Both the position numbers and the translations under genes were made by a program. The notes under the pieces were generated by a model that made no database searches, was not told the origin of the DNA, and saw nothing but the letters and a program-made list of their open reading frames with translations. A stretch of 64,000 nucleotides of DNA from Nitrospirales bacterium. Its GTDB lineage: Bacteria; Nitrospirota; Nitrospiria; Nitrospirales; UBA8639. Location: assembly GCA_963555755.3 (NCBI GenBank), contig OY820905.2, forward strand, positions 3,040,001 through 3,104,000. The letters are read 5' to 3'. Below, piece after piece: positions 1-64,000 of the stretch. Positions within the stretch are counted from its first letter, which is position 1; each line of letters begins with the position of its first letter.

Positions 1-2094
1 CACCGGTTCCGCGCCGCGGCAGTAGCCATGGCGGGCTTGGCGCGCATACTTCCGTTTGGATAGTAAGAGAATCGCCTTCTCCACATTCCCAAACCAGCGA
101 TTCGGATTGAGCCCTAACTTTCGCGCCAACCGTCGTGCATCCCTCACATGGCCGTGTCCGGCATTGTAGGCCGCCAACGTAAACCACATCCGGTCTTCCA
201 CGGGCAGCTCCGGGTCAAACCGATCCCGCACCCAGTTGAGGTATTTCACCCCCGCATGAATCCCGTCTTCCGGCATGCGAACATCGTGAAAGCCTATACT
301 TTTCGCCGTCCGGGGGAGCACCTGCATCAGGCCAACCGCGCCGGCCCAGGAGCGGGCATCTGGATTAAATCGACTTTCTTGATACATTTGCGCCACCACC
401 AATCGCCAATCAAACCCAAATTGGCCGGAATACTTTTGCACCAGGGCATCGTAAGGGGAGAGTTCACCCGTGCGACTTGCGCGAAACTCAACGTGTGTGC
501 GGATGGTGTGCGGGTTCTTAAAATATTTTTTCAGTGTGATATTGTAAAACAACCCACGGTATTCCTTTTTCATGTATTGATTAATGGCATCCCGTAACTC
601 CGGGTTGGAAACCCGCACGGCCCAGCCATGCGGTTTGGGATCGGACACCGGAAACGCCGCCCGAATGTCCTCCCGCCACGTCAACTCAATATCGAGGAGA
701 TGGCTGTCCGCCACGGTCAAGTCGTATTCACCTGTGGCGACCTTCGCAATAATCTCTTCGGTTTCGAGATCCTCGGGCGCTGCTTCCAAGGTCAGCGCAA
801 TGCCTTGGCCTTTCAGCGCCTCAAGCGTCTGCCAATAGGAGCTGCTGCGACGAACCACAAAGGTACGACCAGCAAGATCCTCCGGCCCCTTCAGTCGATC
901 GTCCGGTTCATCAGCACGCGTTACCACAATTTCAGAGGCCTTGAAATACGGACGAGAAAACGCCACACCCTGCGCTTCTCGCTCAGAAGAAATCGTCAGT
1001 GAGGCGGCAATCACATCACCCTTCCCTTCCATTAGCCACGGGATCAGATCCTCACGACTCGGTGGTACAACCATTTCCACCCTCAGCTTGTGCTTCTTGG
1101 CAAAATGCCACGCCAGTTCATACTCAAACCCCAATAACTCCCCCCGCCACAAGAAATAGGTAGCGGGATTATTTCTGGTGAGCACCCGTAACACACCATG
1201 CTTCTTAATGCCCGCGAGATCCTCGCTCGACACCGAAGGCCGGGAATGCGCGAGCTTCGCTTCAGTCAAAAACGTATTCAACGCCGCGAGTAGGGCAGGG
1301 GAATCAGGCCGCACACCCCATGCCACTGGACGATCCTCCGTCAAATCAAACGCCGGCTTCAGATCAGAGCGATACGTGAGCACCGCGCCCATCAAATTGC
1401 TGTCGGCCACGGTCACATCAAAGTCGCCACGGGCCACGCCATCCAAAATCTGTTCCAGATCAAAATGCGCTGGCGCTTCCTGCACCTGAATGCTCGGATA
1501 TTTTTTCTGCAGGCCCAACGCTGTACCCCAAAAAGAAGACGAGCGAAGAACAACAATTGTCCGGCCCTTCAAATCGCCAGGCTTGGACAAGGTCTCGTCA
1601 GATTGGCGTGTGACCAACTGTTCCCGAACACTCGCCACCGGGACCGTAAAGCTAATGTTCGTTTTCCGCTCTGGGGTCACCGTAAAGTTGGCTGCAATTA
1701 AATCCCCCTTGCCTTCTAAAAGGAAAGGAATTAATTCATTAAGCCCATTCACCGTCACCCGAGCCAGCTTTAAATCCAACGACGAAGCCAAAGACTCCAG
1801 CAACTCCTCTTCGAGATCATGCGGAAACCCTTGTCGAGGCAAATGCTCAACAGAAGCATGCGGCGGACTCAGCACGCGAAGATACCCACGCGATTTGAGG
1901 GTGGAGAGGTCGCCTGTTTCCAGATAGGTTGGAGCTGAAGCAACAAACGCAGAAGGTTTGGACGAGTCTTGAGAACCTTCCTCAGTCCCGCAGCCGCTTA
2001 CCAGGAACCCAATCATTAATGTTAGCCAAAAGTGAAGGAAGGCGATCAAGGGAGAAAAGTGGAAACCTGTTAACGGCTTAGCTATAGGATTCAT
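1..2094 (-). CDS. mltF: MltF-like membrane-bound lytic transglycosylase with two tandem substrate-binding (SBP_bac_3) domains; 3' end runs off the window
   Basis: Manual translation (absent from the ORF track because no stop lies in the window): signal/lipobox-like LVSGC, two SBP repeats (LxEGKGDxIAA), then SLT motifs DWRLVVAQMYQESRFNP, GAAGLMQV, LAAYNAG. Confidence 0.88.
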   Translation of the reverse strand, partial: MNPIAKPLTGFHFSPLIAFLHFWLTLMIGFLVSGCGTEEGSQDSSKPSAFVASAPTYLETGDLSTLKSRGYLRVLSPPHASVEHLPRQGFPHDLEEELLESLASSLDLKLARVTVNGLNELIPFLLEGKGDLIAANFTVTPERKTNISFTVPVASVREQLVTRQSDETLSKPGDLKGRTIVVLRSSSFWGTALGLQKKYPSIQVQEAPAHFDLEQILDGVARGDFDVTVADSNLMGAVLTYRSDLKPAFDLTEDRPVAWGVRPDSPALLAALNTFLTEAKLAHSRPSVSSEDLAGIKKHGVLRVLTRNNPATYFLWRGELLGFEYELAWHFAKKHKLRVEMVVPPSREDLIPWLMEGKGDVIAASLTISSEREAQGVAFSRPYFKASEIVVTRADEPDDRLKGPEDLAGRTFVVRRSSSYWQTLEALKGQGIALTLEAAPEDLETEEIIAKVATGEYDLTVADSHLLDIELTWREDIRAAFPVSDPKPHGWAVRVSNPELRDAINQYMKKEYRGLFYNITLKKYFKNPHTIRTHVEFRASRTGELSPYDALVQKYSGQFGFDWRLVVAQMYQESRFNPDARSWAGAVGLMQVLPRTAKSIGFHDVRMPEDGIHAGVKYLNWVRDRFDPELPVEDRMWFTLAAYNAGHGHVRDARRLARKLGLNPNRWFGNVEKAILLLSKRKYARQARHGYCRGAEPV

Positions 2095-2248
2095 GTCCCA
2101 CAGTGTACAGCGAAAATGTTGAAAAAGAAAAAGTGGGTAAACCAAACGCTATCTAGCCCAATTCATTGGTCAGGCTTACAATGATTGAAACACGTGTGAA
2201 CAAGCAAAAATTGCTCCTATGCATTCCTTTGGAATGAATGTTTTCTAA

Positions 2249-2405
2249 GGGTTCGCGCAAGAATAACTCCCCATGTTTGGGCGTCGATCCATCCCGTCTG
2301 GCGGCGTTGCTCGTCCTTTCCATACGAGGAGTATGCGCAGTCCTCGCGCCTTGCCAGACAGGTGTCTCAGCACCCAAACATGGGGAGTTATTCTTGCGCG
2401 AACCC
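2249..2405. mobile_element. MITE, 157 bp, ~33-bp TIR GGGTTCGCGCAAGAATAACTCCCCATGTTTGGG, TAA target duplication; carries the shared hairpin core
   Basis: TIRs read directly; TAA at 2246-2248 and 2406-2408. Confidence 0.85.
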
Positions 2406-2451
2406 TAAGGGTGGCTCCTTTTTCCTTCTGAATAAATAAGTCAATACTCAT

Positions 2452-2487
2452 GCCTGACACCAAGCCTGACACCAAGCCTGACACCAA
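2452..2487. repeat. Tandem repeat (GCCTGACACCAA)x3
   Basis: Three exact 12-bp units. Confidence 0.9.
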
Positions 2488-2582
2488 GCCCAAGCCACCT
2501 CAACTCGACACAAATCAGTCCCCCTTGTTAATCTCTTATCTATTCTATGCGACAATGAGTTCAACAATTCTGGATATGAAAG

Positions 2583-3614
2583 TTGAATGCGTGGATGCGA
2601 TCGCCCAACCTGCCCAAACTGATGGCACTCGGTGGTTTAGTGGTGGTTGCCTCCGCTGCCGCATGTACAATCATGATACGGATGCCAGGAGAAAGCTACC
2701 AAGGTCCGCTGCCCCCCGCAACGGATGAACTCCGTGCGCTCGAGCAAGAACTGCATTCCTATGTCCAAACCCTGGCTGGCGATATTGGGGAACGGAATCT
2801 GTTTCACTACGACAAACTCCTTACCGCGGCAGAGTATATCCGGTCCACTCTCGCGGACGTCGGGTATGAGGTGCAACGCCAAACCTATGAGGTGGAAGGG
2901 AAGGTCTGTGAAAACATTGAAGCCGAAGTTCTCGGAACAGACCGACCGGATGAAATCCTTCTCATCGGGGCTCACTACGATTCGGTCAAAGGAAGTCCTG
3001 GTGCCAATGACAATGGCACCGGTGTCGCGGCCATGCTGGCCTTGGCCCGTGCGTTTGCTCAGACCCCGTTAAACCGCACGTTACGGTTTGTGGCGTTTGC
3101 CAACGAAGAGCCACCATTCTTTCAAACCGACGACATGGGGAGCCGCCATTACGCCCAACGGAGCAAACAGCGGGGCGAGTCCATTGTTCTCATGTTCAGC
3201 TTGGAGACGATGGGGTATTATTCTGATAACCCCGGAAGTCAAAGCTATCCCCCGCCGTTGAATTTCGTCTACCCATCCACGGGAAATTTCATTGCCTTCG
3301 TCAGCAACACGGAAAATGGGAGGTGGGTGCGAACGGTCATTGACGGCTTTCGACAGCAGGTGCTGTTTCCTTCAGAAGGCGCGGTACTCTGGGGATGGAT
3401 TCCCGGCGTCGGGTGGTCAGATCATTGGGCGTTTTGGAAGGAAGGGTTTCCCGCCGTTATGGTGACGGATACAGCCTTGTTTCGCTATCCCGCCTATCAT
3501 ACAGCCGAGGATACACCAGACAAAGTTAACTACGAGCGCCTCGCCCGCGTCGTGTCCGGCCTTCAGCGGGTGATTGCCGCAATCGCTAATCAGCGAGATT
3601 CGGCATCCCCGTAA
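2583..3614 (+). CDS. M28 family metallopeptidase
   Basis: GAHYDS, GANDNGTG, NEEP, SDH and YHTxxDT motifs; N-terminal hydrophobic segment; start codon uncertain. Confidence 0.88.
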   Translation: MNAWMRSPNLPKLMALGGLVVVASAAACTIMIRMPGESYQGPLPPATDELRALEQELHSYVQTLAGDIGERNLFHYDKLLTAAEYIRSTLADVGYEVQRQTYEVEGKVCENIEAEVLGTDRPDEILLIGAHYDSVKGSPGANDNGTGVAAMLALARAFAQTPLNRTLRFVAFANEEPPFFQTDDMGSRHYAQRSKQRGESIVLMFSLETMGYYSDNPGSQSYPPPLNFVYPSTGNFIAFVSNTENGRWVRTVIDGFRQQVLFPSEGAVLWGWIPGVGWSDHWAFWKEGFPAVMVTDTALFRYPAYHTAEDTPDKVNYERLARVVSGLQRVIAAIANQRDSASP

Positions 3615-3652
3615 CCCCAGACGGTCATCAACACACAGACATCGTCAAGTTA

Positions 3653-3832
3653 GGGTCCGTAAAGAAATAAGTGGTACATTTAGACGCTTAGATTTAGGTC
3701 AGATTTGGTCGATCTGAATGAGAGAAACCGGAGGAATAGTTGTGCTATTTTGAGGGTTTCTCGATTGAAGATCGGCCAAAGATGGCTTGAAGATGAGGTG
3801 TATAAATGTACCACTTATTTCTTTACGGACCC
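3653..3832. mobile_element. MITE, 180 bp, ~30-bp TIR GGGTCCGTAAAGAAATAAGTGGTACATTTA, TTA target duplication
   Basis: TIRs read directly; TTA at 3650-3652 and 3833-3835. Confidence 0.87.
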
Positions 3833-4058
3833 TTAGTGGGTCGACGCTGGATGCGGAAGAATTTGCGGACTATGGATGGTTCCTTTCGTGGGTGGGGTTT
3901 AGTTTGTGTTAGCATGAAGACTATCGATTTTTCACACACATTATTCAATGGCGATCCCAGCAATAATGTGGAGATCAGTAGTATACTAGAGTGTGTAGGG
4001 TTTTCTTTTTCCTAATCACGTACCCGCCTTGTTGGCGGTTTTCTGTCAGGAGGATGCC

Positions 4059-4451
4059 ATGTTCGGTCCCATTACACTCCCCTTTGGGGTAAAAATGCTC
4101 TTCAATACTGTCAAGCTCAAACCCGGCGTGAGTTTCGATCAGGTCGAGTTGGCCGTCGGAGAAATGTGCATGGTCGTGAAGGAAAGGTACGGTGGTGAGA
4201 AAGGGGGCTTTATCGCGGGGCAGGTGTTTCAGTTCTCCGGTTTCGTCTCGGATGAAGGCTCATTCACTGATTCCAAGGCCAGCGATAATCATTATGCTAT
4301 CGTGACCTATTGGCGCTCGTTTGAGGATCATGAAAAATCCCATGCCGATGATATGTTTCAACAGAAATTTGACGCGTTGTTGGCCCTGTGTTCGGAGACG
4401 AAAGAATTGGGGTATGATCTGTTGTGGCAAGGTGAAGCCAAGGCTTCATAG
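4059..4451 (+). CDS. Conserved small protein, probable dimeric alpha-beta barrel (ABM-like) fold
   Basis: AGGAGG RBS before ATG 4059; GFIAGQV...VTYWxSxExHxxSH pattern. Confidence 0.6.
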   Translation: MFGPITLPFGVKMLFNTVKLKPGVSFDQVELAVGEMCMVVKERYGGEKGGFIAGQVFQFSGFVSDEGSFTDSKASDNHYAIVTYWRSFEDHEKSHADDMFQQKFDALLALCSETKELGYDLLWQGEAKAS

Positions 4452-4640
4452 ATAAACCACCTTTCGGTCGTGCCATCTTCGATTCACAAGAAAAATTACA
4501 ATATTCGCCTGGTCAGACAAATCTGTGGTGAACTCTGGTTCAGGTAGTGCACCATTGGTGCAGAAACCGGCCGGCCCTAAGCAAGTCTTGTCCAGAGGGG
4601 TATCCGATAAAAATGATGCTTAATATTCCAGTGAGAGGCC

Positions 4641-4901
4641 ATGGATAAATCGTTTGTCAGTGTCAGGTGGTTGTGGGTGGCGATGGTTGGGGGCAGTTCG
4701 ATGCTAGCCGTGCCGGGCAATTCGACGATTGGGGGCATGTTGGGTGACGTAGTGGGTCACTTATTTTCTGCGGCGTTGTTGGCCGTTGTGCCTATCGCAG
4801 GCTATCGCCTAATGTACAAACAGATTGGCGAAAAGGAAATGACCTACATTTTTTTCGGTGCCTGGGTTTATTTGGTACTCTCCCAGTTTTTGGGTTTTTA
4901 A
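4641..4901 (+). CDS. Small membrane protein, hypothetical
   Basis: GAGAGG RBS; about three hydrophobic segments. Confidence 0.55.
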   Translation: MDKSFVSVRWLWVAMVGGSSMLAVPGNSTIGGMLGDVVGHLFSAALLAVVPIAGYRLMYKQIGEKEMTYIFFGAWVYLVLSQFLGF

Positions 4902-5130
4902 AAAATAGAAAACATCAGGTATTGAATCTTTTTTAGAGTGCCAGCCCGCGCGGCCTTCGTTTCTCAACACGAATGACGAGCCATCTCAGTGATGTTCATT
5001 GTGATCAATGGCCAAGGCAAAGGTGACTGCAAGAGGTGGAACCATTAAGTCTGGCCGGGGATGAATACACCACTTGGTTGAGAACAGGCTAGAAGTTCAG
5101 CACACGTGGCAGGGGGCAGGTCAATTTGTG

Positions 5131-6219
5131 TCAGGCGTAGTATCGACCGAATCGATTCGCGAGGATGTCCGGGAGGGCAAAAGTTTCCTGTGTGATGAAA
5201 CCCTGGTAGCGATGAGGATCGGCGAATACGGAATCCACCACACTGCACAAAGCCGCGGCGGTTGTCACTTGAATCGCGGACCACAATCTTCCTGCGATGG
5301 TCTCTGGGTAAATCTTTTTCACGTAGTTTTCTTCCATTAATTCTCCCGCTTTCCTTCCCACGACAGATACGTAAATCAGCACCACATCCTGATAGATTTT
5401 GGGAATCGCATTCTCCAGAATATGCTTGAGATTTTCCCGTTGTGTGTTGAGTTTGAGATCATTCATGAGAAAGTGAATTTTTTCGCAATGGCCTGGGTAG
5501 CGGAGGGTTTTATAGTTCATCGTTTGGACTTTGCCTGAGTACGTATCCGCCAAGGTTCCCAGTCCTCCGGAGGTGTTAAACGCCTCGTATAATAGTCCAT
5601 CGACTTCGATGGTCTCATACCCTTCGAGCGGCATGAGCGTGGTCTTCAATCCATTTTCAATTCCATAGCACACGTTCCCGTATTCGTTAATCAGGCCGTC
5701 GGTTGACCAGGTCAGAGAGTATTTCAACACATTGCTGGGATTGATGGGCAGGGCGCCCACCCGCATCTTCACGGTTTCGAGTGTATCGAAATGGTGCATC
5801 AGTTCGTTGGCGACGATGCTGATGAATCCCGGCGCCAACCCGCATTGGGGGACAAAGGCTTTCTCGCTTCCCTGACTGATCTGTTCAATTCGTTCGGTGA
5901 CTTCAACATCTTCGGTTAAGTCGAAATAGTGAATGTTATTCTTACGGGCCACATCCGCAACCGTGGGATTGCAGTAGTAGGGAAGACTCGAAATTACGGC
6001 ATCGGGTTGATGCTCGTTCACATAGTGTTCGAGGGCTGCCCCGTTTGACGCATCGAGGACCGCATGGGTGATGGGCGCGGTTTGACTTGGAGCAGTCCTT
6101 TGCTGATTGGACTGAGTCTCGATGTCGCCAAGGTGAACCGTGTACTCTTCTGTCTCTGCCAGGAACGTTCCGATCAGCGAGCCGATTTTTCCGGCGCCTA
6201 AAATGAGGATGGTTGGCAT
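5131..6219 (-). CDS. Saccharopine dehydrogenase / lysine 6-dehydrogenase family oxidoreductase
   Basis: GAGKIG Rossmann motif; YFDLTED, CGLAPG, WSTDGLINEY, YKTLRYPGH. Confidence 0.85.
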   Translation of the reverse strand: MPTILILGAGKIGSLIGTFLAETEEYTVHLGDIETQSNQQRTAPSQTAPITHAVLDASNGAALEHYVNEHQPDAVISSLPYYCNPTVADVARKNNIHYFDLTEDVEVTERIEQISQGSEKAFVPQCGLAPGFISIVANELMHHFDTLETVKMRVGALPINPSNVLKYSLTWSTDGLINEYGNVCYGIENGLKTTLMPLEGYETIEVDGLLYEAFNTSGGLGTLADTYSGKVQTMNYKTLRYPGHCEKIHFLMNDLKLNTQRENLKHILENAIPKIYQDVVLIYVSVVGRKAGELMEENYVKKIYPETIAGRLWSAIQVTTAAALCSVVDSVFADPHRYQGFITQETFALPDILANRFGRYYA

Positions 6220-6233
6220 AGGTTTCCCGCGTA

Positions 6234-6830
6234 TTAGATTTTTACAGTTGATTGCATCAGAGCATCGGCTTGAGGCGGTGAGAAGCCCTGATACCCTGCA
6301 TGACGTTCGATGAGTTCGAGGACAGAAAACGGTGCGCCCTCGACTTGTTCAGGGACACTGAAGATTTGCCGAATGACGTCCCCTTTTTCGCCTAAAATGG
6401 ATCCCGCAAAGTTGATGCCCTTGTGTTGAAGGCGGTGCATGGCGGCTTCGATGTCTTCTGCCAGAATCGCGATGTGGTGTAGGGTCTGATCCCCAAATTG
6501 ATCCACCCATCGTGGGATCACACTGGATGCCCCGCGATCATCGTCGTAGGCTTGGTCAACAAACAATGCCGGAAATCCTGGGGCTCGGTACACCTTGGCA
6601 TGCCAATCACTGTATTCCAAAGTCTCGGAGTAGGTATAGCCCAGTTCCAAAAACTCTTGGGCTCGCTGGTCGATATTGTGGGTTCGGATGGTGATATGGT
6701 CGACCACTGGCTTGACCCCAATGCCTGCCGCATCCAGGACATCCTTCGTGATTTGGGCGGCACGATTTCTGGACACATAGTCTTGAACATACGCCTCGAC
6801 ACGTTCTTCCAGTTTGGCCTTGTGGTCCAT
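6234..6830 (-). CDS. VOC-fold metalloenzyme resembling DUF1338/HglS or the HPPD C-terminal domain
   Basis: DHITIRT, HHIA, ELIER, GF..QAD...ST (His/His/Glu triad); ATG 6830 chosen because the longer ORF overlaps the ALDH gene. Confidence 0.65.
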   Translation of the reverse strand: MDHKAKLEERVEAYVQDYVSRNRAAQITKDVLDAAGIGVKPVVDHITIRTHNIDQRAQEFLELGYTYSETLEYSDWHAKVYRAPGFPALFVDQAYDDDRGASSVIPRWVDQFGDQTLHHIAILAEDIEAAMHRLQHKGINFAGSILGEKGDVIRQIFSVPEQVEGAPFSVLELIERHAGYQGFSPPQADALMQSTVKI

Positions 6831-6846
6831 GGCATTCACCTTGTGA

Positions 6847-8337
6847 TCAATGGGTATCGATTTGTGCCCGCTGCAATTGCCCACTATAGTCCACGTAAAT
6901 GGATTTCCACTCACTAAAAGTATCCAAAGCCGCCTGCCCGGCTTCACGGTGCCCGTTGCCGGTGTTCTTAATTCCTCCGAACGGGAGATGCACCTCGCTG
7001 CCAATCGTTCCAGCATTGATATAGACAATCCCCGACCGCAGCTCCCGCATGGCGTGTTGGGCTCGATTAATGTCTTGAGTGTAGAGTGAACTAGACAGTC
7101 CGTATTCCACGGAGTTGTTCACCTTGATGGCTTCTTCGAAGCTGTTGACTTCGAGCACGCTCAACACCGGACCAAAAATTTCTTCCGTGGCAATGCGCAT
7201 TGTTGGGGTGACATTGTCGAATAGGGTCGGTGCAAAGAAATATCCCGCTGCATACGGTCCCTTGGTTAAGGGGTGCCCTCCCGTCCTCAATTGCGCCCCT
7301 TCCTGTACCCCAACTTGAACCAGTTCGTGCACGCGTTCGAGTTGTGTGTTATTGATCAACGGTCCAATATCAATAGAAGAATCGAGACCATCGCCAACTC
7401 GGAGCTTGGCCATTCTATCTAGCAACATCGACACCATTTGTTCTTTCACGGCGGCGTGGACAATCAGTCGGCTGCACGCGGTACAACGTTGGCCGGTTGT
7501 GCCAAAGGCACTCCAGAGAATTCCCTCAACCGCTAACTCCAGGTCAGCATCTTCCATGACAATGATGGCATTCTTGCCACCCATTTCCAGGGCGACCCGT
7601 TTGTAATGGGTGGCTGCATCAACCGCGACTTTTCCTCCAGTGGCCTTTGACCCAGTGAACGAAATAAGGGCGACGTCCGGATGTTTTACCAGGGTGGCGC
7701 CTAACTCAGGCGCACTGCCTGTGACCAAATTGATGACTCCGGGAGGCATGCCTGCTTCCTCCAGGGTCTTGACGAACAATGCAGCGGTATAGGGTGTATC
7801 TGGCGAAGGCTTCAACACGACGGTATTGCCCATCATCAATGCGGGAAAACTCTTCCACGAGGGAATGGCCATGGGGAAATTCCAAGGAGTTATCAATCCG
7901 ACGACGCCGAGAGGCTCCCGGATCGCGTACCCGGATTTATTCGGGAGCTCGGAGGGGGCAATATGTCCGAATTGCCGACGGCCTTCTCCGCCCATGTAGT
8001 ATGCCATATCGATGGCTTCTTGAATGTCGCCTCGACCCTCCATCAAGACTTTTCCCATTTCGCTTGTCAGGGCCCTGGCAAGTGTTTCCTTGTCATGAAA
8101 AAGCCGTTCAGCCACTCGAAATAACAATTCTCCGCGACGAGGGGCAGGCAAACGATGCCAGGATTCAAAGGCCTCTCGTGCGGCGGCCACTGCATCATTC
8201 ATGTCATCGGCATTGGAGTCCGCGCATTTGGCAATGAGATCCCCCGTTGCTGGATTTCGTGTTTCAAAGACCTTGCCCGATCGGGCCGGAATCCATTTCC
8301 CCGCAATAAAGTTGTGAATTGGATTTTCCATATTCAT
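6847..8337 (-). CDS. NAD(P)-dependent aldehyde dehydrogenase
   Basis: [30 protein letters not shown]. Confidence 0.95.
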
Positions 8338-8801
8338 TCCTCACGTGGTTAGGGAACAGGAAGCGTTGCGGGCCGTTCTTTTTTGAACCGTAAATTCTCA
8401 GTCAAGCTGTGTGGATCCAGCTACCAATCTTTCCCACACAAGACCTTTCGGTTCTTTCCCATTGGCTTCTTTAGTGAAGCTCTGGGCGTTGAAAGGATTT
8501 CAAAGCGACCAATCAACCTGTTATCGGTCCTCTCAAAAATGCGGGAGGAAATTCAACGTTTTTTGACGACACAAAACAGGGGCGGAAATTCGAATAAGGA
8601 AAAACCAAGAAAACAATGAATCTAAGGTGGGATAGGCATATTTCTCATTCCGGGAACATTGCTTTTGATTAGGAATGACGCCTTAATGATTAGGATACTC
8701 TCTCAGTCAGGCGGAGACAAGACCAATCTCGAAAGGGAATTGTATGGTGAGGGGGCTGCCAATCAGATGTCGTTGGGGAATCCTGAACTCCCTGTCTCCA
8801 A

Positions 8802-9164
8802 TTAATCACTGATGGCTTGCTGGACGGCAGAGATGATTTCTCCAAAATTGGGTGGCTTGAGTAATATGGCTCGGGCGCCTGCCTTCATCGCCATATCTTT
8901 TTCCTCCTCACTGATATCTCCGGTAAAAAAGATGACTGGAGGTTTCGGGTCGGGTTTTTGTGAATATCGTTTGAGGAATTCCACGCCATTGAGGACAGGC
9001 ATTTTGTTATCGGTAATAATCAAATCGAAGTGTTGTTGCTCAAGCAATTTCAAGGCGGCGGCTCCATGTTCCGCTTCATCACACTCATACCCTTGGGATT
9101 CTAGGACCGCACGGAGGGTACTTCTCACTGCGGCTTCATCATCGACTAATAATACTCGTTCCAT
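8802..9164 (-). CDS. Single-domain response regulator (CheY-like)
   Basis: LLVDD...TDNKMP...KP. Confidence 0.9.
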   Translation of the reverse strand: MERVLLVDDEAAVRSTLRAVLESQGYECDEAEHGAAALKLLEQQHFDLIITDNKMPVLNGVEFLKRYSQKPDPKPPVIFFTGDISEEEKDMAMKAGARAILLKPPNFGEIISAVQQAISD

Positions 9165-9535
9165 GGTACCTATAGCACTCCAATCGTCGTAGGAAATCCT
9201 CTATCGGTGAATACCGTGGCCCATTCTCCTATGAAACCCCTAGGTACCGTCAATCACCCGAAAGAGGGGGGGGTAGTGGAAATTTATTTTGTTAGTCCCG
9301 ATTCGTCGAGGAAAATTAGGCGGTTTGAAGGAAAGGAAAAGTGATAAAAGTGTTGATTATTAAGACGTTTCGTGGGAATGGACAAACACGAGCAAGAAAG
9401 TGAAAGCAGGAATCTTAAGATGACACCAAGGTTGATGCGAAGTCCTATCTACTGAAAACGACGTAGGAGGCGGTATAAGGAAATTGTCGTAGACCAGACG
9501 AATCAGGAAAAATTGAGCGTAGTGGGAGTGTCTTG

Positions 9536-10390
9536 CTAAGAAAACCGGCGTAAAGAACTAGCTAAACCGATGCGGGAAAGTCCGTAAATGAGCCATTTCG
9601 AAGGGTCAAAATTATACAATTTGGACCCGTTACGATAATCGCTTTGATACATGTGATGATAGTTATGATAGCCTTCACCAAAGGTGATGAGCGAGACCCA
9701 CCAACTATCCCGGCTCGAATCAGAAGTTCCATGGGGTTGGTCACCCCAGAGGTGGCAGATGGAATTAATGCAAAATGTGGAATTTAAGACGAAAAACGTT
9801 CGGCCCACTCCAGCCAAAAGAAAGCAGCCGAGACCACCAACCCATCCATTGTAAAGAAAGCCGACGATAAACGGAAAAGCCAATCCGGACAGGATTATCG
9901 GGACATAGTAGCGATGTTGCCACATGACAACTCGGTCCTGCTTGAGTCGGGAAGCGTATTTATCGTCCTTATGGGGATCACGTAAAAACAACCAACCGCA
10001 ATGACTATGCCAAAATCCCCATTGGGCGTTGTAGGGGTCTTCATCCTGATCACAACGGGCATGATGTCGAATATGATCAGCTGCCCATTTATACCCTGAG
10101 TTTTGGAGCGCCCATCCCCCGCCAATCAAGAGAATCACTTTGACCCAGTCGGGACAGGCAAAACTTCTGTGAGCGAGGAGTCGGTGGTAGCCGACGGTAA
10201 TTCCCAATCCCGTGAACATATAGAGGACGGCGAACATCGTCCAATCTAACCAGGAATAATCGTAAAAATAAGCATACGTGGGGAGACCAATGGCAGCCCC
10301 AATGGCGATCAGAAGAAATAAGATTGTTGTTGTATTGTCAGCCGCCCGCGTGTGGGTGCTATCAATGGTGTGATGCGTGGTGGTGGTCAT
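9536..10390 (-). CDS. Delta-9-type fatty acid (acyl-CoA) desaturase
   Basis: His boxes HRLLAH, HIRHH, HNYHH; membrane segments. Confidence 0.92.
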   Translation of the reverse strand: MTTTTHHTIDSTHTRAADNTTTILFLLIAIGAAIGLPTYAYFYDYSWLDWTMFAVLYMFTGLGITVGYHRLLAHRSFACPDWVKVILLIGGGWALQNSGYKWAADHIRHHARCDQDEDPYNAQWGFWHSHCGWLFLRDPHKDDKYASRLKQDRVVMWQHRYYVPIILSGLAFPFIVGFLYNGWVGGLGCFLLAGVGRTFFVLNSTFCINSICHLWGDQPHGTSDSSRDSWWVSLITFGEGYHNYHHMYQSDYRNGSKLYNFDPSKWLIYGLSRIGLASSLRRFS

Positions 10391-10810
10391 GTATCTGAAT
10401 AGTTTGATGTTTTCAAGAAGGCGATACTGCTTAACCCCAAAGTCTTACTCAGAGTATCGACATATTTCCCAATTCACTAGACTTTATCGGGGTCTAACAC
10501 AGTTCGTAAACATGAGGACTCTCCAGGTTACCCTTCTTTTGATGGATTGTAAAGACCAAAAAAGCATATTTTCGCATATTTTCATGTACATGAAAGGGCT
10601 ATGGGCTTTTGTGAAACAGGAGGTATGATGCGGAAGGGGGTGGAAAGAGTGGCTATCGCCTCCCGTTTCCCGTCTTATGCCTGACGATTATTTAAGCAGA
10701 GCGAAAGGTGCGCATTCTCGAAACTCTTTCAGGTCCAAGGCCTGTCTTTCTTTAAAGACGGAAGGATGCCAGCTGTATCATCATTCGGTCTTTCATAAAC
10801 ACAAGGCCAG

Positions 10811-11086
10811 TTAATAACCACCGGAGGGTCGATTTCGTTCTTTGGGGCGCGCCTCGTTGACTACTAGATTCCGACCTTGAAAGTCCGAGTCGTGTAACGC
10901 TGTGATGGCCTGTTGGGCCTCCTCGGCGCTGCCCATTTCGACAAACCCAAATCCTCTCGATCGTCCGGAATATCGATCGGTGACCACATTGGCCGATTGC
11001 ACTGTTCCATGGGTCGCGAACAAGTCTTGAAGTTCCTGATCTGTTGTGGAATACGGCAGATTGCCCACATAAATCTTTTGATTCAC
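10811..11086 (-). CDS. RRM-domain RNA-binding protein
   Basis: IYVGNL (RNP2), RGFGFVEM (RNP1); GTG start at 11086 after GGAGG. Confidence 0.92.
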   Translation of the reverse strand: MNQKIYVGNLPYSTTDQELQDLFATHGTVQSANVVTDRYSGRSRGFGFVEMGSAEEAQQAITALHDSDFQGRNLVVNEARPKERNRPSGGY

Positions 11087-11437
11087 CACTACCTCCATCG
11101 AAGAGTGATATTGTCTAGAGAGGTAGGAAAGAGAAAGAAAGGGTCGACGAGGAAGAGCGGGCAGGCTGCATAACCTCTTCTTTGGGCTCACGCTTTCCGA
11201 ACTGCGTCCTTCTCACCAGGCAACATTCGTTCTGGGCCCCTTCCCGCTTGGCTCAACATCGCAAGGCCCATTGGCGATGCATTGCCATTTCAGCCTAGCA
11301 CCAGTTGTTTCTAAGATCAACTGAGTTGCGAAGCCCAAACCGATTTCTTGGGCGTCACATTCCAACCCCTTCAAGAATCCTTTTCGAACAGGGGGAACCG
11401 GAGGTGAACGATGATTGGCTATTGAATGTGTAGGTCA

Positions 11438-13585
11438 TCAAAACGAAAAGGCCATCTGAACAGGATCGTGAGAAACTGGAATGGGCAAGGTGATGAGGAA
11501 GGTTGTCCCTTGGTCGACCTGGCTACTGACCTCAATGGTTCCGCCGTGAGCCTGAATGATTTGATGGGCGATGGCGAGACCAAGTCCTGTCCCTTCGTGT
11601 TCTTGGCTTTCGTGTTTTGTGGTAAAAAACGGATCGAAAATATGCTCGAGTTCCTTGGGCCCGATACCGTGACCTGAATCGGAAATTTCTATTTGAGCCC
11701 AGGAGCCACCGGTCGTATTGATGACGGAATAGGTGCGGACGGATACAGTTGGGATTCCGCCATCCATGGCCTCAAGCGCGTTAAAAAACATATTCAGAAA
11801 TACTTGCTGGAGTTGTTGCCGATCCAGGCGAAGCGAGGGCAGATCGGTCGCAAAATCTTTATTAATCCGGATCTGCTTGTCACCGGCTTTGACCTTAGTA
11901 GCGTAAAGGCATGCATCAATAATGCTATGGATGTCTTCTTCTAAAAATTGGGGAATCGGATGATGGGAGTAATTGAGGACTTCCTGACAGAGCCGTTCAA
12001 TACGCATCACATCATCGGTCACAATGCGGCCAAAATTCTGGATAAACTCGTGATCGCTCATGCGGTGAGGGGCGAGATGCACAAACGTTTTGATGGAGGT
12101 CAGTGGGTTTCGAATTTCGTGCGCAAATCCGCCAGCCATAATTTCCAGGGAGCGCAGTTGATTGTTCCGTTGGATCAACAGTTGGGATTGTTTCACCTCC
12201 GCATAGAGCAGGGCATTCTCCAAGGCAATGGCGGCATTTCGACCGAGCGACGATAATAATTGTAAATCTTCGGCAGAATAGCCGATGTCTGTGTGGCGCG
12301 GGCCAAGCATGCAAAATCCAATGAGTTGATGGTGCCTATTCAAAAACGGCAAACACACATCCACCTCGAGGGCTGTGAGTTGTTGCACCAATGGTCCAGG
12401 GTGGCCGTGCGTTTCCAAGTCCTCCAATTCATCCCGAACCAGAGGTTCCTGGTGTTGGCGAAGTCGAACAGCAAGGGAGTGGGTCAACCCAAATCGATGT
12501 GAGGACCCGCCCAGGTTGTTGGCGGGAGTCACGGGTCCATACAGGTTTTTCTGTTTGTCCCAAATATACAGCGTCGCATGACGAATAGACATGACCTGTC
12601 TGAGGGTTCCAGTGATTTCTTTGGTTAACGTACGGAAGTCAAGAATGCTGACCAAGGCCTTGGAAAATTCAGAAAGCGTCGTGGTCATTTCGTACCGTTC
12701 TCTAAAGAGTTTTCGCCCGATGGCTTCTTCGGCACGTGTTTTAATGGTGTAGGATCCAAGGACCAGAAAATGAAAAATCACCAACATCGTGGCAGAAAAG
12801 GGATAACTAATTGACCCAAAGTATAGGTGTTGGGCCCACAGCAAGACTCCAAAGGCGGGAACCGCCGCGACGAAGAACAGCGTGAGATAGGAAAGCCCCC
12901 TTTCCAACACGATCGACGTATCCATCAAACGGTATTTCACGATGGCGTAGGCCATGATGATGGGATATACCGGGATGACAAAGTGTCCCCAGGGGTACAC
13001 GTCGATGCCAAAGAGAGAGAGAAAATCGAGCGATCCACCGGCATATCCGATGGTGGTAGCGATGAAGAAATATTTGATCTGGGTTCGTCTGACATCGGAA
13101 CTACGTCGAAAGGCCTGCCCCAGAAGAATGTGGCTATATACGGTCAGCCCCAACCACCCAAGTGTAAAGAATGTGAACAGTAGAGGGCCTGGGACGGCGT
13201 AATAAAAAGAAGAAAACGCGAAACGGACACCTGAGAAAAAATGATTCGACGTTAGAATCAGGGGAACAGAGAGTCCACCAAGGGCATAGGAGACAATTAA
13301 AAGCCGCGGGTGTGTCGTGTCGGAAAAGACACAGGTGAAATGAAAAAATAAAATCGGAATCCAAATCACGCTGACGGCGAATGCCAGGCGCCAAGCGAGC
13401 AGGGCTTTCACGGGGTCGGTTTCCAGAGCAATCCAGATGGATCCTAGACCCCACAGGGCAACAGAGACGGTAAAGGCGAGCCAGAGTTGGTTTAAGCGAC
13501 GAGACGGGTTTCGAGAAAATACAAAAAACCCAAACACCAAAGAACTGATACTTGTGAGAAGTCCTGCAAGCGCAAAGGCATTCAT
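11438..13585 (-). CDS. Sensor histidine kinase: multi-TM (HisKA_7TM-like) N-terminus, GAF, HisKA, HATPase
   Basis: HEIRNPL H-box; N, G1, F and G2 boxes; 7-9 TM helices. Confidence 0.92.
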   Translation of the reverse strand: MNAFALAGLLTSISSLVFGFFVFSRNPSRRLNQLWLAFTVSVALWGLGSIWIALETDPVKALLAWRLAFAVSVIWIPILFFHFTCVFSDTTHPRLLIVSYALGGLSVPLILTSNHFFSGVRFAFSSFYYAVPGPLLFTFFTLGWLGLTVYSHILLGQAFRRSSDVRRTQIKYFFIATTIGYAGGSLDFLSLFGIDVYPWGHFVIPVYPIIMAYAIVKYRLMDTSIVLERGLSYLTLFFVAAVPAFGVLLWAQHLYFGSISYPFSATMLVIFHFLVLGSYTIKTRAEEAIGRKLFRERYEMTTTLSEFSKALVSILDFRTLTKEITGTLRQVMSIRHATLYIWDKQKNLYGPVTPANNLGGSSHRFGLTHSLAVRLRQHQEPLVRDELEDLETHGHPGPLVQQLTALEVDVCLPFLNRHHQLIGFCMLGPRHTDIGYSAEDLQLLSSLGRNAAIALENALLYAEVKQSQLLIQRNNQLRSLEIMAGGFAHEIRNPLTSIKTFVHLAPHRMSDHEFIQNFGRIVTDDVMRIERLCQEVLNYSHHPIPQFLEEDIHSIIDACLYATKVKAGDKQIRINKDFATDLPSLRLDRQQLQQVFLNMFFNALEAMDGGIPTVSVRTYSVINTTGGSWAQIEISDSGHGIGPKELEHIFDPFFTTKHESQEHEGTGLGLAIAHQIIQAHGGTIEVSSQVDQGTTFLITLPIPVSHDPVQMAFSF

Positions 13586-13662
13586 AATGGGGCTGTTGAA
13601 TAATTAGAAATTTCTATATTACCGTTCGCATATGACTGTTCAATGAAACCTCAAAAGCAACA

Positions 13663-13926
13663 GGGGATGTTCAAAAAGGTGCGCTCAGCCAGATGGTCTC
13701 CAGGCTTCCCATCTGACTTTCCCAGGGGCTCTGCCCCTAGGACGGCCCAAACAGCAGGGCCTGTGACCCCTCGAAGGGGGAACACCCCCTTCGAACATCT
13801 CCCCCCGAGTGGTACTGACTACTCGGTGTGCAAGGCCGCAGGCGCTTTGGCGCGCGGAGCGTACTCATAGTACGTGAGCACGACAAAGGGCCGAGAACGC
13901 CGCTGACGCCCTTTTTCAACATTCCC
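13663..13926. mobile_element. MITE family A (TIR GGGAATGTTGAAAAAG-like) with an extra ~140-bp hairpin insert
   Basis: Imperfect TIRs; core CAAGGCCGCA...CGGAGCGTAC-GTACGTGAG...AACGCCGC shared with the other copies. Confidence 0.75.
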
Positions 13927-14179
13927 ATAATCAGAATCCTGAGTCCATTGGATTCAGGGCAAGGGTGCCCAGTACAACCCTAACATTATGATCAAAAGCT
14001 GTTCATGACACAATTGCTTTTCTCTGATGGGGGGGATCCTGTCGAGAAAGGGGGAAGAGAAGGGAAAGGGAGGAGAAGATACACTCAGGATTGGTGGCCA
14101 ACAGTTTGGGAGGTGTGGAATCGTGAGCCCCCGAACTTTGTATAGGCTCGGGGCCTCACAGACCCTGGGCAATGACTTA

Positions 14180-14325
14180 GGGGCCTGTTCAAAAATGTCC
14201 GTCCAGCAAGGCCGCAGGCCCGTTGGCGCGCGGAACGTACGCAGAGTACGTGAGCACGGCAACGGGCCGAAAACGCCGCTGGGACCCTTCGGAAAGACTC
14301 AGGGCATGTTTTTTCAACAGGCCCC
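14180..14325. mobile_element. MITE family A, TTA target duplication (right copy is the stop codon of the undA-like 3' fragment)
   Basis: GGGGCCTGTTCAAAAA...TTTTTCAACAGGCCCC; TTA on both sides. Confidence 0.82.
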
Positions 14326-14535
14326 TTATGCCACGTAAGCTGAACAGTGATCGACCGACAAGTCAATGGGGGAAAACTTGCGATAGCAGGCCTCCAGCGC
14401 GATATGAAAATATTCCATACTGCGTTTGGCGGCCTGGATCACTTTGGGTTGTTCGTGCTCGGAATGGGTCGTCTGAATGATGATCTCCAGGGCTTCCAAG
14501 GCATGCGTTTCATCATAGCGTGCATGATTTTTCAT
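14326..14535 (-). pseudogene. undA: 3' fragment of the interrupted UndA-like heme-oxygenase-like diiron enzyme
   Basis: MKNHARYDETHALEALEII continues AYAW from 20617-21212 in frame once the insertion and one TSD copy are removed. Confidence 0.85.
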
Positions 14536-15332
14536 GGATCATGCAGAATTTAGGGTTCTGGCAGCACAATACGATCAGGTGCACATAAATTTATGGCACT
14601 CCTCGTGGGTTATGTCGCCTCTCCTTTTGAGCGAATGGCGTCGTCTTGTATTGTTAGGTAGCTGCAGCATCTCATGCTGCCTCTTCCTGGCGTCATAGCC
14701 CCTTGGTCCGTGGGAAGAGGGCACGATACGATCGTGCAGCTAGTGCGCCTGTGAAGGCGTTTGATCAGGAGGGTGCAAGTCCCTCTCAGGCGAACGTTAC
14801 CAGCCTGAAGTCGACAGTGGTCACTGCGTTTCCGTGAGGAAGGGTGGAGAGCAATCTGAGACGAACGACCAGTCCGTAACGAAAGTGAACTCGATTCGGC
14901 CAAGCCTGTCGGGGAGGCTCCTAGCGATGTCCGAACCCTTGATCGCGCGACGGCAGATCCCTTCGACCTGAGAGTCTGCCCGGGGGATAGACGCGGCAAG
15001 TCACGGCGGTGACGTAACGTGGGAAAGCGACCGTGGCGAAATGGCAAGGTGGTGGTTGGAGATGGAATGGTCGGAAGGTCAAACGAGCTAAGCAGGGAGA
15101 TCTGTCGGGTGAAGGACGTGGACGACGTGTCGTGACCATTCGCAGTGGGGGACGCTGCGTGATCAATGGCCCAGGCCCCTCGGTGCCGTATCGCGTGCCG
15201 CAGGGGAACGAACGAAGCGATGCCGATGACGTTGGATGAAGCGGCTCGACAGAAGTCAGAGCTCTCATAATAGCTGGGAAGCCGTGCAGCATAACGCGGT
15301 GGAGCAAAGGGGAGCAGGAAGGTAGATGTGAA

Positions 15333-16191
15333 ATGACTAAACCGCCGACACGTCGAGCCTCGACCACGCGTCGAGATTACATCCCAGTCACAGTGCCGTT
15401 TTCGGCTACCCCGGCTGGGGAGCTTCCTGGGATCGACCAGTGGGCTCATCGAGCGGTTTGGACAGATCGCATGGTGGCGACACTGATGGCAGACAACGTG
15501 AGAGGAGGCAAATGGCACACGTTGATGGATAAGGTGTCTGGCAGCCTGAACCTGTCCTGCTCGGCCAAGAAGGTCCTGGGCAAGAACGGGGCTGCGGGCG
15601 TTGACCGGCAAACGTGTTCGGAGTTCGCCGAGCATGAGCGGGCGGAACTCGATCGGTTGCAAGCCGAACTGGGTGACGGAACCTATCGTCCGGCAGCGGT
15701 GCGGCGGCGGTGGATTCCCAAACCCGACAGGTCGGCGAAGCGCCCGTTGGGAATTCCGACCGTGCGGGATCGCGTCGTGCAAACGGCAGTGGTCCACGTG
15801 CTTGAGCCGATTATGGACGCCATGTTCCATGCGCGAAGCTGCGGCTGTCGCCACGGACGCGGGTGCCATGATGCCCTGCGGTGCGTCGAGGAATGGCTCG
15901 ACGCCGGGTATGTGTATGTTGTCGACGCGGATGTGCAGGAGTACTACGAGACGATTCCGAAAGATCGACTGGTGGCCAGAGTGCAACAGAAGATCTCGGA
16001 TCGCCGTGTGGTGGGCCTGGTGAAGAAGTGTCTGAACCAGGGGATTCTGGAAGAACTGCGGGAGTGGACGCCGGAAGCCGGTGGGCCGCAAGGCGCGGTG
16101 CTGTCTCCCATGCTGTCGAATGTCTATCTCAACCCCCTGGACCATCGGATGTCCGATCTCGGATTTCAGATGGTGCGCTACGCGGATGACT
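15333..16191 (+). pseudogene. ltrA: Outer intron RT/maturase, 5' part up to YADD
   Basis: GAAGVD, RPLGIPTVRDR, PQGAVLSP, RYADD; several degenerate motifs (SCGCR, QEYYETI, GGPQG). Confidence 0.85.
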
Positions 16192-18060
16192 GTGCGCCAC
16201 GAAGGCGCACAAAAGGACGTCAGTCCTTTGTGCAGCCATGCTGCACAAGAGATGAGGGGAGGCCCCTCGAAGTCGCTGTACAGGCGGAGGCTTCAAACCA
16301 CCCATGGCTGCTGCCTTTAAGAGAGGTGGTGGTGAGCGCAATGGGAAAAGGCAGGGCAAGACCCTGTCAGGTATGGACCGTCGAGTCGAACGTGAGTGAA
16401 CCGCTGAGGACGTGTCGAAAGCGTAGGGATGACGTCAAAACCGGGGGGGGATCGTTACTCCGGGAGGAATCTGGCGGGCACCTGGTTACTGGCCAGATGG
16501 CGTCCGGCATGAAGGCGGCGAGAAGGCGGTCCAGGCTCTTGTGGAGAACGTGGGAACCTGTCACCCCGATGCGAAGGGAGAAACGCAAGTGGAGGTCCCA
16601 CAAGCGTGAGAGTACCGAGGCGGGGTACAGGGGCGGAGCAACTCGTAGTAGTGAAGAAGGTTCTGTAATGGAGCTGGAGCGAAGGGGTTGCCTTATCGGG
16701 CTTGAGGGAAGAGAGCAACCAGCGATGGGAGGACTTTCGTGACTCAGGCCAAGCCATTTCCCATTACCCAACGTCAGGTGTGGGAAGCCTACAAACGAGT
16801 GAAAGCCAATCAGGGTGGGGCTGGGGTGGATGGCCAGACGGTGGCGGACTTTGAGCAGAGGTTGGACAACAACCTCTATAAGCTCTGGAACCGGATGGCC
16901 TCTGGGAGTTATCGGCCCCTGCCGGTCAAGCGGGTGGAGATTCCCAAGGCAGGCGGCGGCAGCCGTCCGTTGGGGATCCCGACCGTGGCAGACCGGATTG
17001 CGCAAACAGTGGTCAAACAGGCCCTGGAACCGGAAGTGGAAGCCCACTTTCACCCGGATTCCTATGGCTACCGACCGGGGAAATCAGCGCATCAAGCGAT
17101 TGGGCAGGCGCGCAGGCGGTGTTGGCGCTATGACTGGGTGGTGGACCTTGACATCAAAGGGTTCTTCGACACCATCGACCATGACCGGCTGCTGGCCATG
17201 GTGCGTCGGCATACCCAAGCTACGTGGGTGCTGCTCTATATCGAGCGATGGTTGAAAGCTCCGGAGCAAGTGTTGGACGGGACGGTGCGGGAGCGGACCC
17301 GAGGCACGCCGCAAGGGGGTGTCGTCAGTCCGTTGCTGGCGAACCTGTTTCTGCATTATGTCTTCGATGCGTGGATGAGGCGGTACTATCCGCACATCCC
17401 GTTTGAGCGGTATGCCGACGATGGGGTGTGTCACTGTCGCACCCGGAAACAGGCCGAACATCTGAAAGGGGCGTTAGCGCGGCGCTTTGCGGATTGGGGG
17501 CTTGAACTCCATTCGGAGAAGACCCAGATTGTATACTGCAAAGATGCCGATCGGCGTCTGGGGTATCCAATCACCGCCTTCGACTTCTTGGGCTACACGT
17601 TTCGCCCACGGCGGTCGAAGAACCGGTGGGGGAAATACTTCATCAACTTCAGTCCGGCCATCAGTAATAAGGCGGGGAAGGCGATCCGCCAGGTCGTGCG
17701 GAGCTGGCAGCTCCATCTGCGGAGCGATAAAGCGCTCGACGATCTGGCGCGGATGTTCAATGCGAAGATACGCGGGTGGGTGACCTATTACAGTGCCTTC
17801 TACCAATCGGCGTTGTACCGGTCCCTCCGGCACATCGATCGCAAACTTGTGCTGTGGGCCACTCGCAAGTTCAAGCGGCTGCGAGGCCACAAACGGCGAG
17901 CCGATCAGTGGTTGCGACGCATTGCGTGTCGGCAGCCCAATCTGTTTGCTCACTGGCGGTTGGTGTATGGACAGGCTAGATAAGAAGAGCCGGATGAGCG
18001 GAGACGTTCACGTCCGGTTCTGTGAGCGCCTCGAGGGGTGGTTCCTCGGGGCGACTCGAC
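16192..18060 (+). mobile_element. Inner group II intron, RmInt1-like (class D), 1869 bp
   Basis: 5' GTGCG at 16192; DV GAGCCGGATGAGCGGAGACGTTCACGTCCGGTTC; 3' GACTCGAC at 18060; removal restores YADD-FVILCR. Confidence 0.93.
16739..17983 (+). CDS. ltrA: Group II intron reverse transcriptase/maturase without endonuclease domain
   Basis: KPF...EAYKRVKAN.G.AGVDG, GTPQGGVVSP, RYADDG, FDFLG, LFAHW; GTG start after GGAGG. Confidence 0.95.
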   Translation: MTQAKPFPITQRQVWEAYKRVKANQGGAGVDGQTVADFEQRLDNNLYKLWNRMASGSYRPLPVKRVEIPKAGGGSRPLGIPTVADRIAQTVVKQALEPEVEAHFHPDSYGYRPGKSAHQAIGQARRRCWRYDWVVDLDIKGFFDTIDHDRLLAMVRRHTQATWVLLYIERWLKAPEQVLDGTVRERTRGTPQGGVVSPLLANLFLHYVFDAWMRRYYPHIPFERYADDGVCHCRTRKQAEHLKGALARRFADWGLELHSEKTQIVYCKDADRRLGYPITAFDFLGYTFRPRRSKNRWGKYFINFSPAISNKAGKAIRQVVRSWQLHLRSDKALDDLARMFNAKIRGWVTYYSAFYQSALYRSLRHIDRKLVLWATRKFKRLRGHKRRADQWLRRIACRQPNLFAHWRLVYGQAR

Positions 18061-18563
18061 TTGTCATCCTGTGTCGCACGCTGGAAGAAGCCGAAGCGGC
18101 GCTGGCCGAGGTGCGCCGGTGGGTGGAGGCCAATGGGCTGACACTGCATCCCGAGAAAACACACATCGTGGACTCGCGGGAGAAGAGCTTTTCGTTTCTG
18201 GGCTATTCGTTCCGAGGCCGGCTGCGGTTTCCACGAGCGAAGAGCCACCGAAAGTTCATCGCCCGCATCCGCGAGCTGACGCCGCAGAAATCGGGCGACT
18301 CGCTGGCGGTAATTCTCCACCGGCTCACTCGCTCGACGCAAGGGTGGTTCAACTACTTTCGGCACTGTTTTTGGAACATCTTCAAGGCCTACGATGGAAT
18401 GATCCGTCGGCGGTTGCGCCGGATGCTTCTGAAAAGGAACCGAAGGAATCGACAACGCCTCGCACGCAATCAACGGTGGCCGAACGCCTTCTTTGCGGAT
18501 CATGGGTTCACGAGCCTGAATGATGCCCATATTCGTTTCGTCCACTCCATAGGAACCTACTGA
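18061..18563 (+). pseudogene. ltrA: Outer intron RT/maturase, 3' part (RT5-7 and X/thumb)
   Basis: VILCR, GLTLHPEKT, FSFLGY, GWFNYF, RWPNAFF; spliced ORF is 453 aa. Confidence 0.88.
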
Positions 18564-18589
18564 CTGGAGAGCCGTATGCGGGAGAACTG

Positions 18590-20450
18590 CAAGCCGTTCA
18601 CTTAATCTGTTGACACAAACCAGCAAACAGACATAAACAGCGCTTGTTTGCTGGCTTTCTTGTTTTGGATCATGCAGAAAAAATCTTCCGCAACTTCTAC
18701 GCTGAAGCACCCTCGGATACCGCTCGAGTACGGTGGCTTCCAGATCAACCACTGCAAGTCTCCGGTCTGCTCGAACTACGGCGTTCCGCCAGAACAAACA
18801 TCGGTGCGTGGAAAAAATAGCTACACTCTGGATTCACGCAACCAAGGCATTTCATCCTGTATCTGCACGTCCTGCGGCGAAGGATTCCCTCTCAAGAGCA
18901 ACCTCGGCATCGCAGAAGAAGTCGAGCGCATGTCGGCCTACCTGTCGCCTCGTGAGATGGCGTTCTGCCGTAACGATGCCTGTACCAACCATACCGGTCA
19001 GGTGCCCGTAGGTACCGCTGGGGCATATGCCTCGTTCGGCAAGACCGCGATTGGCAGCCCCCGCTGGCGCGGTAGCGTCTGCGGTACGACGTTCTCACAG
19101 AACACCAAGGCCACCGCCCGGCAGCGGGAACATCACAAGAACAAGACCATTTTCAAACTGCTGGTCAACAAGCTGCCCGTGCGCCGAATCATCGAAGTCG
19201 CCGACATCCACCCCAAGACCTTCTACCACCGCCTCGACTTCCTCCATCGCCAGTGCCAATCATTTGCCGCCCACCGCGAGCACGCCCTATCCACCCTCCC
19301 CATTCGGCGACTGTACCTCGGCGTGGACCGGCAGGACGACCTTGTGAACTGGATGGTTCGCAAGGACAAGCGCAACATTCAGCTATCGGCCATTGCATCA
19401 GTGGACAACGAACACGGTTACGGCTTCGGTGTCCACCTTCACTTCGACCCTTCTCTGGACAGCGAAGCTGTCCAAGCCGAAGTCGAGAAGAGCGGCGACC
19501 TTGGCATGCCCTATCCGCATCGTCGCGTTGCACGTCTGTGGCTCAATGCAGACCATGAGCGAGCCAGTGCCAAATCCCTACGCACTTCGCGGCGCAAACC
19601 CGGACTGCCAACGCAGATCGATGAAGCCTATGCCGCAGCATTGATGCGTGACGATATCGAAAGCCCCGATGCGCCGTCGCCCGTAGAACGACTTCCTGAA
19701 TACGGGATGCCAACCCATGGCGAGTACACCATGTCTGGGCATTTTTTCTTCCTCAAACGCCTGCTGGGCAATGTCCAAAAGTGGCGCTTCTTTATCGACC
19801 AAGACCCTGGACTGCGAGCCGCGTGCCTATCGGCGTTCCACGACGAGATCCGAGGCCGCACGGCGGAGGCCTTCTCTGTTCGCATCACCAAAGATCTGAC
19901 GGTGGACGAAACGCGTCAAAAATACAACGAAGCGACGATGCTGTTCGTGCACGCAGAGCTCGCGCACCCAAAGATGAAGCCGCAGGAGGTCAAGTTGCTG
20001 CTGATCAAAGAGCGTCTGGCCTGTATGACGCCGCACGGGAAGTGGCAGGATCGGTGGCTTGACCATCCTTTCCCGACCATGAGCGAGCCAGAGAAGACAG
20101 TGGCCTCCCTCACCAATCTGGGCGACTACGACGAAGACCACAAAGCTTGGCTCTACAACAAAGCGAGCGTGCATGGTGTCGATTCGTTCTTCAACCAAGT
20201 GCGTCGACGGCTCTCCCTGCTGGAGCGTCCGATCCATTCCAAATCCAACAATGGTCGGATATGGAACGGATATTCTCCATATAACCCGGGTAATGTTGCA
20301 AAAGTACTCGACATCATGCGCACGGTGCATAACTACATCCTGACCGGCAAGGATGGCAAGACGCCAGCTGTGCGACTTGGATTGGCCCAAGCGCCGCTGG
20401 ACTACGAAGCCATTATTTATTTTGCATCAACAGATTAAGTGAACGGCTTG
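18590..20450. mobile_element. Unclassified IS, 1861 bp, perfect 24-bp TIR CAAGCCGTTCACTTAATCTGTTGA, 9-bp TSD GGAGAACTG, inserted in intron domain V
   Basis: TIRs at 18590-18613 and 20427-20450; TSD at 18581-18589 and 20451-20459 (an 11-bp TSD/23-bp TIR reading is equivalent). Confidence 0.92.
18672..20438 (+). CDS. Putative large transposase (zinc ribbons, HTH, probable DDE core)
   Basis: Sole long ORF filling the TIR-bounded element; CxxxxC/CxxC motifs, FGKTxxG, GVD...IDQD, C-terminal TPAVRLGL; stop lies inside the right TIR. Confidence 0.75.
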   Translation: MQKKSSATSTLKHPRIPLEYGGFQINHCKSPVCSNYGVPPEQTSVRGKNSYTLDSRNQGISSCICTSCGEGFPLKSNLGIAEEVERMSAYLSPREMAFCRNDACTNHTGQVPVGTAGAYASFGKTAIGSPRWRGSVCGTTFSQNTKATARQREHHKNKTIFKLLVNKLPVRRIIEVADIHPKTFYHRLDFLHRQCQSFAAHREHALSTLPIRRLYLGVDRQDDLVNWMVRKDKRNIQLSAIASVDNEHGYGFGVHLHFDPSLDSEAVQAEVEKSGDLGMPYPHRRVARLWLNADHERASAKSLRTSRRKPGLPTQIDEAYAAALMRDDIESPDAPSPVERLPEYGMPTHGEYTMSGHFFFLKRLLGNVQKWRFFIDQDPGLRAACLSAFHDEIRGRTAEAFSVRITKDLTVDETRQKYNEATMLFVHAELAHPKMKPQEVKLLLIKERLACMTPHGKWQDRWLDHPFPTMSEPEKTVASLTNLGDYDEDHKAWLYNKASVHGVDSFFNQVRRRLSLLERPIHSKSNNGRIWNGYSPYNPGNVAKVLDIMRTVHNYILTGKDGKTPAVRLGLAQAPLDYEAIIYFASTD

Positions 20451-20616
20451 GGAGAACTGCACGTACGGTTCGGAGGGAGGGGGAGCGCAACTCAATGCGC
20501 CCTCCCTACCCCTATCACAAGAAAGAAAGCTCACAGGAAGCAACGCCATGGCCAAGAAACTCCATGTGGCCAGAATTGGATGGCGGTAGGATAGAACCAT
20601 ATATTCTGTATGATCC

Positions 20617-21212
20617 TTTTTCATCCAGGCGTACGCGCGCTTTGTTAAATGGATCCCGTCCCGACCGTCATATTTGGGAAATCCTTCCAATACCGCACGG
20701 GCAATTCCTTGGGTGGTGCCCTCGATGGCATAGGTCATGGCACCCATGCTTTCCGCCAGGGATCCGCGCAAATTAATGGACCACATGTAATGCGTGAGGG
20801 CCTCCACTTCGGGAAGAACCGGGAAGTCATGCAGCTCTTCACGAGTGATACCAAAGGCGTCGGTCATGTCCATCCACTGCTTCGCATGCCATTTTTCCAC
20901 CCGAACGTTGTCGATGAGAATCTCCCGGGCAAAGGCCTCCTGGGCTTTCGCAATATTCAAGGCAATCCATTGAGGAAAGGTTTCGATGAAGGGATACAGT
21001 TGCATCAACCACCCGCGCATTTGTTCAAGGGACAGGGTCCCCTGGGATGTTTCTTTCACCAGGGGGCAATTGAAGATACGTTGCTGATAGGGGTCCGTTT
21101 CATTGTTCAGATGAACAATCCATGGCGGATGTGGGGAAAATGATGGCCGTTTGCTCCCAGACACCTCGGTGAACCGGCTGGCTTGATGGGGAAAGGTCAG
21201 TAGCTGTGACAT
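20617..21212 (-). pseudogene. undA: 5' fragment of the UndA-like (TenA/HO-like) diiron fatty-acid decarboxylase
   Basis: NVRVEKWHA and YAIEG match UndA-type NIRVELNHA/YAIEG; GGAGG RBS; reconstructed protein is 265 aa. Confidence 0.82.
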
Positions 21213-21517
21213 GTCATCCTCCCTGACGAACGAATTTTTTTTAATAAAGATAAGCCCCCTTCTGACAGCTTATTGACACTATCGCAAAACCGTTGCCAGG
21301 CAAATTTTACCCATCACGGGCTTGATTTTCACCCATAACGGGGACGACGACTGACAGTATTCACAATATTTTCAATTGGTTCTAGAGTGGATTAGAAGAC
21401 TACGATCAGATGGGCTGAAACGGAGATGGGTTGATCGCTGGCGTCAGAAAGTTGACAGGTGTTGAAAAGATTGACGACAGCGATCTTCCGATTGTAAGGG
21501 CCCGGGGATGTCTCACC

Positions 21518-21862
21518 TCATTCCGAAAATGACAATTCCATTTCTTTAGTTGGTTTGGCACTTTGAGGTTTTCCCCGAAATTTTTGGATTTCGGTGGTGA
21601 TGGCTTTAAATGCAGCGCGAATGGCTTCTTCAAAGGTCTTGCCTTCTTTTCTGGCCGTGAGGGTGTGACGAGGGGGAAGGGTTAAGACGATTAAGGCTTC
21701 GGCATTATCATTTCCTTTTTTGTGGTGGGGGTTTTTCGACAACGTGACCCGCCCATGGGTGATGTGTTGATGTTCAGTCTGCAATTCCTCCATGCGTGTT
21801 TCAATCTCGCTTTTCCACCGAGGCGTCATCCCTACATTCCGACTTTCGATTTTTAAATCCAT
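21518..21862 (-). CDS. HPF/RaiA family ribosome-associated protein
   Basis: MDLKIESRN...ITHGRVTL...AIRAAF pattern; GAGGAGG RBS. Confidence 0.8.
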   Translation of the reverse strand: MDLKIESRNVGMTPRWKSEIETRMEELQTEHQHITHGRVTLSKNPHHKKGNDNAEALIVLTLPPRHTLTARKEGKTFEEAIRAAFKAITTEIQKFRGKPQSAKPTKEMELSFSE

Positions 21863-22100
21863 TCTGGCCTCCTCATGTACGAAATCACGTTTTTATCGAT
21901 CCAATCTCTATTGTATTCCAAAACATCTCTTGTACCAAGGGGGAAGGCACTCAAAAACTTTCGGGCGAAAATAGAGTCTGAAGATTGACATACTTCCTGA
22001 GAACATGAAATACGGGGTTTGTGTCCTTGTCCATCACGGTCTTGTTTGGCACCAGCATAATCGAGTAGTATAGAAAGCCTTATTATCCGGAGGAACACCA

Positions 22101-22865
22101 ATGGCTATGACAAAAGATCCCGCACAATCAGCTGCCGCAACGTTCGATCAGGATATCCAGCAATTTCGACAGCAGTTAGCTTCGCTCAAGGCGTTTCTGA
22201 TGAATTCGTCTACGACCTCGATTGAGGAGTTTGATCTAGCCACGGAAGAGCTTATAGCCGGAGTGTTCGGCCGGTCATCGACGAATCATGAAACCTATGA
22301 ATATGCGGAGCTGGGAGAAGCTGGCGGGCTGGTCAATTTAACGGAAGAGGCGCCGGAAGGGGCCAATTTAGATGAAAATCGCCAGAATCTACGGCAACGA
22401 CAGCGGGTGCTCGAAACCTGTATCGCGGATCTTGAAGCGCGTCGAGCCCAAGCGGCTTCTGGGAAAAAAACCAAGAAAGCCTCAGGCCCCAAAGTCACAG
22501 ACTTTATGTCCCAAACCATTCGATTGGTTTCCCAAGAGGCGACGCTAAAAGAGGCCGCCAAATTATTGCAGGAGTGGAAGGTCGGTTCGCTTTTGGTCGA
22601 TGGAGGCGATGAACTTGTCGGCAGTATCACCGAAACGGAGTTGACCCGCGAAGTCATTGCGAACGGTGTCGATGCCAATACCACCACCGTCGAGACCTGT
22701 ATGCGGGAACCGATTATTTCGCTGGAAAGCAGTGATTCCGTGGTCGAAGCCGTTCGGTTGATGAAAGAAAAAGCCACCCGACATGTGTGTGTCACCGAGA
22801 GTGGAAAAATTGTCGGGCTGATATCGGTCTCGGACATCCTCCGTTATTACTCAGGGGTCAGGTAA
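22101..22865 (+). CDS. CBS-pair protein with helical N-terminal domain
   Basis: Two C-terminal CBS repeats (VGSLLV...GSITE; RHVCV...GLISVSD). Confidence 0.85.
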   Translation: MAMTKDPAQSAAATFDQDIQQFRQQLASLKAFLMNSSTTSIEEFDLATEELIAGVFGRSSTNHETYEYAELGEAGGLVNLTEEAPEGANLDENRQNLRQRQRVLETCIADLEARRAQAASGKKTKKASGPKVTDFMSQTIRLVSQEATLKEAAKLLQEWKVGSLLVDGGDELVGSITETELTREVIANGVDANTTTVETCMREPIISLESSDSVVEAVRLMKEKATRHVCVTESGKIVGLISVSDILRYYSGVR

Positions 22866-23095
22866 ACCCTCAGCAGGCCCCTACCAGGTTTTTTACCTCC
22901 TTCTTACCAAGTATACCCACCTACATATAATCACGTTGACTACCCTGGCTGACTCATCGTCAGCCAGGCCTGATTCCCGCATGAGGATTGTTCGTCCGAT
23001 GAGACGGAAATTCTCAAATATTTTGTGGGTTTGTAGATGCGAGTTTTGTATCAAGAATCCTCCAATTCGATTTAAGTTGGTCAAAAAGTAGACCG

Positions 23096-24040
23096 ATGAT
23101 TAATGGAAATCCCCCCCTAAAACTGTGTGGGCCTGGGAGCCGGGTTGAAATTTTTAATCATGAGACCCTATTGATGACTGAATCCCTTGCATTCGTTGAA
23201 CTGGAACCGCTCGAACAGATTCATGCGGCCTTGGTCGATCAGATAGCCAAGGATGATCTCAAGCTTCCGCTTCTCCCACACGTTGCCACTGAAATCCTCA
23301 ATGTAACAAGTGATCCTGATGCCGAGATGGTGCAGTTGGCCGGGTTAATCCAACAAGATCAAGCCATAGCCAGCCAGATCCTGAGAATTGCCAACTCGGC
23401 CGCCTATGCACCACGGTTCCCGATCGTCTCGATGCAACAAGCCGTATCCTGGTTAGGCATGAAGATGTTGGGCGAACTCGCGTTAACGATTTCCATTGAA
23501 AGTGGAGTCTTTCGTGTTCAGGGATATGAACCGGAAATTACCAGCCTCTGGCGGCACGCGTTGGCGTCAGGTCTCTACGCCAAGGAAATTGCGCGGGTCG
23601 GGCGACACAATGTGGAAGGCGCATTTTTGGGTGGACTGCTGCATACGATTGGCAAGCCGGTCGTTCTGAATGCTGTGTTGGAGATTCAACAGACGATGGG
23701 TCTGGCACTGGAGTGGGAGTCGTTTTCCATGTTGCTGGATGTGCATCACGTACAGGTTGGCGCGTCGGTCGTGGAAAAATGGAAACTGCCCCCTCAAGTG
23801 AAAGAGGCGATTCTGTATTATCGTGATTATACGAAGTCTCCGAATCCGAGTCCCGTGGCGATGGTGACCTGTTTGGCCGATTATTTGGCCTCTCACATCT
23901 TAAAGTTGGATTCTCTTGATGAAGCCGGTTTGCAAAGTCTTCCTGTGGTCGACGCGTTGAATCTATATCCGGACGATATGGACACGCTGTTCACCCATGG
24001 GAAAACCATTCTACAATCCGTCGATGCCATGGTGGTATGA
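23096..24040 (+). CDS. HDOD domain protein
   Basis: LPLLP, ILRIANS, GLLHTIGK; start may be near 23174. Confidence 0.88.
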   Translation: MINGNPPLKLCGPGSRVEIFNHETLLMTESLAFVELEPLEQIHAALVDQIAKDDLKLPLLPHVATEILNVTSDPDAEMVQLAGLIQQDQAIASQILRIANSAAYAPRFPIVSMQQAVSWLGMKMLGELALTISIESGVFRVQGYEPEITSLWRHALASGLYAKEIARVGRHNVEGAFLGGLLHTIGKPVVLNAVLEIQQTMGLALEWESFSMLLDVHHVQVGASVVEKWKLPPQVKEAILYYRDYTKSPNPSPVAMVTCLADYLASHILKLDSLDEAGLQSLPVVDALNLYPDDMDTLFTHGKTILQSVDAMVV

Positions 24041-25431
24041 GTTCCAATAATCATTTTGACATTTTAGTGATCGGCAGTGGGCCCGCTGGCCAAAAAGCCG
24101 CCATTCAGGGCGCGAAGGCCGGAAAGCGCGTGGCGCTGGTTGAGCGCGATAAGCAAGTCGGCGGGGCTTGCGTCCACCACGGTACCATCCCCAGCAAGAC
24201 CCTTCGAGAAAGTGCCCTCAACATGGTTCGGTTTCAGCGAACCTCCAATGTGTTTGACTTCCGGTTACGGGATGATCTGACCGTACCAGCTTTAATTCAA
24301 CGACTGGATGAAGTCGTCCAAGCCCACTCCGTGTTTATGGCGGCCCAACTCGATCGTAATCAGGTGACACGCATCCATGCCCGAGCCAAATTTATCTCTG
24401 AGCATGACATTGAGTGTACGACCCCGAAGCGGACGACCGATCGGTACTCAGCTGATGTGATTGTCATTGCTACCGGGTCGCGGCCCCGACGCCCGGACAA
24501 TGTTCCAGTCGATCATGAACATATACTCGATAGCGATTCGATCCTCTCCATGACGTATTTACCGAAAACCCTCATGGTCTTGGGTGGAGGGGTGATTGCC
24601 AGTGAGTACGCCTCGTTCTTCTCCATACTGGGAGTTCAAGTCGTGATGGTCGATCAAGCCGACCGTCCCCTCCGGTTTATGGATGCCGAAATTACGAATG
24701 GTTTCGTCCAGGCCTTTCAAGCATCTGGTGGACGCTACTACGGACAGCAAAAGATCGAAAGCGTGAAATGGGATGGTCTGTCCAAAGTCATGACCCTGTT
24801 GGGGAATGGGGAAGTTCTGGAAAGCGAAAAAATGTTAATGGCCCTTGGGCGCGTGGCCAATATCGAGGATCTGAATCTTCAAACCGTTGGCATTGAACCT
24901 ACGCCTCGTGGGGTGATTCCTGTTGATGAATTCTTCCGAACCACCCTTCCTCACGTGTATGCCGTCGGTGATGTGATTGGGCCTCCATCCTTAGCGTCGT
25001 ATTCCATGGAGCAAGGTCGGCGAGCGGTGTGTCATGCGCTGGCGATTGATCCTGGTCATCCAGCCGAAATGGTGCCCATGGGAATTTTCACCGTGCCGGA
25101 AATGTCGAGCGTCGGTATTAACGAAGAGGAAGCGGTGTCGCGTCATGGAGGCGCAATGGTGGGTCGAGCCAGATTTCAGGAAATTGCCCGTGGGCAGATT
25201 TCAGGGGTGACGGATGGCTTGTTAAAACTCGTTGCCGATCCTCAAGGTAAGAAATTGCTCGGAATCCATATCGTGGGCGAAGGCGCATGCGATTTGGTGC
25301 ATATTGGACAAATGGGACTCTTAGCCAAAGTCGAGATTGACAGTTTTGTCGAAAACATCTTTAACTTTCCCACCATGGCAGAAACCTACCGAGTCGCGGC
25401 TCTGGATATCGTCAAACAGCGTCCGCGGTAA
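24037..25431 (+). CDS. sthA: Soluble pyridine nucleotide transhydrogenase
   Basis: GSGPAG, GGACVHHGTIPSKTLRE (no redox CxxxxC), FNFPTMAE. Confidence 0.88.
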   Translation: MSSNNHFDILVIGSGPAGQKAAIQGAKAGKRVALVERDKQVGGACVHHGTIPSKTLRESALNMVRFQRTSNVFDFRLRDDLTVPALIQRLDEVVQAHSVFMAAQLDRNQVTRIHARAKFISEHDIECTTPKRTTDRYSADVIVIATGSRPRRPDNVPVDHEHILDSDSILSMTYLPKTLMVLGGGVIASEYASFFSILGVQVVMVDQADRPLRFMDAEITNGFVQAFQASGGRYYGQQKIESVKWDGLSKVMTLLGNGEVLESEKMLMALGRVANIEDLNLQTVGIEPTPRGVIPVDEFFRTTLPHVYAVGDVIGPPSLASYSMEQGRRAVCHALAIDPGHPAEMVPMGIFTVPEMSSVGINEEEAVSRHGGAMVGRARFQEIARGQISGVTDGLLKLVADPQGKKLLGIHIVGEGACDLVHIGQMGLLAKVEIDSFVENIFNFPTMAETYRVAALDIVKQRPR

Positions 25432-25433
25432 CG

Positions 25434-27041
25434 TCACCGTATCTCACGTTTCTTTTTTGGCAACCCCGATTGGTTCCGAAGAGCCTGAATGACCTTTTGA
25501 GGATCAAAGGGTTCTTCGGAATTGACGCTGAACGTCACGGTCTGCTCATCCTGTTCCAACGGTTCTTGCTGACGTTGTTGTTCCTGTAACACGGCAAGGT
25601 CAGCTTCCGATGCATCGGACCGTTGTTCTGCCCGAGTGGTAATCCGCTCCTGCATTGTCGCGAGGGATGATTGAACATCCAGAATGAGGAACGGAACGGC
25701 TTCCTCCTCCGCGAGTCGGCGAAAGAGATCTCGATAGTGGCGTTTGAGAAATGTTGCATCCACAATCACGGTATAGCCGGATGAAAGGAGTCTTTGTGCC
25801 GTGTTCCGTAAATGGTGGTACAAGGCGTCTGTGGTATCAGACCCGTAGAGTTCTGTTTTGACCTCCCGCGCTCTGCGCAGGTCTGGGGACAGGCCAAACA
25901 GTCGCTTGCGTTCGATATCGGATCGCAGGCGAATCGTCCCCATCGATTCCAAGAGGTTTTGGGAAAGCGTAGACTTTCCCGAACCGGAGAGCCCATGCAT
26001 GATAATGAGGCTCGGAGGGTCGGGGTGAGCCAACCTTTGAGCTAGGGTGATGTATCGATGACATTGGTCGGCAAGAGAGGCCGATGTGCTGTCAACTTGA
26101 GGGTTTTGGTTCAGGCGAATGCGGGCGATCTTGGCACGCACTAAGGCGCGATACACTTCATAGAATCGAATGATAGCCATCCCCTCGTAATCGCCCGTCT
26201 GTTCGAGGTAGGCGTTGAGAAATCTTGCCGCAAAATCCCGCCGTCCGTGGGCCATACAGTCCACCACGAAAAACGAGATATCGCTCATTACATCGATCCA
26301 TCGCAACCGTTCGCTGAATTCAATGCCGTCAAACGGGGTAGCAATATCATCGAGGAGCACCACGTTACCCAGATGAAGATCTCCATGACATTCTCGAATG
26401 AATCCCTGACTTTTTCGATTGGCAAAGGCCTGATCGCAATGGGCATGTTCCTGCTGCAACCACTGTTGGAGTGATCGAAGAAAATCACGGTCGTCTGAGG
26501 GTTGGGTTTCCTGAGAAAAGTGGTCAAGCACATCCATGACCGTCTTGCCCACGACTTCAGAATCCCCCAAAGAAGTAGACTCCGGGGAAGCAGGAAGGCT
26601 GGTGTGAAATCGGGCCAAGTCTTTGGCAAGCTGATCGATGTGCCGATTCTGAACCTTACCTTTTGGGAAAGCATGGTCAAGCGTGGCATCGAGTGGGAAT
26701 TGCCGCATTTTGACTGCAAATTCAAAAGGTTCAGTGTCGCCATTAAAACTTGGTGCTTGCGGTGTACCCTTGAGTGATACAACCTCGAGATAGAGAGTCG
26801 GTGCGAGCCGTCCATTGAGCCGCAATTCCTCAAGGCAGGCGTGGTGTCTTAGAGCGAGAGTGGAAAAATCCACAAATCCAAGGTTGACGGGTTTTTTGAT
26901 CTTGTACGCAAAGGGTCCCGTCAGGAGTACCCAGGAGATATGTGTTTCTTGGATTGTGATCTGGGTGACAGGATGTGGATAGACCGAAGGATTCGTAAGG
27001 GCCTGGATCAAATTCTGTGCTTGGTCGAGATTCGCGTTCAA
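25434..27041 (-). CDS. Bifunctional APH-like kinase / AAA_33 P-loop protein
   Basis: ETHISW, HGDLHLGN, DGIEF, GLSGSGKST. Confidence 0.88.
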   Translation of the reverse strand: MNANLDQAQNLIQALTNPSVYPHPVTQITIQETHISWVLLTGPFAYKIKKPVNLGFVDFSTLALRHHACLEELRLNGRLAPTLYLEVVSLKGTPQAPSFNGDTEPFEFAVKMRQFPLDATLDHAFPKGKVQNRHIDQLAKDLARFHTSLPASPESTSLGDSEVVGKTVMDVLDHFSQETQPSDDRDFLRSLQQWLQQEHAHCDQAFANRKSQGFIRECHGDLHLGNVVLLDDIATPFDGIEFSERLRWIDVMSDISFFVVDCMAHGRRDFAARFLNAYLEQTGDYEGMAIIRFYEVYRALVRAKIARIRLNQNPQVDSTSASLADQCHRYITLAQRLAHPDPPSLIIMHGLSGSGKSTLSQNLLESMGTIRLRSDIERKRLFGLSPDLRRAREVKTELYGSDTTDALYHHLRNTAQRLLSSGYTVIVDATFLKRHYRDLFRRLAEEEAVPFLILDVQSSLATMQERITTRAEQRSDASEADLAVLQEQQRQQEPLEQDEQTVTFSVNSEEPFDPQKVIQALRNQSGLPKKKREIR

Positions 27042-27209
27042 GGAACACCCTTTGGGTTTGGAGAGGTCATACGTTATTTTTTTTCAAAAGGCTAACTTAG
27101 TTTGAACCATTTCTCCAACCTCATGTAATTGCCTGTAAGGATGAAATCTGGAATTCATATTGGGGCTTTCTTACTTTTTAGAAAAATCAGCAAAATCCGC
27201 GCCAATTGT

Positions 27210-27480
27210 AGAAATCATTTTCCACAGAATCTGGGGATAAACTGGTGAAAACAATTTTTCCTGCCCACGTTTGGTGGTTCCTGATCTACCAAGTAAGCAA
27301 GTTGCACAATATTTGGGCATAGTAGTCAGAAAAATTCTGACACCATATATTGTGTGTTCTGAGCCATTACGTAGAAATTTTAATCTATGTGTGGAAAATC
27401 ACTTATAAAACTGTGACTTGGATTAATATTTCCTTGGCAGAGACTTTTCTAAAAAGATAGATTCCCTTTTATCCACAAGA
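27210..27480. promoter_or_regulatory. AT-rich cluster of DnaA boxes with NrdR-box-like motifs
   Basis: TTTTCCACA 27218-27226, TGGGGATAA 27232-27240, TGTGGAAAA 27390-27398, TTATCCACA 27469-27477; ACACCATATATTGTGT 27340-27355. Confidence 0.6.
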
Positions 27481-27560
27481 ACTGTTAACAAATTCTTGGT
27501 GTTGGTATTGCGTTGGTGGATTTTTTGGAACGTCACTGTGTCAGATGCAATGTCATTTTT

Positions 27561-27939
27561 AACCTAGAAACACCAGTTGGGCGCAAAAAAGACGTGTAAG
27601 CTTAGGAGCCGGTCCGAGATTAGCGATCGTCACGAGGATGGGCTGGTTTGAGTCAGATGTTTCGATCGTTTGAGGCGAATAGTGGGACTATTCAACGAAA
27701 ACGGGGAAGGTTGAAAAAGGGCGTCCAGCAAGGCCGCAGGGCTTTGGGCGCGCGGAGCGTACACGCAGTACGTGAGCACGCCAAAAGCCCGAGAACGCAG
27801 CTGGCGGTCTTTTTCAACCTTCCCCGAAAAGGATCGGAAGATCTGGCCACATCCAGCACCTCCGTAGTAGATCAGTCTAATCTGGGACAGGCTCCCAAGC
27901 TTGCGCGGACTTTTGTGATCCAACTGCTGTTTCTAGGTT
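27561..27939. mobile_element. MITE family D (TIR AACCTAGAAACAGCAGTTGG) containing a nested family A copy
   Basis: Same ends as 47599-47765. Confidence 0.8.
27702..27826. mobile_element. MITE family A nested in family D
   Basis: CGGGGAAGGTTGAAAAAG...CTTTTTCAACCTTCCCCG; A-runs on both flanks; shared core. Confidence 0.82.
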
Positions 27940-27970
27940 TAACATCCCCGAAAGGAAAACCTGAAGTAAA

Positions 27971-28342
27971 ATGATTGGTCTTTCAACCCTGGCCACGATA
28001 ATTTCGGTCTTCTCGTTTCCTCTGGTCTTTGTCGCCCTCATCTATCCGCATTTAACAAGCGCCAGGGGACGGTGGTACGGCGTATGCCTCTATGGAGGAA
28101 TATCAATTGGGATGATGCTGGTCGCGGTAGTGACTTCTCCCGATCCTCATGGAACCAACCAGGAATGGACTTGGATAGATTGGCTTGTCATAGCCTCCGG
28201 GTGCGGATTCTTTCTGGTCTTCATTGCCAGCAAGTATTCAAACCTCAAAAAACAGGTGTTGGCTAAAAGAGGGACCGAAGCAAAAAAGAAAGGCGGTCGG
28301 CAGGAAAAAAATCTACAAGGAAGAAGGAAACGTCCATCATAA
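27971..28342 (+). CDS. Small membrane protein (3 TM, basic tail)
   Basis: Hydrophobicity pattern only. Confidence 0.55.
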   Translation: MIGLSTLATIISVFSFPLVFVALIYPHLTSARGRWYGVCLYGGISIGMMLVAVVTSPDPHGTNQEWTWIDWLVIASGCGFFLVFIASKYSNLKKQVLAKRGTEAKKKGGRQEKNLQGRRKRPS

Positions 28343-28491
28343 TCATTTTCGGGTGCTCAAAAAGTGGAAAGGAAAGCGGGGGAGTGGAAAGGGAAACCGA
28401 TTGGCCTTTTTGTGATGGTCGTTGATTGACCATCTAGCATGTGGACCATCTATGTAGGGGCGTAAAAGGACAACCAGTTTCGCTTATCCAC

Positions 28492-28905
28492 TTACGAAGG
28501 CCTGTGATGGCACGAGGATAGGGGATGTCCGTTTTTGAGAGTTCGTCCAACTGTCCACAGTAGATGATCCAAATCAAAGGGTTTGGACAGGACCGCTGTG
28601 GCTCCAGCATCAAGCGCCTGAATCCGCAGGTCGTGATCCGAATGCGCCGTCATCATGACAATCTGGGGACAGGGACTCCCCGAGTCCTGATTCAATCTAC
28701 GGATAACCTCCAAGCCATTCATCACCGGCATGGAATAGTCCAGGAGAATGAGGGCAAACTCTTCGGCCTCGATTTTCTCGAGTGCTTCCAATCCATTCCT
28801 CGCCTCATCACAGTGATATCCATAGGGCTCTAGGGCGGTTCGAAGAATAAAGCGAATATCAGAATTATCATCCACTATGAGAATGCATTTCATGCGGTCT
28901 TCCAT
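28492..28905 (-). CDS. Single-domain response regulator
   Basis: IVDD...LDYSMP...MTA...KPF. Confidence 0.88.
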   Translation of the reverse strand: MEDRMKCILIVDDNSDIRFILRTALEPYGYHCDEARNGLEALEKIEAEEFALILLDYSMPVMNGLEVIRRLNQDSGSPCPQIVMMTAHSDHDLRIQALDAGATAVLSKPFDLDHLLWTVGRTLKNGHPLSSCHHRPS

Positions 28906-28924
28906 CCCTTTTTCCTCCCGGGGC

Positions 28925-29371
28925 TCAATTCAACTCGGCCTTGAATCCTTCATGCCCGTAGGTTTGTGGATTGCGCCCTAACTGTGCCCCGCATCGGTGA
29001 AGAAACACCCGGCGGCATTTTTGTTTGAACAGATGTTGCGATACAGGTTTGGTCAAATAGTCGTGTGCTCCACTTTCCAACGCTTCGAGCAACAAATCCG
29101 TCATATCCACACTTGCCAGAACAATAACGGGAATATCCGCGTACCGTTGGCGAAGTTGTGTGAGCATCGCGAGACCGTCCATCACAGGGACCTGTAGGTC
29201 AAGAATCAGGCCGTCGATTGATTGGGAGCGCAACACATACATCGCCTGCCCCCCATCACCAACAGCGGTGACGTGGTAGCCCATGTCCTGGAGCCATTGG
29301 TCAAACAACGTGGACGCAGCGTGATCTGGTTCCACAATTAACATTCGTTGGGTCATGACGGAATAATCCAT
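28925..29371 (-). CDS. Single-domain response regulator
   Basis: LDLQVP...KPV; start codon uncertain. Confidence 0.8.
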   Translation of the reverse strand: MDYSVMTQRMLIVEPDHAASTLFDQWLQDMGYHVTAVGDGGQAMYVLRSQSIDGLILDLQVPVMDGLAMLTQLRQRYADIPVIVLASVDMTDLLLEALESGAHDYLTKPVSQHLFKQKCRRVFLHRCGAQLGRNPQTYGHEGFKAELN

Positions 29372-29619
29372 GGGCCCGCTCCATTGGTTATATGTTGATT
29401 CTTGACTCATAGTTGGTGAGCAATGACGACCTGTACCCACAGCGTACGCTGTCAAGATGAGGATGAGGTTAGATGAAGATTAGAAGTTTCTCATGAACCG
29501 GACCGCAAAAAGAGAGAGGAAGATCCGAAAAACTGTATGGTCCGATACAAAAAGGAGCTTGGTGAAATTAAAGAAGCATTTCGAAAGGCCGGCAGCTATA
29601 ATACCAAGGATTCAGGCGA

Positions 29620-30435
29620 GTGAATGATCCACGCGAAGGACGTTGCCGAACACACCATCGGAAAACATGGAAAAGAATCGTGCGGGACGGATCACAACTT
29701 GGAATGTGGGTCGGGGCGTTGTTAGGATTTCATCTTGTTATGTCGATATCGAGTCATGGCATGGAACTCAAAAGCCTCGCGGATCCCCAACCTCGACAAG
29801 TTGCGCGAGATAGGATGGTGCGGGAGCAAATCATCGCACGCGGGGTGAAAGACTTCCACGTTATTCAGGCCTTGCGGAAGGTTCCTCGCCATGAGTTCGT
29901 TCCCGAATCAGAGAGAGAAGAGGCCTACGAGGATCATCCCTTGCCCATTGGGTTTGGGCAAACCATTTCCCAACCCTACATTGTTGCGTTCATGACGGAA
30001 GCGTTGACGCTTCTACCGCATGAACGCGTGCTCGAAATTGGAACTGGGTCGGGCTATCAAGCGGCCATTCTGGCTCAATTGGTGGACAAGGTCTTCAGCA
30101 TTGAAATTGTCGGGTCACTCGCCCAGAGGGCCAAAGAAACATTAACAAAATTAGGATTGATCAACGTCACGGTCCGAGCAGGGGATGGCTACCAAGGCTG
30201 GCCGGAGGAGGCGCCGTTTGATGCGATCATTCTGACCGCAGCACCGGCACACATTCCACAGCCGCTGTTGGATCAGCTCGCCATCGGAGGACGGTTGATT
30301 CTTCCGCTTGGGAAGACCGTGCAAAAACTGATGCTGATTAGAAGAACACAAGAGGGATGGCGAAAAGAAGAACTGCTTCCCGTGGCGTTTGTGCCCATGA
30401 CTGGAGAAGCAGAAAACGCCCCTTTGCCAGAATAA
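29620..30435 (+). CDS. pcm: Protein-L-isoaspartate O-methyltransferase
   Basis: VPRHEF, GQTISQP, LEIGTGSGY, APFDAI; start uncertain. Confidence 0.93.
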   Translation: MNDPREGRCRTHHRKTWKRIVRDGSQLGMWVGALLGFHLVMSISSHGMELKSLADPQPRQVARDRMVREQIIARGVKDFHVIQALRKVPRHEFVPESEREEAYEDHPLPIGFGQTISQPYIVAFMTEALTLLPHERVLEIGTGSGYQAAILAQLVDKVFSIEIVGSLAQRAKETLTKLGLINVTVRAGDGYQGWPEEAPFDAIILTAAPAHIPQPLLDQLAIGGRLILPLGKTVQKLMLIRRTQEGWRKEELLPVAFVPMTGEAENAPLPE

Positions 30436-30501
30436 CGAAAAAAGCCACGATCAGCATTGTCCTGGTTTGTGCCAACTCAGGTAAGGAAAAGGAGAGATAA
30501 A

Positions 30502-31053
30502 ATGAAAGGGAAGCAATGGACTTTCAGTTCCATGAGAGTGTTTAGAAAAATACCTGCGCTGTCGGTTGCCATTGCGCTAACAGGAACAATAAATTTTGCA
30601 GCCGCAGAAGGTTTACCAAAAGAAAGAGTCCTTCCCCTTTCGCTCGCTCAACAAGCCGCGGCTGCAGCTCTGGCGAAATGTGAGAATGGCGGATACAAGG
30701 TGAGTGTTGCAGTGGTAGACCGAGGCGGCAACCTGAAAGTTCTGTTGCGGGGCAATGGAGCTGGCCCTCACACAGTGGATAGTAGTTCGCGAAAAGCCTA
30801 TACCTCGGCGAGTCTTCGGCGTTCGACCGAGCATTTGGCCCAGCTCATGACCAAATTTCCTAGCATCCAAGGGCTACGCGATATGAATGAAAAGATTTTA
30901 ATTTTGGGTGGCGGCTTGCCAATTGAGATGCAGGGAGAGGTCGTTGGTGGAATCGGTGTTGGTGGGGCTCCAGGCGCTCATCTCGATGAAACTTGTGCTG
31001 CAGCAGGGCTCCAGAGCATTGGCTCGGCACCAAAAGGAGCACAAGCCAAATGA
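30502..31053 (+). CDS. GlcG/HbpS family heme-binding protein, exported
   Basis: VAVVDRGG, KAYTS, GGLPI...GGIGVGG; signal peptide. Confidence 0.88.
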   Translation: MKGKQWTFSSMRVFRKIPALSVAIALTGTINFAAAEGLPKERVLPLSLAQQAAAAALAKCENGGYKVSVAVVDRGGNLKVLLRGNGAGPHTVDSSSRKAYTSASLRRSTEHLAQLMTKFPSIQGLRDMNEKILILGGGLPIEMQGEVVGGIGVGGAPGAHLDETCAAAGLQSIGSAPKGAQAK

Positions 31054-31505
31054 GCCAACGCGACATGCAATTGAAGAAACCAAAAACTCGCACCGAAACG
31101 ATTCAGGTCAAGGTCCTAGGGTTAGCCTGCCTTGTGGTGTTGGGAGTGAGCGGCTGTGACACGGAACCTGACTTTAATCAGGCCAGGAGGCAGGAACAAC
31201 TTGGATTGGGTATTGTACTGGGAACGCGAGGGTATATAGAAGTCCAAAAAGAATTAGCCTTGCCAGAATTCTATGCTGAAGCTGCGGAAGGACAGGTGGT
31301 CGCAATCGAAGGGGCGGCCTATATCATTCAAGACATCACGGAACATGAACGACGAATTCCCTTTGATCAAAACACGACGATCGATCGCCCGGCTCATATA
31401 GGCGATTGGATCGAAGCGTATCTCGACGACCGTGGCAGGGCGGTACATATTCGGAATATCGATGAAAAATTTATGGCAAGAGAAAAGCCGCTGGAAGAGG
31501 AGTAA
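31050..31505 (+). CDS. Hypothetical lipoprotein
   Basis: ATGA overlap with the upstream gene; VSGC lipobox. Confidence 0.6.
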   Translation: MSQRDMQLKKPKTRTETIQVKVLGLACLVVLGVSGCDTEPDFNQARRQEQLGLGIVLGTRGYIEVQKELALPEFYAEAAEGQVVAIEGAAYIIQDITEHERRIPFDQNTTIDRPAHIGDWIEAYLDDRGRAVHIRNIDEKFMAREKPLEEE

Positions 31506-31511
31506 CCCCCA

Positions 31512-32513
31512 TCAATGGATGTGTAACACGCCAGCGCCGTTGATGTTACCGGCTTTTAACTCTTGAAGGGCAAGATTCGCTTCTTCCAATCGAAAGGTTT
31601 TGGTGTGAGTACGGATAGGAATTTGCGCGGCCACCTGGAGAAAATCGAGTCCATCTTGCCGAGTGTTCGCCGTCACGCTTTGTAACGTGCGTTCCTGAAA
31701 CAAATCCCGCGAATAATCCAACGCTGGAATGGCCGACATATGAATGCCGGCGAGCGCGACGGTGCCTCCCCGTTCCAAAGCCTGAAGCGCAGGAGGCACC
31801 AGGTGGCCTACCGGTGCAAAGATGATCGCGCTGTGCAACTTTTCAGGCGGCGAGTCTGTCGAGTGCCCCACCCACGCAGCTCCCAATTCCCGAGCGAGTG
31901 TTTGATGTTCATCTCGGTGGGAAAACACGTACACCGAACACCCCCAATGGCGGGCAATCTGAATCGTGATGTGCGCCGATGCGCCAAACCCATACAGCCC
32001 TAATCGTTGACCAGGTTGAATCTGGCTACGGCGCAACGTCCGATAGCCAATAATTCCCGCACACAGAAGCGGCGCGGCTTCTTCGTCCGTGAAGATAGCA
32101 GGAATGGGATAGGCAAAACGCTCAGACACTAGCGCATATTCCGCAAACCCGCCATGAACATGGTAGCCGGAAAATGTCGCCTTTCCGCAAAGATTCTCTC
32201 GACCGCTCTGACAAAACTCACAAGTTCCACATGTTTGTTGTAGCCAAGCAACGCCGACGCGATCGCCTTCTTTGACGGTCGTCACACCTTCCCCAATGTG
32301 ATCCACGACGCCGACAGTTTGATGCCCCGGAATAATCGGTCGAGTAGAAGCCGGCAACTCCCCTTCCACCACATGCAAATCCGTCCGGCAAATACCACAC
32401 ACGTGAACTTTGACACGAACCTGCCTGGGCCCGGGTTCGGGCACCTGCAATTCAAGGAGCTGCAACGGAGCCGTGCTGATGTCGGCATCATGGTCAAGAA
32501 GCATTGCTTTCAT
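31512..32513 (-). CDS. Zinc-dependent alcohol dehydrogenase family protein
   Basis: CRTD, PGHQ, CxxCxxC...C structural zinc site, GFGASA. Confidence 0.92.
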   Translation of the reverse strand: MKAMLLDHDADISTAPLQLLELQVPEPGPRQVRVKVHVCGICRTDLHVVEGELPASTRPIIPGHQTVGVVDHIGEGVTTVKEGDRVGVAWLQQTCGTCEFCQSGRENLCGKATFSGYHVHGGFAEYALVSERFAYPIPAIFTDEEAAPLLCAGIIGYRTLRRSQIQPGQRLGLYGFGASAHITIQIARHWGCSVYVFSHRDEHQTLARELGAAWVGHSTDSPPEKLHSAIIFAPVGHLVPPALQALERGGTVALAGIHMSAIPALDYSRDLFQERTLQSVTANTRQDGLDFLQVAAQIPIRTHTKTFRLEEANLALQELKAGNINGAGVLHIH

Positions 32514-32585
32514 GAGAGGGACCCTTCCTGCAGTATCAAAATTTTATCTCCCAAACCGAAGACGCATCGAATATAATACAGATTC

Positions 32586-32810
32586 ATGAAACTTCAAAAA
32601 CAATATACGGCTTTAAAAAAGATGTCCAAGGAAGAGGACAACTTTGTTGACGCTACACCGGCTGAACGAGTGTCCATGATAGGGGACCTGACCGCGGAAC
32701 TATGGAGCCTGAGCGATCCCCAAGGTGTTGAACGAAGATTACAAAGAAATGTTGCAAAGCTTATCCGTCCCAAAAAGGACCATGGCGGAAAGACAAACTT
32801 AATGGCATAG
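32586..32810 (+). CDS. Small hypothetical protein
   Basis: TPAERV...ELW...RLQR pattern recalls small partners of nucleotidyltransferases; no partner gene follows. Confidence 0.45.
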   Translation: MKLQKQYTALKKMSKEEDNFVDATPAERVSMIGDLTAELWSLSDPQGVERRLQRNVAKLIRPKKDHGGKTNLMA

Positions 32811-32826
32811 AGGCTATGTATTTATT

Positions 32827-32861
32827 CCCTCGCCCCTGAGGGGAGAGGGGAGGGTGAGGGG
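32827..32861. repeat. REP-like GC-rich hairpin (CCCTCGCCCC...GGGGAGAGGG...GGGTGAGGG)
   Basis: Palindrome read directly. Confidence 0.55.
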
Positions 32862-32883
32862 TTCTTTTCCATTCAAATTTCTA

Positions 32884-32913
32884 TTGACATCCCCTGAGAA
32901 AGAGGCCTAAAAT
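32884..32913 (+). promoter_or_regulatory. Sigma70-type promoter (TTGACA-18-TAAAAT)
   Basis: Near-consensus hexamers. Confidence 0.5.
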
Positions 32914-32919
32914 TTCCCC

Positions 32920-33338
32920 TAGGCGAACGTAGAAATACCACGCACCGGGAGGAGCACACGGAAAGGCTCTCCGGTATAACCAAGAGGGGTCAGACATGGA
33001 AGACCTCAGCCCACCGAAAAACTAAGGCCCGCAGCCAACCATCGGTTGATATCGCAAAGCGGGCTTTCAGCGTTGCCGTCCAGGCACCTTCCGAAATAAC
33101 GACTGTGCTCGTCAGCACAATGGTTCAATGGACCAACAAACGTATCGGAAAGGCACCTGAATCTAAAAAGGAAAGGACGGAAAGGGCTTGAACAACAGTC
33201 CACCTTTCGGCAACCAAGCCAAATATAAAACGCAATTCGGCCAGCGGGTCAAAACGACAATTTTAGAAGTACACGCGCCCCAAGCGCGAACCCCCCACGG
33301 GCCCCCTTTCAAAAAGAAAGCGGGCCCGTGGTCGTTTT
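32920..33338 (+). ncRNA. Candidate structured ncRNA of unknown family
   Basis: Promoter upstream, many hairpins, strong 3' hairpin CCACGGGCCC...GGGCCCGTGG followed by TCGTTTT, no long sense ORF. Confidence 0.4.
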
Positions 33339-33753
33339 AGAGAAAAAACTTTTCCTAAGAAAATCCGCCCGCCTTTTCAATACTATTTTCACTGCCAAAT
33401 CTACTCCAACCTCTGTGGCTAACCTCGATTTTTCAACGGTTTTAGCTTAAGCTTTTAAGGGGGTCAAAAAGAAATGTTTAAAAAGGAATAGATTTTTCTC
33501 CTGTGGCTATTCCTTGGGAGCAGCTTGATTATGCTTCTGACGCTCTTCTTTTTTTATTTCGACTTTTTTTAGAAATGTAGGTTGGGCAATATCTACCTCC
33601 AATCTCCCTGGTGATCCAAGGAGACATGAATAGGGAGTACCTCTGTTGATGATGTGCTTACAAACTTTCGTCATGGAGGCGGGGCTGATTTGGGGCCAGA
33701 TCTTTTGTTGAAAGGTTTGTGGAAATAAGAATATCAAAAGTTTATCTTACCCC

Positions 33754-34070
33754 GCGTTGGGCGCAGCGGAGCCACAGTCCCGAATCGACTTTTTTGGCGA
33801 AGGCTGTTTGAGCGGAGCGAGTTCCTGAGCCATGTGATTCGGGGCGGAGGCGGAGGCACCCGGAGGAGAAGAGACAAGAATCTCCGCCAGCAGCGTTCTC
33901 GTTGCTTGTAACCCTCAACGTACTAAATGTACGCCTCGGATTACTCGCTGCCTGCGGCCTTGCTGGCGAAGATTCTTGACTCTTCTCTGGAGGGCTGCGC
34001 ACAGGCAAAAATGGTTTTGGACACTTTTGCCGAAACAAAAGTGTCTCGTCGCGCGGGGACGAAACCCCGC
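33754..34070 (+). repeat. Repeat family B (no TIRs) with a nested core-bearing MITE
   Basis: Shares GCTGTTTGAGCGGAGCGAGTTC and TTTTGCCGAAACAAAAG...GAAACCCCGC with 45029-45269 and 46630-46822. Confidence 0.78.
33865..33988. mobile_element. MITE with TIR RGAGAAGAGWCAAGAATCT and GGA duplication, carrying the shared core
   Basis: Absent from the other family B copies; GGA at 33862-33864 and 33989-33991. Confidence 0.75.
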
Positions 34071-34083
34071 AAAGATAAAAATT

Positions 34084-34881
34084 ATGCCAAGCCACTTCAC
34101 CAGCATAGGATTTCCCGCTGAGTCGGTAGAAGAAATTGAAGCGTTAGCGTTGAAAGTTATTGCCGATACAAGGACTTTCAATTGTCCCAAGGGACGTTAT
34201 CTTCGTTGGGCCAGTGGAGAAGGTGCGGAATTGTGGCTTCAGATGGATGAGGCCTATAACCTGATTGGGGTCACACCGTTTTTTCAGAAAAAATCCGTGA
34301 TGAATGTGAGCATAACACGTGTGTTTCATCGTGAAGACGACACCGTTCTTGAGGGCGGGATTCGGGGATGGGTGAATCCCAAACATCACAATCCACAGAT
34401 AGGCGCGTTCGAGTTTGTGTGTGATGTGGTGGATATCGGACGTTATCCAAACTTGGACGTGCCGTTGATCAGTCCCATACGTCTGTCTGCGTTTGCCTAC
34501 AATTTGGATGTCTTCTCCTCACTAGAAGCGTTTCATGCTTCGGAGACCGGCCAGGGAAAACCCAATCCGGAATCGTTCGTCCAGTCGGGATTGACGAAAA
34601 TGGGTGAAAGAACCTCTCTTCTGCCGGAATCGTACGCGGATATTTCCGGGCGTGTGGTCGAGACGGCGATACTTCGAAATTCTCACGCGAACCAGGAGTA
34701 TTATTGGGTCCTCGTTCGGACGGATGGCGGGATAATCGATGTGGTGTGTGACCCCACCCTTGTTGCCGAACCCATCACGTCGGGCGACATCGTTTCAGGA
34801 TATTTTTGGTTGTGCGGGGAAATCCTGAAACCCCAAGTCCAACAGAAAAAGAGTCTGAAGGAGCTGTTCTTTGGACGATAG
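34084..34881 (+). CDS. Hypothetical protein
   Basis: Long ORF; ATG 34084 chosen because the upstream extension lies in the repeat. Confidence 0.7.
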   Translation: MPSHFTSIGFPAESVEEIEALALKVIADTRTFNCPKGRYLRWASGEGAELWLQMDEAYNLIGVTPFFQKKSVMNVSITRVFHREDDTVLEGGIRGWVNPKHHNPQIGAFEFVCDVVDIGRYPNLDVPLISPIRLSAFAYNLDVFSSLEAFHASETGQGKPNPESFVQSGLTKMGERTSLLPESYADISGRVVETAILRNSHANQEYYWVLVRTDGGIIDVVCDPTLVAEPITSGDIVSGYFWLCGEILKPQVQQKKSLKELFFGR

Positions 34882-34893
34882 CATCACAAGCTC

Positions 34894-35079
34894 GTGGTTC
34901 CTGAAAAAGTCTTTTGTCAGAAGATTGGCATGTGGAGGTGAAGCGAGCCGGCTCCTCGCTCCATCCTCGGAAAGAGAAAACGCAGCAAAAAAAACTCTCA
35001 GGTGCCTGAGAATGGCCCGTAAGTTTTGGCCTACGCCACAGAGGAGGGCATTGAGCTTATCGCCTGCCGCACCCTTTGG
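34894..35079 (-). pseudogene. IS5-family transposase 3' remnant with IS end
   Basis: KGAAGDKLNALLCGVGQNLRAIL matches the IS5-type C-terminal motif; GTGGTTCCTGAAAAA end. Confidence 0.6.
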
Positions 35080-35102
35080 AATGGGGTCAGGTATTAACTT
35101 AA

Positions 35103-35243
35103 GGACACCTCTACAAACCAGGCATTTTTTGTGAGGGCAAGGAAGCCGCGCGCGGAAAACCGGAGTGTATGGGCGAATCCATGAGGATGTGAGCACGCGG
35201 CTGACGCCGCCATCACAGAAAAGGACGGTTTTTAGAGGTGCCC
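35103..35243. mobile_element. MITE family C (TIR GGGCACCTCTAAAAACC), flanked by TTAA
   Basis: Near-identical inverted copy at 41054-41194. Confidence 0.85.
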
Positions 35244-35307
35244 TTAACCCCTTTTCCTAACGCTGGTGGGCAATAGGAAGGGCTGACTAGGTTCCCGGCC
35301 TTTGCAC

Positions 35308-36195
35308 TTAATTCTTCCAAGTGAAGCCGGAGGCGCTGGCTAATTCACGGGGTTTCTGGAGGCCGGTGAGGCGCTGGTCATCGATGATCCACGTTGGGTA
35401 GCTCTTGATGTTATTGGAGGCACAGGGGGCGGTGAGGGGGCTGCCGCGCCCTCCTGAGCTGCATTCGACATAGGGCAGCCGCTTCGCTGATGACTTAAAA
35501 AGCTCTTTCTGTTCCTGGCAGCGGGGACACCAGTACGCGCCATAGAATTTGGCCCCGGTGTCTGCCATGTGGATGGCCAGCGCTCGAAGCTGGGGGTCCT
35601 CAGGTCCGGCTGACGCATCAAACACTCCGCTATAGTGCATGTGCAGCGCGCCTATGATCAGCACGGCTACTATCGTTGCTTCCTTTACCGACGTCATCCA
35701 ATTGAGAGGTTGCTTGACAAGGGTGAGGATCATGATGGTGGTCATGATGGCGAACGACGCGAGGCAGTAAGGACAGGTCGCCTCGATTTCAATCATGGAA
35801 ATAATGGTCAGATAGGCACTGATAGCGAAGCCGCAGAACGCGACGAAAATCAATGGTGTCCAGCTGCCAGGCTTCCTTCGTGCACGCCAAACCAGTCCTG
35901 CAATCACGACATAGGTGAGACAACCCCAGAGAGCCATAGGAAAACCAAGGAAAGTCGCCCAGCGACTGCTTTGCACGAGGTCGCAACCGGAGCCCTCGCT
36001 GCAGAAGGCCGGGTGCGTCTCGAACGAGGCTGCGTAGGTGAGGTACGTCGTCAACAGGATTCCAGCCACTGCAAGCGCGAGTACCGCGATATGAATTGGT
36101 GACATTCCCTTCGGCTCACGGGTTGGTGTGGTACCCGACGTGCTTTGAGTTCCGTCCGTACTCGCCGCTTTTTCACGTTTAGAGCGTTTTCCCAT
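35308..36195 (-). CDS. VKOR-thioredoxin fusion (disulfide bond formation)
   Basis: CSEGSGCD.VQSS, CPYC, YWCPRC, YVEC...C...YPTW. Confidence 0.9.
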   Translation of the reverse strand: MGKRSKREKAASTDGTQSTSGTTPTREPKGMSPIHIAVLALAVAGILLTTYLTYAASFETHPAFCSEGSGCDLVQSSRWATFLGFPMALWGCLTYVVIAGLVWRARRKPGSWTPLIFVAFCGFAISAYLTIISMIEIEATCPYCLASFAIMTTIMILTLVKQPLNWMTSVKEATIVAVLIIGALHMHYSGVFDASAGPEDPQLRALAIHMADTGAKFYGAYWCPRCQEQKELFKSSAKRLPYVECSSGGRGSPLTAPCASNNIKSYPTWIIDDQRLTGLQKPRELASASGFTWKN

Positions 36196-36246
36196 TGTCG
36201 ATCCCCTATTGAGTCACAATTTTTGTAAGCCGTCTTGCGCTGGGAA

Positions 36247-36771
36247 TTATTTGTGTGCCGGTACCGTTTGGAATTGTTTCAAATGTTCCGAAAGCATTTC
36301 AGCAACTTTTCCAAGATCAAAGGGCCATGCATAGGTCAACGTTACATCAGGATGTTTCTGGCGAAGCTCCGCCATTTCCTGTGGGATTTCAAATTCTGAA
36401 TGAGATCCACCTGGGGTGAACATGGTGGACACCACGGTAATATCTATCGCGCCATCCGCGATGTGTTGTTCAATCGCTTCACTGAGGGTCGGGGTACAGA
36501 ACTCGTTATAGGCGGTTGAGAAATGTGTGCTATCTAACAAAGATTTTAAGTGGGTGGCTAATGAATCAAGTCCAGCTTGATACGGTTCGGTTTCGGGCGT
36601 TCGCGGCCAGTGCCGGATTTTCTGGTCAAGCTCATGTTCCTCTTTGGACATCGGTACCCCGGCAGCTTTTCGTTGTGACTCCAAACGTTTGAGTTTGGTC
36701 ACAAGATCCCCAGGGTAATCTTTGGGTATACCACCATGGCCGATTAAAATGACTGCGCGTGTTGTTCCCAT
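36247..36771 (-). CDS. CbiX/SirB-like small chelatase
   Basis: LIGHG, AYNEFCTPTL, GGSHSEFEIP. Confidence 0.8.
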   Translation of the reverse strand: MGTTRAVILIGHGGIPKDYPGDLVTKLKRLESQRKAAGVPMSKEEHELDQKIRHWPRTPETEPYQAGLDSLATHLKSLLDSTHFSTAYNEFCTPTLSEAIEQHIADGAIDITVVSTMFTPGGSHSEFEIPQEMAELRQKHPDVTLTYAWPFDLGKVAEMLSEHLKQFQTVPAHK

Positions 36772-36918
36772 TGTTCCCACTCCTATCTCTAAGCCCAAAG
36801 TTTCCCCTCACACGCATGATGTACCTGAAAGTGTTTCTCCTGCTCAAACATGGACTGTTGAATATTTCCCGTCAATAGCCAATAAAGGTTTCAGCTGAGC
36901 TACGCATCGCCAATGGGA

Positions 36919-37083
36919 GGGAATGTTCAAAACGTCCGTTGTCTGACCCGCCCAACCCAAGCGCGCCAAGACGCGCCCTTCCACGGGCAAGGCCGCAGCC
37001 CTTTTGACGCGCGGAGCGTACTCATAGTACGTGAGCACGGCAAAAGGGCGAGAACGCCGCTGGCGACTTTTTTCAACATTCCC
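36919..37083. mobile_element. MITE family A overlapping the 3' end of the YbgA-like gene
   Basis: GGGAATGTTCAAAA...TTTTCAACATTCCC; shared core. Confidence 0.8.
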
Positions 37084-38065
37084 AAACATGATTGCGCAGC
37101 AACAATTCTTTGGGGTGAGGATTCAGATAGGTTTGATCCTGTAAATATGGAATGTCAAAGATCTTAACATAGTGCCGAATCAACGTGATGGGGACACTCA
37201 GTGGCACAAGGCCCTGGTGATAATCGTGAATCACTTCATGTAATTCGACGCGGGCAATTTCATTCAATTGCCTCTTAAGAAGACCAGCCAAATGTTGGAG
37301 CACGTTCCTGTGCTTCCGAACTGTGGTTTTGACGGCTAAGGCTTTCATAAATAATTGACCGTACAATGTAGCCAATCTCCGAGGGGTACATGGTTGAGCG
37401 TTGGCCAATAATTGACCAAGTTTATGGAAATGGTGTCGGCTGTGGGCCAATAAGAGATATTTTTGGGAAGTATGAAATGAAACGAGTGCCTGTTTGGAGA
37501 GCCGTCCGTTCATGGTATGGGACTGCCACCGATGATAGCCAAATACTCGCTCGATAAAATTTTCCCGAAGGCGTTCGTCCTGAAGGCGGTCTTCTTCCTC
37601 AATAGGAACCAACGGGAACATATGTTGAAACGCGTTAGCGAAGATTCCCTTCCCGTTCCCTATACCCTGTCCTTCGCGGGCATACACTTGTACTCGCTGT
37701 GCCCCGCAGCTAGGAGAATTTTTTTTAAACACATATCCGGAAAGGTTCAAAGATTGTAAATCTTGTAACCGTGTTTTGGCATAACGACGCATGACATTGG
37801 TGTTATCGTTGCCAGAACGAATCGTGATCAAACGTGGTTCAGCCAGATCATCGACTAAGCGCATCGACTCTCTTGGTGTGCCGAATCCCGCTTCGACTTC
37901 GGGGCAAACCGGAACCCACTCCACGTGCTTCCCGAGAATATCCACGAGAAATTGGTCACGTTTATGGCCCCCATCGTATCGAACGGGTTCACCCAGTAGG
38001 CATCGACTAATGCCGAGACGAAGAGGTTGTGATTCTCTTAAAATATGTGGGGAGTGTCTGGTCAT
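37073..38065 (-). CDS. DUF523-DUF1722 (2-thiouracil desulfurase/YbgA) protein
   Basis: SRCLLG.PVRYDG, CPEV, KxSPSCG, YLNPHPKEL. Confidence 0.88.
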   Translation of the reverse strand: MTRHSPHILRESQPLRLGISRCLLGEPVRYDGGHKRDQFLVDILGKHVEWVPVCPEVEAGFGTPRESMRLVDDLAEPRLITIRSGNDNTNVMRRYAKTRLQDLQSLNLSGYVFKKNSPSCGAQRVQVYAREGQGIGNGKGIFANAFQHMFPLVPIEEEDRLQDERLRENFIERVFGYHRWQSHTMNGRLSKQALVSFHTSQKYLLLAHSRHHFHKLGQLLANAQPCTPRRLATLYGQLFMKALAVKTTVRKHRNVLQHLAGLLKRQLNEIARVELHEVIHDYHQGLVPLSVPITLIRHYVKIFDIPYLQDQTYLNPHPKELLLRNHVWEC

Positions 38066-38088
38066 TGGTACAACAAAAATGTGAGTCC

Positions 38089-38568
38089 TTAGATTTGTTT
38101 TTCTTCGGCGAGCATTTGTTCGCTCACACGGATAATCCTTACCGCTCTGACATCAGAAAAGGTTTTGACCTGCAGGGTGACGGATTTTCCGATCTCACCG
38201 CGAATCATGGCCACTACCTCCCGGTACGTTTTCCCCTTGATGGACTGGCCATCAACCGCCAGAATTTCCTGCCCATGCATGAGCCCCGCCTTGACTGCCG
38301 GCCCCATGGGATGGGTGGCCCGGATAAATAGGCCGGCAGGATCACCAACGCGTTTGGCAGTGAGATGGAGCGCGACACCAATGATACCTGGCGGGGGTCT
38401 CATGGGGTCTGACCTATCCCCGTGGGGATTTCCCTGATTTGGGTAACCACCCTGGGCATGACTCATTACCGGTGCTAACAGGAGCATCCCGAGGAGGGCT
38501 CCTGCTAGTATCCAATTCTCGAAGGTTAGAAGGTTCTGAGTGGTTGGTGACGTCCCCGGTGTTTTCAT
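38089..38568 (-). CDS. Exported PDZ-domain protein
   Basis: Signal peptide; GIIGV...GPAVKAGL...ILAVDG. Confidence 0.8.
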   Translation of the reverse strand: MKTPGTSPTTQNLLTFENWILAGALLGMLLLAPVMSHAQGGYPNQGNPHGDRSDPMRPPPGIIGVALHLTAKRVGDPAGLFIRATHPMGPAVKAGLMHGQEILAVDGQSIKGKTYREVVAMIRGEIGKSVTLQVKTFSDVRAVRIIRVSEQMLAEEKQI

Positions 38569-38591
38569 CCTTTTCTCCTAACAATTGGTAA

Positions 38592-40040
38592 CTACTCAGG
38601 TGTGATGATCTTTGTAGTGAATTGTGCAGGCATAAAGGGGTGGCCGATCATGGCTTGTGAAATGGCTTGCAGCATGTTGCCGCCCTGCTTTCTCGCGGTA
38701 GAAAGGTAGCTTCGTATGCGGGCGAACTGCCTCGCGCCTTGAAGCGTTCGAAAACACCCGGATATTTTGAGGCGGAGCTTGATCATGCGGATATCCTGTT
38801 CTGCCAGATTATTAGTGAAGGGAACCTGTCTGTCATGGAGGAACGCGAGCACGGAGGCTTCATGCTCGCCAAGACGGGTGAGGAGATTTTGGGCCTTGGT
38901 CTTTTTGGGCCGGCCTCGTGACTTTTTCTGTGGCGGTGCCGGAAGGGGGTTGGCCTGCCATCCGAGGGTGAGAAGATCCCTGTATTGTTTCAGCCAGGGG
39001 GTTTTCTGTTCTTCCGTTAACTGTGCGAGTTGCTTGCTGACAAACACGTTCATCGTCAGCAACAGGTCAAACATGTGTTTGGCCCATGGTTGTTCGTGCT
39101 GCTCGAACAGGCACGTGAGTTCCCGCAAATGATGGGCGTTACAGAGGCCGTGGGCACAGTCATAGGAGAGATAGGGTTTCCAGAAATCGTGGATCAGGCG
39201 GCCAGCAAAATCCGGGAGGATCTGGAACTGCTCGATCGCCTCTCTTCCCCGTTTGGCGTGCACACCGTAAAAGGTCAACGTGGCCGTGCTGGCACTGTGG
39301 AGCCAGTGGAGCGTCCCGGCCGTGCGGACGCCGCTTTCATCGGCATGGAGGATGGGACTCTTGCCGAGCGCTTCTTTGACCGCAGTCTCGAACGGCGCGA
39401 GGTGCTCATAACTTCGGCGGGAGGCCTCGTCAATGGTGGCGTCGCTGACCGAGGCGCCATACAGATCAGCCATCATCTGGCTGACACGGCGTAAGGGGAT
39501 CAACTGTTGGTTCTGGAGGTAGACCAGGAGGCTGCGAAATCTGGGACCGTACTGTGCCGGCGCAGGCAGGTCATCAGGAAATGACGCCGTGACCGAGCGG
39601 CCGCATTGGGGGCAGGTTTTGATTGCTCCCCGATATTCGGTGACGTCGAGTTTTGGCTCCGGCAGTTCAAAGAGCTGCCGGCGTTCATAGCCGGTGACCG
39701 TCTCGTTGGTGAGGTCGGCATGGCAGGAACAGGAGTGAACAGGCAGGTGGACCAGGTGGTCTGGGGTTTCCACCTGTTTTAACGTCTGGCCGGCATGTCC
39801 CTGTTGGCCGCCCGGCTTTTTCCCGGAAGGTATGCGCAGGCTCTTGGTTCGGGGCTTGGCCGGTCCATCGGACGAGGGCGGTTTGCTGCTGTTGCGACTG
39901 TGTTGGTCGAGCCGCTGTGCCAGTTCGGTGACATGCGTGGTCAGCGCCTGCCCCTGTTCCTGCAGCGCCAGGATCAGTTCGACGAGCGCCTCGGGGTTGC
40001 TCTTGGCCAGGATGAGGAGTGCGTCGCGGGTGAAGGTCAT
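38592..40040 (-). CDS. IS66 family transposase
   Basis: NSSKPPSSD, GGQQGH, HADES, CNAHHLRE, TNNLAEQDIR. Confidence 0.95.
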   Translation of the reverse strand: MTFTRDALLILAKSNPEALVELILALQEQGQALTTHVTELAQRLDQHSRNSSKPPSSDGPAKPRTKSLRIPSGKKPGGQQGHAGQTLKQVETPDHLVHLPVHSCSCHADLTNETVTGYERRQLFELPEPKLDVTEYRGAIKTCPQCGRSVTASFPDDLPAPAQYGPRFRSLLVYLQNQQLIPLRRVSQMMADLYGASVSDATIDEASRRSYEHLAPFETAVKEALGKSPILHADESGVRTAGTLHWLHSASTATLTFYGVHAKRGREAIEQFQILPDFAGRLIHDFWKPYLSYDCAHGLCNAHHLRELTCLFEQHEQPWAKHMFDLLLTMNVFVSKQLAQLTEEQKTPWLKQYRDLLTLGWQANPLPAPPQKKSRGRPKKTKAQNLLTRLGEHEASVLAFLHDRQVPFTNNLAEQDIRMIKLRLKISGCFRTLQGARQFARIRSYLSTARKQGGNMLQAISQAMIGHPFMPAQFTTKIITPE

Positions 40041-40924
40041 GGCTTGCTCCGGCAGAGGGCCTGTCGGAAGTGGCGGATGAGGGGATAGAGATAAATTGCC
40101 TTCACCGGCACGCGCAGAGCCTTGTCACGGTCCTGCCGGGACCGGCCTTTGGTCTGCCCGACATAGAGCCAGTTCGCGGCCTGATAGCAGATACCTTTGA
40201 AGCGGTCTCGCTCCACAAAGGTCTCCACCAAGTGGACGGGATGGCCGTATTTCTCGATCCAGTCCTGCCGGAGACGTCTCATGACCCGGCCCAGGAGATG
40301 GCTGGCCAGATGCGGCACACGCACCCAGGGCAGGATGAGAAAGCGGGTATTGTTGGTCATGAAGTTGAGGTTGGCGGCTCGGGTGTCCGGCTCCCAGCCG
40401 ATAAAGGTGTCGCGCGGGGTGGTTTTCCAGGCGGCGGAACCGAAGAGGAGGCAGGCCAGATCCTGCCCGGAGCGATCCCGCACCAGGTACTTGAGATGTT
40501 CACCGACCGTTCGGGTGAACCCGAGGTAGTGATGGTGGCTCAGGTAATATCCCACACAACTGGCTTCGTAGGAATGTGAGGTTGGAATATGAATGGACAG
40601 GGGCGTCAGGGTCTTGAGAGCTGCGTCGATGTGCGGGGCTTCGGGAGGCATAAACCCCTTTCGGAAAGGGGGGAAGATGTTGCGTCGAGAGGCGACACGA
40701 ATCGGGGGCAGCTTCAGGAGCCCGCGATGTTCGAGTTTGTCGATCATGCTGCGGGCGGCAAAGGTTTTCAGTTGTCCGGACGGGGTCTGCCAGCCCCAGT
40801 GCCGACAAATATGCTGGGTTATTTTATGGCGGCTCCAGTCAGGGTGCCGGCAAACCAGATGGCGTAACCAGCACAGATCAGATTGGGGGAGGCGACGACC
40901 TTGACATGTAATCGCTTCATTCAT
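40037..40924 (-). CDS. DUF4338 (DruA-related) domain protein
   Basis: HHYLG, RDTFIGW, NNTRFLILPW, LVETFV, G.CY.AANW...G.TKGR. Confidence 0.88.
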   Translation of the reverse strand: MNEAITCQGRRLPQSDLCWLRHLVCRHPDWSRHKITQHICRHWGWQTPSGQLKTFAARSMIDKLEHRGLLKLPPIRVASRRNIFPPFRKGFMPPEAPHIDAALKTLTPLSIHIPTSHSYEASCVGYYLSHHHYLGFTRTVGEHLKYLVRDRSGQDLACLLFGSAAWKTTPRDTFIGWEPDTRAANLNFMTNNTRFLILPWVRVPHLASHLLGRVMRRLRQDWIEKYGHPVHLVETFVERDRFKGICYQAANWLYVGQTKGRSRQDRDKALRVPVKAIYLYPLIRHFRQALCRSKP

Positions 40925-41053
40925 GGCCCCGATTATGCCATGGGTGGAGCCGTTAGTCCAGAAAAAAATCAGGCTATAGAAAATTGACCTGAGTAGTTAC
41001 AACAATTGAAGGTGTTGGGACATGAAGGCTCAATGGAAAATTTTTTGAATTAT

Positions 41054-41194
41054 GGGTACCTCTAAAAACCGTCCTTTTCCGTGATGGCGGCATCAGGCGC
41101 GTGCTCACATCCTCATGTATTCGCCCATACACTCCGGTTTTCCGCGCACAGCTTCCTTGCCCTCTCAAAAAATGCCGGGTTTTTAGAGGTGCCC
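41054..41194. mobile_element. MITE family C, flanked by TTAT
   Basis: TTAT at 41050-41053 and 41195-41198. Confidence 0.85.
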
Positions 41195-42061
41195 TTATTC
41201 AATAGAGGTATTGAATCCTTCTCGGCTGACTCCGACGCGGTCGGCGTCGCAAAAAACATTTTTGAAAATGCCTACGATTTCGTAAAACTTTTCCAAGGTC
41301 GTCCATTCCGCAAAGCCTGTGTTATCTAATAATTGCGGCAACGTGGTGCGTTGGGTGCGTTTCCCTTCAGGGCTTCCATCGCCAAGTAAATAATGATCCA
41401 GGATAACGCGATGGCTACTGGCTTCTAAATCTTTGGCAAATTGCCAGGGATCATGGAGCGGTAGCAAGGGACTCACTGTTGCGACGGTGTGGAGCCCTGC
41501 GGCTCGTAAGGTCTGAAGGGCGTGCATGCGGGACTCTGGGGAGTACGCGTGGCGCGGAAAGGGTTGAGGCAATGCCGACCGGTCTGTCTCAATGGTGATG
41601 TGGATGCGTAACTGGCAACGTCCATGGAGTTTTTGCAACACTGGAAGATCGTCGATGACCAACGGCGTGTGTGTTTGGATGACCAGCAAGTCCGGTGGCC
41701 GCGTAATCATTTCTTCCAAGAGGTGTCGTGTTCGGCGCGTTGTGCGTTCTTGCGGGGGATAGGGTTCCGTGACACTCGACATAAAAATTTTAATGGGTTT
41801 TGTCTTGCCAGATCTGGGATATTTCAACCGATCGTATTGCATACGATAGGCTTCAACGACGCCCTCTTTGACATCTAAAAAGCTCCCCCACTCCCGTCCT
41901 TGTAAGTGATACGGATTCCATTGTGCATAGCAGTACAACCCGCAAAGCGTATTCCCAAGCGCGCACCCACGGTACAGATTAATCGTGTGGGTAAAGCCTT
42001 TGCCCAGGAATCCGCCTGTGGGATTGAGAATCGTTCGGCAGGGGATGTCTTGGACCTTCAT
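41195..42061 (-). CDS. Radical SAM protein, spore photoproduct lyase-like superfamily
   Basis: INLYRGC...C...YCYA, MSSVTEPY, TIETD. Confidence 0.8.
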   Translation of the reverse strand: MKVQDIPCRTILNPTGGFLGKGFTHTINLYRGCALGNTLCGLYCYAQWNPYHLQGREWGSFLDVKEGVVEAYRMQYDRLKYPRSGKTKPIKIFMSSVTEPYPPQERTTRRTRHLLEEMITRPPDLLVIQTHTPLVIDDLPVLQKLHGRCQLRIHITIETDRSALPQPFPRHAYSPESRMHALQTLRAAGLHTVATVSPLLPLHDPWQFAKDLEASSHRVILDHYLLGDGSPEGKRTQRTTLPQLLDNTGFAEWTTLEKFYEIVGIFKNVFCDADRVGVSREGFNTSIE

Positions 42062-42199
42062 GATCGGTCAGAGCCTGGTGTACACCAGTAGGTGCGTGGG
42101 TCGATTATTGTAAAACGGCTGCGAGGAGGTATCCCAAACTCCTTAATAGAGAGTACCATATTTACAGAGAAGAAAACGTAGTTCCCAAAGGAGACGCAC

Positions 42200-42697
42200 A
42201 TGAGAATGGCGATGTTTTTGAGTGTCTGGATTCTGTTCGCTCCGGTTCCGTGGTTGTTAGCCGAAGTTGAGCAACCCTCTCAGCATGAGGACGATCATCG
42301 CAGGGTAGAGGCAGCATGTTCTAAGAATCTGGTGCATCTTCAGGATGAAATGGAAATGCTGTTGAAATCGGTGTATGTCAAACAATTTCGAGAAACCATT
42401 CGCCGCTCGTTGACCGCCTCAATTCCAGAAGCGGTCAGCCGAATCGATGGACTCAAGGCCGAGATTGAATCCCTGCGACGAGAAATCCAATATCAGGTTC
42501 GCGTAGAAAAAAGCGCGGAATTTATTGTTCGGGATGTGTCGAAGAATCCTAATGGCCCTTTGACGCCCTGCAGGCGAACGGAAAAAGGCGGGTATTGCGA
42601 GACCCTTGAACGGTATTACATAGCCAAAGCTGCGAATCTGGCTAATCGAGGGTTTCTCCAAGCGCTCGAGTGTTATCACAAAAAAGGAAGCTATTGA
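42200..42697 (+). CDS. Exported hypothetical protein
   Basis: AAGGAG RBS; signal peptide. Confidence 0.65.
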   Translation: MRMAMFLSVWILFAPVPWLLAEVEQPSQHEDDHRRVEAACSKNLVHLQDEMEMLLKSVYVKQFRETIRRSLTASIPEAVSRIDGLKAEIESLRREIQYQVRVEKSAEFIVRDVSKNPNGPLTPCRRTEKGGYCETLERYYIAKAANLANRGFLQALECYHKKGSY

Positions 42698-43050
42698 GAG
42701 GCCCAATCTGTTATCGGAAAATTTTGAATTGGTCAACAGTTCTATCAGGGTTTTTCCCTATTTCTTGACACCCCTCTGCTGCGAGTGCCATTGTACTGTC
42801 CTGCTCAGAACACTGGGCGGGAGTGGACTTCCGTATGAGAGGCTGCTTCCTTATCCCTTTGGTGCTGGCCGCGAACTAGGGGAACAGTATGGCCAAGGCA
42901 TTATCTGTTTCATCATGGAATAATTGAACTCTTCGGGGCAATGGAAAAAAATTGAGAAAAGCCCCAAAAGGCGCTTGCCCCCCATCCCAAGTTTTTTGAA
43001 AAACTACGAAGCCGACATCATGGCTATCGTATGAGGTACGAAGTAAAGTC

Positions 43051-44430
43051 GTGGTTCGATCGATTCGATATAAATCTTGGATAGGATTATGCCTCCACAT
43101 GCTGTTGGCGTTGACCTGTCTCTCGCTGATTCCCTCCCAGGCCTTTGCGATTTCTCAAGCAACCCTCTCAGCACAAAAATCTTCTAAGCCCCAGACTTTT
43201 AGGAGTTTCGAAACCCTCCAACCTGCCGAGGCCAAGGACCTCTTGCCGGCCGACCTTCTCAAAAACGATTATCACGAAGTGGGTAGTGGCGCCACGCCGG
43301 ATGGGTGGTGGTATCGGTATACGATTCAGTCGCCATTTGGTGCCTTCAAGGCTTGGGGCGAAGACATGCTCCGCATTCGAGTGCATGAAGTGCGGGCGTT
43401 GGTGAAGATGGAGCAAGACATGAGTCAACCCGCGGCGTTTGGGTATGGTGTGCTCGACACGGTCATCAGTCCGTTTAAATTTCTTTGGGGGCTCATCACG
43501 GAACCCATGGAAACGTTAACCGGAGTACCGGAGGGTATAAAGCGAGTGGGCTCGCGCATAGGAGAAATGGTGACGGGGGAGCGTGGGAAATTGGAAGATG
43601 GTGAAGGCCAGGAACTGGTCGGATATGGAGGTGTAAAACGAACGGTGGCATCATTGGTGGGCGTGAACGTGTATACCTCGAATCCCGTGCTACAAGAGCA
43701 ACTCGATAGCATTGCCGCTGCGGGATATTCCGGGGGCGTGGGTTCCCGCATTGCCTTGATTCCAGTGAGCGGGCCAATTGGCCTGGCCCTGACGACCACC
43801 TCATTCAGCCGAGCCATGAACGAAATGTTGCTTGAATATTCACCAGAGGATTTGCGGAAAATCAATCGTGAGATTCTTGAACGCATCGGCGTACGGAAAG
43901 ACGTGCGCGATGCGTTTCTCGCCCATCCCTGGTACTCACCGCGACATGAAACGATCTTGGTCCATGCGCTTGACGAAATGAAAGGCGTGGATGATCGAAG
44001 TTTGGTTCTCCAACTGGCGATGAGCGCGGATTCAGAAGAAGAGGCTTTGTTTGCACAGCGTTTCGTAGAAATGTTTGCGAGTTACCATCAAACCGTGGTG
44101 CCACTTGGGGAATTCATTCTTATCGACGAACATGTGTTGGTGGGGTATACCACGGATCAAGCATTAGTCGCTGTATTGCCACTTCCACGCGTAGCATGGA
44201 CTGGGGAGCTGGCCGAAGCCACGGATGCGGTGGTGAATTGGACCTCATCGGCGCACCCCATTCGGCGTGTGGAGTTGTGGATGTCAGGCCAACCCACCAC
44301 GCGTGCCCATGATGAATTGGAGAAACGCGGGGTCATGATTTTCGAAAAGAAGCGGAGTCGCCTTCTGCCTCCAGTCATTCCCGAACCCTTGCCAATGGTA
44401 AAAAAGCTGGGCGACTCAATGCCTTCATGA
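43051..44430 (+). CDS. Exported hypothetical protein
   Basis: 459-aa ORF with signal peptide ending AFA. Confidence 0.75.
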   Translation: MVRSIRYKSWIGLCLHMLLALTCLSLIPSQAFAISQATLSAQKSSKPQTFRSFETLQPAEAKDLLPADLLKNDYHEVGSGATPDGWWYRYTIQSPFGAFKAWGEDMLRIRVHEVRALVKMEQDMSQPAAFGYGVLDTVISPFKFLWGLITEPMETLTGVPEGIKRVGSRIGEMVTGERGKLEDGEGQELVGYGGVKRTVASLVGVNVYTSNPVLQEQLDSIAAAGYSGGVGSRIALIPVSGPIGLALTTTSFSRAMNEMLLEYSPEDLRKINREILERIGVRKDVRDAFLAHPWYSPRHETILVHALDEMKGVDDRSLVLQLAMSADSEEEALFAQRFVEMFASYHQTVVPLGEFILIDEHVLVGYTTDQALVAVLPLPRVAWTGELAEATDAVVNWTSSAHPIRRVELWMSGQPTTRAHDELEKRGVMIFEKKRSRLLPPVIPEPLPMVKKLGDSMPS

Positions 44431-44572
44431 CTGACTGTGAACTAGAAATGATGCATGAAGAAAATGCAGGAGTGCTGAACGGGGAAACTCCCAGTCATTT
44501 CTGAAGAGAGAGGGCGGGGGATGCAGACGTTTGCAAAAAGTGATGTATGGAGTTGTATCGTGAAGGGCAACG

Positions 44573-45025
44573 TTGCACTTAAATCATTATAAAGAAGGAA
44601 GCGTCCCTTCACCCTGTACTGTCTCCAAAGGAGCGAGGGGGTTCAGAGGGCCCATTCTGTTAGCCATTCTCATCCTGCCGTGTTTGTGGAGCTCTACTCA
44701 TGCCCGTGATTTGGTTCAGCCCATGTTGTCCATTGAAGGTATGACCCAAGACCAACAACGGGTCTATCTCGATGGATTGGCGGATGGCTTTCAAATCATT
44801 AACGCCAAACTCCAGCGGCAGGGTCAGCAGCCGCTCTATTGCATTCCGGAAAAAGTTGTTGTCCTCGGGCGAGACTTATTGGAGTTTGCTACAGAAGATC
44901 TCCAAGGTCCCCAAGAGGATATCACCATCGCGGTCTCAGGCCTGCTCGGGCTTATCGAGCGCTATCCCTGCTCCAAGAAAAACGATCAACAATCACCTCC
45001 CGCAAAAAAACCTTCCTCAAGATAA
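44573..45025 (+). CDS. Exported small protein, Rap1a-immunity-like pattern
   Basis: YLDGLADG...YCIP...YPC; start uncertain. Confidence 0.5.
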   Translation: MHLNHYKEGSVPSPCTVSKGARGFRGPILLAILILPCLWSSTHARDLVQPMLSIEGMTQDQQRVYLDGLADGFQIINAKLQRQGQQPLYCIPEKVVVLGRDLLEFATEDLQGPQEDITIAVSGLLGLIERYPCSKKNDQQSPPAKKPSSR

Positions 45026-45028
45026 GTA

Positions 45029-45269
45029 GCAGGGTTTCGCCCCCGCGCGACGAGGCCCTTTTGTTTCGGCAAAAGGGACCAAAACCATTTCCGCCCGTGC
45101 GCGTCCCTGCGGGTGAACTCCGCCCCGGCACCGAATTATATGGCTGCGCAACTCGCTCCGAGGTGCAAAGCCACCTCTCCGCTCAAACAATGCTCGCCGA
45201 ATAGTCGAATTCGGTACTAGCCTTCGCCAAGAGACCGATTCAGGCCGGAGGCTCCGCCGCGCTCAACGC
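45029..45269 (-). repeat. Repeat family B, inverted copy
   Basis: Reverse complement of the 33754-34070 and 46630-46822 motifs. Confidence 0.75.
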
Positions 45270-45586
45270 TAACTATCTTTTCTATTGAGATATTTAATAG
45301 AAGAGTGGGGATGAAGTAAAAGTTCTCAAAGAGAAGGAAGAGCTATTTGTGTTTCAACACGAAAAACACAATCTCTCACTAGAGGTTGCGCCGTTTATGA
45401 TTTTTGGTGGGGATTTTGAGAAGAACCAGACGTACCTCTGGAACCCTGTTGAGTTCTTTCCTCTTTAACTAATTTTTCATAAACCCGACCAAAAACTTTG
45501 TTTGCCTGGTTTATTTGTCCTTGTTTTTTTTCAGAGTCCATAAAGGTTTCCTCCCTTTATTTGTTACAGGATGACCTACTAAAGTA

Positions 45587-46462
45587 CTATTTATCATCAT
45601 TATCGGTAAATAGGTAGATAAACGTATGGAGAACAATAAAGATTAATCCGGCCTGCTCTTTCAAAAGGTTAACAATCAATTCTTCGGCTTTTAAGAAAAG
45701 ACCTGGTTTTTGAGCATCAAGACAAAGACATCCAACGATATATCCATCCTCATAATCTTGGCAGTAAATAGGAACAGTAATTATCGTTCCGTATTTGTCT
45801 CTCCATTGCGGGTCGGAGTTCATATATTCTTTAGAATCAGCCGATTTATAAAGATTATGATTTATATAGTGGGGACGAAGTGATACTTCTTTGCTAGCAA
45901 TATAGGTGAATTCTGTGTTTTCACTGATAAGTCCAGAGGAGAACTCAACACTTTCAGGTCTTCCTTGTCGCGCATCTGAGTTTCGACACAGGGTGTAAAA
46001 TGACTCCTCTACTCTTCTTACTTTAATAGAAACTACGACTTCATCCTGAACAATCAGCCAAATCACGTCTCGAAAATTATCCAACATTTGCCGTAATACA
46101 TTTTGCAGTTCTTTTTCTTCTCTGCCTTCAGGTGCTTCAAAGAGCTTGATATAAGAGTTCGCAGCCCGAGCACCCATTTGTTCAAAAACGTTTGGATCTT
46201 TTAAGAGCCTTCTTTCGGTCCCTCGCTGTAAAACCAAGCTGAAAAGTATACCGGTGAGACTTACAAAAATAGCAAGAAGGCTTGATAAAATAAGAATCGA
46301 CGTTTCCGAAGAGTTGTCTGAAGTAAAAAAAGAAAAGCCAAAAAGGGAGAGGGCAATAATGCTTGCAATAAAGCCTACAGCAGGAACAAGTCCACGGAAG
46401 GATTCCGGCAAAACTGTATAAAAAAACTTATATCCCCAAACACTTAAATTTCCTCTTACCAT
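45587..46462 (-). CDS. AT-rich hypothetical membrane protein with GAF-like C-terminus
   Basis: Two TM helices; ITVPI...VGCLCLDA; visibly lower GC than neighbours. Confidence 0.65.
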   Translation of the reverse strand: MVRGNLSVWGYKFFYTVLPESFRGLVPAVGFIASIIALSLFGFSFFTSDNSSETSILILSSLLAIFVSLTGILFSLVLQRGTERRLLKDPNVFEQMGARAANSYIKLFEAPEGREEKELQNVLRQMLDNFRDVIWLIVQDEVVVSIKVRRVEESFYTLCRNSDARQGRPESVEFSSGLISENTEFTYIASKEVSLRPHYINHNLYKSADSKEYMNSDPQWRDKYGTIITVPIYCQDYEDGYIVGCLCLDAQKPGLFLKAEELIVNLLKEQAGLIFIVLHTFIYLFTDNDDK

Positions 46463-46629
46463 CTATGACCTTTGCCCAATAGGTGCATCGCTTTAGATAT
46501 AATAGTGTACTTCATTGGGTTCAAACATATCTAATGATTTTTTTAGGGACATTGTGAGAAAAACGTCCCTTACGGTAGATGTTAGGGAAGTTTTGTAAAA
46601 TCAATTGCTATGAATTTTTCCTTTCCTCC

Positions 46630-46822
46630 GCCTTCGGGCGCGGCTTTGCCGCGGAATCAAATTCGACCATTCTGGTGAGGGCTGTTTGAGCGGAGCGAGT
46701 TCCCGAGCCATATAATTTGGTTTCGTGGCAAAGCCTACCCGTAGGGGCCGCGCCCGGGCGAGAATGGTTTTGGTCCCTTTTGCCGAAACAAAAGGGACTC
46801 GTCGGCGGGGGCGAAACCCCGC
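46630..46822 (+). repeat. Repeat family B
   Basis: Shared motifs as above. Confidence 0.75.
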
Positions 46823-46829
46823 ATAAAGG

Positions 46830-47459
46830 TTAAGAGAATTCCTTCCAATTCGCATAAGGCTTTATTTTATATATCTCCTCAATGGAATTGCCCAACCCCA
46901 CTCCTTGCTCCTCAAACAATTTAGCAGTACGCCAGAGCGGAAGCCCGACAATGGTCGGATAATCCCCCTCAATCTTTTCAATGAGCTTGGCCCCTTGGCC
47001 TTGAATCGAATACCCCCCAGCCTTGCCTAAGCTTTCTTCTGTGTTCAAATAATTTCCCAGTTCCACTTCGTCAAACGGTTTGATCCAAACGTGGGCGGTT
47101 TCCACTAGTGCCACTAAAAGATCCGCTGCTTTTTGAATCAATGCCAAGCCTGTGTGCACTTGATGGCAACGGCCTCGGAGTTGGCGCAACATGATTTCGG
47201 CTTCCTTAATATTTTCCGGTTTGCCCAGCAAGGTGCCACCTATTTCGATGAGGGTATCGCTTCCAAGGACCAGATGGTGTGGGTGTTGAATGGCAATGGA
47301 CTCGGCCTTGTCTATGGAAAATTGTTTGGCTTGCTCAGACGGGGTTAAATGCGGCGAAAGGATTTCTTCGCAAGTCGGCGGAATAATATCAAAAGAAATT
47401 CCGAGCAACGCAAGCAATTCGCGGCGGCGAGGTGAGGTGGAGGCTAGGATGATCTTCAC
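46830..47459 (-). CDS. maf: Maf family nucleotide pyrophosphatase
   Basis: LASTSPRR, GSDT, GKP, KAGGYSIQG, VGLP. Confidence 0.93.
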   Translation of the reverse strand: MKIILASTSPRRRELLALLGISFDIIPPTCEEILSPHLTPSEQAKQFSIDKAESIAIQHPHHLVLGSDTLIEIGGTLLGKPENIKEAEIMLRQLRGRCHQVHTGLALIQKAADLLVALVETAHVWIKPFDEVELGNYLNTEESLGKAGGYSIQGQGAKLIEKIEGDYPTIVGLPLWRTAKLFEEQGVGLGNSIEEIYKIKPYANWKEFS

Positions 47460-47473
47460 GAAAATTTAGACGA

Positions 47474-47820
47474 GGACCTGAGAGAAAATACCTTGGACAA
47501 TATCGCGCCAAGATTTGGGTCGGATTTGGACGGACCGATTGAGAAGAACGCGAAGCATAGCACAGCTATGTTGAGGGTTTTTCGATTGAGGCCCGTTCAA
47601 CCTAGAAACAGCAGTTGGGCGCAAAAAAGCCGTGTAAGACATTGGGGTGCATGGTGAAATACAAAAAGTCGTGGTCACCTCGGTGGTGATAAGACATTTT
47701 TGTATTTTGCCAGGTGCGCCAAGAGCTTGCGCGGACTTTTGTGATCCAACTGCTGTTTCTAGGTTCCAAGATGGCCCGAAGATTGGATGCGAGATGTCCA
47801 AGGTATTTTCTCTCAGGTCC
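47474..47820. mobile_element. MITE with 26-bp TIR GGACCTGAGAGAAAATACCTTGGACA containing a nested family D copy
   Basis: Perfect inverted match at 47474-47499 and 47795-47820. Confidence 0.78.
47599..47765. mobile_element. MITE family D
   Basis: AACCTAGAAACAGCAGTTGG...CCAACTGCTGTTTCTAGGTT. Confidence 0.82.
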
Positions 47821-48959
47821 TAAGACGATGCGCTCACAGCTTCTGCTTCAGTGAGAACGTGTTGGGACATATATTCTTCGACCAAGCCCTTCACGTCTTG
47901 GGCATTGTTTGTTTTTACCATATTGGCGCGCATGGCGGCAGCATGGGGGAATCCACTGCAATACCATCCGAGGTGTTTCCGCATGCGGGGAAACCGTGGC
48001 GCATCATTGAAGGATTCAAACAGGGTCGCATGGTCGATCATCATCTGAAAACGTGTTTCCAGTGAAACCGATGCCTCGGGAAGTGACGGTGGATTGGGGT
48101 TGTGGGTGGCGTGTCGAATGAGCTCCTTTCCTTGAAAAATCCACGGATTTCCTTGCGCCGCGCGTCCAATGAGAATCCCATCGACCCCGCTGGCTTGAAT
48201 CCGGCTCACGGCTTCATTGCGTGAACGAATGTCGCCGTTGCCTAACACTAGAATGCCACGGGATTTGATGTGTTGTGCGGCGCTGGCGATGGTTTCCCAG
48301 TCCGCTTCTCCCCGATACATTTGTGCCAAAGTTCGCCCGTGAATCGAGATGACTTCCGGTTGGCCTTGAGCCAGGCAATCACTCCATTCGTTGATGACCA
48401 CCGAGTCATAGCCGAGCCGGGTCTTGACCGTGAGAGGGAGCAGCGCACGTGGTGGCTGGTCTTTTTCAAGCCAACGATCTGCGTTTCTTTCTTCGGCCTG
48501 TTCGATCGCAGCCTTTTTCAATCCTAGATCTGCAAGTGTTTGTCCATTGGCCCAATCAGTCAGTCCTTGTTTGGCCGAGGCCATGATCTCCAAGGCCAAT
48601 TCAGGAGTGCGAATCAGACCGGCCCCGCTTCCCGAGGAAGCCACGTTTTTTGACGGGCACCCCATGTTGATATCCATTCCATCAAAGCCTAATTCCCCAA
48701 TCACATGCGCGGCTTTGTAAAATAATGCAGGATCTTTTCCGTACAATTGCGCTACGATGGGGCGTTCGCATTCGGAGTAGCGTAGGGGTTCCCAGCCCAT
48801 TCGGCCCCCATGACAAATGTCGTGAACATTGGTGAACTCGGTAAAGGTCACATCGGGTTGGCCGTGGGTGGCCATAATATGGCGGAAGGTCACGTCGGTG
48901 ACCCCATCCATGGGGGAAAGGCCCACAATGGGACAAGGTAATGATTGCCAAAAACTCAT
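47820..48959 (-). CDS. dus: tRNA-dihydrouridine synthase
   Basis: SPMDGVTD, DINMGCP, VKTRLG, HGRT, GNGDI. Confidence 0.92.
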   Translation of the reverse strand: MSFWQSLPCPIVGLSPMDGVTDVTFRHIMATHGQPDVTFTEFTNVHDICHGGRMGWEPLRYSECERPIVAQLYGKDPALFYKAAHVIGELGFDGMDINMGCPSKNVASSGSGAGLIRTPELALEIMASAKQGLTDWANGQTLADLGLKKAAIEQAEERNADRWLEKDQPPRALLPLTVKTRLGYDSVVINEWSDCLAQGQPEVISIHGRTLAQMYRGEADWETIASAAQHIKSRGILVLGNGDIRSRNEAVSRIQASGVDGILIGRAAQGNPWIFQGKELIRHATHNPNPPSLPEASVSLETRFQMMIDHATLFESFNDAPRFPRMRKHLGWYCSGFPHAAAMRANMVKTNNAQDVKGLVEEYMSQHVLTEAEAVSASS

Positions 48960-49148
48960 AGGAGGTAGGGTTTTACAATGCTCATGTTACTATGTGTGGG
49001 TTGCGAAATAGTTGATTTCATCCTTAAGAAAACCGAAAAGAACAATGGCAGGCCCTGCCATCTTTCTACTGAACAAAATAGTATGGTTGGTATCCAATTG
49101 TCCAGCTTGATTGTCGTTATGAAAAAGTCTTAGCCGAGAACTGACCAG

Positions 49149-50261
49149 ATGATGAAACACCTTGAAGAGCCTTTTGATGAGACCATTTCCGCAGGTACCC
49201 CTTCGAAGGATCAATCCGAAGATTCTGCAGGTCTGCTTGCCAAACTTGAAACCCTCTTATCAGGCCCACCGTCTGATTTGCGAACTGTGCTCATCCGAGA
49301 AATGCTGGCCGGGATCGTGAAATTTCATGAGCATTCCATCGATGTATTAGATATTAAGATCGTCAATCGGGCTTTGAAGGAATTGCGGTATGCGTTTCAG
49401 GTCTTTCAGCCCTATGAACATTGTTTGAAAGTTAGCATTTATGGTTCAGCCAGAACACCTTCCGATCATCCAGATTTTCAATTGGCTGCTCGATTCGGTC
49501 GGCTTCTTAGTCAGCAGGGTTTTATGGTCATCACGGGAGCAGGGCCGGGGATTATGGAGGCTGGGCACCAAGGTGCTGGGAAAGACATGAGTTTTGGCGT
49601 CAATATCATGTTGCCTTATGAGCAATCCGCCAATGCGACGATTGCCGATGATCCGAAACTTATCCACTTGAAATACTTTTTTACCCGAAAACTGTTGTTT
49701 GTTCGTGAGGCGCAAGCTGCCGCGTTTTTTCCTGGCGGATTGGGCACCATGGATGAGGCCTTTGAGATTCTGACTCTCATTCAAACCGGAAAAGCGAATC
49801 TTGTTCCCATTGTGTGTCTTCAGGCCCAAGGGTCGGATTATTGGGATCGATGGATGGACTTTGTGGCAGGCCAACTTCTGCCACGAGGACTGATTTCTGA
49901 ATCAGACTTAAGCCTGTTTAAGATTTTTGATCACGAAGAACCGGCGGTGCAGGAGATCCAAGACTTTTATCGAAACTTTCATTCGTTCAAGTTTGTCCGC
50001 GAGCTATTGGTCGTCAGAATTCGGCAGCCGCTTACTCCCCTTCAACTAGCCGATGTACAGTCAAATTTTCAGGATCTCTGCGTGGACGGTTCATTCTCTA
50101 CCGTCCAGGCCTTTCCTCAAGAACAAGATGAAACAGAGGCCCTGCATCTACCCCGCCTGGCGTTTCATTACCATCGACGGAATGCTGGTCGTCTTCGTCA
50201 ATTTATTAACTGGTTGAATGGATTACAGAAAGAATCCTCTCCCGCAAGGGATGAAGGCTGA
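49149..50261 (+). CDS. LOG family (TIGR00730-like) nucleotide phosphoribohydrolase
   Basis: YGSART, TGAGPGIM, FFTRK, PGGLGTMDE. Confidence 0.88.
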   Translation: MMKHLEEPFDETISAGTPSKDQSEDSAGLLAKLETLLSGPPSDLRTVLIREMLAGIVKFHEHSIDVLDIKIVNRALKELRYAFQVFQPYEHCLKVSIYGSARTPSDHPDFQLAARFGRLLSQQGFMVITGAGPGIMEAGHQGAGKDMSFGVNIMLPYEQSANATIADDPKLIHLKYFFTRKLLFVREAQAAAFFPGGLGTMDEAFEILTLIQTGKANLVPIVCLQAQGSDYWDRWMDFVAGQLLPRGLISESDLSLFKIFDHEEPAVQEIQDFYRNFHSFKFVRELLVVRIRQPLTPLQLADVQSNFQDLCVDGSFSTVQAFPQEQDETEALHLPRLAFHYHRRNAGRLRQFINWLNGLQKESSPARDEG

Positions 50262-50336
50262 TAAGGGTCAGGTAGCACAAACCTGGTTTTAGGAATTCGA
50301 GAGTCCTGGCCCTTTGTCCAAAGGGGCAATCATGAT

Positions 50337-51218
50337 ATGGTATCGGGTTCCATGAATGATAGAGCCCAAAACCAAATGTCTGTTTCCCCAAAATCAGAGC
50401 CAAATGTTGTGTTGTACCATGCTGATTGCATGGATGGGTTTGGCGCGGCTTGGGCCCTATGGAAGCGCTATCCTACAGCCGAGTATATTCCTGTCAAGCA
50501 TGGTCAAGTACCGCCTTCAGGTCTGGATGGCCAGCATGTGATAATGGCTGATTTTAGCTATGCGCGAGAGGTCATTGAACAGATCAACCAGGTGGCAGCG
50601 AGCTTTCAAATCCTGGATCACCATGTCACCGCCCAAGCCGCGTTGGCTGGGCTTCCCTATGCCTATTTTGACATGAAGAAAAGCGGCGCGGTGTTGGCAT
50701 GGGAGTGGGCGCATCAGGAGCCGGTCCCGTGGCTGCTGCAATACATCCAAGACAAAGATCTCTGGGAATGGCGATTATCACAGAGCCGTGAAATCAGTGC
50801 AGCTTTAGCCTCCTACCCCTTTGATTTTTCAGTATGGGATAGTTTGGATCAGAAGGTGCTGGAGATTGAAGGACGAGCCATCCTGCGGTTGGAAGGCACA
50901 CTGATCGCCAAAATGGTGGAAGAAGCGGCCTTGGTTTCCTTTCAAGGAGAAACGATTCCTGCTGTCTATAGTCCGGTCATGACCAGCCAAATTGGGGAGC
51001 GATTGTGCCAAGGATTTCCATTTTGCATTATTTGGCATCAGCAAGACGGGCGACGATACTTTAGCTTGCGTTCGCGGTCTGGAACGACGGATGTTTCTGC
51101 CATTGCGGCCAAATTTGGAGGTGGCGGACATATCCATGCTGCGGGGTTTTCCCTTCCGCTTTTATCGTCCACCGATCAGCTGCTTGACCCAGTTAAAAAT
51201 TATTTCGCGGCAGAATAG
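50337..51218 (+). CDS. DHH/DHHA1 phosphoesterase
   Basis: HADCMDG, DHH, SLRS, GGGGH..AAG; start uncertain. Confidence 0.88.
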   Translation: MVSGSMNDRAQNQMSVSPKSEPNVVLYHADCMDGFGAAWALWKRYPTAEYIPVKHGQVPPSGLDGQHVIMADFSYAREVIEQINQVAASFQILDHHVTAQAALAGLPYAYFDMKKSGAVLAWEWAHQEPVPWLLQYIQDKDLWEWRLSQSREISAALASYPFDFSVWDSLDQKVLEIEGRAILRLEGTLIAKMVEEAALVSFQGETIPAVYSPVMTSQIGERLCQGFPFCIIWHQQDGRRYFSLRSRSGTTDVSAIAAKFGGGGHIHAAGFSLPLLSSTDQLLDPVKNYFAAE

Positions 51219-51258
51219 CCTTCATCTCGGCCAATCCTTTTATAAAACTTCCTGGCCT

Positions 51259-51975
51259 ATGATTCCACTAAAAGACGATAATCCAACGGAAATTAAACCC
51301 ATTGTCACAATCGGGTTTATCGTCGCTTGTGTCTTGGTTTTCCTGTATCAAGTTTCTCTTCAGGCCAAACTCGGTGAAATTTTTGTGTATCAATACGGCG
51401 CCATTCCAGCAGTCGTTTTTGGGTATGCGGATTTGCCTCCCGAGCTTGTGGCTATACCAGCCTATAGCAGTTTAATGACAAGCATGTTTCTGCATGGAGG
51501 CTGGATGCACTTGATCGGGAATATGATGTATCTTTGGATCTTTGGCAATAATATTGAAGACGTCATGGGGCATGTAAAATTCGTTGTGTTTTATGTCTTA
51601 TGCGGACTCCTTGCAGCCCTGAGCCATGCCGCGATCGATTCCGGGTCCACGGTGCCCATGGTCGGGGCCAGTGGCGCGATCTCTGGAATATTAGGGGCCT
51701 ATATCTTGCTGTTTCCCCGAGCCCGGGTTTTAATCTTGATTCCTTTTGGGTTTTTTAGCCAAATGATTTACGTCCCTGCAGGTATCGTGCTTGGCCTGTG
51801 GTTTTTAATGCAATTGTTCAGTGGCGGAATGAGCATCGGGAATCAGGGAGGAGGCGTGGCATTCTTTGCTCATATTGGAGGGTTTGTGGTTGGCATGGCC
51901 CTTATTCCTTTTTTTAAACACTCCCATGTGAAGTTTTTTAATCCGCCCCAGTATCATCCGCGGTCGTGGCGTTAG
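51259..51975 (+). CDS. Rhomboid intramembrane serine protease
   Basis: MIPLKD, HGGWMHLIGN, GASG, AHIGG. Confidence 0.93.
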   Translation: MIPLKDDNPTEIKPIVTIGFIVACVLVFLYQVSLQAKLGEIFVYQYGAIPAVVFGYADLPPELVAIPAYSSLMTSMFLHGGWMHLIGNMMYLWIFGNNIEDVMGHVKFVVFYVLCGLLAALSHAAIDSGSTVPMVGASGAISGILGAYILLFPRARVLILIPFGFFSQMIYVPAGIVLGLWFLMQLFSGGMSIGNQGGGVAFFAHIGGFVVGMALIPFFKHSHVKFFNPPQYHPRSWR

Positions 51976-51978
51976 TTG

Positions 51979-52006
51979 AACCTAGAAACGGCAGTTGGGC
52001 GCAAAA
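51979..52006. repeat. Solo left end of MITE family D
   Basis: AACCTAGAAACGGCAGTTGGGCGCAAAA. Confidence 0.65.

Positions 52007-64000: not shown

Follow-up and report, generated by a model that had tools for sequence, protein, structure and literature searches.

The insertion sequence (IS) described here lies within domain V of a group II intron, and all four copies of the IS in the genome of this Nitrospirales bacterium have inserted at the same 9 bp spot of that domain. In the window (the whole 64,000 nt stretch of DNA that was analysed), the IS is part of a stack in which a MITE interrupts a host gene, an outer group II intron interrupts the MITE, and both an inner group II intron and the IS interrupt the outer intron. 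The three inner elements of the stack each occupy their own recurring site. We consider it probable that the stack was formed by successive site-directed insertions, and that the IS family sits at domain V through recognition of symmetric DNA. Comparisons with published systems refer to the accessible portions of the cited papers.

The features are as follows, with a slash marking an insertion point.
14326..14535 (-): host gene 3' part, codons 197–265 plus stop, taking in one copy of the 8 bp TSD
14528..14535 (unstranded): left 8 bp TSD, TTTTTCAT
14536..14742 (+): left 207 bp of the MITE (308 bp), with TIR 14536–14559
14658..14742 (+): GTAG...CTA/C REPIN within the MITE; its last base is 20516
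14664–14680 and 14721–14737 (+): the two inverted REP hairpins of the REPIN
14743..20515 (+): outer group II intron, IIE/IIF-type, 2034 nt without inserts, with an endonuclease-less RT
15333..18563 (+): outer RT/maturase ORF, 453 aa, in pieces 15333–16191 and 18061–18563
16192..18060 (+): inner group II intron, RmInt1-like, 1869 nt
16450–16455 (+): candidate EBS1 of the inner intron, GATCGT
16739–17983 (+): inner-intron RT, intact, 414 aa
18569..18589 (+): 5' half of outer-intron domain V, a 12 nt arm plus the 9 bp TSD GGAGAACTG (18581–18589)
18590..20450 (+): IS, 1861 bp, with 30 bp IRs at 18590–18619 and 20421–20450
18672..20438 (+): transposase, 588 aa, with an N-terminal Cys/zinc-finger region, an HTH and an RNase H/DDE core
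20451..20515 (+): second GGAGAACTG copy (20451–20459), domain V 3' arm (20460–20471) and domain VI
20516..20616 (+): right 101 bp of the MITE, with TIR 20593–20616
20617..20624 (unstranded): right 8 bp TSD, TTTTTCAT
20625..21212 (-): host gene 5' part, codons 1–196, TenA/PqqC/CADD-like (heme-oxygenase-like)

The stack and its host gene

The initial annotation had claimed that every junction is exactly reversible. Removal of the layers in silico reproduced all nesting junctions in the window exactly and restored open ORFs, upholding the outer intron at 14743–20515 (ends GTGCG...CCTAT), the inner intron at 16192–18060 (ends GTGCG...CGAC, 1869 nt) and the IS at 18590–20450 with GGAGAACTG on both sides. 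The 8 bp TSD and 24 bp TIRs that it had placed around 14536–20616 were recovered, the TIRs matching at 21 of 24 positions, and stripping of all layers gave the predicted 265 aa ORF (...AYAW-MKNHARYDETH...), which is open. The REPIN within the MITE and the location of the IS in the loop of domain V had been overlooked.

The 5' part of the host gene matches Pfam TENA_THI-4 (E 6e-17) and also Haem_oxygenas_2. An intact database homologue of the host protein (P0121) is 265 aa long and differs at 4 residues when compared by eye, and tblastn found no second copy of the host gene. The host gene is lost in any case, since the MITE is not a splicing element and the two introns lie antisense to the gene.

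Misassembly is unlikely, given the exact TSDs and the presence of every layer separately at other places in the genome. Only one junction is bridged by an outside contig (an RNA-library contig from another study that spans the inner-intron 3' junction, 17985–18394). Among the reads and contigs listed, none spans the whole stack.

Nesting as such is a striking yet already known kind of event. The stack was most likely assembled by successive, independent, site-directed insertions. An ISL3-type MITE with its REPIN would have entered the host gene first, after which the outer intron would have entered by reverse splicing immediately 3' of a REP hairpin. Later, and in either order, the inner intron would have entered the YADD codons of the outer RT and the IS would have entered domain V.

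The MITE, its REPIN and the two introns

Like other MITEs (PMC3733652), the window element is TIR-bounded, non-coding and flanked by 8 bp TSDs, which are exact in 15 of the 22 copies examined. It lacks a transposase, and its TIRs are similar to those of an ISL3/ISAon1-family IS at C1:3186451–3187876, placing it with the ISL3/ISAon1 elements. The transposase of that IS, a candidate mobiliser of the MITE, matches PF01610 (E 7e-46) and scores above the cut-off on NF049917; this copy is frameshifted in the present assembly. The REPIN within the MITE was recognized by its GTAG tag and hairpin, its inverted dimer arrangement and an adjoining RAYT gene, as free copies lie on either side of a RAYT-like gene at C1:3807059 and also in G485. 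The RAYT-like ORF, truncated in the present assembly, reaches 55 bits on NF047646, where the cut-off is 80. A head-to-head GTAG REP dimer beside a RAYT-like gene is typical of REPIN/RAYT systems; unlike the MITEs and REPIN/RAYT systems in the accessible text of PMC3733652, here the REPIN is carried inside a MITE.

The proposal that the 308 bp element served as a landing pad is supported by 16 near-full-length MITE copies without the intron in the genome and by intron entry at two REP arms. The actual landing pad is the REPIN. The outer intron is present in MITE copies at two different REP arms, and there were therefore at least two separate homing events; in a same-genus genome (L111) a REPIN precedes the intron 5' end, with no MITE match beyond the REPIN. 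The REPIN-bearing MITE has multiplied outer-intron target sites in the window's genome and in G249.

The initial annotation had also seen the MITE as a vehicle for the whole 6.08 kb stack, a claim left unsupported by the single copy of the stack in the genome. Carriage of the whole stack, or of the MITE with its outer intron, to the host gene as one unit would fit the intact TIRs and TSD around the stack, and is in keeping with arm-B MITE-plus-intron units with different TSDs (C1:4587056 and 1022143) and with a transposase with similar TIRs in the genome, albeit frameshifted. We judge it improbable, as neither the stack nor a full MITE with an arm-A insertion has a second copy, many MITEs are empty and have their target sites intact, and the intron of relatives inserts at free REPINs and other hairpins. 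The smaller unit of MITE and outer intron may itself have moved; a SNP test of this is weak because public contigs conflict with the assembly at several repeat positions. Assembly errors are suspected at repeat positions from the SNP comparison.

Domain V of the outer intron is predicted to fold as 33 nt with a 5 nt loop, the loop size that marks groups IIE and IIF (PMC3753933). The outer RT is split at RYADD/FV(IL), and is open over 453 aa once the inner intron is removed. Assignment to group IIC, the hallmark of which is a short domain V with a CGC triad, was rejected on the AGC triad and the 33 nt domain V. An intact copy of the outer intron, at C1:4584900–4586933, scored 56.9 bits on RF00029 and above the cut-off on TIGR04416, with a sub-threshold match only to Rfam D1-D4-4, and the Rfam scan of the window did not detect the outer intron. 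The whole-domain fold gave a z of 0.27, and the conserved GGTGGTTGG stretch is a candidate EBS1 only.

The outer intron sits 5 nt 3' of the REP hairpin, one base within the REP end (CTA/C), and its other genome copies hold the same position on either REP arm. It and four relatives with readable 5' exons lie 0–5 nt 3' of a DNA hairpin, and the REP ends targeted by this kind of intron are of the GTAG type here and CGTC-like in G407. Three Burkholderiaceae relatives (48%) have an unrecognised 5' end and a 3' exon that begins with A, and the 3' exon of the G343 relative begins with G; hairpin or /C targeting is therefore claimed only for the other relatives. No relatives of the outer-intron RT were found in viral contigs. 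Group IIC introns insert after terminators or attC hairpins and class E introns after attC-like structures (PMC4424553, PMC8643678, PMC7923331), while two of nine P. putida introns lie in REPs (PMC1525189). The outer intron resembles the group IIC and class E introns in inserting 3' of a DNA hairpin, but differs from group IIC in its AGC triad and 5 nt domain V loop of the IIE/IIF type, and from these hairpin-following introns in that its targets are REP ends, entered one base inside the tag. Insertion directed by a hairpin or REP in a non-IIC intron represents a second lead from this analysis.

The inner intron shares ~70% DNA identity with rhizobial ltrA introns, and its RT contains RVT_1 and GIIM only, without an endonuclease domain. 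Three identical copies exist, in three different RT genes and at the YADD codons of each, in all cases directly after the RYADD codons, as expected of a YADD-homing RmInt1-like intron. RmInt1 itself belongs to class D. Homing into RT YADD codons is already known behaviour, displayed by the twintron introns M.a.I5, UA.I3, P.l.I2 and B.th.I3 (PMC2504315, PMC4424553). The inner intron is likened to these by behaviour (1.87 kb, endonuclease-less, right after RYADD codons), and no behavioural difference was found in the accessible text of those papers.

The IS and its domain V target

With 30 bp IRs that are 93% complementary, a 9 bp TSD (GGAGAACTG, at 18581–18589 and 20451–20459) and four genome copies, the element has the features of a DDE insertion sequence, and an exact 9 bp TSD was present at 13 outside loci. 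Residues D219, D376 and E518 of the transposase are invariant in 80 sequences, and we infer that these candidates have a catalytic role. The transposase model (pLDDT 88) has a fold resembling the ISCth4, Tn5 and Hermes transposases, the best structural match being ISCth4 (Z 12.5, rmsd 3.7, 238 aligned, 11% identity), followed by Tn5 (Z 10.4). A sequence search of solved structures with the transposase returned zinc-finger matches only.

No Pfam family matched the transposase, and neither Mutator nor DDE_Tnp_IS1 was found among 80 homologues; membership of the IS256/Mutator superfamily by the Mutator profile was rejected accordingly. The IS1 family was also rejected, as the NF033558 match reached 25.4 bits (E 1e-5) against a cut-off of 100 and covered residues 131–204 only. 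Judged by Pfam and NCBIfam, the IS is most likely a member of an unnamed family of predicted DDE transposons. Its RNase H/DDE fold with a helical insertion may be akin to that of IS256/Mutator-like transposases such as ISCth4, a group that includes the p-MULT families (PMC3942029), and its zinc-finger/HTH stretch is IS1-like (NF033558). It is unlike both in its length of 588 aa and in its long N-terminus, which is rich in Cys. The accessible text of PMC3942029 describes no domain V target for p-MULT families.

A total of 661 homologues of the transposase were found. One homologue bears the NCBI label 'IS1 family', and in the Atlas the clusters are unnamed, the nearest named being IS1/IS1595-like at 0.88, which is a lead only. 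The tip of the IRs (AAGCCGT) resembles the domain V arm, and a 14 nt repeat is common to the MITE TIR and the transposase start; either may be due to chance. A promoter and terminator scan performed no better than chance. IS relatives occur in only 5 of 400 other same-phylum genomes, all of them distant (44–50%).

All eight ends of the four genome copies adjoin domain V halves, in both orientations, and the outer-intron family carries the IS in the sense orientation in the window and in the antisense orientation at C1:1024325. Among IS copies from other genomes and metagenomes, a domain V half was found at 49/81 scored IS ends (37/55 by locus, 42/74 by unique flank), where a match is a score above the 99.9th percentile of 200,000 random 21-mers on a matrix trained on five domain V sequences from the window's own genome. 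Of the matching ends, 26 are sense and 23 antisense; clustering of the 5' halves gave 18 groups and of the 3' halves 10. Domain V lies on both sides at 8 of the 12 close-clade loci with an exact 9 bp TSD. Independent support for an intron on the expected side and strand came from an RT match at 8 loci and from Rfam D1-D4 at 5 of 20 loci. About a third of the loci (18/55) have no domain V end, and of those scored positive, L031 has the 5' half only and no hairpin, and L047 is borderline. A TSD is missing from many of the loci at which both ends are present; such loci are probably chimeras of collapsed repeats.

In a quick transposase tree of 37 rows, from which loci with <400 aligned residues were omitted, domain V and other sites were intermixed (11 changes, with 139 of 500 shuffles as low), and L007 and L008, with identical transposases, occupy both kinds of site. 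The number of target clusters, the use of both orientations and the intermixing on the tree led us to reject the spread of a single founder insertion with one intron.

There are known precedents for site-specific ISs that find a safe harbour in other selfish elements. The REP-targeting ISs IS1397, ISKpn1, ISPsy8, ISRm22 and ISPpu9/10 enter repeats that are palindromic and dispensable at one defined point, sometimes the symmetry axis, with the specificity credited to the transposase (PMC1525189). The window's IS likewise sits at a fixed point of a palindromic repeat; unlike them, it targets catalytic domain V of group II introns with a 9 bp duplication, and its transposase has no Pfam or NCBIfam match to their families. 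Our literature search found no IS aimed at domain V or a ribozyme active site, though subscription papers and supplements could hold one, and the literature on introns in REPs and on a dfrG-linked relative gave no description of the window's IS.

Sequence, structure and selection in the choice of site

The non-intron sites of the IS have a common symmetric motif (CCG, 6 nt, the 9 bp core SGNWWWNCS, 6 nt, CGG). Across the 28 unique non-domain-V ends, C is found at -9 in 23, C at -8 in 17 and G at -7 in 15, with a GG...CC core. When 4.6 million genome positions were scored with a matrix built from 26 non-domain-V ends, two intact domain V sequences came 1st and 6th, while five control matrices from random flanks ranked domain V at 223,535 or worse. 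A transposase dimer would read a two-fold symmetric DNA site, and the 33 nt domain V of IIE/IIF-type introns would fit such a site on both arms. The information content of the non-intron matrix is ~7 bits, and domain V ranks 2–645 in bootstraps. Restricting the flanks to the 18 that least resemble domain V lowers the ranks to 386 and 1348, and restricting them to 14 lowers them to 11,066 and 51,359. With so weak a matrix and such falling ranks, a sequence model alone therefore falls short of the two-thirds hit rate, and specificity beyond the sequence motif, or selection, is needed.

Guidance of the transposase by the intron RNP, its RT, or a retrohoming RNA/DNA hybrid or cDNA would account for specificity beyond the 7 bit motif. 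We regard such guidance as very improbable: four targeted introns are apparently ORF-less (L002, L008, L009 and L040), the orientations are used equally, and the motif is common to non-intron sites too. We also give little credence to a weak preference of the IS followed by enrichment of domain V insertions that are harmless, or beneficial to the host by disabling a mobile intron. The weakness of the non-intron motif and the hundreds to thousands of similar sites in the genome are consistent with this explanation, and PMC2882425 takes up selection against the mobility of introns. Against it, neutral survival would spread insertions over 2 kb introns and dispensable DNA, not one 9 bp register in both orientations, and the motif of the non-intron sites independently leads to domain V. 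Selection may add to the domain V enrichment.

The IS might instead read the shape of an extruded hairpin or cruciform, with domain V being a common hairpin of the right size. The expected hairpin forms in the folds of all eight reconstructed domain V sites. The distant relatives L013, L067 and L074 (45–50% identity) lie at or near the apex of strong terminator-like hairpins, and almost no local control folds as well. The motif is scarce at these hairpins, and structure reading is therefore favoured for these three. A de novo IR search was without success at 9 of 14 distant loci, and two of the 5 targets seen (L071 and L072) have no strong hairpin. IS1272/TnSha1 (IS1182 family), which takes hairpin targets without sequence consensus and deletes part of the target (PMC4923244), resembles these distant relatives in its behaviour. 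The window's IS shares with it palindromic targets, use of both orientations and reuse of one site, but differs in its clean 9 bp duplication and symmetric consensus. For the domain V sites, we consider shape reading unlikely. The TSD is centred on the dyad of the lower helix of domain V (12+9+12) rather than on its loop; L031 carries the sequence of the left arm but forms no hairpin; as DNA, domain V hairpins have no exceptional stability, with 2–32% of local controls folding equally well; and another 33 nt domain V, at rank 1717, was hit in 0 of 15 genome copies.

The IS splits the ribozyme core, and the outer intron would no longer splice or move; we infer that insertion of the IS in domain V disables the intron. 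The inner intron and the IS would stay intact inside the disabled outer intron. Tentatively, and as a possibility somewhat short of probable, we propose that the IS represents a new DDE IS family, of which one clade evolved domain V of IIE/IIF introns as a dedicated landing site, in several phyla, from terminator-hairpin-targeting ancestors. The use of terminator hairpins by relatives makes a clean test of sequence against structure possible. Should the preference be a property of the transposase itself, the latter would be a compact single-protein enzyme whose target is long, rare and symmetric, and it would serve in the study of DDE target choice and possibly as an integration tool. It would also be one cause of broken introns overlooked by Rfam, and a natural brake on group II intron spread. 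Were the proposal of a dedicated landing site correct, the IS would be a transposon that lives as a parasite on ribozyme retroelements of several phyla and kills them.

Layers of the stack and the disrupted gene

The coordinates of the initial annotation were all confirmed when the window sequence was re-examined, and the stack and its layers are real:

14536-20616: 308-bp MITE with everything it encloses, flanked on both sides by the 8-bp TSD TTTTTCAT; end repeats agree at 21 of 24 positions
14743-20515: outer group II intron
16192-18060: inner group II intron
18590-20450: IS encoding the 588-aa transposase, bounded on each side by GGAGAACTG, with 30-bp IRs

In silico excision of all layers restored the open 265-aa ORF (minus strand) that had been claimed, and removal of the inner intron produced an open 453-aa RT. 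The count of four levels was one short, because positions 123-208 of the MITE are a head-to-head GTAG REP dimer (REPIN), which adds a layer. The nesting is ordinary in kind. In an RNA library from a separate study, one contig bridged the 3' junction of the inner intron, and none of the public sequences listed crosses the entire stack.

The N-terminal part of the host gene matched TENA_THI-4 and Haem_oxygenas_2 in a profile search. An intact 265-aa homologue, the database protein P0121, differs at 4 residues (compared by eye); no second copy was found in the genome, and homologues with a named source come from Nitrospirae. Immediately past the host-gene stop codon, window 13663-14330 carries an 84-nt palindromic repeat twice (13830-13913 and 14206-14289, 87% alike), with inverted ends of 17 bp at 14179-14195 and 14310-14326. 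Elsewhere, 52184-57427 is an ordinary rRNA operon (16S, two tRNAs, 23S, 5S).

It had also been proposed that the MITE could move the whole stack as a vehicle. No second stack copy was found in the genome, and SNP comparison is unreliable for this question because the assembly and public contigs disagree at several repeat positions. At 15526, 15841, 15847, 16084, 18134 and four IS positions, the public contigs of two runs carry only the alternative base; several of these positions alter conserved RT residues in the window, and the alternative bases may reflect errors in the assembly or variation between strains.

The MITE and its introns

The genome holds 16 near-full-length MITE copies without an intron and several more that are interrupted; of 22 copies inspected, 15 are flanked by a perfect 8-bp TSD and 2 by one with a single mismatch. 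Similar TIRs flank an ISL3/ISAon1-family IS (contig C1:3186451-3187876, frameshifted in the assembly), and we infer that this family mobilised the MITE. Two MITE copies of this genome lie within ISL3-type transposase genes, and several further MITE families, of 328 and 641 bp, carry the terminal repeat of the 308-bp element. Free REPIN copies flank a RAYT-like gene in the source genome and in a second genome, G485. The REP segment alone is present in several relatives and the entire MITE in one, G249 (any match in 7 of 60 relatives). At C1:1338500-1341850 lies a tandem array of ~45 GTAG-tagged hairpins with a period of ~71 bp.

Four copies and one fragment of the outer intron were found in the genome. 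Every full copy lies one base within the REP tag, at CTA|C or CGA|C and 5 nt past the hairpin. The window copy occupies one arm, two copies occupy the opposite arm in reverse direction, and one is a chimera of both. Relatives with a readable 5' exon were located downstream of a hairpin in four other genomes:

G249: the hairpin is a REPIN
G407: CGTC-like REP (family label assigned by eye), junction TGA|C
G200: domain VI of a different intron, junction TTA|C
G483: hairpin terminating at the junction, with an N gap nearby

The arrangement was not seen in a fifth genome, G343, or in three Burkholderiaceae relatives examined. In domain V of the outer intron the triad reads AGC and the loop spans 5 nt; a loop of this size is reported as a mark of IIE/IIF introns (PMC3753933). 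Hairpin-directed insertion is described in IIC introns (PMC4424553, PMC8643678) and suggested for class E introns (PMC7923331), and in P. putida 2 of 9 introns are recorded within REPs (PMC1525189). The insertion behaviour of the outer intron is a modest variant on these published cases, with few genomes behind it. Genome-wide, ~35 matches to group II RTs were counted, and intact domain V copies number at least 36.

A further group II intron family (C1:3543877, 3024663 and 4119903) lies inside a MITE-type terminal repeat. Two of its copies share the junction ...CCATATATTCTG|TATGATCC, and the third has another 3' flank; the MITE thus hosts no fewer than two intron families, each with its own site. 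At C1:3614067-3616200, a MITE copy breaks off at position 158 and gives way to a different group II intron, whose domain V is short; the MITE's right half was sought beyond that intron and not found. A rearranged cluster (C1:1006000-1030000) contains the halves of one MITE copy 12 kb apart, with an identical 8-bp flank. There, one outer-intron copy carries the IS in its domain V loop and a different intron at the base of domain V; the IS copy is itself interrupted by a 742-bp element (5 copies).

The inner intron is present as three identical copies, each directly after YADD codons and each in a different RT gene; such YADD homing is already known (PMC2504315), and rhizobial ltrA introns share ~70% identity. 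As judged from base complementarity, its loop GATCGT (16450-16455) could pair with YADD-site exons, and the loop of a public contig, which differs at exactly this motif and reads AGTCGT, could pair with GACGACT/GATGACT exons.

Insertion of the IS into domain V

All four genomic IS copies adjoin domain V halves in an identical 9-bp register. Their targets include at least two intron families, the outer-intron family being struck in both orientations; non-matching flanks at two copies are consistent with later recombination. The transposase is predicted to adopt an RNase H/DDE fold (confident model, pLDDT 88), with ISCth4 as the nearest structural match. A profile search found no Pfam family for it and only a sub-threshold IS1 match. 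A distant homologue (NZ_KX149097.1, 2809-5330; 22% identity) immediately adjoins dfrG, and many matches at this level lie on Enterococcus and Staphylococcus plasmids; a family name for the dfrG-side homologue was sought in the literature and not found.

Transposase homologues fall into a close clade, 70-90% identical, and a broader set at around 50%. Sixty-six outside loci were retrieved for IR mapping; 55 were scorable and 11 had no scorable end. A matrix was built from five intact domain V sequences, all from the source genome, and the cut-off was set at the 99.9th percentile of random sequence. Above it lay 49 of 81 scorable ends, in 37 of 55 loci. These ends comprised 26 sense and 23 antisense orientations, with 18 distinct 5'-half and 10 distinct 3'-half clusters. 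On the predicted side of the IS, eight loci had an RT match and 5 of 20 submitted loci an Rfam D1-D4 match, four of these five introns being apparently ORF-less. Close-clade loci with an exact TSD had domain V on both sides in 8 of 12 cases. Hosts, as recorded, include Alpha-, Beta- and Gammaproteobacteria and Lentisphaeria, and domain V sites were interspersed with other sites in a quick transposase tree (37 rows).

Site choice and consequences

Among 28 unique ends outside domain V (distant or doubtful loci L013, L015 and L061 excluded), C occurs at -9 in 23, C at -8 in 17 and G at -7 in 15, and a GG...CC core is shared. As double-stranded DNA, a 33-nt domain V divides as 12+9+12, its lower helix symmetric around the duplicated 9 bp, so that both arms fit this motif; a domain V of 34 nt does not keep this register. 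With a matrix of 26 ends (two further domain-V-like ends removed), two intact domain V sequences ranked 1st and 6th among 4.6 million positions. A domain V with 15 copies, none of them hit, ranked 1717th, and the 34-nt domain V of the inner intron 19,348th. A short-loop domain V of another family also scored highly (rank 34) and carries no IS. The top ranks are not robust: they fell to 386 and 1348 when trained on the 18 least similar flanks, and to 11,066 and 51,359 with 14 flanks. Bootstraps gave ranks of 2-645, and random training sets 223,535 or worse. Since the motif holds only ~7 bits, additional specificity or selection is required. The main rival explanation is that the IS reads structure, a hairpin, instead of sequence: three distant relatives lie in strong terminator-like hairpins, against two that do not.

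The stack probably arose when a REPIN-carrying MITE inserted into the host gene and the outer intron then entered the REP; the inner intron and the IS would have arrived afterwards, in either order. Twintrons, YADD homing and ISs that target REPs or hairpins are all on record in the literature consulted, as is an IS within an intron ORF (PMC2882425). The literature searched, chiefly open papers, yielded no IS targeting domain V. Such targeting is possibly new, as may be the IS family. Loss of the host gene would follow with or without the IS, whose insertion into domain V would abolish catalysis by the outer intron.

Follow-up and report, generated by a model that had tools for sequence, protein, structure and literature searches.

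A class D group II intron of a Nitrospirales bacterium at the YADD codons of other reverse transcriptase genes

In a 64,000-nt stretch of a Nitrospirales genome (the whole of the DNA analysed, hereafter the window), one group II intron interrupts the reverse transcriptase (RT) gene of another, and the break falls at the codons of the catalytic YADD motif. Is the inner intron programmed by base pairing to enter such codons in RT genes other than its own, as the original prediction proposed, and is its own YADD spared? It is highly probable that this is a class D intron, present in the genome as three identical copies, each in a different RT gene, one base past the YADD codons, and likely brought there by EBS2, EBS1 and EBS3 pairing during retrohoming. 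The case for self-avoidance is weak. The features on which the argument draws are listed below, in window coordinates, with a slash marking the insertion point here and throughout.

14743..16191, + strand: outer group II intron, 5' part with the first part of its RT (GTGCG at 14743; TIGR04416 positions 3-215; weak RF02003 match)
16178..16191, + strand: 5' exon target, YADD codons of the outer RT and the base after them, CTACGCGGATGACT
16179-16183, + strand: IBS2 (TACGC, -13..-9)
16185-16191, + strand: IBS1 (GATGACT)
16192..18060, + strand: inner group II intron, class D (IIB), 1869 nt
16421..16425, + strand: EBS2 (GCGTA), in an unpaired internal loop of domain I (comparative fold, covariation)
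16441..16463, + strand: Id3 hairpin, stem 16441-16446/16458-16463, loop 16447-16457 (single and comparative folds)
16450..16456, + strand: EBS1 (GATCGTT), in the Id3 loop (covariation and folds)
16512, + strand: EBS3 (A), pairing with T at +1 (covariation; unpaired in the consensus fold)
16739..17983, + strand: intron-encoded RT/maturase (IEP), 414 aa, YADD intact, without endonuclease domain (TIGR04416)
17410..17424, + strand: the inner intron's own YADD-G site, GTATGCCGACGATG/G, mismatched at -1 (G.G) and +1 (A.G)
18061, + strand: IBS3 (T), second base of the Phe codon following YADD
18061..18591, + strand: outer intron, 3' part, with the remaining RT and its stop at 18563 (TIGR04416 positions 217-352; alignment with intact copies)

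The inner intron and its pairing with the target

The inner intron starts with GTGCG at 16192 and ends with ...ACTCGAC at 18060, and Rfam models match it at 16254-16372 (RF01999) and 17985-18060 (RF00029); its GUGYG start, AY end and domains V and VI are those of class D (IIB3). The IEP scores 443.6 bits against TIGR04416 (cut-off 300), and its C-terminus, LRRIACRQPNLFAHW, agrees with the class D motif LX3AX3PXLF[V/A]HW, as given in the available part of PMC4615759. The class D assignment made earlier is thus supported by the ends, the Rfam matches and the protein motif, and both the insertion one base past the YADD of the outer RT (YADD-F) and the sequence strings quoted for it were all found in place. 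When the inner intron is excised in silico, with the 3' exon from 18061 beginning TTGTC, the outer RT reads RYADD-F-VIL again.

The outer intron has three paralogous empty copies elsewhere in the genome. Its domain V is interrupted at ~18591 by an IS-like element and, judging from this cut, splicing of this copy is likely to be impossible. The element itself (18591-20438) holds a 596-aa ORF with a weak match to IS1 transposase, and a similar cut is seen in copy C1:1027. The outer intron inserts at one or other end of an 80-bp hairpin that belongs to a dispersed repeat (32 BLAST hits, ~20 near full length), and TGCAGC[TG]A/C is on offer at both ends. In the window the outer intron follows the right hairpin arm (14660-14745), and the three other copies lie at the left arm on the opposite strand (C1:4584818-4584897, 1009668-1009747 and 1028920-1028999). 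Further along, at 52184-57427, the window carries a complete rRNA operon and two tRNAs, which are ordinary.

At a single locus, complementarity between intron and exon could arise by chance, since in a domain I of 550 nt ~0.13 perfect 6-mer matches are to be expected by accident (550/4096), but comparative covariation data remove this doubt. Specifically, mutual information (MI) was computed between exon and intron columns over 107 unique junctions. The top intron column is 16450 for exon position -1, 16451 for -2, 16453 for -4, 16454 for -5 and 16455 for -6, while 16452 and 16456 come second for -3 and -7, respectively. The folds agree with these columns. An RNAalifold consensus was built from the window sequence and 43 relatives chosen for diversity among 98 distinct domain I sequences, and in it GCGTAG, GATCGTT and A16512 are all unpaired. 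The 31 pairs counted in it are kept in 97.6% of cells (slid controls, 32-50%), and 24 of them vary on both sides, including all six of the Id3 stem; GATCGTT lies in a hairpin loop in the single-sequence fold too. The predicted role of GATCGTT as EBS1, displayed in the Id3 loop and pairing with -7..-1, is therefore borne out.

For EBS2 the covariation is weaker: 16423 and 16424 rank first for -11 and -12, 16422 ranks third for -10, and neither 16421 nor 16425 is among the top four columns for -9 and -13 over the same 107 junctions. The original prediction had paired GCGTAG with CTACGC (-14..-9). EBS2 does lie there, in an unpaired loop, but the pair of G16426 with -14 is unsupported, the bases at -14 over 81 junctions being A12/C27/T18/G24, and therefore EBS2 is effectively 16421-16425 against -9..-13. 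The single EBS3 was missing from that account: for +1, A16512 is the top MI column, with 72% Watson-Crick pairs (n=88). EBS1 in the Id3 loop, with EBS2 and a single EBS3 in unpaired loops, is the arrangement of class D (IIB3). No clear covarying partner for 16449, as sought for a delta-delta' pairing, was found among the relatives' sequences. The further remark that this EBS1 fits GAY-GAT-Y better than the site it occupies is correct: the usual EBS1 of the family is AGTCGTT, and the GATCGTT of the window is a derived variant, because a relative with an IEP 91% identical (L083) carries AGTCGTT.

Target sites in this genome and among relatives

The three copies, at C1:6424-8292, 3056192-3058060 (the window) and 799543-801411, are 100% identical, and in all three the 5' exon ends with RYADD codons plus one base: TAC GCA GAC GAC T/TC, TAC GCG GAT GAC T/TT and TAT GCC GAT GAT C/TG. 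They represent three separate insertions, because the three host RT genes are only 36%, 42% and 63% identical in their 5' parts. In sequencing runs X1 and X3 the depth at the window junctions is 140 and 101 against an intron depth of 406 and 314, that is, about a third, and the loose ends of the contigs match the other two hosts. All three copies are co-directional with replication; so are 32 of the 34 group II RT loci of the genome, which makes this orientation uninformative on lagging-strand preference. YADD-C (T/G), which breaks the EBS3 pairing, stands in two of the three empty outer-intron copies (C1:1008229 and 1027481); possibly these are escape variants or the result of decay. A weak hint of splicing of the inner intron comes from a single RNA contig of run X8 (depth 2.8), in which 16191 is continuous with the 3' exon and the window-only G16084 is present, with empty paralogues and DNA carry-over as possible sources; at host G1 (C1:6423/8293), where the joined sequence would be unique in the genome, RNA cover at the junction is zero.

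The 34 RT sites were scored against EBS2 (5 nt), EBS1 and EBS3. Three of the 11 sites with at most one mismatch are filled, against none of the 23 with two or more (Fisher p=0.028, with sites that are not independent); the three own sites and 13 FADD-L sites fall among these 23. Against the present EBS1, two of the three filled sites are mismatched at -2 (A.C). Genome-wide, 763 sites pair with at most one mismatch, wobbles allowed, and yet RT genes received 3/3 insertions; EBS pairing is thus not a sufficient explanation of the specificity.

Relatives were gathered by similarity to the inner IEP, so that the shares of targets among them are not those of class D overall. They comprise the best 80 of 435 loci from genome contigs, the best 80 of 560 from metagenomes, 30 from a search of 401 genomes of the phylum, seven plasmid loci and the single relative found in viral contigs. 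A duplicate (L168) and a Shigella plasmid locus (L161, 69.5%) with domain I absent in the stretch examined were excluded, and junction counts omit loci without a visible 5' end. Among introns with a YADD-type EBS1, 71 of the 81 unique junctions follow [YF][ACT]DD, eight are near-matches and two are different (L042, L051). An RT is matched by 66 of the 80 flanks tested with tblastn, and the residue after the host YADD may be F, C, L, V, W, Y, I, G, A or S. Close homologues are thus mostly in RT genes, and the proposal that the inner intron and its kin target the YADD codons of other RT genes stands. Family matches identified no retron, DRT or CRISPR RT among the scanned flanks (35 + 9 + 3 pieces); the host of L167, a Bacillus thuringiensis plasmid intron, is the retron-like RT described in the available text of PMC2504315. 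G-15, present in 77/81 junctions, is a possible contact of the IEP, but the Arg codon also fixes this base.

Some of these loci are composite. In L042, L045 and L105 one gene supplies the 5' exon and another the 3' exon, which points to recombination between copies of the intron or to chimeric assembly. In one Gammaproteobacteria MAG (L021, L023, L024, L026, L033, L034, L068) a YADD-homer carries another RT element, inserted upstream of the homer's own ORF; in L068 a further YADD-type domain I comes after the interrupting RT.

The same distribution might be produced by survival instead of targeting, if insertion were broad and only copies in dispensable RT genes persisted. The hundreds of genomic sites that pair about equally well favour such a view, and two insertions do lie in non-RT genes, namely YADD-type introns in-frame in a GH94 glycoside phosphorylase-like gene (L037:292-4418, RYGDD-L) and in an OLD-family ATPase/TOPRIM gene (L085:1533-5412, SYADD-L). 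However, survival cannot explain why the same base and phase recur in 79/81 junctions, or why the EBS spells the complement of the YADD codons across IEPs down to 56% identity, and as a full explanation it is extremely improbable. The invasion of non-RT genes that happen to spell the motif shows that the DNA sequence decides the target; survival may still enrich RT genes among motif-bearing sites.

Targeting by EBS pairing would proceed by a retrohoming mechanism modelled on RmInt1 (available parts of PMC4615759, PMC4075523 and PMC5894124). The spliced lariat with its RT would reverse-splice into the sense strand, guided by EBS2, EBS1 and EBS3, and, without an endonuclease, a replication-fork primer would presumably be used. 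IEP contacts, such as one with G-15, or selection may add to the pairing. No DNA motif is better conserved across group II RT genes than this target, which would therefore provide fresh sites in any genome with retroelements, while host genes would rarely be harmed. The locus is in this sense a clean example of a published habit, a retroelement landing on the most conserved DNA of other retroelements, and the genome lends itself well to a natural test, since its 34 RT loci span a gradient of fit, three are filled and each host has empty paralogues.

The intron's own site

The original prediction also held that the G-G clash at -1 of the inner intron's own YADD-G site could by itself prevent self-insertion. 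The clash is real and none of the three own sites is filled, but such a strict block is not borne out, as -1 mismatches are tolerated at used sites: 20/69 of these are mismatched there (11 A.G, 1 G.G). The G.G case is L086, with EBS1 GGTCGTT at a site ending GACGACG (one case, with 55 nt of flank). Moreover, this EBS1 position is A, not G, in most relatives. A block by the lone G-G pair is therefore rejected as a general rule and is very unlikely here. G occupies -1 in 13/81 junctions, and the AG-to-GA change in the window EBS1 turns a wobble into a Watson-Crick pair at -2 of the own site.

A broader form of the idea is that selection has kept the own YADD-G unpairable at both -1 and +1, leaving the intron immune while it attacks other RTs, its kin included. 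Own sites have on average 1.96 mismatches (n=67) and used sites 0.89 (n=62), about a twofold difference that arises because -1 and +1 both fail, and the host was the same intron in 0/80 tested hosts, in keeping with the empty own sites of this genome. In RmInt1, EBS3-IBS3 is Watson-Crick in 88/88 selection events, according to the available part of PMC4075523. In line with this, the own +1 is C in 1/13 introns with EBS3=G against 34/67 with another EBS3 (Fisher p=0.005), but the link is not significant once kinship is taken into account (seven independent pairs, ~3 in the same direction and none opposite, p=0.25). Many natural used sites are mismatched at +1, unlike the RmInt1 selections, and some at both -1 and +1 (L006, L126). 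There are also counterexamples among the introns themselves: the own site of L116 is without mismatch in EBS1, EBS3 or the 5-nt EBS2, L003 lies within a class D host that shares 85% identity with the L003 IEP (DNA 83%), and L105 follows a 5' host 73% identical. In this genome the own sites are no worse than the 13 empty FADD-L sites. Finally, any self-insertion would make a long direct repeat, removable by recombination, so that self-insertions would vanish and be hard to assemble.

Selection for self-avoidance is therefore rather unlikely. The residue after YADD points the same way: G or A is general there in class D, with 17 G, 19 A and 1 T in relatives with other targets (n=37), while the own -1 is G in 74/80 YADD-homers. 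The simplest reading is that the EBS is tuned to the common YADD-F/L/C and that class D has G/A/V at this place for older reasons, the own gene being a poorer but not a forbidden target. The available parts of PMC4649490, PMC3245105, PMC8090892 and PMC12584367 add nothing on this point.

Target shifts in class D and known systems

On IEP trees (quick LG+G4 or FastTree), YADD-type EBS are spread through nearly the whole sample. A single exclusive clade of YADD-homers (31 rows vs 23, 54 rows in all) is rejected by the AU test (p-AU 2e-117). Several transposase-targeting lineages nest among the YADD-homers: in the IEP tree, starred sister pairs join YADD-homers with an IS3 targeter (L118/L103), with two IS66 lineages, one of them a clade (L162) and the other L029/L151, and with others. 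When the tree is built from domain I minus its EBS columns, the pairs L029/L151 and L118/L103 reappear, as do, less well supported, L162/IS66 and L003/L011. RmInt1 falls inside the YADD-homers in the best tree (SH-aLRT 98), and an alternative tree that places RmInt1 and seven other-target rows beside the outgroups is not rejected (40 rows, p-AU 0.33), so that its nesting is tentative.

Thirty-two lineages with other targets were delimited from the trees, excluding rows without a 5' exon. In eight of them an Asp codon occupies -7..-5, compared with 0-2 lineages for any other offset between -12 and -3: IS66 KYxDH twice, IS3 STDI and DN twice, IS6 HLDE twice and RmInt1 FIDE. The target families were tested for some of these lineages and are otherwise assigned from their motifs. 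A scenario that we put forward tentatively, and hold to be somewhat less probable than its negation, is that YADD codons were the original target of a large part of class D, instead of the speciality of a small side family. Targeters of IS66, IS3, IS6 and perhaps ISRm2011-2 (RmInt1) would then have arisen repeatedly by few EBS changes, keeping the EBS1 half that reads the Asp codon at -7..-5 (phase 1) and stepping from the RT active site to the Asp motifs of transposases; within the YADD-homers, mismatches at -1 and +1 may give partial self-immunity. If class D, RmInt1 included, does descend from YADD-homers, the evolution of target sites in group II introns could be followed one base at a time, and a single type of intron may damp RT-based elements generally, B.th.I3 sitting in a retron-like RT. 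The intermixing of YADD-homers with other targeters and the retained Asp codon are possibly new: a full-text literature search, which did not reach Dai and Zimmerly 2003 or Simon et al. 2008, found no statement of this pattern of ancestry and retargeting.

The YADD-targeting habit as such is not new and has been in print since 2008. According to the available text of PMC2504315, the introns B.th.I3, M.a.I5, UA.I3 and P.l.I2 insert in the catalytic RYADD motif of RT ORFs, are 58-67% identical, lack an endonuclease and probably have one origin. Here B.th.I3 denotes the B. thuringiensis israelensis intron in the sense of Tourasse and Kolsto 2008: Table S1 of PMC3552965 lists an israelensis intron with the sizes of L167, together with M.a.I5, as class D, while Table S2 of the same paper gives the name B.th.I3 to a different intron (group g2). 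Like these RYADD-homing introns, the inner intron is inserted one base past the YADD codons, is ~1.8 kb long and is without endonuclease; the likeness to M.a.I5, UA.I3 and P.l.I2 is drawn from the published description and that to B. thuringiensis from the sequence of L167. The latter (1866 nt, 420 aa) stands directly after the published target motif, has the same EBS2, GCGTAG, and an EBS1, AGTCGTT, that is the same in 5/7 positions, and is 61.0% identical in DNA and 58% in protein. This falls within the 58-67% DNA identity over ~1.8 kb of the published members, but such a range is unspecific, as RmInt1 reaches 61.5%. The inner intron differs from the B.th.I3 type in its EBS1, GATCGTT, and in its three recent copies in three host families of one genome.

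RmInt1 (Sr.me.I1 of Sinorhizobium meliloti, class D/IIB3) likewise has the class D motif and no En domain, a 7-nt EBS1 against -7..-1, a 5-nt EBS2 and a single EBS3, and both introns pair an Asp codon at -7..-5; the locus L163 agrees with the published RmInt1 EBS1/IBS1 and EBS3. Its IEP is 54% identical to that of the inner intron, but its target is the ISRm2011-2 transposase ORF (FIDE-T) and not an RT. Homing of an intron to a conserved site in the ORF of another is also known from other bacterial and archaeal twintrons, TeI3-in-TeI4 of T. elongatus and the nested arrays of M. acetivorans (available parts of PMC2882425 and PMC4424553). TeI3, as described there, is ORF-less and lies between the first two ATGs of close kin; unlike TeI3, the inner intron has an RT gene of its own, and its landing site is the catalytic motif in RTs that are only distantly related. 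It is an additional member of the kind described in 2008, real and well supported.
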